Source: Moniliella sp. 'wahieum'
Lineage: Eukaryota
Direction of reading: 5' to 3'
DNA: 64,000 nucleotides
Assembly (NCBI GenBank): GCA_003971905.1
Contig: RSEE01000010.1
Coordinates: forward strand, 496,001-560,000
The position numbers were made by a program, and so were the translations under genes. Of the stretch, positions 1-64,000 are shown piece by piece. The first letter of the stretch is position 1; every line of letters starts with the position of its first letter. The notes under the pieces were generated by a model, which worked only from the letters and a program-made list of their open reading frames with translations, was not told where the DNA came from and ran no database searches.

Positions 1-5
1 TTCCC

Positions 6-112
6 GTGAGATCAATGCCGATTCCAGTGAAGTCAATGCCGATTACAGTGAGGTCAATGCCGATTCCAGTGAGGTCAATGCCGATTCTACAGTGAGATCA
101 ATGCCGATTCCA
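6..112. repeat. 21-bp tandem repeat, about 5 copies, consensus GTGAGGTCAATGCCGATTCCA
   Basis: Repeated units are directly visible, with a few substitutions and one 2-bp insertion. Confidence 0.9.
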
Positions 113-954
113 TGAGGTTCTTGGAGCTCAGAACGTCGGTCCCGTTCCGCCCCTGCCGTTCACGCCTCCCACTGTCATGCAATCATGCACCTCAGGCTTG
201 ACCTCAAGGTACACTCCAGCGTGTAATGCTGCCTAACCAGTGACTAGCCAGGTCGGCACAGCTCTCTTCTATATCCGGACCTAACCCACCTCTCAGGACC
301 TATAGACTCCCATCCTTCTCTGGCCCCAGCTGAGCTGACTAGCACTCCCTACCGCGATGGTAGTCGACCGTGTATATATAGTACCTTGACGTTCATCGTT
401 GGCCGAGGGGTGTCCATCAAATATGTAGCAAAAGTTCTGGGCTCTTTTAGAAGCCTATAAAGTCTCTGTTGTCTCTTCTGACCTCGGTCTCACACGAACA
501 ATGCCGAGAACATATCATTCTTTTTCAGCATATTCGTCTCCATCTTCTTTCAAAAGTGTATATGGAAATGATGAGTGAGAAGCACAGACGCAATCCACCA
601 TCCACTGTAGTACTAATATAGCCTCCATATATGTACTCACATGATGCGGGGAGAGTAAGGGGGGGGGGGGTGCTATCCGCCAAAAATACAATAACGTGGA
701 GTGGATGCGCCGCGCGTCCAAGAGTACCTCTATTATATATCAGTACATCAGTAGAGTGTAGAGCAACCGAATCCGAACTCCACGCATCACCCTCTTCCCC
801 GGGCAGTGCACCCCCCAACACAAAGAAGTCAGTTTCCCCTCAGTACTAGAGAACGTCCATTTCATTGGCAGACTTAAGAAGGCTGGGACAGGGGAACGCT
901 ACGTCTAAACCTAACCGTTCATCTTGCGGGGGTTACTTAGGGGCGCCACCAGGG

Positions 955-1380
955 TCAAGGAACCAGGGGGATCGCCAGGATATCAGGACCCTCCGGCTCA
1001 CGCCATCCGGTCCCGTACCCTAGGAAGCGCGTATGGACACGGAGGAACGTGGTTGACATCCGAGCGAGGAACCATTTCCACTGAGACTTAGTAGCCAACT
1101 CCTTCCAATGCACAAACAACTTGCTCGCCGTCTTGGTGCCGTAGTATCCTCGCGTCGTCAAAACCAGGGGGAAAAACGTCTCTTGAGTGCGTCCCTGGTA
1201 CTTGGCGTTCTTCTCGCATTCTGCTTGTTCAAGCATCCGAAGCAGCTCCTTCTCCCGGCGTTCCAAGGGGGGTTGCGGTGCTCGCGTGCACCACCCTCCG
1301 GAACGCGCTCTGCGCTGCCAGTGATCCTATATAATGCTCTACTGTTCCTCTCGTCTATAAAAGTTTTTGCCACTTGAAAT
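955..1380 (-). mobile_element. Degenerate 3' fragment of a non-LTR retrotransposon with a restriction-like endonuclease (CRE clade, Cnl1/MoTeR-like)
   Basis: Minus-strand peptides 'ERNSRA.YRITGSA' (decayed R-x-D-I motif) and 'AECEKNAKY...FFPLVLTTRG...LFVHWKE...LARMSTTFLRVHTRFL' resemble the RLE C-terminus (E..K..KY, F.P.vl.T.G). No RT domain is seen upstream. Confidence 0.6.
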
Positions 1381-1966
1381 GAAAGAGACAGATTTTTGTG
1401 TTAGACGTGGTACATGTTAGGCACAGTCTCTCGCTCGAGGCCCCACTGTCTTAATATTTGCTGTGACGCGTGACGGCGTTCTCGAAGCTCTCGACCCTCT
1501 GTTGGTCCCCTGGCGACTTGAACGCGGGGGTAACCGGTAATGGGTAATGGAACGCGTAGCTAGAGCACAATATATAACTGGCATAACCTCCTGGCGCGCG
1601 GTAATACATACGGCACTCTGCCCTTTTAATTGTATTTTCGCAGACTATTCGATCGTTGTGGGACCACACTACGCAGCGGTACTAATTGTACAACCGCTCT
1701 CCTCCACAGCTGCCCGCCCAGGGGGCGCAATTTCCTCTGCTCCTTGGGCAGCACTGTGCGCCTTGGCGTTTTTGTGGCGCGCACCCGGCACTGGCATTGT
1801 ATCTGTCGCCTAGTACTGACAACTGGCATACCCGCGGCAGGGGCACACGTCGGCGCGTGGCTCGTGGCTCGTGCGCCTTATTATATATATAGGAAAAGTG
1901 CCTCCGTCAGAGTTAATTCGTTCGCACCACCATCTCTGTCGTTAGAGTCGTTGTCGCTACCGCATC

Positions 1967-4790
1967 ATGGCTTTGCACGCAGCGCTTACTCCACCTCGGT
2001 CTCGCACTCAGCGGCGACGCAATCAAGCGGCTCGACAGGACAGCAGCGCCGCAAAACCCGTGTTGCAGTAATGACTTCGGGGCGGGATGCGGCCGGAATG
2101 AACGGCGGCAGTGGGCTGTGGTCAAGTTTGCAATCTACAAGGGGTGCGAAGCGTATGTTATCCGGGAGGGCCTCTCGGGATAGTATATGGAAATGCCAAT
2201 GCCGAGCCTGTAGCCGCGTGTCAGCCCCCTCGCCAGCCCCGCCGTTTCGACCGCGGCGAGCCCGGCACTCGGACCCAAGGCGAATGTGGACCAGATCCCC
2301 GGCATCTCAATTGGTACGGGGGTACCGCTATCCCTGGGAGAAACCTTACAGTCGCCATCAGCGCTTTGTTCCGACTTATGGCTACGGTGAGCTCCTACGT
2401 GAAGGTGTAGGTGGAGCGTCCGATACTGGACTGAAGGGACGCTACATTATCCGCGTTGGGTGGGACGACGTTCGGGGCTGGTCCGAGCAGGTACGCATTT
2501 CACCCTCTCTGTATTCATTGTCTTGACTTCATCACACAAGTGTCCTAACACACATTATTACGTTTCTGTGGGGCTTCAGGGAGGAACGTGATTGGTACGG
2601 CACGATGTCAGGAGTTCCGAGAACTTCAAGGTAGACAGAAAGCTGCCCTCAACTTGATTATCAATGGCATCGACTGTCGTTGCCGTCGTCGGGGGTGATG
2701 GAAGCTTGGCCGGGGCAGACATGCTACGCAAAGAGTGGCCGGATCATATCAGTGCCCTCTTTTCCGAAGGAAAAATCACCCAACTTCAGTATGACAAGTT
2801 CAAGCATCTTCGCATTGTGGGCCTAGTGGGATCAATCGACAATGATCTAGCCACAACTGACATGACCATTGGCTGTTCCACCGCCTTGGCGCGTGCATGC
2901 GAGGCCGTCGACTCCATTTCATCCACTGCTGCTCCCACTCGCGCGCCTTGTTGTCGAGGTTATGGGCAGGCACTGTGGCTGGATTGCTGCAGTGCGCCAT
3001 CGCTTCTGGCGCTGACTACATCTTCATCCCGGAACAACCTCCGCTGTGCAATGATTTTCAAGCCGAAGAAGGGTAGGGAGGAGGAGGCAGAGAAAGGGTG
3101 GGCACAGGAGATGTGCCGCGTTCTAGAGAAGCACCGCAAGGCAGGAAAACGCAAGACCATTGTCATTGTCGCAGAAGGGGCGATCGATAAAAACCTCAAC
3201 CCAATCAAGTCTGCGACGTGGCTCAAGTTCTTTCAGAGCAGCTTGGGTTGGATACACGGGTCACCACTCTCGGCCATACTCAGCGCGGGGGGAAACCGGA
3301 TGCAAATGACCGTGTCCTTTCCACCCTTCAAGCCGTGGAAGCAGTCAAAAACATTGCTTCAATCTACGCCGGACACTCCCTCGTATGTGATTGGTTCACG
3401 GGAGAGCAAAGTAATTCGGTGTACCGCTCAAGGATGCCATTGAACAGACCAAGGCGGTGGCAGCGGCTATAGCCAACAAACGGTTTGGCGATGCTTTACG
3501 TGCCACGGGGGGATGCATTTCTGAGGACCTCAAGGCTTGGAAATTCGTTCCGAAATCAACCCTGAAGATCAGGTCGAACCAGAGAACCGCATCCGAGTCG
3601 GCGTCATGCATATTGGGGCACCCGCGGGGGGGATGAACGCGGCCACTCGGGCCATAGTGCGGTATCTCCTTTCTCGGGGGCACACACCCTTTTGATTTCC
3701 AACAGCTATCCGGATTACTGGGAGGACAATGTTCAGGAAGTGGACTGGTTGCGTGTTGACAATTGGGGTTCGGGGTGGCTCCGAAATAGGGACAAACCGT
3801 GTGTGCTGCCTTCCATTGACTTTGGAGCTGTGGCGGCTAAGATTCAGTATCATGACCTTGATGGGTTAATTTGATTGGGGATTGAGTCGTTCCATGCTGT
3901 CAAGCTCATGGACGACGCCCGGACTCAGTATCCTGCATTCCGAATCTTGTTGCCATCCTGCTACGTTGAGTAACAATGTGCCAATGAACGACTTTTCCAT
4001 TGGGTCCGATACGGCCCTCAACGCTCTAGTCGACGATGCGATGCCATTAAAAACAATCTGCCAGGGCAAGTCGGAATCGCGTTTTTGTTGTGGAGACGCA
4101 AGGAGGAAACTGTGGCTTCTTGGCCGTCTTGGGTGGATTGGCGACAGATGCTGCCCTCACTTACATCCTGAAATGGGCTTATCGCTCTCCCAGCTCTACA
4201 AAGACGTTGAGTGGCTCAAAAAACGGTACAGTCTCGACCAACCGGGCAAGTCAGAAGGCCGTCTGATCATCCGCAATGAGGAATCAAGTAGTGTTTACAC
4301 AACCGACTGCTGACTTCTATTCTCAAACAAGAGGGGCAGCAACACTTGATGCTCGTTCTGCGACATTGGGCCATACCTTGCAAGGGGGCAACCCTTCTCC
4401 TTTGGACCGGTGTCGTGCTACTCGGTTGGCTATTCGCAGTTGTCAGTGGCTCGAAGGGAAGGCTCGCCCGGAGCTTCTGCAATATGAAGAGTGGTCAACC
4501 CCTTCGATGAGGAATGTGCGGGACATTCAGGAAGAGATTCGGACACGGGCATGGGCATGGGAGACGTCATTTTCCATACTCGTCAATCCCATCAGAGTAA
4601 TGAGGGATACGACCCAACCTCAGCAGCTATCATCACATTCCGTGGTTCATCAATCGAGATGACCCCAGCCCGGGACATGGCCAAGGAGGCCGACATGAAA
4701 CATCGCACGGGTCGCAGTGCATGGTGGTATGGAGTAAAGCGTCTGTTGACATTATGGGGGCGCGAGCCTCTATTAACCTTGATCCACGCT
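1967..4790 (+). CDS. PFK1: ATP-dependent 6-phosphofructokinase, eukaryotic two-domain type (many apparent frameshifts; intron 2491-2579; end approximate)
   Basis: Motifs [91 protein letters not shown] and [14 protein letters not shown], spread across frames. Confidence 0.93.
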
Positions 4791-5547
4791 GAAGCCCATC
4801 TCACATCCTGCTGTGTATATCTGCGCTCCCCCCTCCCAGCGACAAAAACAATACCGCATGAAAGGACTCAATCCGGTAAAGAAATACGAAACATGACGTT
4901 GTGATACGTTGGAGAAGATAAGGCGTCTTCGTTTTAAACGAAGCAACAAGGGACGATCATTGGCTCTGCCCCACTCGTCAGATGTCGAGGGAAAAGCACA
5001 ATTCCACCATATATACAAAACAACGAGGTTTGTAGTTGTAACACAACCGCGTCCTGCAGAAGGATTTGCATGGGTGAGAATTCAAACCGGACCTCACAGC
5101 GGTTGGCGGTGGGACGGTGGACGGGAATGGTGGCTACGGTGGCTATGGTGAGCCAGTACGAAATCCGGGCTGTAATAGGTCTGTGGTGGTCTCCGAGATG
5201 CGATGTTGGTGCTTAAACGATAATTTCCCAACCCGTCCGCTCAAGAAATGGAGGCGATACAACTTTCTCTCAGGCAAAAGTCGTACCCTTATTAATATTG
5301 ACGTATCCATAGTATAATTCCGAAGAACGCACATTTCTGTCCTTCTTCGTCCCTGAGTTCCCCATGTTTAATTCACAACCATTCCCACGATCCATCAACG
5401 CCCCTGGCGCCATTGGCCCTTGCATGCCCGGTAAAGCTGAGGTGACATGATGAAAAGAAGACAAAGACCAGAGGAGAGAGAGCTATACTATAATAGAAGT
5501 GTGGAGGGGTTTGCCTATACTGTGTGTGGATTGACGAAGGTGGAAAC

Positions 5548-5728
5548 TGTCACAGTCGGGGCTAAGGCGAGGGAGACCAGGATCGGACTAGGCCAAGGGG
5601 TGTAGCAATCGTTCGTGGGGAAGAAGCAAGAACAGAGGACATGGTGCGAAGTGGAAGGAACAGGGAAGGAGCGAGACGCTCGAGACGAAGAAATTGGAAA
5701 TGGGAGCGAGATCAGCCAAACTATGACA
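5548..5728. mobile_element. Solo LTR (181 bp, TGTCACA...TATGACA) with 5-bp target-site duplication GAAAC
   Basis: TG...CA termini with a short terminal inverted repeat. GAAAC at 5543-5547 and 5729-5733. Homologous copy at 23587-23769. Confidence 0.85.
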
Positions 5729-5829
5729 GAAACGCCGATGCATTGACAAAGACAGGAAGTGAAGAGACAGATTGATCTTCGTGTGGGAAAGTGAGCGCGC
5801 AGCGCGTATTATACTCAGTACTCCGACAG

Positions 5830-6210
5830 TCAGGCCTCAGGCCTCAGGGCCTCACCTGCCAGTCAGGCTCGCCGTACGGCCCCCGTCTTCGCTCGTGACG
5901 TGTGACGTATGACGCGTGACATGTGACAGCGCCCTCTCTTTCGAACTGCGTGGTGCGGAGCAGGTGGTGGAGCTTCGACGGGGCACAGTAACTAGTAACT
6001 AGTAACTTTTCTCTAGTACCGCGTACCGCATAACGCCACAATTACGCCTTGCGCACACATCATGCCGTCCGGGCGTTTTGCTCTTTATATACCCGGGAAA
6101 TATCCCTGGAAATATATGATTTGAAGCTTCAAGGGACGAATGATTAATGATGTATGATTAATGATGTATGATGCATGATGATGCGTGACGCGCTGACGCG
6201 TGACGCGTGG
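5830..6210. repeat. Clusters of 7-bp periodic TGA/TCA-N4 arrays (5830-5854, 5896-5926, 6122-6210)
   Basis: For example TGA TTAA TGA TGTA TGA TTAA TGA TGTA TGA TGCA TGA, and TCA GGCC TCA GGCC TCA. Confidence 0.8.
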
Positions 6211-7237
6211 CGAGCGGGCGCCACAATGTTTGAGATCCGCGCCCTATCTACCTTCTATCTCGGGCCGACATCCAAAATACATGTGCATAGGAAGGTACAT
6301 ACTGCTAGGCACGAGTGTGTGAAAGACTTGGCTGCTGTGCTTAGACTTTAGGGTTAGGTACGTTAGACGCACGTTTAGACGTTGATGCAGTGGAGCGTGG
6401 AGCGCTGAGCTCATGCTCAGCTGACATGCATTGAACGCTTTTCTGCATGATACGTCGATGCATAGTCGCCGCGGTCGATGGCGTCGATGCTCGATGCTCA
6501 ATGAATTTGACGGATATTGTTTCTCGCCGCAAAACAGGTGTTGGGTTTATCGAGTTTATCCATTAACATATCCATCCATTTTTAACGGATTGTCGAGAGA
6601 ATCCGGCGGTTAGAGTATCCTAACCTAACATGTTTGGAAGACATCAAAACGCTTCAGCGCGCCGTTATACGCGTGCGGGGTATTGGCATCGGCCACCCAA
6701 CGGCACCTCTCCACAGGGATATCAAAAGAAGCCAACCCCTAATTCGGGCCAGAGGCTGCGAAACAAGGGACACACAGAAAAACGAGGAAACATCGGACCA
6801 CACACCTATTGACCTGTGGAGCTTGAAGAGGGCCCTAAAGAACCTTGACCAGAAGTCCGTGCCACTCCGTACGTCGGAAGCTCTGGTCAATTTCTTTTAC
6901 ACCCAATGATTAATGAGATGAAGGGAGCTAATTGATATTAGACCATTGGAAAGAAAAACAAATGCCGGTGAGGAGAGACAGAGATCAAATGCTGATGAGC
7001 ATTTGAGCTATAAGGACATAATGACTTTCCAGAAGGTTGATGGGTTGTCCAAGCTGGCTATGTATATCATGTAGGGGCTGCCTTCACACACAGAGAGAGA
7101 GAGGCAACCAAATATTTGAAGAGCATCTGATGATCCGTGGTGATGGTAAATAATAAATCTAGGCCAGTGTCTTAAAGAAAATGAAGCAATCCCGAACAGA
7201 GAATGAAGAAGGGACTCAGAATCCCACCCTCGCCTCT

Positions 7238-8483
7238 TCATCTGCTGTTTTGCTCTGATGCAGCGAACGAGAGGGGCTGGGTTAGGGTCACTGATGAAGG
7301 ATCGTGCATCTGCATCACCTGTGTCTCGACCGTGAAGGGGACGTTGCCCACACGGTTGGGAAGGGAGGGGAGGGTCGAAAAATGGGTTATGGAGCTGCGC
7401 TCACACTCTTTGATTGCAGATGTGTTCTCCATCTCGACTTGATCAACCACGGCTTGGGTGACAGTAGAAATTTGAATCGTTGCGGGGCCTTCTTGTTTCC
7501 CACTACCGCATGAGAGGGAGGGGTATCCCGCAATACCTTTCAAGTCCAGGCCACCGCCCAGCTTCAGCAGCACGAGACGGTATGCACAAATGGCGGTAAA
7601 AGCATTGGCCATGGACCCATTAATGCTGGAAAAAGTCCAGCGCTTGCCGAAAAAGACCGCGTTGAGCAAGTTGATAGAGAGGGCACAGAAAAAGTAGATC
7701 AACCCGTCAGACATAAGACGTTGCTGTACGACCTTGGTCAACACAGTTTGCCTGGTAATATTAACCCCCCCGTGTGCGTCAAACAAGAAAGAGGCAAAGG
7801 CAAGCGAAGTGATGAGTGTGTCGAAGACAATGTTGCAGACAAAGTATGCCCACGGAATTTCGTGTCCTGGCATCGCGTAGACACACACACCCAGGTTAAG
7901 CGCATACGGGCGAAACCAGTTGTTGAGGACAATATTGACCACAAATTGGGCCAACCAAAGGAGCGCAACGACTATCATAATATAGCGATTGCGGTGCCAC
8001 ATGGCCCAAGTTCGTACGGAAAAAATGAAAGAGGCGGAGGAGGTAATAATGCTGCCGAGAAAGACCGACGCACGCCCCACATGGTAACACTCTTGAGTTG
8101 TCCAAGAAGGTTTTCGAAGGGCATTAATGTAGAGTCCGATGCAAATTGGGCTTGTATAGCGCGCGATAAGAAAAGCTGGAGTGACAAGCCATTTGAAACC
8201 CCGCTTCCTATGCATGCGGATCTCAGCTGGAAAGGTGATAAGTATGCTTCCAGAGGAGGTTATGTGTCAGCAGAGGTGCAGGCGTAAAAATGAAAGAGGA
8301 TAGGATGAGAAATGGAGAAGGGGTAACGGCGTACTCCCACAGCAGAAAAGCAAGAGCAGCACCTAGGTACATACCCCGCACCAAGTCCTGTTCCAATAGC
8401 CAAGTTGGAACAGATGGGGGCAAATGCACCCTCACTCCGGGCGCAGCATGCTGCATCATATGGGTAGGTGGGTTGTCAGCCAT
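7238..8483 (-). CDS. Multi-pass (about 7 TM) membrane protein, DUF6533-type basidiomycete family; one intron ~8257-8334
   Basis: Splicing gives 'LAFLLWDILITFPAEIRMHRK..KWLVTPAFLIARY', matching the W/YD.llTf..Ei..iw....lflinRY pattern. Later RTWAMW and DGLIYF motifs and several hydrophobic segments. TATA-like TATATAAA near 8583-8590. Confidence 0.75.
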
Positions 8484-11253
8484 ATGCGCAAAGGTGATGG
8501 CGATCGTGTTGGTCGTGATGTGGGGGGAGAGGTAGAGAAAATGAGAAAATGCCAGCATGAACGCGCGAACGTTACCTCGACCTTTATATACACTTGAGCG
8601 CTTAATGAAGCTTAAACGTTAAACCCCCACAAACCGTGCCAAACCCTGAAAGTGACGAACGTACATATCGTGAGTACCGGAGAGCATTTGTGTACCGAGT
8701 TATTCCTGCGGCCCTTAGGCCTAAGGCCGGAGGGGGCTGGAGACACAATCTTCACAAAAGTGGCCGACACCCAATCTGAGGACTTGAGGCCGGTGAGGCT
8801 CGCGCTCAGGGATCATCAATCATCGATCATCGATCATCGTTCAGACCCTGCATTAGGTCCCACAGGCCCCACTAGTGAGTACAGTGAGTGCTGTCACTCG
8901 ACACGCGTCACGTAGGCTGATCATCGAGATCATCGATAATCGATAATCGATAAATGACCCCAGGCGCCACAAGTGGCGCTTACGCAGGGGCACTGTGCTT
9001 GCCACACTTCGAGTACCTCGTCGATGAGTCCACGTATGTATACTGTGTGCTGCACTTCTTTTTGAGGATTGGAAATTATGAGAAAGCGAGAGAGAATGAT
9101 TCACAATATCCACAACCATCACGCATCACTACCTCTGAGATCTCAGTGAGATCCGATGCACTCAGACTCAGCAGTTGAGTACTCATGGTGGGGCCGAATT
9201 AGATCTTCAAAAGCTTTTCAAGCTCTTCAACATTCAATAAAGCCTCAAGCTTCAAGCTGGAATGAACGTACCACTCCACAGGCTGTGGCCTGCTGTGGCT
9301 CTTGTGGCACACGGCAATATCCATCTTGTATCTAAGAGGTGGACGAGGCGGAGTCGATCGATGATCGATGGTATAGATGCGCGGCACGGTTCAAAAGAAA
9401 CCCCCTAATGTTGCGTTTCGCATTCATCTAAATATTTACAGAAGTACGGCTGGGACAAAAGAAACGCTCTGGGCGCCTTCGGTGCTGCGCGTATAACCAG
9501 CTAACACACCCGCCGCGTCCTGCTTGCTCGTGTCATTCGTGTCATGCATGTCAAGTATGTTAACCCAATTGGGAGAAGTGGAGCTAGTGGAGGGTAGCGC
9601 GGAGAAATGAAAAAAGTGGTATCTCCATGTGACAACATATGACAGCAATGAATAACGAGGAAGTGCTATTCGATGATATTCGTATTTCTATATCGGAGGG
9701 TGCAAAAGAAAATGCCAACAACCCTCTTTTGCCCGCCGACCTGCACGTGGTGGGTGGGTGGGGCTGGCTACGCCAACGATCGGGCATATGACAGAGTCGC
9801 GTCGACGCGTCCCTTCACTACCTTAAAATGCCCCCTATCCGTGCTCACTGGCGGTGCCCCCATTGCCGCATCAACGAACACACTCGCGCACAGTGCCCCT
9901 ACAATCACGCCGAGAGTAATACCGTCATACCCTCGCCCTGGTCACAAAAGGGTGCCGACTGCCCACATGCTTATTTTGCAAGACGGATGACCACCCGACG
10001 CGTCTCTGCCCTGCCCCTAGCTCTCGGTTCGGATCATCTTCCAATGATCTATAGCGTTTAAGCTCGATAGGGTGGATGGGTGTGTTATTTCATGCCTGTC
10101 ATCCTATGGGGACTTCACTACTGGCTCAAAGGGAGCAGTGATGCAAAGAGTACCCGCGATAATAGCACAACAGGCGGAGTGGTGAAACAAGGCGAAGATG
10201 TGGAGAGCAATTGGGGCCTGTGGGACAAAAGAGGGGGGGGAGGTGGAAAAGGTGATCGGTGGACCAGAGGTGGTGGGCTCGACCCATGTAACGTGATACG
10301 ACGACCCCAGTGGGCCCTGCCAGGGGCTCTCACCCAGGTTGATGGGGTACAATCCCTTAGATGAAGGACGATTCACGGTAGTTTCGGGTTTGGGTTATTT
10401 GGTGGCGTGAATCATCAGTTGGCCGGAAACCGTCAGGAGTTGGACAAGAAAGGCGGGAAGGGACGAGAATGGAAGGTGGGATAAAGGATCCCCACTGCTG
10501 ATTGAGGATGCTGACTGTTGGTTGACCCCTTTTGGTAACCCCCTTCTGTCTAAGCCCATCGCACCAGTGGCATAGATGTTGACAGAGCGAAGCAGACGAA
10601 GCTGCTATAGAGTGCGACTTGGAGCACTCCCGATCCTATGGATGAGCTGCAAAGCAGCCTTCAGACAGGCGTAAAGGCAAAGGGGTGAACACAAGTCTTC
10701 AAGCAACATCTGAAGGAAAGGAGACAGGAGAGAGAGAAAAGGGAGATGGAGCGAGCAGGGCGTGTGCGGCCTGCGAGCGGAACTCTTTCGACCGGCTAAG
10801 CGAGAGCGCCACCGATCCACGGAGGGTGGGCGCAGGGGAAGTCTAGCACTGCCCCCCAACAGAAGCAAGCGAAGACTGCCAAGGCACTAAGAATATCATC
10901 CGATAGCACTTCCTCGTAAATTATTGCACTGGCACTGAGTAGTACAGATTGAGTACGGGGGCCTCTTGGGAAGACCTACCGTATCAATTGTAACGCTTAT
11001 CCCTATCCCCGTGTGAACATCATTGTCAACACGCAAAGTGGGGGCAAACTGTGTCGTATATAGTAACTGCATCAAGTGCGCGCTTCTACCGAATTTGAGA
11101 ACAAAACAGGCGAAGCCTTGGGCCTGGCCACCCATGTTGATTTCTTCTTGTAAAACCACATCTTGTAATGGTCAACGATTATCGATTAGGGATCATCGGC
11201 GGCACAGCACAACATTCCATTCACGTATACACGCCCCGGTCATACTTGACACG

Positions 11254-12326
11254 CTAGGGCGCGTTGATCACGATTTTCCCCAAGGCACGGTTGGTCAGGA
11301 GACGCTGGTATGCGTCCTTGGCCTCGTCAAACGCAAACTCCGAATCAATTACGGGCTTGATCGACGTAGCGGCGTCAGCAGTGATGTACTTGGCGCCCAG
11401 GACCGGCATCTGGAGTTTGTCAATCATCTCTTCCTTGTATGTCCTTGGCACACCCGAAAAAATCGAGGCAGTAGCACCAGGCGCGCCCGACTCCACAAGA
11501 ACTTTAACACTGCTCCGAGACTCTGGCCTGGCAGCAAGTCCGTTGCCCCGATGTTACAATAGACCCCGTCCTTTTTGAGGAACTTGTCCGACGCGTATAA
11601 AATGCTTAAGTCTCCAACGCAATCAAGCACAGCGTCGAAAGCTTCGGTGCTGCTGGTGGCATGGGACTGCGCCAGCTCAGTGGGGAGCGAAACCGCACGA
11701 TAGTCCAGCACTTCGTCTGCGCCCAGCGACTTGACCACCTTAATTTTTTCCCCGAAGCGGTGGCAGTGATAGACTTGGCCCCAAGGAAGCGCAGGATCTG
11801 GATGAGGATGAGGCCGACACTGGTGCTACCGCCCAGGACCAGGGCGCGGTCGCCGGCCTTGACGTAAGACGAGAGCTTGAGGGCAGTAAGCGAGGTAAGA
11901 GGGAGCGCGGCACCCTGGGAAAAGGATAGGCGCTCCGGTAGGGGCGCAACGCCGGTTGCATTGGAGCATGTATAGGTGGCAATCGTGCCTGGCAGCTTCG
12001 TAAATGCCACGTCAGCCGCATCATTGAGCCCGCATACGCGAGCGCCAATAGGCAGGGTCTTCTTCTGCTCTTCACTCAGGGGGCCGTGATCGGCAACAAT
12101 GCCAGCAAAGTCGCTACCCAGCGTACGGGGCCAGGTTTGCAAGAAAGCTGGCGCGACAGCAGTAAGCTTCCAGTCGACCGGGTTGATCGAGCTGGCGCGG
12201 ACCTCGACTAGGATCTGGCCCTTGCCCGGCTTGGGGAGCGGCATCTTCTTTTTGCATCGTCACCGGCGGCAAGCCCGCCTTATGCACACGCCACGCAGTG
12301 GCGGTGGAGGGAAGAGTAGTGGACAT
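11254..12326 (-). CDS. MDR-superfamily NADP-dependent oxidoreductase (quinone reductase-like, RTN4IP1/Yim1 type); frameshifted
   Basis: PKPGKGQILVEVRASSINPVDWK, LGSDFAG, LVLGGSTSVG, VKSLGADEVLDYR, FDAVLDCVG, IKPVIDSEFAF and RALGKIVI. Confidence 0.88.
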
Positions 12327-13098
12327 GATGGTGAGAGGAAAAAGGCAGCAGGTTGCTTGGCCCGAATCCTTTCGCCCAACTCGTGTGTTAATATGCTATC
12401 GGGGGGCGGACGTAAGGCTATCTACGCTCTTCGATCACTGGGTCGCAGAAGCCGAGATGAACTGCAGCTTCAAGTTTTCTGTAACTTTCCAATGTCAGTG
12501 CAGTATGTCAATAACCACTTCTCAGATCTCACCACTGCTCACCACATCACTGGCACTACAGCACTGCGGACAAAAGGGAACTGGCCGCCGGACGCCCACA
12601 GAGGGCCAGTGCCGACGCAGTCCCGCCGAGGCTGGCCGACTGGCTAAACCCCATGCCGAGGCCGCCCGAGCCTCCGCCGTCGCCCTTATTTCCGGGCCAC
12701 AAGAACCCCTTACAGGCGTGGCGGACTTTGAGGCGGAACACTGGCGCAGGAATTGAAATGTACAGCGGGGGGTGGCAGGCGGAGGCCACGTGTCCAACTG
12801 AAATGAACGCTGGAGGCGTGCCCTTCGTTGCAAGCGGGTTACGTTGGTGCGCGACGCCCACTCAGTGAGTGGCAATCGTGTTGCGTGTTGGGTGTCGCGT
12901 CAGACTAAGCGCTGAGCATCCGACACGACCAGTGCAACCCTATTCTCCCTCCACGTAGCCCGTGCATGACGTAGAGACGGACAGGGGCAGTGTGGGGGTC
13001 ACCCATCCCGTTGCTTCGTCGCTCGCCAGCGTGAAGGCGCGGGGCCAGTGTCGGCACTGGGGCTGCTCTGGGGCCATTGCGAGCATCATGCATCGCTC

Positions 13099-16000
13099 CA
13101 TGTCACCCCCGCCCCCACGGCCCGCAGCATCCATCTGAACCTCCACCTCCCCTCCACCTCCACCTCCACTCCACCTCCACCTCCACCTCCACCTCCACCT
13201 CCACCTCCACCTCTGCCCGAGGTTGGGCTGAAGACACATGTCGCCCTCCGCGCCATCGCCAGTACCCGCCGCTCTCGAACGCAGCGCCCCCGCCGTGCGG
13301 ACCGGTGCTCCGCCCTCGGCTCCTCCACAGGGCCCGCCGCGCGCCGGTCCTCCTCCCTCGGCGCCTCCGCAGGGCCCGCCACGCGCCGGTGCCCCGTCGC
13401 ACCCCCCGCTGGCCGTCCCGCCACGGTGCCCCATCCGCTGTCCCCTCTCTGTCGCTGCCACCACCACGGCCACTCCGCCTCCACGCAGTGCTCCCGCCCT
13501 GCGTGCTGCTGCTCCCATATCGGTTCCCACACCGCTTCGCTCAAGGTGTCCGACTCCGCTCCGGCCCCGCCGTCGACCACCGCCTCGCGCAAGGCAGCCG
13601 CTCCAAAGTCTAAGGTAGCCACTCGAAAGCCCAGAACACGCTATGAGCCTCTTCCTCACCGCCGGGCTGGGAGGAATTTGCTACGCCACCTGTTGCGCCT
13701 AGGTATTCTTATACTCTGTATTATCCCTCTGGTCTTGTCCCAGCACGCCCTTTTCATTCACGTACAACGCTGCCGACTCGCGTGGCCTCTGCCGCACTCT
13801 GGCTTCCACTGGTGAGTTACTTGGCCCACATTTAGGTCCCTATGCCCAAGCGCTCGATGATCGGGCAGCCCCGTATGTGGCGGCAGTGGCGCCTATTGCC
13901 CAGGCTGGGTTCCGTGCCACCGCCCCGGTGGTCAAGGGATCCATCATGCGGGTCATCAGCTGTACCACAACCACGTGGCACCCGTTCAAGCTCGCTGTAC
14001 GACTGCCGCCTCATCTTGGGCCGCACCCCATCTCGCCAATGTGCATGCTGTGATCGATCCACACCTTCAAACCCTCAAGACCCAGTTGGGACACTACAAC
14101 GACATCTATTGGCGTGACGTGCATCAGTATGTGGCTGCAGCGCATTCTCATGTTGATGCGGGTGCCCGTGCTGGGTGGAAGGTGTATTTGAAACCATGCA
14201 CACCCGCGGCTGGTGCGGGTGTCTCAAGCCACTACTCGTTCTTGGCCGACCGTCTGTTCCCTTTGATGCTCGCGCTTACGCCACGCACATCCTGCCCATC
14301 TTCGCTCGCTTGGGACTAAAGTGTGGGAAGGCAAGCTGGCGCTACGCACCCGTTGAAGCCATCGCTTCGACCCACGTCCGCTCTCTTGGTCTCACTATTT
14401 CTGGTTGGTACACCCACGTGTCGGACAAGGCCGCGCGTGGACCCAGCCTCGAAGCCAAGAACCCGACCCTGCGTTCCTGGAATCATTGACTGCTGAAATC
14501 CGTGCGCAGATCCTAGGGGAACAAGCAGAGGAGGAGGCTCGCAGGGATCAGCTTCGCAAGGAGGAGGAAGCCACCCGTTTGACCGTCTCAACCTATGGGA
14601 AGTAGGCCTGACAGAGCACATTCGCAAGTCGTACAAGACTTGGACGGACCGAATCGTGAACCTCCGGGACAGCACCATCTGCTGACTTGCCTGTTCGCTT
14701 TGCTACCCTTACCGACGAGTTTGTGGACAGCGAAGCTGGTGGCCATTGCCCGCTTGGAGCGGCGGTTTGAGGCCTTGTCGTCGGCCAAGGACCCGCGTCC
14801 GGTCGAGGAGAGAGTGGAAATTGCCAAGCGTGGACTAAGCGTGAGCAGAACAAGCTCTTGGCTGAGGGTGCACAGCTGCGCAAGGAACTGCAGGCCGTGC
14901 TCACTGAGCTGGATGAAGCTGAGAAGGCATCGACGATCAAATCGGCCGACGACGTTGCGCAATTTGCCGACACTGCCATCTCATTCCAGCAACGACTCAT
15001 GTCGCAGGCGCAATACAGCGAGACAGTCTCCCGGTTTGGTCGGTGGGATCTGAGCATGCAAATGCGCGCCAAGCTCTATCGCTCCGAAATTGAGGACGTC
15101 CTCTACCGTGGTAAGCCTGTCAAGGCCGACCTGGACGTGGTGGACCCAACAAGGCCGCTCCAGATGTGGCGATGCACGTAGCCGACCTGCAGCAAACGAA
15201 CTGCCCTCCTTTACTCCGCTGCAGCTGACGCCATTCGTCGTCGATACGGTGTCGAGGGCATTGAGGAGCTGCGTCGCAGCCCGAAAGAGGTAATTTCTGC
15301 CGAAGAGGGGGGAAAGCGGCACCAGCTTGCCCTCGACGCCCTTAAGCGGGTCGCCGAGGCGGCCAAGGACATTCAGACCCAAATTCCTCGTGCTCTTCTC
15401 GATGCGGCGTTTAAAGCCCGTGAGAGTCTTGGATGGGAGGGAATTGTCCCCGAAAACCCAGATGAGGATCTCTGGGTTGGCCCCCCTCCCGAGATTGACA
15501 CTACTACTCGCATCGACGCGGCGGCAGAGGTGGAAAACAAGGTGAGAGAGCATGAAGCAGAGCAGATTGATCTTTCTCCCCTTGAGGAGGTGTCGGCGGC
15601 CACGGAGGAGCTCACTACGACTATTCCCATTGAAGACCACTCGGAGGAAGAGATCGTCTTCCATGGTGCTACCACTAGCGTACCCCAGCCTGTGGCCACA
15701 CCTACGTCAACGGACGTGCCGTCCTCGGTGGAACCACAACTCCAGGTGGGCACGACTGGTGTAGTCCAACCTGTTGGAACGGAAGACGCTGCGTTGAGTG
15801 CATCGTTTGCTCAGAGGCTGCTACTGCGTCCGCGGCCTCCGCCTCCGCCTCCGCGACCGCGGCTGCGACCGAGAAGACCACTCTGGATGCCTCCGTAACT
15901 ACTTCTGCGCCGGAAGTAATCGACACGGTAGAATCGGAGGAGGCACCTGTTGCGGAGGAGGCACCTGTTGCGGAGGAGGCACCTGTTGCGGAGGAGGCAC

Positions 16001-16263
16001 CTGTTGCGGAGGAGGTACCTGTTGCGGAGGAGGCACCTATTGCAGAGGAGGTACCTGTTGCGGAGCCTACACCAACCGAGTCCACCGGGGCTGCTCCTCC
16101 CGATGCCACTGCTACGAAGGTCGCTTCAGAGGCGCTTGAAGTGGAGGAAATACCCACGGAACCACCACTGAAGGTTTCCGCATCATCTTCCCTTCCGGTG
16201 ACGGCTTCGGCGCGCTCTGAGTCGGTCGATGAACCCACGTCAGTTGAGCACGAAGACCTATAA
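13099..16263 (+). CDS. Large hypothetical single-pass membrane protein: Pro-rich N-terminus, TM segment, helical/coiled-coil region, acidic repeats, C-terminal HEDL (frameshifted; start uncertain)
   Basis: Consecutive + strand coding fragments: poly-Pro, basic residues then hydrophobic [13 protein letters not shown], coiled-coil-like [25 protein letters not shown] repeats, ending VEHEDL* at 16263. Confidence 0.6.
13141..13213 (+). repeat. (CCTCCA)n microsatellite, probably encoding poly-Pro
   Basis: Direct hexamer repeats. Confidence 0.9.
15937..16062 (+). repeat. 18-bp coding tandem repeat x7 (EEAPVA)
   Basis: GAGGAGGCACCTGTTGCG units, in frame with the HEDL-ending ORF. Confidence 0.92.
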
Positions 16264-16696
16264 CCTTTTTGGCCTCAACCTCGCATGTACGGTGGAGGAG
16301 GCACGTGGCCCTCTCGCCTTGATATGGGGTGTGGATATCTGGCGTGATCGTTTCTCTGGCCATTGTAGGCTCGTTAAAGAATTTTCCTATAGCGGACTTC
16401 CATCAAGCTTGGGTCTTGACGGCCTGAGGTCTGAGAGAAGATAACTCTACTGTTGGTAGCTTCTATGTATGTGGAACCCGCCTTGGAAAACGTTTTCTTG
16501 TCAGAGGGGAACGCAGAAGTGCCTCTGTAACATGTAATAACGCGAACTGGGAACTTCCAAAATTGTACCTTCCCCATCCGATGATGTCGATGATGATCGA
16601 TGATTAATGGATTAATGATTACAAAAGCAACCCATTTCGGCTTCGGCCATAGTCGGGGATGAAACGGTCTAGCTTGCCACCACCACCGCCGTCGAG

Positions 16697-17184
16697 ATGT
16701 CTCTGCGCCTTTCTGTACCGCTCGCTAGGGCTGCGCGGAGCGCATTTCTCCCCCGTTTGGCGCTGTCTCCACGCAGCAGGGTGTACCCCATGCCTATGGG
16801 CAGAGGGCGTTCAGCGTCTCCTCCACCTGCCGCGCCGAGCCCATCGGAGTGGACGTTGAAGCTTCCCCTGCGGCTCCGGTCGAGCAGGAACAGACTGAAG
16901 GCGAAAAGCAAATCCTCTCCGTCTTGGAGGCCAAGTTTTCGCCTTCGATGCTGAGTGTTACCGATGTGTCGGGAGGCTGTGGGGCGTTCTACACGATTAT
17001 GATTGCCTCCAAGCAATTTAATGGCCTGTCCACTCTCAAGCAACATCGCCTGGTCCAGACGGAACTCAAAAACATCATCAAAGACATCCATGGGCTTCAG
17101 GTGTGTCCTCTTCTTTCAGTGAAGCCAGGGCGCTGACCTTTCTCTTGCCAGTTGCACACAATTCCAGAGCCCGAGGAGGCATAA
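16697..17184 (+). CDS. BOL3: Mitochondrial BolA-family protein (BolA3/Aim1-like); intron 17101-17151
   Basis: Arg-rich presequence, DVSGGCGAFY, FNGLSTLKQHRLV, and IHGLQ|LHT after splicing. Confidence 0.88.
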
Positions 17185-19724
17185 ATATGTGCACGTTGTG
17201 CTAATCAATCTCCAGCTAAAGTCCGTCTGATGGTCGAATGAGAGGAGACGAACGGGTTAAGGGGGGTTCGCTTTGTGTGCAAGAAGACAACATTAGCGGA
17301 AGTAAAAAAGCAAGTCATATCGGGAGGCGAGGTCAGAAGCCAGGCGGGGGCTGTTGCTGGGATTAAGGGGGGAGGAATCTCGTCCTGGTTGGCCAAGGCG
17401 ATTCCTGTCCAGAGGATGCATTGACAGCCGCCATTATGCTCCGTGTAGACTTCCCTGCTTCAGGCTTGGGCTGATGCTGCACATCATCTACCTCATTATC
17501 GAGTAGTCGGAGCATGCGGTCTTTAGGAGGGAGTTTCCCACCCAAGACCCAAAGCGAGAACATGAAAGCGAAACGCACTAGCTCTTAATGTTGCCTCACT
17601 GGCCTCACCAAGGTCCGGGGCAATACGTTCAGAAGGATGCCAGTGTGAGGGTTCTGCGCCCGGAGAAGCGGAGTCTCTTCCACCGCAGGCACCCTAAACT
17701 TGAGGTCACGCCGTTTTCAGAGCCCTGCGTGCATATGATTGGTTCAGCGTCTCGGGTATACTCTTAAGGAACGAGGCCTCTCTTATTCATAGTAGTGTAA
17801 AAGAACAATGCAGCTTGCGAGAAACCGTTGCAGAAGAGATTGTGGTTAGGCAGCGCCAGTGCTTTTCGAAACAGCATCTGCATTTGATGGAGATGGTGCA
17901 AAGATCTGGCACGCAGTCAGTCGGGGCTATATGGCAATAGAACTGTCATATCTCAATGCTGCCAGATGCACTGAGACGTGGGGGGGAGGGGGGCAGACTA
18001 GGAGCTTTGCCAGATTATATATCTCTTTCTTTCCCAGGAACTCGTGCCGCGTGCTCTTGAGCGTCACGTTACAGGCACCACAAGAGTGATATGTGGGTGG
18101 CGAGGCCCAGTAAGGCAACAGGAGGATGGACCGAATGTGACTATAGCTTAGCCTCCAACTAGCCATTCAATCATCTCTCCTCACCTTGCTAAATGCCATC
18201 TGTGGGCTGAGGCGCTGTTGAGGCCTGACTGGGGCTCGCATCAGACATCCATTTCGGCCCCTCATACTATCGTATGCGGCTGTCCAACTTTTTCTCTTTT
18301 TTCCTTCATTTGCTCCATTAAGGTCATTGTCTCTGGCTTCCCCCCCAACGAAACGTGTTTCCTGTCAGGCCCTGCGAGCCACGGTGCTTGTATCCGAACT
18401 AATCCATCACACTTCCCCAACCATCATGATAAATTAAACCACTACATCTAGAGGAGTGCGGTGGTACTAGTTCGTACGATGAACAGTGGTGGACCGAGTG
18501 GGCCAGGGACACCGAATGTGTTGTAAAGGGGGGGAGACAGACACCTTTTGCCTAGTAGGCTGCGGTGCCGCGTGGGACAGAAGGATACAGGGTGTGTGTG
18601 TGCACGCAGCGCGCGCCCCTCTGCTCCTCTCTTCAGGCCTTCAGGCCTCAAGAGCCCTGACCTCAGGCTTCAGGGCCTCAGGCCTCAGGCCTCAGCCTCA
18701 TCTGATCTGCGATCGTGTCATGTCTCGGTACCACCGCTCCGTTTTCTTTGCTCCACTCGAAACAGCATTTCGCTCATCATGCGTCAACGCCCAATCCGCT
18801 TTTTCATTGCCACCAACATAGCACCACAGATGACGGAGGTCGCGGGCCAACGTTCGACTCTCTCCACTGGGTTAGTGAGTACTGAATACAAAAGTACTTC
18901 CGAGAGTGCCTTGTTCTACGATGCAGTAAGTGTGGACCGAGTCCGAGTAGCCGAGAGTGAAATGGACCGAATGGACGAAAAAGGACTAGGCGGAGGACAC
19001 CTTTCCAGCCCAGACGCCGTGGGCTCCACAAGGCCCAATAGAGCCAGCCTGACATTGGTACCTTTCTCGGGTTGGGCCAGTGTTGTGCCTGGATCAATGC
19101 ACCATCGACGCCCTTGCTGGAGCAAGAATATGGTGGCACTACTCACGCCTTACTCTCATCCTGTGGCCGACGTCTCGGGTGGTGATCATGTGGTGGGGTT
19201 TGGAACGCCCGCAGGGACGGTGCAACGGCGAGCAGCGCTGCTGAGGCTCAGCTGCGAGCTGGCGCTGATGGATGAAGAAAAGCCACCGCGGAAGGCAGGG
19301 CAGGTGGGATTGTGACACGTGAGATCTGAGAATGGGCGAGCGTGCCTCCCCAGTCTCTCCCGTGTTCTCCCCACCGCGCCGAGTGGACGGGGCCCCAGCA
19401 GGAGGCCAGTGCCAGCCAGTGCCAGCCAGTGCGTGCCCGTGCCTGTCTCGGCCTTTGCAGCCTGCGCCTCTCGCGGGGCACCGTGGGGCGGCGAGCGGGG
19501 TGTCTGAGAACTGGCGCACCCGCCGCATGTTGCACCGGCCCTCCAGCACACTGCCCCCATGTGCCAGTCACCCTGGCCGATGCGCACGGATCAGAGTGCG
19601 CACGCCGCTATATTTGGGCGTGCCCAAGCCACCGGCCACTCATCTTCCGCATCACCATTACCGCCACTACCACCACCACCATTCCCATTACCACTTCTAC
19701 CTCCACACCTCCCACCCCCCTGCC

Positions 19725-21423
19725 ATGTCCTCCCACCCCCCCGAAGACGTTATCCCCGTGCACGACTCCCTCGGTGAGATCTACTCTGCGGAGCGCCTGC
19801 CCCGCGAGCAGGCTCGCTGGCACGCCCTCCACAATGCCTTCCAAGCCCAGTTTGGAACCCGCCTCGACTTTGTCGCCCGTGCCCCTGGCCGCGTCAATAT
19901 GATCGGCGAGCACGTCGACCACCAGGGCTTCTCCGTCTTGCCGGCCTCGATTGAGATGGATATTCTCATGGCCACCCACGTCGAGTGGAGCAAGAATGTC
20001 ACCCCGCCCAACCAGACGACTGAGTTTGTACTCCACAATGTCACCCCGCGTTTGAGGGTACCTCCTTTACCACTACGTGGAAAGAAGGCCTGCCGGACGT
20101 GCAGCTCCACAACTCTGGTCCCGACCGTTGGGCCAACTACTTTAAAGTCGCCCTCCACGGCCTTCTGCCTCACCTCCCCGCCGCGACGACCGCAGCAACG
20201 ACACCCAAGCCTGTGCGGGTCAGCATATTGGTCGATGGCACGGTCCCCCCCGAGTCGAGCTTGTCCAGTTCGGCAGCCATGACCACAGTAAGCAGCATCT
20301 TGATTCTTGAGGCGCTGGGCGTGCGCCAGTTTATCGATCGCAAAGAGATGGCCAATGTGGCCATCGAGTCGGAACGTCTGGTGGGCGTAAGCTCGGGTGG
20401 CATGGACCAGTCGGCCTCCATTTTTGGCCGGCCCGGGTACTTGCTGCACATTGGATTTGTACCCCACCTCTGGATCCACCCGATTCTTGCCCCGCATGGT
20501 CCGCCCAAGACGGAGACGTACAAGTGGCTGATCGCCAACACACTTGTCGTTTCCGACAAGAAGGTGTCGGGCCCAATCCACTACAATCTTCGTACCGCTG
20601 AACTTCGCATGTCAACGCGGGCGCTGGGCAAAGCGCTAGGCATTGCACCCACCCCTACTAACTATACTCTCAACGGTATGTTGGGCGACTACTTCAAGCT
20701 CCATCCAGTTGATAAGCTATGGTACGTTACTTCGGACGAGCGGGCCGAGTGGCTCAAGGAAGCCGGTGAGGAAGGTGTGCGCATCAAGTTTTTCGAATCG
20801 CTCGCGCTCTCCCACTTGCCTAAGGAGCCTGTGACTCGCGCGGAGGCCGAGACTTTGACCGGGTATGAAGGTGAGGCGTTCACCAAAGAGTTCCTCACTA
20901 CCTTCCTGTCAAGGCAGAAAAGTTTGACCTTTTCAAGCGCACCAAGCACGTATTTGACGAGGCGTATCGCACTCCGCTTTGTTACACTCCTCCAAGTGGC
21001 AGCGTCGCGGGCTGAGAACGATGAGATCCCCGAGGCTGATGCCGCGGTGCTTTACAAGCAACTGGGTGAGCTAATCAACCAATCCCACTACTCGATGCGT
21101 GACTACTATGAGGCTTCCTGCCCTGAACTTGAGGAGGACACAACGATTGCGCGCAAAGCAGGTGCCCTTGGTGCCCGTTTGACAGGTACGTCCTTTCTCC
21201 TCTGCCATGAAGAAGAGACAATGTGACTGATTTATGGAATAGGTGCGGGGGGGAGGATCAACCGTCATCCTGGTACCTGGGAGCAAGGTGCTGCTGTAAC
21301 CAAGGCATGACCGCGCAGTACTTTGCTGTCCGCCACCCGGAGCTGGATCAAAACGGTTTGAACGATGCTTTGCTTCTCACGGAACCGGCGGGCGGAGCAT
21401 GCGTGTACAAGCAGACGATCTAA
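19725..21423 (+). CDS. GAL1: Galactokinase (GHMP kinase); frameshifted, intron near 21186-21242
   Basis: ARAPGRVNMIGEHVDHQGFSVLP, VPPESSLSSSAA, GVSSGGMDQSAS, YNLR, SHYSMRDYYEASCPEL and GALGARLTG. Confidence 0.92.
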
Positions 21424-21656
21424 CATGATCTGATCTCTGATTGCTCCCGGACATGGGTTTTGCTTAGTTGCTGTCGCCCCACCCGCACTCGAGGCTATGT
21501 CCTATTGGAGCGGCAGTCAGTTGTGCTGCATCCTCGCCAAGTGCACTTGAATGAACGAACAGCTGGGCGTTCAGAGTGAATCTAAACGCTGAAGATATTA
21601 CTGATGCCAATATTATGATGCAAAAGATGCGCATGATTAGTGATGAGTGATGGTCG

Positions 21657-23501
21657 ATGGACGTAGATGCGGATGGCGGCGCTGCGAGTCCGGAATACGT
21701 CGGAGTTGAAACGACGTGAGTCTATTTCTTGGCCATCTGCCACCATCTCCCGTAGGCACGATGCAAGAGGGACAGCGGTTGCTTGCCAGAGTCGAAGCTG
21801 GCATTGAGGAGGAGGGCGAAGTGCATCCTCCCATCCCCGCCTCAAGTCCAGAGAGTGAGCCAACGCTCCCGCCCATGCGGAAACTGGCACCCATTCTGGT
21901 GGCACTATGGGTGCCGGCCCTGGCGAGCGGGGTGGAGGGCACAGTGGTCACAACGCTTTTGGAGAGTGTGGGGAGTACCTTCCGCTCGGCAGAGAATGCG
22001 TCATGGCTCGGAACTGCCTTTCTTCTGACGCTGTGCTGCGGCACACCCCTCTCGTCTCGAGTATGCGAGAGCCTGGGGCGTAGGTCCACGCTCCTTTTCT
22101 CCGAGGGACTGTTTACCTTTGCTACATTTCTGTGTGGGATCTCCCCCAGTATGGGAGCCTTGATTGCGGCCCGTGCTCTCGCTGGGTTGGGTGCCGCAGG
22201 ATTGGTGACAACGGTGAGCATTGTCATGTCCGATTTGGTACCGATGCGGCAACGAGCCTGGTACCAAGGGTTGACCAACCTTTGGTTCTCGGCCGGGCTG
22301 GGGCTGGGGGGGCCCTTAGGTGGATGGGCCGCTGACACGGTCGGATGGCAAGCTGGTTTTCTTTTGCAAGTTCCCTTGCTGTTGTTGGCCGTAGGCCTGA
22401 CCTGGGTCTATGTACCCGAGGGCTCAGCTACTCGGACCAAATGGGAGTGGAGCCGGGTCGACTTGATGGGTACGGTGCTCTTGTTCTGTGGGATCGCCAT
22501 TCCCCTCACGTCCCTTAGCATTATGGGTACGCAGGATATGGGGGTTTCGAATGTACGCGCCTGGGGTGGTCTCCTTCTGGGTGGGGTGTGCATCTTGGCT
22601 TTCTACCTGAATGAGAAACGACCTTCGTTTCCCATTCTTCCCCTCTCTTTACTCCATCGCCCATCGAGCCTCAACGGAATGGCGCATGCCATCTCTAGTT
22701 TGTCCCTGTGTACTGCCGTCTTTGCGTTCTTGTATTCGGTGCCGGATTTGTACCAAGCTGTACTGGGCCAGTGCATCGCGTGCGGGCATGCTGATGCTTC
22801 CCTACTCGATCTGCATCTCTCTCGGTTCCATCATCGCCGGTGCTCACATCAGAACCCACGGCACGTTTAGGCGCTTCACTCTGTACTCAAGCTATGGCAT
22901 GCTGGCTTCCTCTGCCCTTTTCCTCGGCACCACTGTCTATCTTTCCTCTCATCCTCCGGTGCCCGGAACGGAATATGTGCTCTGTTTGGGCGCGATGCCA
23001 GTGAGTTTTGGATTCGCAGCGACGGTGACAACCAACCTGATTGCCTTGTTGCACGGGGTTCCTCGTACCTCCATTCCCCTTGCCACCGGAATGTCTTACC
23101 TCTTTCGCCAGGCGGGCCAAGTGTTTGGGGTAGCTTGGGCCGGGGCTATGGTTCAATCACTGCTGCGGTTTCTCTTACCGGGCGCACTTTCCTACCCCGA
23201 TCCGCAGGGCAATGTGCTTTCCCCCGACGAACGGACACGATGGGCGCAACGGTTACGACACGAACCAACCCGGCTGCCTTCGCTTCCTTCTCACCTGGTG
23301 GGCCCGGCAAGAGCCGCGTACGCCCGAGCTCAAGTGTCGGTTTACCTGTTGGTTTTCCTTGGTGTGGCTGTAGCTACACTTGCCAACAGCCAACTGGACG
23401 AGACGGGTTTTGCTCAGCCCACAGCGTCTCAAACGCCAGAGGTTGGGAACGAGACGCCGAACCCGCAGTCACGTTATGGTGCAACGGAGCAAGAACCTTG
23501 A
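21657..23501 (+). CDS. MFS transporter, 14-TM DHA2/VBA-like; start uncertain
   Basis: SWLGTAFLL, LIAARALAGLG, IVMSDLVPMRQRAWYQG, GGPLGGWAAD.VGW and ATGMSYLFRQAGQVFGVA, with many TM segments. Confidence 0.88.
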
Positions 23502-23586
23502 GTAGCACACATGATCTTACCGTTGTCGAATGAAGACGAAGACTTCGATCATCTTTGCCTGCAATAGGTGTACCGATGAGGCTCGT

Positions 23587-23769
23587 TGTCACAGTCGCGG
23601 GGCTAAGGCGAGGGAAACCAGAATCGGGACTAGGCCAAGGGGTTGTAGCAATTTGTGGGGAAGAAGCAGGAGCAGAGGACATGACGCGAAGTGGAAGCAA
23701 CAGGGAAGGAGCGAGACGCTCGAGACGAAGAATTTGGCAAATGGGAGCGAGATCAGCCAAACTATGGCA
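23587..23769. mobile_element. Solo LTR of the same family as 5548-5728, with 5-bp TSD CTCGT
   Basis: Aligns end to end with the 5548-5728 copy. CTCGT at 23582-23586 and 23770-23774. TG...CA ends. Confidence 0.85.
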
Positions 23770-23906
23770 CTCGTCTTGTGATACTGGGAATGTGGCACAA
23801 GATAGTGGGATGTGGTGAGGCCTAGAGAGGCTTTGGGTGACCGAACCGGATGGCTTAAGATGGCAGATGGGTGGGCAGAGGGAAAATATTGTTGGGGAAT
23901 AAAAAA

Positions 23907-24013
23907 CGACACCTGTGAGATTCGAACTCACGCCCTCAGAGAGGATTCGCTGGCCCTTGAAGCAAGGTGCTACCTATAGCAGGCGAACGGGGTAACCACT
24001 GCCCTAAAGTGTC
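23907..24013 (-). tRNA. tRNA-Ser(GCT) with ~25-nt intron
   Basis: Acceptor GACACTT/AGGTGTC, anticodon stem TTCGC/GCGAA around CT-GCT-A, long variable arm, GTTCGAATC T-loop, T-run terminator. Confidence 0.92.
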
Positions 24014-25331
24014 GATTGGTTCAATTGCGTTTTGTCCTCAAACTTAACCGTAAAACCACTCACACTATAATGGGCCCGCAGCGTTGCATAGCACCCGGCA
24101 GGCCCAATCATTTTCGGCAATGATGAACCCCTTCCAGTGAATGGGGCAAGCCCAACCTTCTTGGTGAGGAGGGGGGAAAGGAGGTTTCTACTCAGGTAGC
24201 CTTTTTTGAGTGAGGGGAACTTGTCTATTGCCAGAAGCACCATGATTGCATGCGGACAAAAGATGGTGGACAGAGCCGCGGTTCTTCGATAATCTCAGTG
24301 GTTCATCGTTGCTGCCAACACCTCGGCACGAAACATCTCTTCGGACATGTTAAGGCAGACTTGCATCTCGCCCTTGCTGCAGCCTTCTTGTCTTCTCATT
24401 CTCTTCGTTCAGCCAGGGCACTGGATGAGCTGGCTGTCATGGGGTGGGGAAAAGGACCGAGGGCAAGAGGCTATACGCAACCCCGATGCGGCCGCCTCCT
24501 TGAAAGAAGCCCTGATTGCTTTGTGGCGCAGGCCGCATCGACCGGGCAGGGTCTGGCAGGGCTAGAATTAGTGCAGACGTGCTACCGAACAACCAGCGCT
24601 GTTGCGTTGTTACCACTTCACAGGTCCCAAGAAATGGGCAGAAGGATGCATAGCGTTTTTGATTCCAGTCAACAGAAAAAGGGTACATGCACAGCCCGTT
24701 ACGCGGGTGTTGCGCATTGGCATGAGGCCATCTGCTCCTCGCAACAGGGACTGCAAACACAGACTTGCTAAAAGCACAGATGTTAGTTTTGAGCAGTGCT
24801 GCTGCCTCCGGGAACGACGATGGAGTCCTGGCTGCTGGCTGGGAGGACAGGAGACCACACGCACGCGTGGAGGCCTTAGGATGCGGGAGGGGCGAAGCAA
24901 AGCAACAGCGCAACATTAAACAAGTCCTACAATCGCAGGGGGGCAAGCCCCTGCGATCCATAGCTTCTACTCAGTACTCATGTTCAATCCTTCTCATGAC
25001 GAAAGAGACTACAGGTCACAAGTCCAGTAGCGGTCATAACCCAATGCTTGATTGAGAAAATGGCTTGAGGGGGACAGCAGACGCTAGAGTCCCACTCAGG
25101 ATACATGAATGGAAGAGGGGAGGTGGGAAAAGAACAGAAAGCAGCCCACTGTGTGATATATGGGGGAGAACCAGACTCAATGTCTGGCAGGGAATCGCGG
25201 CAAAGAGGGGGATCATAGAGCCAGGCGGATGCGGGCAGCAGGAGAACGGCAAGCACAAAGCCTAACGGGCCGACAGCGGAAGAGGAAGGGTTGCCATTGC
25301 CACATGGGCTTACCAAGGCATGGCATGGCGT

Positions 25332-25630
25332 TTAGCCGGCGCGAGCGCGGTTCTGGGCCTCAGCCTGCTTCACACGGGCCTCGAGGGTAGAGGTCTTGGC
25401 GAGCTGGGCGGCAGTGGGCTGGCCGTCGTGAAGGGCCGGGTTTGGCCGGTCGGAGTAACGGGTGGCATCGGCGTTGCTGCCCTGGTAGGACGAGGTGGTA
25501 CGGGTCAGGCCTTCCTGAGCGGCAGGCTTGGAGGTCTTTTCGGGCGAGGAGAAGCAAGAACCCTGCGGGAGGCAAGAGCGGGTTAATATGGGACAGAGGG
25601 CGAGCACGCAGCACCGGGGACACGCACCAT
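25332..25630 (-). CDS. 77-aa small protein starting MGSCFSS (predicted N-myristoylation/palmitoylation); exon 1 is the ATG only, intron 25563-25627
   Basis: ATG|GTGCGT...ATTAAC...CCCGCAG|GGT TCT TGC TTC, open to TAA at 25332. C/G-ending codon bias. TATAAA at 25720-25725. Confidence 0.8.
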
Positions 25631-25719
25631 GATGAGGGAATAGGAGCTGGGTGGGGGGGTGAGAGTAGTAGAGGTGGTGGTGGGGAAAAACGCGGGCGGC
25701 GGGGCCAGGGCGCAGAAAC

Positions 25720-25725
25720 TTTATA
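25720..25725 (-). promoter_or_regulatory. TATA box upstream of the small MGSCFS gene
   Basis: TATAAA about 90 bp upstream of the ATG, followed by a pyrimidine-rich leader. Confidence 0.55.
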
Positions 25726-27049
25726 GCGACGGCGGAGGGGTGGGGAACGGGCGACTGTGGGCTACTGGGAGAGAGGGCGTGCGGGGGCGCAGGGGCAGTG
25801 TGAAGAAGGTGCGCGGCAACGCGCGGTGGTCGTGCGCGTGCAGCAGAGGACGCAGTGTGCCGTGCCGGCAGTGCCCCCGACCGACGCGGAGAGGATGATC
25901 GATGATCCTGAGACTTGCCCGACTTGCGTGGGGGCAGTATTTCGGATGCATGATGGATGGTGCAGAGGGCGGGCTGGGTGATTCCGAAGCCAAGGGAGCA
26001 GGGCAGCCAGCAGGACCCAGCTCGGAAGTCCAAGGCGGTGTGACATTGGCATGGGACATGGCCCTGGCCGTGGACATGGATGGACATGGCTGGACTGGAC
26101 ATGGGCATGGTGCAGGGACGTCGACATGGGACAGGCAACAGGTGACATGGTGACATGGTGACAGGCGACACTGAACGGGTGCTGCATCTGGCTTGTGCGC
26201 GCTGGCGTTCAGTCGGAGAACGCTGGGGCGCTGAGGCCTGGGGAGCTGAGGCACGGAGGCGCTGAGGCAGCAGGCGTGAGCGAGTGAGCGCTGACCAATG
26301 ATTGGATGACCGGTGACGCGTGACGGCCCAGATTGAGGATCCGGGGGCAGAGAGTGGGGGCAGTGTGGGCCGGGCTGGGCGCGTCCACCAGGGCTGGGCA
26401 GTAGGCCAGCTGTGCGGCGAGAACCGGGCTGGGGCTGCTGGGGCGCCCGTCTAGCGTCTGAGATCTGGGCCGAGGCAGTGCACTGTTAATGCGGTTACTA
26501 GGTTACTGTCCCACAGCAAGGGCGGCCACAGGGATCGATCGATACTCTACCCCCAGAGCAGCCACCACGTCTGCAGCTTCTTGCCGCGGTGCGTCAGCAG
26601 CAGCAGCGACAATTGCCATTGCCAGCGGGCGCTGCTGGCCGTTGCGCGGCACCCGCACCCGCACTGGTGGCAATCGACAATCCACAAAAGTCAGGCCGTG
26701 GCACAGGAGGGCACAGCGCCGGCCTGGTTGCCTGCTCGCGCTTTGGAGAGGCTGGTGCCAGTGAGCCAGTGTGACCCTGAGGCTTAGGCCTGCCTGAGCC
26801 TGAGGCCCTGAGGCCGATGGGAGAACGAGATGGTCAGGAGACTACACACTGCGATCGAGCTGGAATAGGCTGGAATTCATCACACATCAGCCATGGCATG
26901 CATGAGCATGAACGCTCCGCGCCAGGGAGCAAGGGCGCGCGCAGCGAGCGCATGCCAAAGGCTGCGGCCGTCGTAGACACACATACATACTCCTTCTCAG
27001 ATCGCAGATCTCAATCTCACATCCCAGATCCCGGGTCGATCTCAACCAC

Positions 27050-27360
27050 TAATCATCGATCATCGATCATCGATCATCGATCATCGATCTCAATTATCTC
27101 ACATCTCAATCTCACCGGTCATTGTTTCAACCTCCATTCTCAACACGCAGATCCTCTGGCACGCTTCCACAGCGTCCGCTCCACCAACACCAGGGGCATC
27201 ACATTGTCACGGTACTCTCAGGACGTCCAATTAGACGTTCAGTCTAACGCGTGTCACATGTTCACACGTTCACATTCAATAAGTGGCTAGTGAAGCTAAT
27301 GACATGTGACATGTGACACGGCGACATGTGTGTGCACATGTCACGCGCCACGTGTGTGAT
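27050..27360. repeat. 7-bp periodic arrays (TCATCGA)x5 and (TGACATG)n
   Basis: TCATCGA x5 at ~27053-27087 and TGACATGTGACATGTGAC at ~27300-27317. Confidence 0.85.
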
Positions 27361-28733
27361 GGCATGGGTTCGTTCAGGTGATCGAGGTGATCCCGGTGAT
27401 CTGGCAACCATTCCTGTCACATGTCATTTCCATCGTACCCGGTCTTCTCTTTCCTCTACCAACGATTGCCTTGCCTCCTTTGGAGCACTGGGAGTACTTG
27501 GTTCGCTCTATTTGCCGCTTCCCCGACATCTCTCCACGGCCCAGTTGGGGGTACTCGATACTCCCTGATGCACCTACTTCTTGGGTGGCGCTGAGGGCAT
27601 CGGAATGAGAAGCGGCACTAGTGAGACGTGCCACTCTTTCAGTGTTGCCTCTCGAGTTGGAGCGGCCACCCCCACCACAGACCACACCACGTTGAAGGTA
27701 GTAGCCCAAAAGTTAACCAACAAACTGCGTCCCACATTCGGGAGGGGCCAAAGCCAGGCTTTTCTCCTTGTGGAGCTGGGCTTGTTAGAGTATGGCATGA
27801 TCGTGCACTCACATGCTATTTAACTTACTTTTGCGGCCAAGCCACTGGTACTATGCGGAAGTCTTCTCTTTGTTCTGCCTCTCGAGCGCATCGGACAGGG
27901 TATCCCTTGCGGGCCTCCTTCCCCTTCCTTTCTTCTCTCCCTGTTGTTCACAACGTCGGACTAACGTCAGCGCGTCAGGCTACTTCGTTAATGGACAACC
28001 GCCGTTCTGGGCTCTCATTGAGGTGACCGATCCATCGCGCTGACCCATTGATCACACAGTATTGCGCTCGCCCTAGCCCCCATTCCATTCTTTCGTGATA
28101 GCTGTCATAGGGAGGGGATCCCGAGGTGGAACCCCCTCGTGGTGTAGGGGGTATAAACCCTTGGACAGGCCATCGGTGTCTCGTACGTTAGGTCCTACTC
28201 CAGATCCTGTGTGGTTGAACCGAGCGGATGTAGAGGCGAGGAGAGACCCTTTAGTTCGGGTTTTGCTGCCTGCGTGCAAAGGCCGCAGCTCAGACCCTCC
28301 TAATGTAGGAGCCGCGCACGTAGGTCGTTATACCAGTTGAAGGGGTCCAGGAGCTCCGAAAGTCACTCTGTTCCTCGTAGCGTTACCATACTACTCGGTA
28401 CGCTGTAGTATGCGGCAACAGACAGAGTCCTAAAGAAGATCAAGCGCTACTGATGGTACTGATGCGAGTAACCGCGCAGCTTGCAGTGTACTCGACGTAA
28501 GTCGTAAATTCGTAAGCGTAAAAATGGTAGAAGGTGGAAGGGCGAGAGAGGAACTGGTAGTCGGGAGGACCAAAGACAGGATGGCCGACAAGGACCACAT
28601 ATGCAAGCCTTAGACATGGCTGCTTACATACAACAGAAGGAACCAGGCCTCAAGTGCCCCATGATAAGTATAGAGAGAATGCGGAGCACCTTCCAGAGAG
28701 GTATAAGGACTAATGCACAGCCAATGCTCTCAA

Positions 28734-28781
28734 GGGCGCTGACGGTGCGTAGTCGGGCGCTGACGCTGCGTAGTCGGGCGC
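28734..28781. repeat. 21-bp tandem repeat x2.3 (GGGCGCTGACGSTGCGTAGTC)
   Basis: Direct repeats are visible. Confidence 0.75.
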
Positions 28782-29189
28782 AGCAGGAAGGATTCCAGCA
28801 AGACTGACTGTGCAATGGGCACAAAGCATCGTACCGATGAGCGCATGCGACCATGGCGGGCCGCGTAGCGCCCCGTAACTTCCTACTACTACTCTTCCGC
28901 CCTCCTTATAGTCCTAACCCGAAGAGAGCGACTTCTCCATCGTTCTCTCTACCCTCGGCCTCAACCTCAACACCTACTGGCCCTACCCCTAAACCCTATT
29001 ACCTCATCACTTTTCCCTCCCGGCCCCAACCCCACTCCACGTCACTCTCACCCCAACCTCTCCACCCCCAACCTCCACTGCCACGACTAATACCTGACAA
29101 CTCCCTTCCTCCAACCCCATTTTTCGCACCGTTCCCACCAACCTTCCCCGCTTTCACCTCGACCACTACTCTGTACCACTCTACCCAGC

Positions 29190-29951
29190 ATGAACAGCGA
29201 CAGTGAAGCGGGCAATCAGTTGACTCCACCGACCCAGGCTGCTCCTGCGATGGTCTGGCCGCAGTTTGTGTTCCTGCGCAACGGCCCTCATGATGATGGT
29301 TACCAGCGCGTTCTTACTGCACTCCCACACATTTTCAATGGCGACGCGGTTGTGACGAAATTGCGCGGCGGACAAAAATGGCAAGCCGAAAGCAGGGTCG
29401 CCTGTACCTGACGACGGCCCTGAGTACGAAGTGGTGAACTGGTTTCCTACTGCATTAACACTCTGGGCAAGAAATTCATCAAGGCAGAGGATCTGTTGTT
29501 TGTGAAAATCATCGCCACAACCCGCCCCAAGGACACCGTGGCAAGCCTCCAAGCCCAGCTCCTCCAGCTGGTAACTGATCTTTGCAGTCACAATGTGGAT
29601 GTGGCATGGCGTTCCTACTACCGTCTTGCCAACTTTCTGTTTAGTGACGATGACTTTATCCCCATCGTTACTTCCGTCGATCCTGTCTTCGCATTTGGCA
29701 AGCTCGGTGTTCCCAAGGACTCGCCTCTGTACAAAGCACAACGCGACGGCCTAAGCTGGGCAGATTTTGACAAGGACAAGGCTGCAGCATTTCATACTTC
29801 GTGGTCTCCGAAGCGGCGTTCCCTTGCTCTTCGCGAGAATCTTGAAGAGTGGCGCAAATTTCTGGACTTTCCATTTATGCTGTTCTTCTTCCTGGCGGTC
29901 ATCTATATGTCCTGTCGTGCTCAAAAAGGTACTAGCGTCAGGAGCTTATAA
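29190..29951 (+). CDS. Hypothetical protein (frameshifted ORF pair)
   Basis: Protein-like ORFs 29190-29411 and 29496-29951 after a pyrimidine-rich leader. No recognised motif. Confidence 0.45.
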
Positions 29952-30672
29952 GAAGCTATCTGTGACTGTTTCGTATCTTCCCTTGCACAGGGCAATCATC
30001 CTTAGCTTGGCAGCGTATAGCTACTTTTCAGTGTAGCTACTTCTCGGATAACGGGCAACCCAGTGTAGTCTGCTTCGCCCTAGCCCCCGTTCTTTCACAG
30101 CTGAGCAGAGCCTGTCAAAACTATATTCCCCCCCGCTGCTCGCTGGGTGCTTGGCAGGGGATGGCGGAAGGGTGGTGGGATGTTCCCCCTTTGGACTGTA
30201 AACCAACCTACCCGGTCTCTGTGTGTCGTTTTGAGGACTTCAGTTGCAGGAGGTGTTTCAATGGAACCACGTGGCTTGGTGATGTACGCCACTTTTGGCG
30301 TTACGCGTTACGCCTTACCACTTTTCTTTGACTGAGGCTGTTGGACTTTCTGAGAATGGATGCAATGCTTCCATGCGGGCGACGTAATGTTTATACTGGT
30401 AGATCTGACTTACCGGCATGCCAGCAGATTCTCTCCACCAATCCATTCCTCTATTGCTGTGTTCGTCCACTTTGGCAACGGCCTGCCACCCGCACTCGAA
30501 TCACATACGCAACCCACGCAATGCCAGCGTTACAATGCCAGTCTTTGTATGGCCCGTCCCTGCTGGCGAAAGGATCGTGATGCGTGGTTGGGATGAAGAT
30601 AGGAAACAGAGAGGCAGGAGCAAGGCAGAGTACAACAGGACCTGTTCCATCTGAGTGTACGGTTGACATTGT

Positions 30673-30756
30673 GGGTTCGTGGTGTAGTGGTATCATGCCT
30701 CTTTAGGGTTTCAAAACTCGTAGAGGTGGTCCTCGGTTCGATCCCGGGCGGACCCC
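30673..30756 (+). tRNA. tRNA-Pro(AGG) with 12-nt intron
   Basis: GGGTTCG/CGGACCC acceptor, CCTCT/AGAGG anticodon stem with TT-AGG-G loop, GGTTCGATCCC, T-run terminator. Confidence 0.92.
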
Positions 30757-31388
30757 TTTTTTGGCTGGCGTTTGCTTGCGCCTTAGCGATTTTCCCGACT
30801 ATCACTGGCCCATAAGGCGCTTCCCGGCACCACGCTGGCACGGCGCACGCACGACATGGCGGGGGTGCAGGACCACTGGCTACTTGGATTGGCAGCATCT
30901 CCATAGTGAAGTAGGAGGGAAGAGATGGCTTGAACGGCCGCTCTCTTCTGTGCTCTTGCCCTCAGACGCCAGCTCAGCTGTCGCCTCGAATATAATAGCC
31001 CCTTGACTACAGTACATACATTATCCTCGCCTGTCTTAGTCTGCTACTCCTTCTAAGCACTTCCACCGCTTACTGTATTGGCTCCTGTATTTCCCTTCAT
31101 CGATCATCGGACGAGCGACTAGTGACTAGTGACTAGTGAGACGTAGACGACCCGCCCTTGTTTGCCTGTGGTTGATATAGAATAGACCTACTCCCTGTCC
31201 CTTTCAACAGTACCATACCTACATTACCCACCCAAAGCATGCTCCTATACTAATGCCGTTTTTTCTTCATCTTACCTTCTGTATCTCGGGGGGCAACGTA
31301 ATATGGACCAACAGTCATGAAATCGGTGCGGTAGGGGTGCAGGTGCAGGTGCAGGAAAACAGATGCGATACGGAGGCCAAAAGCAACT

Positions 31389-33462
31389 TTACTCGTCCGC
31401 TTCCTCCGGCAGCGGTCCATGCCTGCGGCCCGAGAAGGAGCGGGTAATGCCAACATCATCAGGGGGCGACGCTGGCATAGGCTGACCGTCGGCCATGGCC
31501 TCCTTGATCATCGAAATCGTCGACTCGATCGACCGCCGACGCATGGAGGGGGAAGACATGGTGGTGCCCAACGACGAGGAACGGGAATGATGATGGCCCC
31601 GACGAGCGGACTTTTGGCCACTCAGGTTGGCCTGTCCCTTGGCATTGATGAAAGAGCCAAATGGGTTTGGCGGATCGCTCGACGTGTCCAGCGGGGGCAG
31701 GGTGGTATGCTTACGCGAGCCGGGTAGAGTGGGTTCTTTGGGCAATTCGGGCAAGGCAGTCTCCTTAGGTGACTCGGGCAGAGGTACCGGCTCGCCCATG
31801 GGTGAATCCGTTAGTGCCCCCTCGGTGAGCGGGTCGGACGCATCCATCAACTCAGGAGGGAGACGTTCGTTCTCAATGTCCACCTTGCGCGCATCGTCAA
31901 ATCCGCGAATGTTGTCCTTGACTTCCTCAGAGCCAAGAATCAGGGAATCGTACGGCAAACTCGTCTCGGTGACAGGAGAACGCAGTTCCGAGGAGCGCTC
32001 CGTCTCTTCACGCAAAAGGGAAAAGACGCGTGACATGCGGCCAACAGAGATGATCTTGTCCTGGATTCCCTCATCGTCGGTTTGCATCGCCTCGGGCCCT
32101 GGCTCTGGTTCAGGCTTCGTTTCCTCAAGGAGCAGATCATCTTCGTCCTCTTCCTCCAGTTCCTCTTTGGAGCAAATGTTGAGCAGCGAAACCAGCATGT
32201 CGGTGATTTTCTCCCCACAAAAGGAAGAGACCACGTAAACACGTCCATAAAGTTGGGCAGCCAGTACGGGTGAGGGGTGGCGTTGAACTGTCGAATGTTC
32301 ATGACGTTGTTGTCGTACTTGAGTACGGCAGCCTTGTTGTTGTACACGTCAAGGTAGTTGGGGGCAGAAAAGATGGTCATGACAGAGGGAAAGCCTGTGT
32401 GTCTTGGTTTTGCGGTACATGCGGTACCCAGCATCTTGAGCCTCATGTGCACGAATAATGGACAGGAGGTTGTTCCGCTCAAGGAACTGGCAGGTGGCAG
32501 CATAGGTGAAAAAGTAACTGCACCCTCGGACATGATTGTGGAGGAAGAGTTCACCGTTTCTCTCTGAACCAAATTCCTCGCACGGGTCGGCCCAGGGATA
32601 TCGCACATGAGGCCGTGTGGGGCTCACGGAACCGATTCAGGTCACGAAGATCGTCCAGCGTCGTAAATTCCGGTGAGAGACCGCCGTGAATGCAAAGGAA
32701 TTGTTTGTTCATCAGCGCGCCGAGAGGTAGTGTGCAGAAGGATTCCATGCACTCGTCATAGATGGCCTCGGGTATTTGTGTTTGCCTATTGGAAATGTCA
32801 CATGCCGTCCAGGTACGGTGGTCAGCAGCCACCCTCGAAGGGGTGGAAAGGAACGTACATTCGAGCTTAAAGGTAAAATAGTCAGTCAGGTGCCGGCACT
32901 CGTGGTTTCCACGCAGAAGAAACACAGAGTCGGGGGGTAGCAGATCTTGAGAGCCCAGAGGTAGAGAACACATTCAATGGAGAAGTGCCGCGGTCAACAT
33001 AGTCCCCAAGAAAGAGGTAGCGCGTCTCGGCCGGTTGCCGCCGACTTCAAAGAGCTTCATCAGGTCGTAGTATTGGCCATGCACATCGCCACAGACAGTG
33101 ATGGGTGCTTCGACTTCGAGCAGATTAGGCTCGGCACGGAGGAGGGCGGTGGCGGTGCGGATGAGATAAAGGGCCTGGTCATTGGTGAGGCGGCCCTCGT
33201 GGTAGAGATGGTCTTTGAGGAAGACTAGATTGGGCGTGGTGTGCTGGGCATCGGCGTAAAAGTCGGCGTCAGAGGGCAGAGCAACGGCGGGCGCGGCTAC
33301 ATCGGTGATGACACGCTGGCGGGTGGAGACGGTGGTGCCGTCGTCGAGGACGTGGACGCTAAAGTCGATGTCGGGGACGGAGGCGGCCGACTTGCGCTGG
33401 ATCTCGCCGAGGGCAGCATGGAGGTGTTCGCGGTGGGCCTCGGCAGCTGGGGGCAGGGCCAT
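31389..33462 (-). CDS. CNA1: Calcineurin catalytic subunit A (PP2B); introns and frameshifts
   Basis: [55 protein letters not shown], CnB-binding [20 protein letters not shown] and autoinhibitory [16 protein letters not shown]. Confidence 0.96.
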
Positions 33463-34145
33463 GGTTGGGGGGGGGGGGGATGGTGGCTGCTGCTGCGCTG
33501 ATGCGGATGGGGATGCTGCTGATGGATGCGGGCGGGCGGAGCTGGGGTGGCGCAGAGGCGCTGGGGCTGCCTCGGGCACGCGCCCTGAGGCGTGACGTGA
33601 GGCGTGATGCATGCGTGCGAATTGGCCCAGAGGCGCGGTGGGATGCGGTGTGGTGCCCTGCCGCTGTCTGCTGCCTGCCGCTGCCCAGGAGCACAAGCGA
33701 GCTGCGTCGGACGGGGAGCGACGCCTGGGGTAACATTTCACAGCTGCACGGGGTAAATAGGGGCGCTGCGACACGTGACATGTGATGACGCATGTCACAT
33801 GGCACATGCCATGCATGCCACGGGTCGTTCGCGTTAGTCGTTAATCGCCCTCTGCAGGCAAGCGCTTCGTGCTGCGAAGAGAGAGCACAGCAGGGCCACC
33901 AGTATCCCTGCTCTCGGCTGTGTATATATCTCGCGCAGCACACGGATATACGCAGCGCTCTCCGTACCAAACAAAGCTCGACGATCCGGCGATCCCATCC
34001 ACACTCAGTCTCAGAGAGCACACCAGCCGCCCGCCGGCGATCGCTCAAGACGCCTCAGCATGAGAGGGTGAGATGATGCAGACAATCACTGGGATGGTCG
34101 GACGGCGCCCGCCCCCTCTCTCCTCCTTTACTTCCGCATCCTGCC

Positions 34146-35579
34146 ATGCCCGCCTCCTCCTCGTCCCGCCGCCCTCTCCGCCCGGGGCGCATCCGCCCCT
34201 GCGCGTGCTCGCTCTCCACGGCAAGGGCGCCTCCGGCTCCATCATGCGTGCCCAGCTCACCGCGCTCGCCCGGTACACGTCGCTCGAACCCCACCTGGTC
34301 TACGTCGATGCGCCCATGCTCGCCCCCCCGTACCACGGCGTTGAGACCTTCTTCCCCCCGGCGCACCACACCTACCACGCCTGGTACCATGCGCCCTGCC
34401 CTCGCACCATTCGGCAAGCCCATGCCCATCTTCAAGCACTCCTCACCCCCCGCCTGCGCTCCCGCCCAGTGCGCATGTCCACTTCTCCGCCCCTTCCCCC
34501 CCTCCTGCACCCGTTCCCGGCCGACCCCCTCACCATCGCCAGCTCTCACGAAGAGGAAACGTACCCCCCCGACCTCTTTATCCCCCCCCGCTCAACATCC
34601 ATGACGGCGCTGGATGAGCAGAGAGGAGACTATGCGCTTTCGGGTCCCCTATTTGAGCGGCACCACTTCACCGCTTCCAATGACCTAAGTCATTATGTGG
34701 CGTCACCTTCTCCTACCATTGCAGCGCACAGTATCGTATGGAGCCAATCGAGCCACGACAGCCCTCCATGCAGCAACGGGACGGGGAGCTATTCAACCAG
34801 TCCCTCGGACACTCCGCCGCAGTCCAAGTCCCCTCCACGCGAGAGCAGCCCGATTGTTGAGCGCCCGTCGCTGAGCAAACTCCGAACCAAGAAACGTGTC
34901 TCCTTTGGCCCCGAGCCTGACGAGAACGACGACGAGCCACTGTTGCACTCACCGGCATCCACCCAAACGCGGGTGCGCACTGCTTCCCAACTCCGTCCGG
35001 CTTTGGTCCAAACCTTTGCCCCCAGTGGCATGCCAACAGCCCATTTTCCTTCCAAACAGAAGGCGATTGCTACGACGGTGCCATCTGTTTTGCCCAAGGA
35101 TGTGCTGTCATGGCAGGCTACCTGCTCCAGCGTGCGGCAGCCGAGGCGCTAGGGTGCATTCATCTCATGCGGCCTTTGCCCAAGTTTGTCATCTTCATTT
35201 GTACGTCCCCCCCATCAGTTCGTGCCCAGCAGAGCTCTTAAACTGACCACATATAATATGCTCTCTGTTTCAGGTGGCAGTCGCCCCACTCGGCACGGGG
35301 CGGGGCACAGTACGAAAAAGTGGACGCAGATCAAGTTCCCTTTACGGTCCCCGGACGTCTGATTACTGTACCGACACTTCATCTCATTGGGCGTCTGGAC
35401 GGGGCGAGGAACGAGGGCCACGGGCTTGCACGTATGTGTGACCCACGCACTTCGGAGGTGGTTCAATTTGAAGGAGGACATGCACCACCGCGAAAGCAAG
35501 TAGATTTACGGCTGATTGGCCGGCGGTGGAGCGCCTACTGAAGCGCGCGGGACTGGAACTGTTGGCAGAGAAAGAGTGA
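34146..35579 (+). CDS. FSH1/OVCA2-family serine hydrolase fold with a long insertion and Ser->Ala at the nucleophile (ends approximate)
   Basis: LRVLALHGKGASGSIMRAQL, VYVDAP, YDGAICFAQG, PKFVIFI, ITVPTLHLIGRLD and FEGGHAPP. Confidence 0.8.
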
Positions 35580-36666
35580 AGAAGAAGGTCGGACGAACTT
35601 TTAGTTCAATATGTATACTCCGTTCACTATAGATATTGCGGGATTTGTTTGCCATTTCCCCACGTTTGACTGTTGCTTTTCTTCGTGTGAGGAAGAAGGC
35701 CTCTTACTTTCCACCTCCGCTCCGCTCCCCCCTTTTCTCTTTCCTTTCCCATCTCCATTGATGCACAGGGCCCCCTCATTGTCCTCTCCTTCCTCTCGCT
35801 CCTTGCATGAATCCCTGTTGGCATACTCTTCCCAGCCCTACCCCAAATCCATATTCTCATCACCTTTTCCTGTATTGTCTTCTTCTTCTCTCTTCGTTTC
35901 CTGTACTCTCCATCTGCGTCAACTCCGACTGACAACAGCATCCACGATCTGTTTACCGCTTCCAAAATGTATCCCACAAGCAACACCATATGCCGCAGCC
36001 TGGTGGCGTCCTCCCATCAAGCCTCAGGTTTGTCACAGCGCTCTAGCTGCTTTTCTCATTCCCTCATTCTCCTTCTCTACCACTCACTCTCTTTTGATTC
36101 CGCCGACGTGTTAATGTGGTGCACACAGCACCCTCCCTCAATCAAAGCCATTATATGTATACTTGAACCACAGTCTGAGACTTCCATATTCCACCCTTGC
36201 CCCGAAGGCTTTTCGGCTCCTGTCATGCGTCACAGTTGATGTCAACTGCCCACGTTCAACCTCGTTCACCATTCACCTGATCTCGTCGACAGGCAGAAGG
36301 GTCGACCTTGCAGTTCTGGATGGAATACAGACCACAGCAGCCAGGCCGCCTCTGTGGCACAGTGGATGGCAGCGCATGGGGGGAAGTGCAGCATCTCAGT
36401 CTACTACTAGCATCAACCTGTCGCAATGGCGTAGGAGCCACACGAGGTCCTCCCACACCACGGTCCATGATCTGAGACGTGGCATTTACGGTCTATCTTC
36501 TACCTCCTCGGTGAAAGGGAGGGGCAGGAGGGACGGGTAGCACGAGGATAAGCATTGTTCTTCCAGCATCAGGGCATGGGGGAGAGGGTAGATTAGTGCG
36601 CGAACGCTACCGAACACAACGGTAGTAGTGATCTAGTGAACATCAATCAGGGCAACAAGACAACCA

Positions 36667-38304
36667 TCACGGAATCATGGGCGTAGCGCTGCTTTTCGGG
36701 TGGAGACGAAGGTCATGCATGGTAGCCAACTTCTGCCCTTCGGTCGTGCCCGTGGCCCAGGCACCGTGGACCGAGGCAAACCAGTCGCGGTGGGTGGCTT
36801 CACCCGCAAAGCGAAGCGTATGAGACCAGATTGGGTGGCCGAGCTCCAGCAGGTCCCAGCTCGATGCCGAAGCTTGCGTCGTGTCGCGCGGGGGGATAGG
36901 TGTACGACCCGAGCGCGTGCGGGTCGGTGCGCCAACGGGTGAGAACGGCGTGTTGGAAGGCCGGCGCCTTTTGTCCGGGGGGCAAGAGGGCGGACTGGAG
37001 ACGGGCATGCAGACGATCAAACAGTTCGGCCTCCTTTTCCTTGGGGATGGTCTCCATCACTTCGGCCAGCGTCGGCGGAATAAAGGCCATGAGCACAGGG
37101 TGACCATGGATGCTGGTGTAGTCTTGGATGTGGAAGTGCCGCGACACCACCTCGTCAATCGCTGTCGTCTTCTTCTCCTGCACGGCACCAGGGAAGGTAG
37201 GATTGGCGTCATCCACAATTTCAATCCAGCGGTCCAGATTCCTCTCTCCCTCCTTGGCCCACCAAGACGAAGGGTAATGGAGGATGATCTTGTCGAGCAA
37301 GCCGAATCCGAGACGCTGGATGGAAGCAAGTTTGCGCTGGGGCAACGGCGGGGTAAAGGGCAAGCATTCTTCAAAACACCAAGAGGCAGTGTGCAGACAA
37401 TGTAATCGGCATAGAAGGTCTCTTCCCCTTGGGGGGTGGAGGCCGTAACCGAATGTTTTCCTCCATCTACGCCCTGGGTGACGGCGGTGACACGGTGCTG
37501 GAGCTTAACCTGCCCAGCATGGGCAAAGAACTGGAGAGCCATGTAGTTGATCACCTGTCCAAACCCTTGCGGTACCACCGCATCATCTCCCACTGTCTCC
37601 TCGTCCGTGCCCCACCAGCGAAGAGCGACCTTGTCAATAGGAGCTCCGGTCCACCCTGCCCACATCTCGGGTTGGGCCAGGATGCGTTCCTTGGCGGTGG
37701 CAGGGATGCCGTCCCAGAGCTGGTCCAGCTTGGCTTTGGTCTTCTCCGGGTGCGGGTCCGAGGGCGAGACGTTTCCTAGCAGCGCATGCCACAAACTCAA
37801 ATCGTCCGTCGGCTCCCAGTCGTCCGTACTCTGGCTCAGTTCCGAGAGACGAGCAAAGGTAACCTCGTATGAGTGTTCAAACTCTTTAGATGCCTCGTCC
37901 ATCGGGAGAATAATTTGGCCATGGGAGGTGGAGCGGAGAGTCTGGAGCAGGGTGGGCTCGGTGGGCCGGGCGAGGGAAAAGCCGGGGACGACACCAATGT
38001 AGGCGTTGAGCGGGTTGTTGTCAGCGCCATGGACAAAGGAGGCACCCAAGTCGGCGGGGACACGGGCGGGGTTGAGTTGATAGGGCACGGCCGGGTCCTC
38101 CTTCTGGCCCGTCATGTCAATCGTGTGGATCCGCCCGCCGAGCCGATCCCGGCTTTCCAGCACAGCGACTCGCATCCCGGTCCGGGCCATTTCGCCAGCA
38201 GCTGCCAGGCCCGAGATGCCGCCGCCAATGACGAGGGCATCGTACTCGTTGTGCGAGGGGGCGGAGGCGCTGGTGGTGAGGGCTTTGGGCGCGGTGGGTG
38301 ACAT
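36667..38304 (-). CDS. Flavin-containing amine oxidase (polyamine oxidase/Fms1-like)
   Basis: LVIGGGISGLAAA, LESRDRLGGRIHT, DLGASFVHG, VCTLPLGVLK, TRWRTDPHALGSY and FAGEAT...SVHGAW. Confidence 0.9.
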
Positions 38305-39719
38305 GTAGGCGATTGGTTCGTGTCGAGGGGCGAGCAGGGGAGAGGCGAGGGACGAAGATGGCCGATGTGACTGACAGCGTCCTCGCAGCGCACACTTTAT
38401 GGGCCGCCCCAAGCCCAGGCACCAATCATCAATCACGCGTCACGCGCAGAAGAAGACGGCACTACGCCAGCCGGGGGAGCACACTGCAGCCATGCGGGGG
38501 GGGGGGCGAACGAGGCCTCGTGGGGGGCATCCAATTGGACTTCTGCGCGTTACGCTTCAAACTGCAAGCACAGATGGCGAACTTGAACGTTCAGCCTGAA
38601 CTGAGCGCGTCCCACCGGCACCGGCGGACCGGCGGACCCCGCGGCTGCCCCGCCTCGCAACACAGGGGCGCCTCTGCGCGTCCAGCGCTTAGATCGGCAA
38701 GTTCAGTAGCAACCCTACCTACCGCCTTGGACGGCATTGCCCCCCCTCCCCGCCGCTCCTTTGCCCGTCGCCCCCCCTCTTCCACACCCTCACCCGTCAC
38801 CCGCACCGCCTTTTCACAGGAGCCCACTATCGACTATCTGTATCAGCGCTACGCGCTACGCGCTCCGAGCTCAACGTGCCTCGGGCGCCAGAGATAAGAA
38901 CCCAACCCCGGCCCTGAGCCTGACGCCTGACGCGTGGGTTCTGAGTATTGAGTCACTGAGTACATGCCTCGCCACTAGTGCTGTCAGCAGAGTGACCGAT
39001 GACCAGCCTGACCAGTGACCAGTGACTAGTGCAAGTGACATGTGACAACTACTCGTGCAGTGCCAGTGAGATCTGAGACTTCGACCCACGCCAAGCTTGG
39101 CCCCAACTCGCGGTGCTCGATGTGCCTCTGCCGATATACTTGCCGACGAGGCAGAAGCGCAGAGTTAGCTGTGATATCCGAGCCAAAGGACGATGTTGCA
39201 GGGACATGGCACGGTGAGTACTACCAGTGGTCCAGCACCCATCTCGGCGTTTCGTATCAGTACGTTATATCAGTACCAGTACTCAGGGTTCAGGCACACA
39301 TTGTCTTCCGACACTGGCCGTGTATAGAGCCGGGGCCGGCGCATTCCCCCCTACTTTCCACCACCTTCTGACTTGCGAACCCATCTCCTTTGCCTATCGT
39401 CAGCACAGCCCACCAGACCGGTCCGTGGTGTAGAAGACCAGAGAGCAGGCAGTTGATGTGGAGCATTGCATTGCACATGATGAGCTACAACAGAGGCCAG
39501 AGAATCTTCCCGCCCTCCAGGACGGAATATTGCAAGGAGTGGAACGTAGTGAACCTGAAGCTCTGAAGCTTGAAGCTTGAAGGTTCCGAGCTTGGGCTAC
39601 TGGCGCCACTACACCAGTGTGGCTTCCCACGTGGCGACAGGGTCCTTTATATTCATTGGCTTCTGGCATGTCTTACTCGGAAAACACTTGGCCCCCGGGC
39701 GCTGCTGGACGGCGAATCT

Positions 39720-40140
39720 GAGGTGGGAGAGCACTTTGCCAGGCGCGCCGGGCAGTCGCGGCAGTCGCGGGGTTCGGCAGTGATCTCGTCTCCGGGATTG
39801 ACCTGCCCCACACCTTTCGGTGTGCCCGTGAGGAGCAAGTCGCCCACCTCGAGTGTCATTGCATGTCATGATGCATCCTGGTCCTGTGTAGGCTGCGCGC
39901 CGTCACATGTCGATGGCCAATGTGTGCCCATCAATGTACCCCTTCGTCTTGGCTGCTGCAACGTCCTGTCCCGCCTTGCCCATCCCAACACCCAGCTCGA
40001 CTGGGAATGGGAACCACGTCAGGAACTCATTGGCTGGTTCCATCTCATCGATTTGGAGGTGGTGCACCGCACTACCCACCCCCGTCGCCCGCGTCATTCC
40101 ATCTGCATAGAAGGACGATTTATGTCCCGTTGCTAGTGTC
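39720..40140 (-). pseudogene. Internally deleted FAHD1-type fumarylacetoacetate hydrolase family pseudogene
   Basis: VHH..VELGVGMGK, LAIDM(T)ARSLQDQ joined almost directly to [20 protein letters not shown]. The central region is missing and there are in-frame stops and small duplications. Confidence 0.75.
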
Positions 40141-41271
40141 CTGACTGTGTGGTTTAGGCGTGGGCGACCGAGAAGGATCGATAGGTTACGAAAACCCCCT
40201 CCGTAAAAATATTTACCTGCTATCACTAGCAATGCGCTGATATCGATCCAGCTTCCAATCCACTGCGGCACTTGGCAAGTTGCAGAAGTAGAGCCAGGTG
40301 TACTCTGATACCATTTCAGTTCCCATCTTTAGGCCCCATCGAACGATCGAGCCTGTCGTCTCTCTCCATGGCGAAGTTCTCAGTCCAAGATGGTGGGCGC
40401 GTGAGAACTGAGCCTCAATCCTGAGCAGAAGCATCCAACACGTGACATCACGGCGCACGTATAATACTACCCAGGTTGGCCAGACAACGTCCATGCTTGC
40501 GTCCGTAGGAATTCATCGATGATTGGTCAGATGGCGGCATTGGAATACTGACTGCGTTGACGTTGATGCTCGGCCCAAGTCGTGTCAAAAGTTGGTCTCT
40601 GCTGAAACGGCTGAAGGCTGAAGCTTGGTACCAGAGAAAGGGATGTGATACACGAGTAAACGTTGGCCGGGGTGCTGGGAGGCAGAGGCGGGGCGAATCG
40701 GCATATGCTAGACCTGCTGCATCGCACAAGCTACAGCAAGTTCTACGCCCTGGGGGTTCCGGCAGTGAACCTTGTGAACCTTGTCTCATTATGCCGTTCA
40801 TATTTAACTTTGAAGAATCCCGCTTGACCAATCATCTCCTCTTCTCTTCTCGCCGTCAACGGTACACCCTACCTCTCACGCACGTATGTCTCCCGGACAC
40901 GGCCTCGTCGCGGCCGGTCCGTACTGGGAAACGGTATTGCGCAATGGGAGCGCTCCCACGCACCAAGAAGCACCAGCACCGATCCGATCCGAGCATCGCA
41001 TCCCTGCTGCGCGCCATGCGGGGCGAACGTCCGCGGCAAACGTCCGCGGCGTGTAGGCTACCATACCCGTGCCCCGATTACGCTGACATGACCAATGGGA
41101 TCGAATCGACCCAGTCTCGGCTGTCGACCCAGTCCCGGCTGGGTCGGCGGCGCCGAAAGCAACCAGTCTGGCTGCCTCCAACCCATCAAGCACTAGGAGT
41201 GGGGGCGTGGGGGTAGAAACCCATGCGTGGCTCGCAATGCGGGCAAGCGACGTGGGCGTTGGAGACGGTTG

Positions 41272-42253
41272 TTAGCCGGAAGGGACTGGGGAAGGGGACA
41301 AGGCGACGACGGGCGAAGCCGGTGGCGCATCGTCCCACTTGCCTCGGAGCGGGGGCAAGGCCAAGGCAAAGGCGTCGGAGGAAGTGGCTTGGTCCTCGGC
41401 GGGGCTCCATCCTGCTCGGGGAGGCAAGCTTCGTTCAAACGCCATGAGCGCATGCACGAATCCCAGGTTGGGACACGCCTGTCGTCGTTGGCCTACGACA
41501 AAGTCGTACGCGCGTACCCAGGACCAGTGGCGGGCGTGCATCAGGTACGCGACGACGGCCACCACAGACCGGCTTTGGCCAGCAAGACAGTGGACGTACA
41601 CTGGGCTCTGGGCTTGGTGAGCGGCGTCTGGATCAGAGTGCCAGGGGGTAGGCTAGGGGTGAGTGGGGCGCCAAGCGCAGCGCGCTCTCGCGTCTGGGGC
41701 GGAGCAGGTAGGGCAGGACACATACCAAGGAAAACACACGCTTGTCGCATCCCGTCCTCCACCTCGGGCGCATCAACAAAGTCCCGGAGAGGGATGCGGT
41801 GGACGAGGTCAAAGGTGGAAGCAGATGCAGGTTGGGCCATCCGCCGGGGGGGATTTCCTCGGCCATATTGAGGATGCGGCGCACGCCGAGCTGGTGCAGA
41901 CTGCGGACCTGGGCGGGGGTGGTGATGTCAGGTCCGAGGTAGAGAAAGTTGGGGATGATGCAGCTCACCTCCTCCTCCTGCTTGGGTGCAGGGGTGTGGA
42001 GGAGGGGCGCGGTGTTGAGTCGGGTGAGCTGTGGGCGGCGTGTTTTGAGGGGGGGGGCGAGGGAGGGAGCGCGGCGGGGAGCGGGGGAGGGCGGGACAAG
42101 GGAGGGGGAGCCGAGCGGGCTGCTGGGCTGGCTGGAACGGGGGGGGAGATCGGCCCAAGGACGGCGCTCATGGCGCTCGTGGGGGGGGGACGGGATGCCT
42201 GGGCGGGAGTACGGGGAGGCAGGGCGACGGGGGAGGCGAGCGGGACGCTTCAT
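41272..42253 (-). CDS. Dual-specificity protein phosphatase (MAPK-phosphatase-like)
   Basis: IIPNFLYLGP, LGVRRILNMA, catalytic VYVHCLAGQSRS, AYLM and PNLGF. Confidence 0.9.
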
Positions 42254-42750
42254 GTGCGGGGGCGGATGGAGGAGGAGGCGGTTGGGGGGGCAGGCGGCGG
42301 GAGAGTGGTGTGGACCCAAGCTGGGCCAGAAGGCCAAGGCCCAATCATAATCACCGCCCAGCCGCAGCTGGAGCATGGCATGCGTCCTGGGCCAGCAGGC
42401 AGGCACTTAGGCACACTATGCCTATGCCTAGGCACGACGCACTGCACCCGCAGGACGGGCAATGGGACGCAGCGCACGCCAGGCACCGCAGTGGCACTGC
42501 CAGGGCCAGTGTCACGCGTCACGCGTCACATGTCACATGCATCCGCCTCAGCAGCGCTCTGCCTGCGCTGCGCTGCGCTGCCCTCGGCTGCCGCGGCGCC
42601 TGCAGCGGCCCAGCTTGCTCCAGCATGCAGCACTCCAGCACCCCAGTGCCCCCGCGCCCAAGCGCTCCAGCCTGCTCCCGCCCGCTCCAGCCCCCAGTCG
42701 TCGGAGCTGCGGAGAAGGGCGGACCGATCGGTGGCGGCGGCGGGTAAACA

Positions 42751-42789
42751 AACGCTACAACGCTACAACGCTACAACGCTACAACGCTA
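42751..42789. repeat. (AACGCTAC)x~5 microsatellite
   Basis: Direct 8-bp repeats. Confidence 0.9.
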
Positions 42790-44646
42790 ACGTTGCATGG
42801 CCAACCGTAGCGTTACATGTTACCCCGGCAGAATAACCGGTGACTGAAAATCAAGTCACTAGCGAACCAGCAACTCCGGAATGGTACCAGAATCCCAGCC
42901 TCGCGCACCGCCCATGCCTCCCTTGCGCTCCGTCTTGCCCCCTCTTTCTGCTGCGTTCGCCCCCCCCCCCATTTATTTGTTCCAGCCGCAGCGTTCCACA
43001 CGTTCCACGTCACACACTACACATGCCCACGCTCCACCGCATCCGCGGTAGGATGCTCGATGATGGATATTGTGTCGATGATACCAGCTGTCCCCGCGCT
43101 CCGCTGGCACCCGGCCACCCTGCCTTTGGTCCTCGGTTGCGTTCGCCTCAGTAAAGCTAGTAAGACGTTACCCGGTGACCGGTGCCGGTGAAGGGTGAAG
43201 CTCGGTACTCGTGTGATCAATATTCAATGCCAATGCCCCTCAACCAGCCCGGAGCTCTTTCCGTTGGCCCGCCTAACGTCTACCTCTACCACACTACCGA
43301 GAGAGTCCACCAGACGCAGTGCTCGGCCAGCCGGCCAGGCCTGCCTCAGGCCTCAGGGCCATCTCGTCTTGAAATACGAGTGATGCGTTCGGGGGATACC
43401 CCTTCGGCGTATAGGTTTGCCTGGACCGGGGTGGGTGGGGGGTGTTGGGCATGGACGACGGCGTAAATTACACCCGTACGGCAGAGTCTGTGGTAATGGA
43501 AATGGAAATGGCAGGAGAACAGGACATGTGACATGCATGTGACCCAGGCACGGCAGATGAAAATACGGGGGTGCCAGCGTCGAGCGCGCCAAACCTCCAG
43601 AGCTCCGCTACGTTGCGGCAGGGGGGCAGCCACCGTCGCCTGGGGCCGCAGAGGGCACTAGACGGCAGCTCCTGGCTGACCAGTGATGGGATTGCCCGCT
43701 GAACGGTGACCGGTGACCATGTGAATTTTCAGGTTTAAAATTTAATTCAGGGCCATTTATTGGATCGTGGCGCCAACGCCATGCCAACGCCAACGCTTTT
43801 TGCCGCCCAGCCCCAGTCCCTCGGGCATTGGCTGCGTGTGCCGAGGTCAAACGAGGGGACTTGTACTTGCCACGGGCGTGGGGGAGGGATCGCTTCCGCC
43901 CGGTTGAACGTGACGTGCGTCTGGGCCTGAGGATCTGAGACCCCAGCGCCTCAGCGCCCCAGCCTGAATAAGGAAGGCACCGAGTCGAAGCGGCGCTGGG
44001 ATCTGAGAGCCAGGCTGCGCCGTGGGCTACCAGACGCGCTGATCGCTCCGTTGATCGACAACATGAGTCGATCATGCCCATGAGAGATTGTCGGTTGCAA
44101 CAAGTCCCCTGCATCGTGAGGGCGTCAGACATGTGACCGACGATCGTGTCCATCCCGGTCGCACCACAGCCGCATCTGCCGCCCCCCACAGTCCGAGCTG
44201 AGAAGCTCCCGCCAGCGCCGCACCTTCCCTGGCAAGCCCATCAGATTCGTCCAACCCTTCCTCTGCATTACCTGATGCCTCAGGGCCTCAGGCGTGACAC
44301 GTCTCATCGAGCATTCTCGTCAGGCATCCCTCCCCCATCTCTCTCCAGGGTAGCTCAGGGGAGTAGGAGTACTGAGGATCTGAGTGCTTTCTTCGTCTGC
44401 CTAATTAAAAGCCGGGCCAAGCCTGGCCAAATGCCAGACCCGTATAGCCGCTTCTGCTCGCTCCACACGCCGAGAATCCGCCAGCCCGCTTGCCTCTTCT
44501 GCAGACGACGAATAAACAATGTTATACCTAGCACAGCTCCACATCCAACATTCCAGCCTCCCGCATCTGGCCACCGCAACCAAGCCCCATCCGGCACCAT
44601 GCACCATGCACCAGCCCCCTGCTCCACGGACCGTCTGTGCCAGCGG

Positions 44647-46731
44647 TCAAGCTGGAGCGGGAGCCTCGCCCGAGGCGGATTGGTCCAGCATGCTGCCCAA
44701 GGCGCCTACCACCGCATCCACCTCTTCCACCGGCACACCCCCGCACGAAATGGAGATGAGACGGCGGTACGCGGCCATGGCGGGGCCGGTGCCTTGGGCG
44801 GCGAGCGCCGCGTCGCAGTACGCCGTCTCAGCGGCCGAACAGGCCTTTTGGGCACGTAGGACCGCGTCGCGCGCCTGGGCCAGGTCCGCGTCCAAGTCGG
44901 TCGCAGGTTGCAGGAAGGCTTCTACCGTGCCTGGAGCCGCGTTCGGAGTGGCGACCAAGGTGGTACCGCCGCCGGCGGTGCGGAGACGTTTGGCACGAGC
45001 GCGCATCGACGCATAGGACCGCGCTAAATCTTCGCCCGCCGTTTGGCCACGGCAGCTTCGAGACGCGGTCGCGCTTCGCCTCGTGCTTCGAGCGCGCCTT
45101 GGCCTGCCTTGGCGCGCTGGGCTAGCGTTTCCAGTGCCCGTTCGCTCTCGGCCGACTCGGTGGCAATTTGCGTCTGCAACGCTTGGGCTTGCGATAACAT
45201 GCGGTCCGACTCGATCAGCTCGGCATCGTACGCGTCGGCGAGCGCAGTCAGGTGGGAGACCATGGGGCCTACCTGGCTCGCTGCTCGCTGCGCCGCCTCG
45301 CCCACATGCGCTCGCGGAGGAGGCAAACTCATCTCGCCTGGCGCGGCAGGCCCAGTGCGCGGCGGCGAGGCACGGAACCGTTCGTCTTCCACAATGTAGT
45401 CCTCGGCCGACTTGCCTTCGTTGTTGCGTTTCTTGGCGTCCCCTCCGTGTTCGAGCAAGAGACGCACGAGGCGCTTGGAACGGGCCCGCGCGGCCATCGT
45501 CAGTGCCGTCTCGCCCTCGTCGTCAGGAAAGTTGAGGATTTCGGCCAACTGGGTCCCGTACTCGCGTAGTCGCGTGAGCATCGTCTCGAGGTAGTACCGC
45601 GCTGCATGAGGCTTGCCTCGGCTCAGGGCCAAATCAATGGTATGATGGAACACGGTGCGGTCCGAACGATCAATGTTGAGAATGCTGCGGTGCAAGAGAT
45701 CAAACAGTTCGGGGAACTTGCGTAGATCGTAATTGTGCTAAACATGACTGCGCGCATCAATGCCGTCTGGCCCGACGTGTTCACCCGAAACATGTCCGCC
45801 CCGGCCGACAAGAGCAGCTTGACAATCCGTACCCTGCCCATCGCACACGCCAATGCAACGGGGTATGCTCGTCATCGTCAATCGACATGTTGGGATCAAA
45901 GTCAGCGGGGGGCGAGAGCAGCAGGTGGGGCACAGTGGTGCTTTCCGAGATAAAGTAGTCGAGAATAATCTCAGCATAGCGCGCCGCATTGTCCACCTCG
46001 TCTCCGGGGTACCGTCCATACTGGTCTGGCTCGAGCGCCGAGCCACCGCGCACAAACGGTTCTGCGTCCATGGGCGAAGGGGGCGCGACGAGCTCGGGCT
46101 CTCGCTCGGTGGCGGGCTGAGACTGCCATCGCTCGCAGCTTGCACGGACGCCTGCCGCCTCGCGCGGCTCCGCGCGCAGGCGGGTCGAGGTCCATGCTGT
46201 CCGAGTCGGCCGTGGGCTCGCGCTTGGCCTTGGCTACGGCCGGGGTGGCCTTCTTGGCCTTGGTGGTGCTGGCGGTAATGTTTTGGGTGCTGGGGGCGGC
46301 GAGGTGGCACTGGGCACGTAGCTGGTGATGGGCTCGAGAAGGTGAGCAATGTTGTACACATGCGCCAGCTTGATCGCACTCTCGAGCGGGATCCAAGTAC
46401 CTGGCAGACAGAGAGGGTCAGCTTGCGCGCGCCGACGGGCCACGCGCCACGCGCCACGCGCCACGGGCCGGGACAGGACAACGAACGTACCTTGGTACTT
46501 GCCGTACCCGCCCTGGACCTTTTCGTGCGTCTCGCGCTGCACGTCGCGCTCGAGCACGCGGGTGCGCTGGGGCTTGTCCAGGCCGACGACCTTGAGGATC
46601 TGGGTAGCGTTGAGCCAGTTGTCGGCGCGGCGGCGCATGACGGCGACGCTGTTGACCACGCATTCGTACACGGGCACGCCGCTGTAGGTGGCCTTGTAGA
46701 TCTTGCCTTCGACGGCGTTCTTGGGCGCCAT
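44647..46731 (-). CDS. MBP1: APSES (KilA-N) plus ankyrin G1/S transcription factor, Mbp1/Res2-like; intron 46401-46490
   Basis: [23 protein letters not shown] and [17 protein letters not shown]. Ankyrin repeats [15 protein letters not shown] and [10 protein letters not shown]. Confidence 0.92.
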
Positions 46732-47596
46732 GGCGATGGGGGGGGAGGGGCAGAGAGGGGCGCGGGAGAAGAGACGCGCAGGACGGCGGGGGGAGGGAGG
46801 GGGCGGCAGCCGCAATGGACGCGCCGCGTGTCTGCGCACCCGCACGCCCAGGCAGCCAGCAGCAGCCAGCAGCACCCAGCAGCACCCAGCTGCCAGCTGC
46901 CCCCCAGTACGCCGCAGCGGCCAGAGCGCGACGCTTACCTCATGCAGCTCCGCGCCAGTGTGCAGCCGTGCGCACCCACCGCTGCGGCCCCCACACGCCG
47001 CTGCCCATTTCAAGTTTCCATCCCCCGGGCGCATTTCACATTTCAAATCGCCATCCCCACCGGATGCGCACCCCGCCACGCTGGCAGCTGCCCACGCGAC
47101 CCCAGCCGTGTTGCACCGATCCACGCAGGCGCATGGTCTCCGTCCGCCCGTCCGTGCACAACTCGCCTCGGGCTACTCTTGCGCCCACCCCCCTTGGGCT
47201 GGCGCACCGTTACATTGGACTATATATTATACCAGCCCAGCAGCAGCCGGGCGCAACCACGCAGCACGTTCCCCCTTCCCTTTGGGCGCAGCGAGCAGGC
47301 AAATGAGAGTCCAGATGGGGGGAGAATACGAGCAGGTTACAGTACGGAGGATGGGGACAAGGAGAGAGTGCGGAGAGGACAGGAACCGAAAAAGGCATCA
47401 GTGAGAACAAAAAAAAGAAGAGCAAACGCGTCGCAAGAAACGCTGGCACAGATGTAGGTACAGAGCAGGGCGAATGGGGGGTTGTCCCCATTCCCTGGCA
47501 CCCAGCTTGGCTGCGACATGGGGCGAGGAGAGGGGGAGCGCAGCACCCTCATCAAGCGCTGCACCCCACGCCTGCAGCCTACCATAACGCAAGCGG

Positions 47597-49068
47597 TTAC
47601 AAGGCCAGTGCAGCCGCGCCACCCATTGCCGCGAGGGCCGCCGAGCCCAAGCTGGCAAACTGGGTGAGCGCCACGTCGCCAGACTTGGAGCCGTGCTGTG
47701 CATCGTCGCTGCTTCCCTTGCTGGATCCAGAAGAGGAAGAGGCGCTGGGCTTGAGAGTGGCCTGGGAGCTGGAGGAGACAATGCCCACTTCAATCGAGCC
47801 GACGGAGGAGGCGGTGATGTCACTGGCCGAGGGCAGGCCGGAAGGCATGATGTTGCCACCGGTGTACTGCTCAAAGTTGGGGTAGACAAACGATGCTTCA
47901 CGGTACGGTTGGGTCTTGTTCTGGCACACGTGCACAGGGGTGATGTACTTGTAGGCACCGGCGATCGAAGGGTACTCTACAGGAGCAGGCAGCACACGTT
48001 AGTAACACAATCCATCGACCAGCAGAACACGTGCCAAGGAGGGGGGGGGGAGGACGTACCAGTCATCATCATTTGCATCGTGTTCGCGTTGATTTCATGG
48101 GTCAGAACCACGACGCCGCCAGTCTGGCCAGCGGGACCCTTGGCCTTGCTCACGATCGAGGCGTAGTTGGCTTCAATCTGGGAGGTAGGGGCCGAGCCTT
48201 GGGGCTGGATGTTCCAGTCGTCCGTGTCGTCGGTCAGATGATCGTCTCGAGGCCCAAGCCATACGCAATGGCACGCACGCGGTCATCCACATCACCAAAC
48301 GGCGGGCGCCAAGAGGTAACGGTGACGCCCGTCACCCACTTGATCGCTTTGACCGTGTAGAACAGTTCAGCAAACACTTGGCTGCTGGTGAGCGCCGTCA
48401 TGTAGTGGTGGGACCACGTGTGGGCACCAATTTGATGACCGTCCGTCAGACCACTGGGCTTGCAGCGGCCAGTTGAGAACGTTGGATCCAATGTAAAAGA
48501 GCGTGGCCTCTGCTTCTTGGACTTGAGGAAGTCATAGAAGGCATTGTGGGTGCAGTTGGGCCCATCGTCAAAGGTGAGGCCCCAGGTACCAGGCTCGTCG
48601 CAAGTATACGTATCGGGCGGGATCCCAGGCGCCTTGGGATGGACACACTTGGACGAAGTCCACCAGCAGTCCGATCTTGGCCGCATTGTACTGAGTACCC
48701 TGCTGCGAACCCGACGGCTGGCCCTTGGGTGGCGTGTTGGGGATCTTGACTTGCTTCTGGATGTCAGACCAAACCGATTGGGCCTCCTGGTCGCCATTCA
48801 TAATGTCGGCGATCTGCCAGTTGGTCGGGAACGCCTTGGTGAAGGACGAAGCGGGGGCGTAGTTGTAATACTTGCACTCGGTCGCCGTGTCGCTGATGGT
48901 CTGCCACGACTGGTCATTGTAGCTGGCTTGGCGGCGCTGCATGCCACGCTTTGCCAACATCGGCCTGCAATGCGGGGGAAAGACGACGGGGAAGCCGGCG
49001 CCGACGTGGGCGCAGGCCTGGCCCGCCATCAAGGTTGCCGTACTGATCAGGAATGCGAGGTTGAGCAT
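47597..49068 (-). CDS. Chitin deacetylase (CE4), secreted, probably GPI-anchored
   Basis: Signal peptide, WGLTFDDGP, HTWSH, WRPPFGDVDDRVR, Ser-rich stalk and hydrophobic C-terminus. Confidence 0.92.
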
Positions 49069-50956
49069 CTCGTAAGGGCGATCAAGAACGAGTGGTGCCG
49101 TCGAGGCGCGAAAGAGGTGGAAGGGAAGAGGGGGAGAAAGCTGGGAGGGGTGGTGGTGATGGAGAGACGAAAGAGTTGGATCCAAGGGGGAGGAAGAGAC
49201 GGAGGAAGTGTGGCAATGAGGCTCTTTTGGGGGGCGCGAGACCTGAGGCACAGTGGCGAATATAGAGAGCGAGTGTGCTTTCGCGCAGAGCGAGAGATAG
49301 TATACCAGCCCTTGTCGGCATGCTTGCACCCCCGTCTGCCAAGCCGCCAGGTGCTCGCTCACACCCTTAGCTGGCTTGGCGCTGCGGCTCAACGCGCAAC
49401 GCCCACTCAGGCGCAAGAGTGAGATCATGGTCGCCACGGCAGGCCAGCGGTCAGTCAGCGCTTGTATATACGGAGGCAGGGGAGGGAGCGTAGGCTGGTC
49501 GATCCAGTCAACGATGACTTTCATCGATACCAAGTGCGGTCGTTCCAACGGCGTGTCTTGGGCTGAAGCTTGGAGAGCGAGCGAAGCGATCCCAGCACTC
49601 GCCCCGTGGCGGGTGTGGAGCAGGCAGGCGAGGTGCGGGGGTGCGCGCAGAGCCAAGTCTTTACCCCTCGCACTAGCCCTCTGCCCCTGTGGCTCTTGCC
49701 CTTGCCTGCCCACCGACAGGCCACTCCGGGGCAGAAGGGGAGGAGCAAGTCGGTTGACAATGGCTGGGCGCTGGAGGGGCGGGGCTCTGGCGGCGGATGA
49801 TGTCAATGATGGGCCCGGTGACTTCGATGCTGCGATGATCGATGACGCTGACGAGGGTCTGGTGGAGGGCAGCGGCGTGGCTGCGCAAGGGCGGGGAGGC
49901 CCACGCAAATCTCAACCAGCTGCATCATACATCATCCCTCACGCGTGGCACCTCCAGCAGAACGCCCCCACGCCCAACCACCCACCACACATCCCTGCAG
50001 CAGCCATTCAAACTTTCAAGGCAGACACCCACTTCCGGAGGGCGAGCAGCTGGATTAACAAACGAATCGCCAATTGGAGCGAGAGCAGCGCGTGGGCAGC
50101 CTGCCGTCTTGGCGCGCAATCGCTTCCTTTGGAGCGTCGTCCTACACACGTGTCCGCCCTGTCCTCCCGCGTCCTGACAATCCGTCGTCGCTTTCGGGCG
50201 CTGGCAGCAGGTATGGTCTAGGCCCATACGCACAACGCCCAAGGCCTATGGCACCAAGTCAGGCTAGTCGAGTCGGCCTCAGCATCCATTCAATGTGTTC
50301 TGTCTCCAGCTTCAAGGCGTCCCCCAGGCCTCTTCAAGTCTCAAGCTCCAAGCTTCAAGCTTCAAGGTTGAACGTTGAACGCAACATTAAAGCTAGTGGA
50401 AGGCTTGTCGTCTCAAGATCTTCGACAATCTCGCTCGCAGGAGGAGAGCGCGGCATGACTCGCCTGGCTGTGGCAGCCAGGGGCCATCGGCCCGGCGGAT
50501 TAGGTCATCCTCCTCATCAGCAGTCCGAACAAGACATGGTTGGCGGCCTGTTGGGTGGGAGTAACGGGACCATGCAACGGCGCCTGGGCTGTGCTCGGTG
50601 CCCGCCCTGGAGCAGGTAGGTGGGGTGGCGGTTGGTGGGGGCGCTGGGCGAGCGCTTCAACGTCGAGTGCTAGGTGCCCGGCACAGGGGCGCAAGTCACC
50701 GCCCGAATGCACGGACCCCGGCGCAGCTGGCTGTGGGCCCAGCGCCAGCACCGCAGTGGAGCTGTCTGGGGCAGCTGCCTCCACGTCACCGGTCACCCAC
50801 CGCCCTCCCACACGCCCACGCTTCGGGCAGCTGGAGCGCTGGTCAGGGTTGCGTGGTAGGGTTGGGCTTTGCATGGCGTGCCTAGCCAAGCGGGTGCATG
50901 CAATCAAGCAATGCTGCCACACCCCCACAGACCAACACCTCCTTTGCCCCCACACC

Positions 50957-53408
50957 ATGTCCGACATTGACTTTGACTCGGACTACGACGACCATGGCGC
51001 GCGCGTGGCCGACATCTTCTCCTTTATGATCCATTCGCAGGGCATGGGCCCACCCTCGGCTCCGCGCATCCCCATGCCCCCGCCTGGCTTCTTCCCTCCC
51101 CCTGGCGTGCCCTTTATCATGGGTGGCGGCGTCCTGCGCCGTAGCGAGCGTGACGAAGCCGAGGACGACCCGCCCGGATTTGACTTCTTGGATGATGAGG
51201 ACGAAGGCGCAGAACGCCCCTATTATCCTATCTTTGATGACGTTGAGTATGAACAGAGTGAACCGGAAGATGACGACGACTTTCACCGCCGGTATGCCAC
51301 GTTCGGACCGCACTTTATGGGTGCGGGCTGGGACTTTGTTCCCGACGAGCCAGTGCGCCCGATGCCCCCCCGGGTCACCCGGCCCCTGCCGGCCGGCGTG
51401 CATGCGCGCTTCAATGGCGACTTTGGCAAGGTAACTATCCCTTTTTTTCTCTTGCTCGTCTGCACTTGCATGGTATTGATAAGACGCGTCTTGCGCCCAG
51501 ACTCCGCATCGCCCCCCGTGGACCAGCAACTTTTACCTAGACCTAGTGCAGGCGAATCCTGCTATCGCGCACACCTTCCCGCGTCTGTTTCCATTGATGG
51601 GCAAGACAGCATCAGGGAACCTAGATGTCGCCTCGTGGCTAAAAAAGACCCAGCCCTCCGCCAGCTCCAGGCCTTCACCGACGGCGGACTCGGGCAGATG
51701 GGATGTTGCCGATGTGATGCGCTCCTCCTTTGGTGGGCTGGGCAACCCAGCAGAGCGAGTGTATCAGGCCCGTGCTTCTTGTCCTGGAGTGGGGCAAGGC
51801 TGTGGCCGGCCTGACATGTCGACGTATGTTCCCAATGCGTTTGGGGCCGACGTGGCCATGTACCTCGGCTCGCCCTACGTGTCCCAATATTCGGCCGATG
51901 GCTCGCTGTTGGTAACGTGCACACGGGACTTTGCTGCGCACCTCTACGCGACCCAGCCGGGGTGCAGTCCGCCTCTGCACGCGTGGAATGGCAGTCGCAA
52001 AATTGAACTGTCCGAGTGGATGGACACGCATGCCCCCCGGCTGGAACGCGGCTCTCAGTTAACGTCGATGGATTTGCGCAAGACATTTGCCACATCCGAG
52101 CATTACTCCTGGACCTTGACCGACGCCGATCTGTCGGTCAAGAACGATTGGTTGATCTACAGCTCCCTGACTCCGTATGTGCATTTGGCGCCTGTTGCCC
52201 AGTATGTGCACCCGCAGGCACCGCCCGCCGACGCGTTTTCCCCCTTTGACGACGCGGATCCGCCCGAGTACTCGGCCAAAAAGTGGTCCTTGTACTCCTC
52301 GGCGGATCAGGGATCCAAACGGGCGGGCACGGAGGAGAACGACGGTGTGAACGAAGAGGTGGTGCTCAACCTCGGATCCTCTACCGACGATCCGTACACT
52401 TCGGACGGGGCGCTGTTCAGCGTCCGCTTTTCCCGCGACGGACGAGACATTGTGGCCGGGGCACGAGCGGGCCGAATCCATGTGTACGACATTGAGGCAC
52501 GAAAGAAGTCCTTCACCATCAAAGGGCACGGACGGACGTGAATACTGTCGCGTTTGCCGACCCGGCCGGCTCGCACGTTATTCTCAGTGGAGGGGACGAC
52601 CACGTGGTCAAGATCTGGGACCGACGTTCCATCCAAAACAACAAGTCGATGGGCGTACTGTATGGGCACACGGGTGGGATTACCCACGTGTCACCCAAGG
52701 GGGATGGACGATACGCTGTTTCGAACGGCAAGGACCACAATGCCAAGCTGTGGGATCTGCGGATGCTCAGCAATGACTCTGCCTCTGCTTCAACGGCCGG
52801 GACTGCGAGCGGGGGCAGGAGTCGGCCAGGCGGACTCCCGAGTGGAAAGAAGGATGGATCGGTGGTGACATACACTGGGCACACAGTTTCCCAGACCCTG
52901 ATCCGTTGCAATTTCTCGCCCATTGCGACAACAGGGTCGCGGTACATTTATTCGGGTTCGTCGGATGGCTTCATTTATGTACGTTTTTTCCCCAGGCGCC
53001 TTAACGGGTTAGTGGTGTGGTCGTGGTGTGGTCGTTGGCTGACAGGAGCATGCGGGGGAACAGATCTGGGCGTTGGATGGGCGTTTGGTCGAGACGATTG
53101 ACCGATCACAGGCGGCGACGATGCTTCCCGAAAAGTCCTTTTTGACCTCTGACCCCCGTGCGATCGATCCGTCGGGGGCGGAACGAGTGCCGCATGGCAA
53201 CCTGCGTTGCTCGGCCCATTGCGAACATCACCGGGCGGGGTGGGTGGTGGTGCGGGATGTGTCGTGGCACCCGTATGAGCCGGCGCTGATGTCGGCGACG
53301 ATCTCGCATGGCCAGCACCTGGCCAAGCACGAGTGGAAGGGCTTTGGCAAGTCGGGGCTGACGAGCCTGGAAGACTTTGCGGAGAAGACGCGGCGGGAGA
53401 CGATGTAA
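50957..53408 (+). CDS. DCAF11: WD40 protein, DCAF11/WDR23/LEC14B-like CUL4-DDB1 substrate receptor
   Basis: WTLTDADLS, FSVRFSRDG, VKIWDRRS, GHTGGITHVSPKGDGRY.VSNGKD, LWDLR, TLIRCNFSP and VRDVSWHP. Confidence 0.85.
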
Positions 53409-53881
53409 CACGTTGGCTGGCTGCAGCTCGCGCACGGTGTGTGTGGTGGTGGGGCCCCATGTAGTAGGACGATGTGTTTGGGATGCTGGCGGATGCTTCT
53501 TGTTTCGTTCGAGGTGAGGGACAAGACAGAAAGGCCTGCCGCTCTGAGTGGGAGAATGGGTGTGTGGGTGCCCTGGGGCAGCGTCGACCGCCGGGAGAGG
53601 AAACGGCGAGATCATCGATAACCCCGCGCTGCCAGGGGACAGCACCGGTGACGTGTGACATGTGACAGCTCTCGGGATGACGTCAGGCAGTGGGGCACCC
53701 GCCCAGTGTCGGACAAGGCAGGCCGGCGTGCCAGGAGGCGCAACTGACAGAGTCGATAGTCCCAGCTGCGCACAGACTGAGCGCTGCTGAGCTCAGCCGC
53801 AGCGCCCAGGCTCCCAGCCCAGCCTCAGCCTCAGCTGAGATCGCCAGTGCCCCCCCCCCACCACCATCTCCCTCGCGCCCG

Positions 53882-56493
53882 ATGAGCAGCACCAACCCCT
53901 TCATGCCCGCCTCGGCGCCGCCGGCGAGCAACCCCTTTGGTGCCCCGCCCACCGACGCCCCTGTCGCCGCCAATCCCAATCCATTCGCAGCGCCCCTTCC
54001 GCCGTCTGCGCCCGCCGCCCAAGGCTCCCTGGGTCCTGGCAGCAACCCATTCGCCGCCGCCCCCGCCCTCCGCCTCCCTCTCCACCGACCTGGCTGGGCT
54101 TAGCTTCGGCGCGGAGCCCCAGATGGACGTATTCACTCCCACACCGCGCCTGTACTAGCCCAACCGTCTTCCCCGCTGTCTGCCCCGTCTGGTGATGCGT
54201 TTGGCTTTGCCTCGGCTGCCGCTGCCCAGGGACAACAGGCCTTCTCGCCTCCGTCCGCTGCAGGTACCAACCCCTTTGCCCAGGCTTCTCAGCCTGAAGC
54301 AGGCAGTTCCATGTTTGCAGCGTCACCTTTTGATCTGCAGCAGTCCCAGCCCCAGCCCCAGCCGCCCGTACATACCTCGCCATTTGGAGAGGCACCTCAG
54401 CTGGATACCGCGTTGCCATTTGGTGCCTCCCCCGTGGCAGCTCCATCTCCGTTCGCCATTTCGAATCATCCGACCCCGGGGCTGGGTGCACCCCTTCCCA
54501 TCCCCGGCGTGCCCACCGCTGCACCCGAGAAGGACGAGCCGCCACCGAACGATCATGGGGTTCAGTGGGACGTGAAGAGGGTTTTGTTCCAGCAGCCTGA
54601 TGGAAGTGTAACGGACCGGCAAGTGGTCCAGCAGAACGGGCTGGGCGCTACGCCGCTCATTGCGCTGGTGAATGTCCTCCTCTTGCGCGGGGAGGTGAGC
54701 CTTACGCCTCCCAACCGACCCGCTGTGGACCATGATTACCTCTCGTCCTTGGTGGGCGAGTACTTGCTGGGCCGCGAAGATCCTACTCCCGACGCCCCCG
54801 GTTCTCTCGAGGACGCACTCAGTGTACTTCCGTACCTTTCGCGCCGTGTTACCCTCAACGCCAGCCTGACCGATGCCCGTGCTTTCCCTCCCCCTCCACC
54901 CAGCCAAACTGGCTCCGAGACTCAGGTCGCCCGCATTCACCGTGGCGTTGTCGCTCTTTTCCGCCTGGCCGGGGTGGGCTTGGTACATGGTGGCCTGCTC
55001 GATGCGACAAATCAAGCGGCCATCGACGCTCTCCGTCTTACCGCTACGGCGGATGTGGATCGCTTGAGCAGGTTTGTTGCGCAGGCCGATACGACGGCGC
55101 GGCAAGTTTCCGGTCAGGGCTTGGCGCAGCTGGCTTCCGCCTTTGCTTCTACCGCGGGCAAGGCACCCTCTGTGGTCAAGCTCAACGAGGCAGACGAACG
55201 AGCTGCTCGGGCGGCGATCGCGATGCAAACGTTTTTGAAGACACTCGATCTTGCGCCCGCCTACTTACCCGCTGCTTCTTCTACGACCGCAACCGGTTCT
55301 GCTTCGGATTCTGTGGGTGACCATGGTCTGTCCTGGGCCGCTCTGTTTGCACTGGGAGATATTGTGCGGGGCTCCTTATCAAGCCAAGCAAGTGGCCTAG
55401 CGGCGCTGTACCGCGCAGGACGGATGGACGTGATCTACGTGCCGACACAGGAGCAACTGTCCAAACACGACGCAGCTGCTGGGCACCGAGTCCGAAGGAC
55501 TTCCTGGCCTCCTCGTCCTTGCCAACCAACAGCTTTGGCGGCCGGATGACGATCCGGTTTGGCTGGGAGTAAGTGAGCCGTCGGACCCGTTGGGATCGGG
55601 TCCGGCAGGCGGTGGAAAAGGCACTGCGCTGCCCGTACCGGCGCCTGTGGCCTTTGATGGCCGTCTCCATCCGCTCCCGACAATGGAGCGACGCGCTTGG
55701 CTGCTCCGACTCAAACGCGTGGGCGTTGCTGCGCCGACGCGCGGGGCGGAAAAGCACAGTGCCGGCAGCATCGGATCAGCAACCGGGCGGCGCAAATGTA
55801 TCGATGGACCAAACGGACAGCGAGTAGGTCCTCTTCCCCCGTTGCAGATCTGGTCGTGTTGGGTGTACTAACTTTGTCCTGCTTCTTAGCTTTGCCCTTG
55901 CCCTGCATCTCCAGCAACAGGAGAACCGCCGTGCGGCACAGAGGCGCTATCACCAACGGCATCAAGCGCCGCGCGTCGCTCCTACCCCCGAGCCGATCGG
56001 GGGTATTGGGCACGAATGGTACGACCCATATGGCAATGCGGGATCGGGCGTGGACGGGGATAAGCGTGGGATGAAGGACCTGCTCCGCTTCCCCGGCTTG
56101 GGCAAGAAAAAGAAGCGCACCGATGCGGAGAAGTATGCGCCGGGCGCGCCACGCTTGTCTGTTCCCGAGCCGCGCGAGACTGTGGATGCCGGGTGGGATT
56201 CGGACAACGAGTACGCCCATGGCCATGGCTCGCGTGCACGCACGCCGAATGAGATGGCACGGGACGACTACAGTCCCCCGCCCGGCCAGGACTTTGCAGC
56301 TGGTCCGACGGATGAGGAGGTGGTTGAGATGCGGGATGGGAAAAAGGGAGGCAAGATGGGGCGGTGGATCGCCAAGGCCAAGCATGCGGTTGTAGCGGCC
56401 CTGGCTTCTCTTTCTGCCAACGCAAATGCGTACCCGCCCTGCCCTGTCTATCATTCTCTTCCTGTGCCCTGTCTATCGTTCCCTTCCCTTTGA
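53882..56493 (+). CDS. MINDY-1/2-fold protein lacking catalytic Cys/His, with N-terminal NPF repeats and a C-terminal MIU motif; intron 55824-55889; end uncertain
   Basis: QNGLGATPLIALVNVLLLRG, YLSSLVGEYLL, ALSVLP, LFRLAGVGLVHG, ALYRAGRMDVIY and DSDFALALHLQQQE. Confidence 0.78.
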
Positions 56494-57367
56494 TATCCTC
56501 GTTGCGAAGCCCCCCTCTGCTTTTATCTTGGTGGTCTCGGGCGGGGGTTCTCTTGCCCCCCTAGCAGGCCACATTCTTCTGTTCCTTGTGTTGGCTGCCC
56601 ACCCCCGCGGATTGCCTTTACCTGTGATTGGTATCTTGTCACATGCTTTGTGCAGCATGGCACCACAATGGAGTGGACAGGCTCGTTCCCGATTCGGCAG
56701 CGTCTTATGATACTCCCTTGTCCCCCCCCGCTTCTACCCTCGTAGCCTTCCTTGATATCACATGTACCTTGGGCCCGGCGCTCCCGGTTGACAGGACGAT
56801 TAACGACGCGGTTTCCGTAGGCTAGACTGTATCCTCGATCTGCATGTCTTCCAGCATAGAGCGAGTGAGAGAAGGGTTATGCTTTAGCGCAGGAGCACAG
56901 CGTTTCGCACCCGAAGCTCGGCCGCTCGTGCCGAGCTCGCCGAGCTCGGATCGTTGCGGGCGGCTGGCTGCGGCTTCTTCGGGGCCTCTTCGCTTGCGCT
57001 TGAGTTTGAACTTGAGCTTGACCTTACGCTTGCGCTCAACATCAGCTCTCATTTCCTACCCGTGCGCCCTGGCCTTGCTGCGGGGCAGCCCGCCCCTGGG
57101 CATCTCCCTTATCTTGGCTGCAGGCCCGAGCGAATCGCGTTTGCCCCCCCTCCCTGAGGCGCTGACCACCACGACCACAACAAGAGTGCTGTCTGGTCCG
57201 TTGTGGGTATAGCCGAACGTAGTCGTGCGCCGAGTCAGCTTGGCATCGACCTGTATCCTCCCCCCCCAACCTGCGGCTCCCTCAGGGTCTTCCCCCATGC
57301 CTGCCCCAGCGTCCAGATGCTGCTCTCTCGCGCCCCAGCCTGCCACCACAACTGCGGTCGACAGCGC

Positions 57368-59743
57368 CATGGCACCAGAGGCGCAGACAGCCGTCCACGC
57401 AGAAGCCGTGCCCAGTCTCGCCGTTCGCACCGCGGGCGAGTGCAACCGCAACAACAAGCTCATGTGCGGTGCTGGGCGCTGTGCCAACCAGCGTGGTTGT
57501 CCCCACTGGAGTGAACACAGTAGTAGTGGTGTCCCGTGTGGTTATCGTGCGCACCCCTCCCTTCTATCCCTTTCGATCCCCTTCTCACCTGCGGGAACTG
57601 ACCCGATCAAAAGTGTCATCTCGTGACCCAGTTGGGTGCCCACGCAAGCGTCTGCAGGGAAACAGCAACGAACCGGGACCCAACGCTTGTCGCAAGCGCA
57701 CGGCTGAACAGGCCCCAATCTCGATTCCACCTCAGCCCCCCCATCTCTTCTCGGCTGTCACCTCCAATGCTGTCTCTGCACCAGCTTTGTCTGCCCTTTT
57801 GCCTGCAGACGCGTTTTCCAAAGACGCATTCTGGCCCTCCAAGGGGACAGGAGCTTCAATGCTTTCCTCTGCACGGACAACTCCGTCGGCGGGGCAGTTT
57901 TCCTTGGGCCCCATGTCTCCCAGGGCCTCTCTGGTCCCCGCACAGAGATGGGCGGACTCCCGCCTGGCCCGGGGCTTGAATCAGAAGTACAAGTCACCAC
58001 CTCTGCCTCAGCGTCTCTCAACAGCTTGGGTCTTGCAGCGTTTCTACGTTTGCGGATGCTCAGCAGGTCGTGTGCTCCGACCTTGGGCAGTTGAGCCAAG
58101 ATTGTGCTGCCCCCGAAACCAATCCGTTCCCTTTGGCGCATGATGTGTACCCAGCGGCCCATTCGACCGTCTCAACGGCTCCTACTCTTCCTGCCCGCTT
58201 ACTCCCGTTAAACCTACTGCTTGGATCCGTTCCCGCCTCCCCATCCTTTGAGCCCGTTGCCCCCTCTCCCATTGCGTCGTCTGGTGACGTCAACAACTGG
58301 ATGGACTACTGGGACCCAGAACGATTGGTTCCTGGGCGCACACTTGTGGACTCGAAGTTGGCCCATGCAATCCCGTCGGCTGACTTTGGCGAGTGCGATT
58401 TGGGTACTGTTTCTTCTTCCTCCAAGAAACTGGCCCACCAGGTGTGCACAAACACTCCTATCGTTACGCCGGCACCAAGTACGACAACGGCTACCAAAAT
58501 GGCCCAGTCGATTGCCGTGCCTCGCTCCCCACTCAAGGCGATTCTGTCGGGAAATGACAGGGAGAGCGGTAATGACAAGACGATGGATGACCTGTCCTAT
58601 AGCTCAAGCTCATCCGCGCCAGCCGTACCTCCCTGGACATCAAGTGCTAGTGCCTCCCTCGCCGCGCATTATCCAACGGCATGCTGCCCAATGGGAACGA
58701 TGCGCCCCAAAGCGAGGGTTCTTGCAAAGCATCCAATCTGATTGGGTCCTGCCGGTCTGGGTGCGCCACTCCTTGGAACAAGCGGCCGGGACCGGAGCGC
58801 TAGAAGAAGAGCTAGCAGTTGCTGCTCCCCCTACTTCGCTGTGTACATGCTGGACCAAACACGATGCATCGATACCTGGTCCTGGGGATTCATCTGGCAC
58901 GTTGCAAACGTGCACTCTGTTCCAGTCTGTCCCCATCACCCGCATCATCCCCCCCCACCCTACGCGGACCACAGCCACGCTGGCGCGCAGGATCCCAGCC
59001 ACACTCGCCCTGTTCCTTCTGAGAACAGCCACGGACACAACCTATCGTGGGGGTCGAATCCCCCCGTATTATGCGGGTGCACGTGTCTGTGCGCTGCGGG
59101 GGCAGCGCTGATGCGGATGGAGCGCCAAAAAGCGGCCATAATGGCCAACCAGCCGCCTCTTTGTCTCCCTGACAGCCTAGCCCGTTGGATCCCATTCGCC
59201 CTTCACATCTCCAGGCCGTAAGCGAACGGTGTGTGTTGTTCCTTGCTTGCCCTACCTGCCTCACCAACCCCACGACACAGATGCGCGCAACGTGTTGATC
59301 GGCAGCGCTTTGCAGATCTCCGGCAAGGCGGTGCAAACGCTGCAACCGTTGCGGACGGGGGAGGGAAGTGGGCTGGGCTTAGGTCTGGAAAGGCCCTAGG
59401 ACAAGTGGATCTGGATGTGCAGATTGGTGAGTGGCGTGCGTCCAAAGCGAACGCACGTGAGATCTGCCTGTTTGCCATGAAGCGGGAGCTGCGTGACCTA
59501 CAGGGGGCGTTGAGCCGGGGCACAGGTGGGCAGTACGATCGGCCCTGCCAGCGTTGCCGACGTGGAGACGGACAGCGTTTTGCCACCCGTTTCCAAAGTG
59601 AAACGGAGGAGGGGCAAACCGGACAACCAAGTCCTCATGCCGTTGACCAGCTCGTCCTTCGCAAGCTACATCTTCAATTGGGAGAGATTCTGGTTGCGGT
59701 GGAGAACTTGGAAAGGACTAAAAGGTGGGTGGGCCTCTGCTGA
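57368..59743 (+). CDS. Cys-rich hypothetical protein, possibly a degenerate copper-fist (Mac1/Cuf1-like) regulator; intron 59218-59280
   Basis: Fragments KLMC..CGYRA..RELT.PIK..VGCPRKR and CTC...CT..VCPHH, LCGCTCLC. An in-frame GTAAGC...CAG intron joins the last two ORFs. Heavily frameshifted. Confidence 0.4.
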
Positions 59744-60087
59744 AGCACGTAGGACGTCCCGCCGAACCTCGATCTCTACCGGCGCATCGTAGGGAGAAGC
59801 GCCACCGTCTGGGTCCAACACTCGTTCGCCACAGTGATTTTTCCCCTGCATCGATATGTCATCCGTAGCATCTGCCCCGTTTTTGGTCCTGGCCATCAAT
59901 ACTGTATTGCATCCTTCTCTCGGCTCTCATGGATAGTAGTACGATTGAGTAGTACAATTGTTGCAGTAGCAGCACTAAAGTGAACGCATCTTCCAGGGCC
60001 GGACAGTCTACCTCCCCTCCGCCGCCATTCTGTGCTTCCCGCTCGCATGATTGGCATTGGATTATGGTCCGCATCCTGGGCGAGGGA

Positions 60088-62543
60088 TTACTTGAAGATC
60101 ATGGGCTGCAGCCACTGGTCTGCCAGTTCAAACTGTTGCACATAGTCCTTATCCAACTGGCCCTCCTTGTCCAGCAAGCGGACCGCGACCATGAGGGCCC
60201 GCCAGAAGCGGAAGCCCTGGCCAGCTCAAGGCGCACGTCGCGAATTTCTTGGAAATTGCTTGGAGCATCCCGACCAGGATGGATTTGGCCTCTTCCAGCT
60301 CTCGGCATCCGCCTCGTGCGCCGGCTTGCCCAGGAAGGTGAGCAAGCCTTCGGGTGTAACACTTGACGATCACGCCGAGCCCCGTGTTGGGCTCCGATTG
60401 GAACGGCAGGTGAGCGCAATGCCCAACAACAGTTCGTTGTCTCTGCACTTGGCCGCACCCGAAAGAAGCATGTGGCTGGCGATCGTCTCCGCCAGCGACC
60501 GAAGGGAGCGCGTCATCGCACGCGCAAACGCATGGAACGCCAACAGCTCCCGTGACAACGGCGCATCCCAACTCTGCGGCAAAAGCGTCATGGGTACCAG
60601 AGAGAGCGTTCGCATGACCAAAAGCAGATGCCGATTTTCTTCCAGTGCCGTCTCACCCACTCCGTCAATCGCCTCGAGCGCAGGACCACCGGAAAAGACA
60701 GTCTTGCCGTGATTAAAGTACCGCGCGTGAAGCGCATACGCTCGCACCAACTCGAGCGCGACATAGAGCGGCTCTTGCAGCGGGTCGTTGATGTGCAGCT
60801 CCTTGATCGCAAAGAACAAGGCACGACCAAGCTCGGTGTGCAGGTGCTCATGGTTAACAAACCCTCTCAGTTCAAGCAGACGGAAACGCGTGTTGACCAC
60901 CACCTCGTCCTTGCGTTCCAGCGGGGGCTGGTTCGGCCCGCGAGGAGTGATGGTTGCTTGAGCCCCGTGGGTGTTGGCCGTCGCGCCGAGGCAGAGAAGG
61001 AGGTCAATCCGGCCATACGGCTGCTCCGTCAAAGCCTGTGCGATGGTGCTACCCGGCACATTCCAGCGCGAGACCCTGGTGAGAAGGGCCTGGGTCTCGT
61101 TGGACGTCCATGGAAGCTCATACGCATGGTGCGGCTCGAACCAATACAAGGCGGTGACGCGCCGTGTCTTCCAAAACTCGGACAGCTGGTTTGCTGCCAA
61201 CGCAAGGCTGACACACCGCGGGCTCTGAGGCGTCTCCAACAACGTCTTGCGCAGGAAGTGGTGGTACTCGGGCAACGCTCCTCCTTCCAGTGGCTCCAGT
61301 TCAACACACTGACCACTCAAGAGGGAGTGATAAGCTTGTGTCCCAATCAAACCGCGGGCCATGTGGGTGTAAATCTCATCCGGCAAGCGGTTGAAGAAAA
61401 TCTCATGCAAATCCGAAGGAACCTCGGGAAGAGGCGCCCCCTTGGGCGCGAGCACTCCATTTCCCAATCGGATCAAGGGTGGGTTGCCAGGAGCTGTGGT
61501 TTGCGCGTTCTCGGCCCCCGGCCCAGCACGACGACCATCGCTCCTCTTCCCTTGGGCCCGAACAATGGCCACGGGGATGGGAAGGACCTTGCCGTCCTCG
61601 GAAAGGATAAGGGAAAATTTGATCATCGACCGAGCACGACAGAAGGAGTCGAGGTAGACATTCGTCCGGCTCGGGGGTCCGCCCAGGGCCATCACCGCTG
61701 CCTGCCCACCTCGGTATTGCTTGACCAGAGCGACCACCGCGGGGGGGGTCACCTTAGGCGGAGATCCTTGAGGGAGGGACCCATCCAGCAGGGGGGGGAA
61801 GGTGGGGCAGTGCTCAAAGCCAGAGAGGATGCAGGCATCCAAGAATTCGTCGGAACTGCACTTGAGCTCTGACAGGACGGCTGCTTTGGACACGAAGCTA
61901 AACGTCTTCTTTCCAGGTCAATGGACGTGATGACCCGTTCCACTCCGTCAAACATGAGCAGCATCTCGTTTCCATACATCGAGTGGATAAAGCCTGCATG
62001 GTGCCGCTCGAGGTATGCCAGCTGCGACAAAGGTCAGAAGGGCAGGCAGGCGAGGGGGACATGGGGAAGGGCGTACCTGGGCCGAGGCGAGGAAGGGGGC
62101 GGTGAGGAAAGGGACGCTGCGCACCCGCAGGGTTTTGAGCGTGGTGCGGACAAGGTCCTGGGGGGAGAGAGAGTTGGACTCTGCAAAGACGGCCGTTGCG
62201 GCCTCGAGGTCGTGGGCCTCGTACAGCTCCCACGCGCGGGCGCGGTCAGCAGGGCGGTGGTCGATCTGGCTGAAGGGGGGGTAGGAGCGGACAGGGGCCA
62301 TGCCCTGGATGACGGCAACGGGGATGAGGGCGCGCTGGAGGATGTCGATGTGCTGGGAGATGCGTTCGGCGAGGGCGAGAGGCAGGCCGCCGACGGCGGC
62401 GGTGAGTGGCTCGGGCTGCTCGGCGAGCACAGCGCGGACCCAGACGCTGAGATCGATGCCGATGCGGGTGTCTTGAGCGCATCGAGGGGCACTGTCTTGA
62501 CCAGCCCGTGCTCGTGGAGGTACTCGGAGAGGCCGGTGATCAT
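60088..62543 (-). CDS. MKT1: Mkt1 post-transcriptional regulator (XPG/FEN1-like PIN fold)
   Basis: DTRIGIDL, EPLTAAVGGLPLAL, APFLASAQLAYLE, FLDACILSG, PSDLHEIF..RLPDEIY, PLSRELLAFH and LPFQSEPNTGLG. Confidence 0.88.
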
Positions 62544-63371
62544 GGCGGAGGAGGGGGGGAGGTGGTGGTGGTGGAGGCGAGCCAGTCAGTGCCGCTGTGC
62601 CGGGCGTGGCCCCGGCTGCTGGGTGCGGCTGTGCGCTGCTGTGCCCCTTGCATCTGGCCTCGGCCCCTGCCGCCCCGCTGCTGCCCCTTGCGGCCCCGGC
62701 CGTGTACATTTCAAAAACACATGCTGCTCACGTGGAGCGCCGAGCCGCGCTGGGCCGCATGCAATGCATCATGCATGATGCATGATTGAGCCGCCGCCAG
62801 GTGGCTCATCGATCCTCATGCATCACCGTCATGCATCCCAAGCTTTGTCCAGACCCACGCCAGTTCTCCACGCACCCTCCGACGCAGTCGATCGGCCGGC
62901 CAGCGCCTCTCTTTCTTGGCGACGGTGTGGGCCGTGCGTTTTGGCTTGCATGCATCCACACCCGACGTCTCTCCACGCTTATGTCTTCCTTGTTCCCCCA
63001 TTGTGCACACACACCCGAGCGGATGACGGCCATCATGCACACCATGGTTTGGTCCAGCCCTCTATCACCCCAATTCCCAGACGACAGCACGGCCCACCAT
63101 CGTATAGCGCCGCGGAAATATGCGTTTTCCGACTCTTCCTGCCGGAGAGGTTGTGACGCGCCGCTTTTCCTAGGATTCGGTTTCGTCCAGTTTCCCGTAT
63201 GGGCAGCCGACATGTGTTCCAGAGCATGACGGCGACCTCGTGAATCGTCTCCGTGTCCTCTTATACCGACAGGGACAGGGCCTCCCTAGTCTCAACCTCT
63301 TGCGTCCCGTATCATGCGACATGCTACACACCACTTGGTGGTCTGCCTTCGAGACGTCCGACCCGCCACAT

Positions 63372-63472
63372 GTTCTATTAGCTCAGTTGGCTAGAGCGTC
63401 CGACTGTTAAAGACGGCCCACACTTGTCTATTCGACATCGGGAGGTCGTTGGTTCGAGCCCAACATGGAACG
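63372..63472 (+). tRNA. tRNA-Asn(GTT) with ~27-nt intron
   Basis: GTTCTAT/ATGGAAC acceptor, TAGCTCAGTTGG, TCCGA-CT-GTT-A...TCGGG anticodon arm, GGTTCGAGCCC, T-run. Confidence 0.93.
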
Positions 63473-64000
63473 CTTTTTGCCTTCCCCATAGCATGTAACA
63501 CCGTCCTCGCACTGCCGTGGCACCATATTTGCCCTGTTGATTCAACCCAGCCGATGCAGTTCAAGCCGAGGGGTACCAGAAAATGGTAGGGTTTCCTGGA
63601 AGAAGTTTGGGGGCGGGTAGATCACCTCAATAGCATGTGTGGTCCCTGTCTTTCGCTTCGTATACACCGCAGGTGAAGGTGAAGACTTGGCCGTTTTCGT
63701 GGGCGCTTGTGCCATCAGACTCTATGGCCCACATGATTCCCTGATTCCGATGCCACAAGCATCCGGCCCCTGCGTCATCTCACCTCTCTCTCAAGAGCCG
63801 GACAAGAACGGGTTTACTCTTTCCTTTGTCACTCCATCGTGCTCCAATGTTGGTGGTCCATGTGTTCGACGGCAAAAAGCAGGGCGGGGTGCCTCTACGG
63901 GAGTTGTGTTGGTTGGGGAGAGCACGGAAGAAATTCGTTCACTGCACGGCATATAGTAAACAGTGGCCGATCACCTTGGTCAGTTCTGCACCCGTAAGCG

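Follow-up and report, generated by a model that had tools for sequence, protein, structure and literature searches.

A stretch of 64,000 nucleotides from Moniliella sp. 'wahieum' (contig RSEE01000010.1; the whole stretch is referred to here as the window) contains a MINDY-family gene whose product has lost all three residues of the catalytic triad. We read this product, with a probability of about 0.6, as a non-catalytic scaffold that derives from a family of NPF-DLxGL-MINDY-MIU proteins and whose active site was dismantled in the lineage represented by the window. Since the active site is dismantled, the core of the fold kept, the mRNA spliced and the sequence apparently under purifying selection, the protein is most likely a scaffold that functions without any catalysis. 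Judged from sequence, it is a member of a conserved and, as far as we could find, undescribed NPF-MINDY-MIU family in which catalysis appears to have been lost in one lineage.

The gene is laid out in two exons, the first of which is read across four breaks of the frame:

53882..56493, + strand: MINDY-family gene, two exons around a 66-nt intron
53882..55823, + strand: exon 1, with the start codon, the NPF-rich disordered N-terminus, the MINDY domain and the first MIU residues
54056..54066, + strand: frame break 1, from frame 2 into frame 0 within a C-rich run; probably an indel of the assembly
54104..54155, + strand: frame break 2 (frame 0 to frame 2), bounded by a frame-2 stop at 54101-54103 and a frame-0 stop at 54156-54158
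55462..55480, + strand: frame break 3, from frame 2 into frame 0; frame 0 'LLVLANQQLW...VWLGV' aligns with orthologue 'LxxLVTDxxF...VWESL'
55750..55753, + strand: frame break 4; four A in the window, three A in contigs of runs X1 and X2
55824..55889, + strand: intron of 66 nt, GT..AG, with a TACTAAC branch-site-like sequence; absent from spliced contigs
55890..56493, + strand: exon 2, with the remainder of the MIU, a disordered region, the basic-aromatic tail and the stop codon at 56491-56493

As assembled, the gene is thus not one open frame, a point absent from the original prediction. The conceptual protein comprises 849 residues, and its only two cysteines lie within the last 17 of them. 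Sequence comparison identified the N-terminal 'MSSTNPF' as the counterpart of orthologue starts such as 'MSTNPF', and frame 2 of exon 1 was matched by a profile built from 16 orthologues with an E-value of 4.5e-43. The NPF region and the MINDY domain, which had been proposed to belong together, share one reading frame here and are part of a single protein in the orthologues. No Pfam family was found in six antisense or downstream open reading frames. Contigs bearing on the gene came from two public runs of one study (X1 and X2, with shares of 0.10 and 0.07; neither is on record as RNA); they are short, with a depth of 2.4-3.9, and leave the gene stretches 53894-54269 and 54834-55491 outside their cover. 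The predicted TACTAAC intron is borne out by these contigs, as position 55823 is joined to 55890 in one contig of X1 and in one of X2.

The part of exon 1 that follows the N-terminal region encodes the folded domain:

54554..55571, + strand: domain with the MINDY fold (HGVQWDV ... VWLGV), carrying insertions that the orthologues lack

Both the family assignment and the fold anticipated by the original prediction were recovered. The MINDY_DUB profile (Pfam PF04424) matched with an E-value of 2e-22 and 80.2 bits against a cut-off of 27; the match spans profile positions 2-189 of 264, and the remainder lies past a frame break and aligns to the orthologues on read-through. An AlphaFold2 model of the stretch 54530-55474, which lacks the last strands because they fall past the frame break, reached a pLDDT of 85 and a pTM of 0.84. 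At E <= 0.001, Foldseek matched this model to structures of MINDY-1, MINDY-2 and YGL082W alone; the best E-value was 5e-10, and TM scores by target length ranged from 0.63 to 0.70. Three insertions distinguish the domain from that of the Ustilaginomycotina NPF-DLxGL-MINDY-MIU proteins. In an alignment with 69 chosen relatives, the window protein retains the conserved residue in 25 of the 49 columns that are conserved at 85% or more, and these are mostly positions of the hydrophobic core. No second MINDY region was found in the 64-kb window.

The residues that carry catalysis and contact ubiquitin in MINDY-1 have been replaced at the following positions:

54650..54652, + strand: ACG, coding for Thr where MINDY-1 has its catalytic Cys (C137); from a phmmer alignment to PDB
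54992..54994, + strand: Gly at the place of MINDY-1 W240 (HGW to HGG); W in 69/69 aligned relatives
55421..55423, + strand: CGG, coding for Arg where MINDY-1 has its catalytic His (H319); from the profile of 16 orthologues
55518..55523, + strand: Leu-Ala at the place of MINDY-1 T335-D336 (LVTD to LVLA), from the read-through alignment with orthologues

The phmmer search against PDB placed 'QQNGLGATPL' over 'TQSTNGPCPL' of MINDY-1, with the Thr on Cys137, which stands at the beginning of helix 1 in MINDY-1, and revealed that neighbours in the Cys loop are altered as well (N134 to L and P136 to A, in MINDY-1 numbering). The Thr codon is unchanged in a 277-nt contig of run X1. The orthologue profile set LAALYRAGRMDVIY beneath 'LavLFRNSHLsVlY', so that FRNSHL has become YRAGRM with the Arg on His319; the Arg codon lies outside the contig cover. 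The exchange of Cys for Thr and of His for Arg had been proposed from the letters of the DNA, and for each of them codon and alignment agree. The damage goes beyond what had been foreseen, however: the third triad residue is also lost, and the MINDY domain does not contain a single Cys. This third residue, T335, is described as positioning the His through a water molecule, and D336 as a contact of the proximal ubiquitin in MINDY-1 (bioRxiv 10.1101/2021.01.27.428544). The oxyanion Gln (Q131) is kept.

Ubiquitin contacts of MINDY-1 have fared no better. W240, reported to form part of the pocket for L73 of ubiquitin (PMC4942677; bioRxiv 10.1101/2021.01.27.428544), is replaced by G, D209 by T, N317 by A and D336 by A, and F339 is probably replaced as well; contact roles of all five residues are described in bioRxiv 10.1101/2021.01.27.428544. 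In alignment columns that are invariant (69/69) among the chosen relatives, the window protein has replaced P by A, C by T, W by G, Q by G, G by A and H by R. The canonical ubiquitin groove looks degraded. When relatives with a residue aligned at the catalytic column were counted, 131 of 133 had Cys, the exceptions being P0055 and P0127. The former (from Pleurotus eryngii) was considered as an independent Cys-less pseudo-MINDY and set aside as a probable gene-model error, since a species that is 84% identical has NGPC.

Upstream of the domain, the N-terminal region carries short motifs of the following kinds:

53894..54277, + strand: five NPF motifs, with codons starting at 53894, 53930, 53978, 54044 and 54269
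54087..54107, + strand: DLAGLSF motif, to be read in the shifted frame that runs from frame break 1 to frame break 2 and in no other
54323-54454, + strand: SPF/LPF motifs, starting at 54323, 54377, 54413 and 54446, in the same frame as the NPF motifs

The five NPF and several SPF/LPF motifs were found where the original prediction had seen them, in one frame. Five NPF motifs compare with 0.12 expected from the composition of the 225-residue N-terminal part, and none of 20000 shuffles of this part yielded five or more. Since the motifs lie in a disordered region, exceed chance and are conserved, they have the features of NPF-class EH ligands, and the protein would be expected to bind EH domains. 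The DLAGLSF motif is the counterpart of the orthologue motif DLxGL[DNS][FLM]. The consensus of a clathrin box is L-hydrophobic-x-hydrophobic-[DE]; LAGLS of the window protein does not fit it, and LLGLD or LVGLD of the Malassezia-type relatives does.

Two elements mark the C-terminal part of the protein:

55816..55923, + strand: MIU-like helix DSDFALALHLQQQE, split by the intron, from the translation of the joined exons
56338..56391, + strand: basic-aromatic tail GKKGGKMGRWIAKAKHAV, counterpart of orthologue C-termini '...GKKWWKKMF'

A MIU is a short helical motif in which acidic residues flank a conserved Ala/Leu core. The MIU announced downstream of the intron is present as a MIU-like helix that is predicted to bind ubiquitin: DSDFALALHLQQQE agrees with the orthologue profile 'yalaqrLqeeer' and, compared with the motif of the relatives, with D-x-D-[FY]-A-x-A-x-x-L-Q-x-x-E. 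In the relative sampled by X1, the sequence directly after 56391 begins with TGA, and the frame may therefore end 34 codons earlier there. A C-terminal CaaX is absent, both from the end as assembled (...CLSFPSL) and from the end suggested by X1 (...AKAKHAV). We also considered a second intron or an exon farther downstream; no match in the window was found for two loose ends of contigs from X1, and the X1 relative differs in this region. With regard to the proposed function as a 'ubiquitin-chain reader', the MIU-like helix stands, but a contribution of the dead domain is doubtful: it may not read chains because the groove contacts known from MINDY-1 are replaced along with the triad.

An exhaustive HMMER search with the domain returned 171 relatives; the top match had 38% identity, and no E-value was below 1e-30. 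A word-based protein search gave no match at E <= 0.001 among 8000 candidates, and none of the 310 pattern matches from a scan of metagenome contigs for close relatives was confirmed; these protein, HMMER and metagenome searches found no relative of 50%-97% identity that could date the loss. Among 150 representative relatives, 19 have NPF and DLxGL motifs before the MINDY domain, and all 19 have kept the Cys; two or more NPF motifs occur in 23/150, and the first NPF lies at most 12 residues from the N-terminus in 15/150. Members with the NPF-DLxGL-MINDY arrangement come from Tilletiaria, Exobasidium, Acaromyces and Malassezia, and most of those checked also have a MIU together with a CaaX or basic-aromatic (KWWKK) tail. 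A CaaX-like C-x-x-x end was present in 67 of the 109 relatives longer than 330 residues. The combination of NPF, MINDY and MIU is thus not special to the dead copy, as the original prediction had supposed; because relatives with an active site share it, a lineage-specific loss of catalysis within a conserved family would account for the window gene. The literature searched yielded no description of a family with NPF, DLxGL, MINDY, MIU and membrane-type tail.

Two layouts exist in the Ustilaginomycotina, one with an N-terminal MINDY domain (Ustilago, Pseudozyma, Violaceomyces) and one with the MINDY domain after the NPF region (the others). They follow taxonomy in our tree, so that orthologues are expected rather than old paralogues; the placement of the window protein itself is unsure. 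Its domain shares 29-32% identity with the orthologues, and its branch length is 3.95 compared to a median of 0.39. We rejected the long branch as a sign of gene-specific relaxation because a neighbouring gene has the same tenfold ratio (2.92 vs 0.28):

51483..53101, + strand: gene for a DCAF11/WDR23/LEC14B-like WD40 protein, upstream neighbour outside the MINDY gene; split over two frames

The DCAF11-like identity of this neighbour, noted in the original prediction, was upheld, but its adjacency carries no functional weight in a eukaryote. Identity of the WD40 protein to Tilletiaria is 58% for the window organism and 57% for Malassezia, whereas the corresponding values for MINDY are 29% and 52%; this pairwise comparison with one control gene suggests that MINDY may have diverged beyond the WD40 protein.

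The closest described systems are MINDY-1 and MINDY-2 (FAM63A/B) and yeast Miy1 (YPL191C), which are K48-selective cysteine deubiquitinases with MIU motifs. The window protein resembles them in Pfam family, fold, C-terminal MIU-like helix and the retained oxyanion Gln; unlike them, it lacks the Cys, the His, the third-residue Thr, the Trp of the L73 pocket and the contacts to proximal ubiquitin, and its N-terminal NPF cluster sets it apart from their descriptions. Yeast Miy1 is reported to be prenylated, to reside at the plasma membrane and to act on Gpa1 (PMC11847538). It shares a membrane theme with the CaaX-ending relatives, whereas the window protein has no CaaX. The same order of parts is found in Tilletiaria anomala K437DRAFT_273611, Acaromyces ingoldii FA10DRAFT_301187 and Exobasidium rhododendri CBS101457_003455: 'M..NPF', several NPF, DLxGL, MINDY, DxDFAxAxxLQxxE and a KWWKK-type or CaaX tail. 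These Ustilaginomycotina proteins keep QNxNGPC, FRNSHL, LVTD and HGW, and the window protein does not. For S. cerevisiae YGL082W, a MINDY fold with the catalytic residues kept has been reported together with undetectable DUB activity (PMC4942677). Its structure (PDB 6k6l, deposited as 'pseudo deubiquitinase') matched our AlphaFold2 model with a Foldseek E-value of 6.4e-08; in contrast to YGL082W, the catalytic residues are gone from the window protein. Epsins, Ede1/Eps15 and similar ubiquitin adaptors of endocytosis combine disordered NPF-type or EH-network motifs with a small ubiquitin-binding element. The window protein would resemble them in its working parts, by analogy and not by homology; it lacks ENTH, EH and UBA domains, has a MIU instead, and its folded domain is a dead protease.

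We infer EH binding, ubiquitin binding, a membrane or endocytic location and any role in cargo sorting. The starting point would be the family of smut-like basidiomycetes (Ustilaginomycotina) with an NPF/DLxGL N-terminus, a MINDY-1/2-type domain, a MIU and a membrane-type tail, in which the MINDY domain, with its catalytic residues kept, is presumably an active deubiquitinase. In the lineage of the window, Cys has changed to Thr, His to Arg and the third-residue Thr to Leu, along with the Asn and Pro of the Cys loop. Docking on endocytic proteins with EH domains would fall to the NPF motifs, binding of ubiquitin to the MIU and anchorage at membranes to the basic tail. A broader reading, which we put forward tentatively and at clearly less than even odds, takes the family as an unrecognised endocytic MINDY branch in Ustilaginomycotina, a K48-type DUB tied to the EH/clathrin network through its NPF and DLxGL motifs and to membranes through a lipid or basic tail, which would have been turned into a pure ubiquitin-binding adaptor here.

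Loss of all catalytic and several ubiquitin-binding residues, a domain identity to orthologues of only 29-32% and four frame breaks in 2.6 kb would also be seen in a decaying pseudogene with genuine breaks, whose active site went as the decay proceeded. Against this, the four breaks look like assembly indels because the neighbouring WD40 gene is frame-broken too, and the break at 55750, the one of four that the contig cover reaches, is missing from an X2 contig with no other difference from the window. Both runs have contigs from which the intron has been spliced, and the N-terminal NPF, DLAGL, MIU and basic tail are in register with the orthologues. X1 represents a relative of 97-98% identity, in which 11 of 17 listed differences from the window are synonymous, including all five in the MINDY stretch 54521-54797; apart from 55750, the single indel in the contig comparison is of 3 nt and in frame. 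The sequence thus still appears to be under purifying selection, a signal that in the domain is a thin one of five differences. The gene is probably no decaying pseudogene, an interpretation that we consider very unlikely. With a DUB fold, lost catalytic residues and a gene that seems still functional, for which support from selection is thin, the protein would fall into the pseudo-deubiquitinase class.

Pseudo-DUBs are known, including some that act as partners of active DUBs, and lost catalytic residues with fold and motifs kept fit equally well to a dead paralogue that partners an active MINDY enzyme encoded elsewhere, as its regulator or as a competitor for the same EH and ubiquitin ligands, and not to an adaptor that works on its own. 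The two MINDY layouts among the Ustilaginomycotina relatives can be counted in favour of such a paralogue, but they track taxonomy as orthologues would (with the reservation on the placement of the window protein), and the 64-kb window holds one MINDY region only; we regard this possibility as unlikely. We give hardly any credence to a hydrolase that has stayed active through an unusual nucleophile or a reorganised active site. The kept oxyanion Gln and the report that USP53 and USP54, long annotated as pseudoenzymes, proved active (PMC12037411) would speak for it; yet the domain is devoid of Cys, has Arg for His and Leu for the third-residue Thr, and has replaced the Asn and Pro of the Cys loop, when C137A or H319A alone is reported to abolish the activity of MINDY-1 (PMC4942677). 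The NPF motifs might serve a non-EH partner in a protein that is not endocytic, given that Sla1 SHD1 is reported to read NPFx(1,2)D (PMC2199253) and POLE2 to be a general receptor of NPF motifs (PMC12808100). However, the NPFx(1,2)D form occurs in none of the five motifs, and multiple NPF in Pro/Ala-rich disorder, combined with DLxGL, a predicted ubiquitin-binding helix and a membrane tail, recall endocytic adaptors by analogy, so that we assign a low probability to this explanation.

The window gene would be an unambiguous natural example of a MINDY-1/2-type protein that lacks the triad, since there is no convincing loss of the Cys among the 133 relatives aligned at this column (P0127 is still an exception). 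Setting the dead copy beside its presumably active orthologues could reveal which functions depend on catalysis, and if the reading as an endocytic branch is true, the gene would be a natural experiment in which what a DUB does as a scaffold is separated from what it does by catalysis. We judge the family, which is conserved in smut-like fungi and Malassezia, to be more broadly useful than the dead copy alone: it suggests a connection of K48-type deubiquitination with the endocytic coat that can be put to the test and that agrees with recent work in which Miy1 of yeast was found to act at the plasma membrane.

The assembled MINDY gene lies in GC-rich eukaryotic DNA (49-66% GC in 2-kb bins of the window). 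An ATG at position 53882 opens a frame reading MSSTNPF..., but the gene runs through several frames and does not form a single ORF. The features on which the analysis depends are the following.

51483-53101, + strand: upstream DCAF11/WDR23/LEC14B-like WD40 gene, split over overlapping frames 51483-52541 and 52496-53101
53894, 53930, 53978, 54044 and 54269, + strand: starts of NPF codons, one frame from ATG 53882
54323, 54377, 54413 and 54446, + strand: starts of SPF/LPF codons, one frame from ATG 53882
Near 54060, + strand: frame break 1, shift needed for read-through
Between 54104 and 54155, + strand: frame break 2, shift needed for read-through
Near 55470, + strand: frame break 3, shift needed for read-through
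55750-55753, + strand: frame break 4, four A in the window versus three in contigs of X1 and X2
55824-55889, + strand: 66-nt intron, GT..AG with TACTAAC inside, absent from X1 and X2 contigs

For frame-by-frame matching we built a profile from 16 relatives. It matched frame 2 from the N-terminus to mid-domain (E 4.5e-43), recovered LAALYRAGRMDVIYVPTQEQ against 'LavLFRNSHLsVlYrrreee', and detected 'DLAGLSF' only in a different frame; the MIU-like helix came up in the third. X1 and X2 are two public sequencing runs of one study (contig depth 2.4-3.9; run type not on record). Since the X2 contig equals the window over 276 nt with the sole exception of three A at 55750-55753, and the X1 contig has the same three A, this break is an assembly indel. 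The three other breaks (contig cover being confined to that at 55750) were taken as indels because the shifted stretches bear motifs of the relatives (DLAGL; LLVLA...VWLGV) and offer no room for an intron. The 66-nt intron is really spliced; one contig per run joins 55823 to 55890. The conceptual read-through protein comprises 849 residues. In the X1 relative, a sequence about 97-98% alike, TGA follows directly after 56391, where it parts from the window; the true C-terminus may therefore be ...GRWIAKAKHAV, and the difference could be a further assembly indel or a genuine one. The window frame runs 34 codons past 56391 (56389-56493), and the only two Cys residues of the protein lie here, both within its last 17 residues.

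The frame split of the WD40 gene fits the indel noise met in the MINDY gene. Among named relatives of this WD40 protein, that from Tilletiaria anomala comes closest (56-58% identity), so that the collection searched contains no close annotated relative of the organism. While the DCAF11-like neighbor of the original prediction is real, nothing ties it to the MINDY gene. Antisense and nearby ORFs had no Pfam match.

The ORF piece 54104-55546 matched Pfam MINDY_DUB (PF04424) with an E value of 2e-22 and 80.2 bits (cut-off 27), which bears out the homology predicted from sequence inspection. An AlphaFold2 model of 54530-55474, computed from a 70-row alignment and ending before the final strands past the frame break, reached a mean pLDDT of 85 and a pTM of 0.84. 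When compared by Foldseek with the PDB at E <= 0.001, it matched only MINDY-1, MINDY-2 and YGL082W (best E 5e-10; TM 0.63-0.70 normalized to target length), and the hit ranked below these had an E value of 1.8. Homology and predicted fold place the window protein in the MINDY family.

Its fold lacks the catalytic triad. A phmmer search of PDB sequences aligned QVVQQNGLGATPLIALVNVLLLRG to PIITQSTNGPCPLLAIMNILFLQW of MINDY-1, a K48-selective deubiquitinase, which places Thr (ACG, 54650-54652) at the position of Cys137. Cys occupies this column in 131 of the 133 aligned relatives having a residue there. One exception, P0127, is a short protein. The other, the Pleurotus eryngii model P0055, has NGAPSLLYLKITGMAG in place of the NGPCSFIAIC of a P. 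pulmonarius protein to which it is 84% identical, with about 16 residues differing around the site; for this reason we regard it as a probable gene-model artefact (mis-called intron) and not as a pseudo-enzyme. We aligned 69 of the 150 listed relatives, picked as full-length-looking. Six columns invariant in all 69 are changed in the window protein (P to A, C to T, W to G, Q to G, G to A, H to R), and 25 of the 49 columns conserved at >=85% are retained, chiefly in the hydrophobic core.

Window-protein residues at MINDY-1 positions (numbering via alignments; roles as given in PMC4942677 and bioRxiv 10.1101/2021.01.27.428544)
Q131: kept; oxyanion hole
N134: L; Cys loop
P136: A; Cys loop
C137: T; catalytic
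D209: T; ubiquitin contact
V210: L
W240: G; ubiquitin L73 pocket
F315: Y
R316: kept
N317: A; ubiquitin contact
H319: R; catalytic
S321: D
T335: L; third triad residue
D336: A; proximal-ubiquitin contact
F339: probably Q; ubiquitin contact

The Thr codon is unchanged and collinear in a 277-nt X1 contig, which rules out an unspliced-intron artefact; the Arg codon (CGG, 55421-55423) is read from the assembly alone. All coordinates of the original prediction are correct, and its core observation, NPF motifs joined to a MINDY-like domain with Thr and Arg for Cys and His, is confirmed. According to PMC4942677, C137A or H319A singly abolishes MINDY-1 activity. Since the predicted MINDY domain is devoid of Cys, a papain-type mechanism is excluded; an unconventional hydrolase is very improbable. 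As it lacks the defining catalytic features, the predicted protein should not be classed among the MINDY deubiquitinases. YGL082W (PDB 6k6l, deposited as 'pseudo deubiquitinase'), the closest precedent, is described as inactive yet keeps the catalytic residues that the window protein has lost.

When 1.84 billion representatives were searched exhaustively with HMMER, 171 proteins passed the threshold of E <= 0.001; the top match, 38% identical, had E 2.3e-22, and no E value was below 1e-30. The closest named relatives are without exception Ustilaginomycotina (Tilletiaria anomala, Exobasidium rhododendri, Acaromyces ingoldii, Malassezia species, Ustilago (Mycosarcoma) maydis, Pseudozyma flocculosa, Violaceomyces palustris). 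Among the matches listed (150 of 171), 23 have at least two NPF motifs, 15 have the first NPF at most 12 residues from the N-terminus, and 19 carry NPF plus DLxGL[DNS][FLM] ahead of the MINDY domain. A C-terminal D-x-D-[FY]-A-x-A-x-x-L-Q-x-x-E helix is present in most of the first 60. C-x-x-x ends, usually preceded by a basic run, occur in 67 of the 109 listed relatives of >330 residues, so that Miy1-type prenylation may be the rule among fungal MINDY-1/2-type proteins; an Exobasidium-like group ends in ...GKKWWKKMF instead (variants ...KWWKK[IM]F). The window protein has its parts in family order: MSSTNPF, five NPF (shuffled mean 0.12 in the 225-residue N-terminal part; 0 of 20000 shuffles reach five), DLAGLSF, MINDY, DSDFALALHLQQQE and ...GKMGRWIAKAKHAV; NPF, DLAGL, the MIU-like helix and the basic tail are conserved. 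Given this part-by-part match, the architecture, which the original prediction did not recognize from the literature, is a conserved family trait and not a peculiarity of one gene. Literature searches found no description of an NPF-DLxGL-MINDY-MIU architecture.

Malassezia-like members (P0030, P0034, P0037, P0047, P0059) possess a second MIU-like motif (e.g., DAQLAQSLAA) just N-terminal of MINDY, which the window protein lacks. P0007, a 750-residue NPF-MINDY protein filed under the fern Adiantum nelumboides, is nearest to Exobasidium and Acaromyces proteins and probably stems from a fungal associate or contaminant of that assembly. P0172, the 909-residue Malassezia vespertilionis record Cdb4p, whose 90% cluster joins a MINDY protein with methionyl aminopeptidase, is probably a fused model of two neighboring genes.

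Loss of the triad could also mark a decaying pseudogene. Comparison with the X1 relative revealed 17 differences, each on a single low-depth contig, 11 of them synonymous: 5/5 around the dead Cys site (54521-54797), 1/1 at 55563-55804, 3/4 in the MIU exon part, and 2/7 in the disordered C-terminal part, which also has a 3-nt in-frame indel. These few differences show the pattern of a constrained domain beside a fast-evolving linker, and pseudogene decay is accordingly improbable. The end branch of the window protein measures 3.95 in a 36-domain MINDY tree (median 0.39). We rejected this as a sign of gene-specific relaxation since the WD40 neighbor is comparably long (2.92 versus 0.28; 162 columns); the organism overall is a long branch relative to the sampled taxa. 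Pairwise identity to Tilletiaria, 58% (Malassezia 57%) for WD40 but 29% (Malassezia 52%) for MINDY, hints at extra divergence of the MINDY gene against this one control. A regulatory partner of an active MINDY paralogue is unlikely, though the least so of the alternatives; the 64-kb window contains a single MINDY region. That the NPF motifs address a non-EH reader seems marginally less probable than pseudogene decay.

In the literature, NPF motifs are ligands of EH domains in endocytic proteins, MIUs are small helical ubiquitin-binding motifs, those of MINDY-1 favoring K48 chains (PMC4942677), and farnesylated yeast Miy1 controls Gpa1 ubiquitination at the plasma membrane (PMC11847538). The NPF-MINDY family would be a membrane and endocytic-site deubiquitinase, the window copy of which most likely acts now as a non-catalytic scaffold, its NPF motifs predicted to dock onto EH proteins and its MIU-like helix to bind ubiquitin. 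Of the non-catalytic ubiquitin-chain reader originally proposed, the loss of catalytic residues stands; clamping of K48 chains by the dead domain, as by MINDY-1 C137A, is not expected, since the residues for canonical S1 and S1' contacts have been replaced as well. The dead domain may instead have turned into a structural or protein-binding module.
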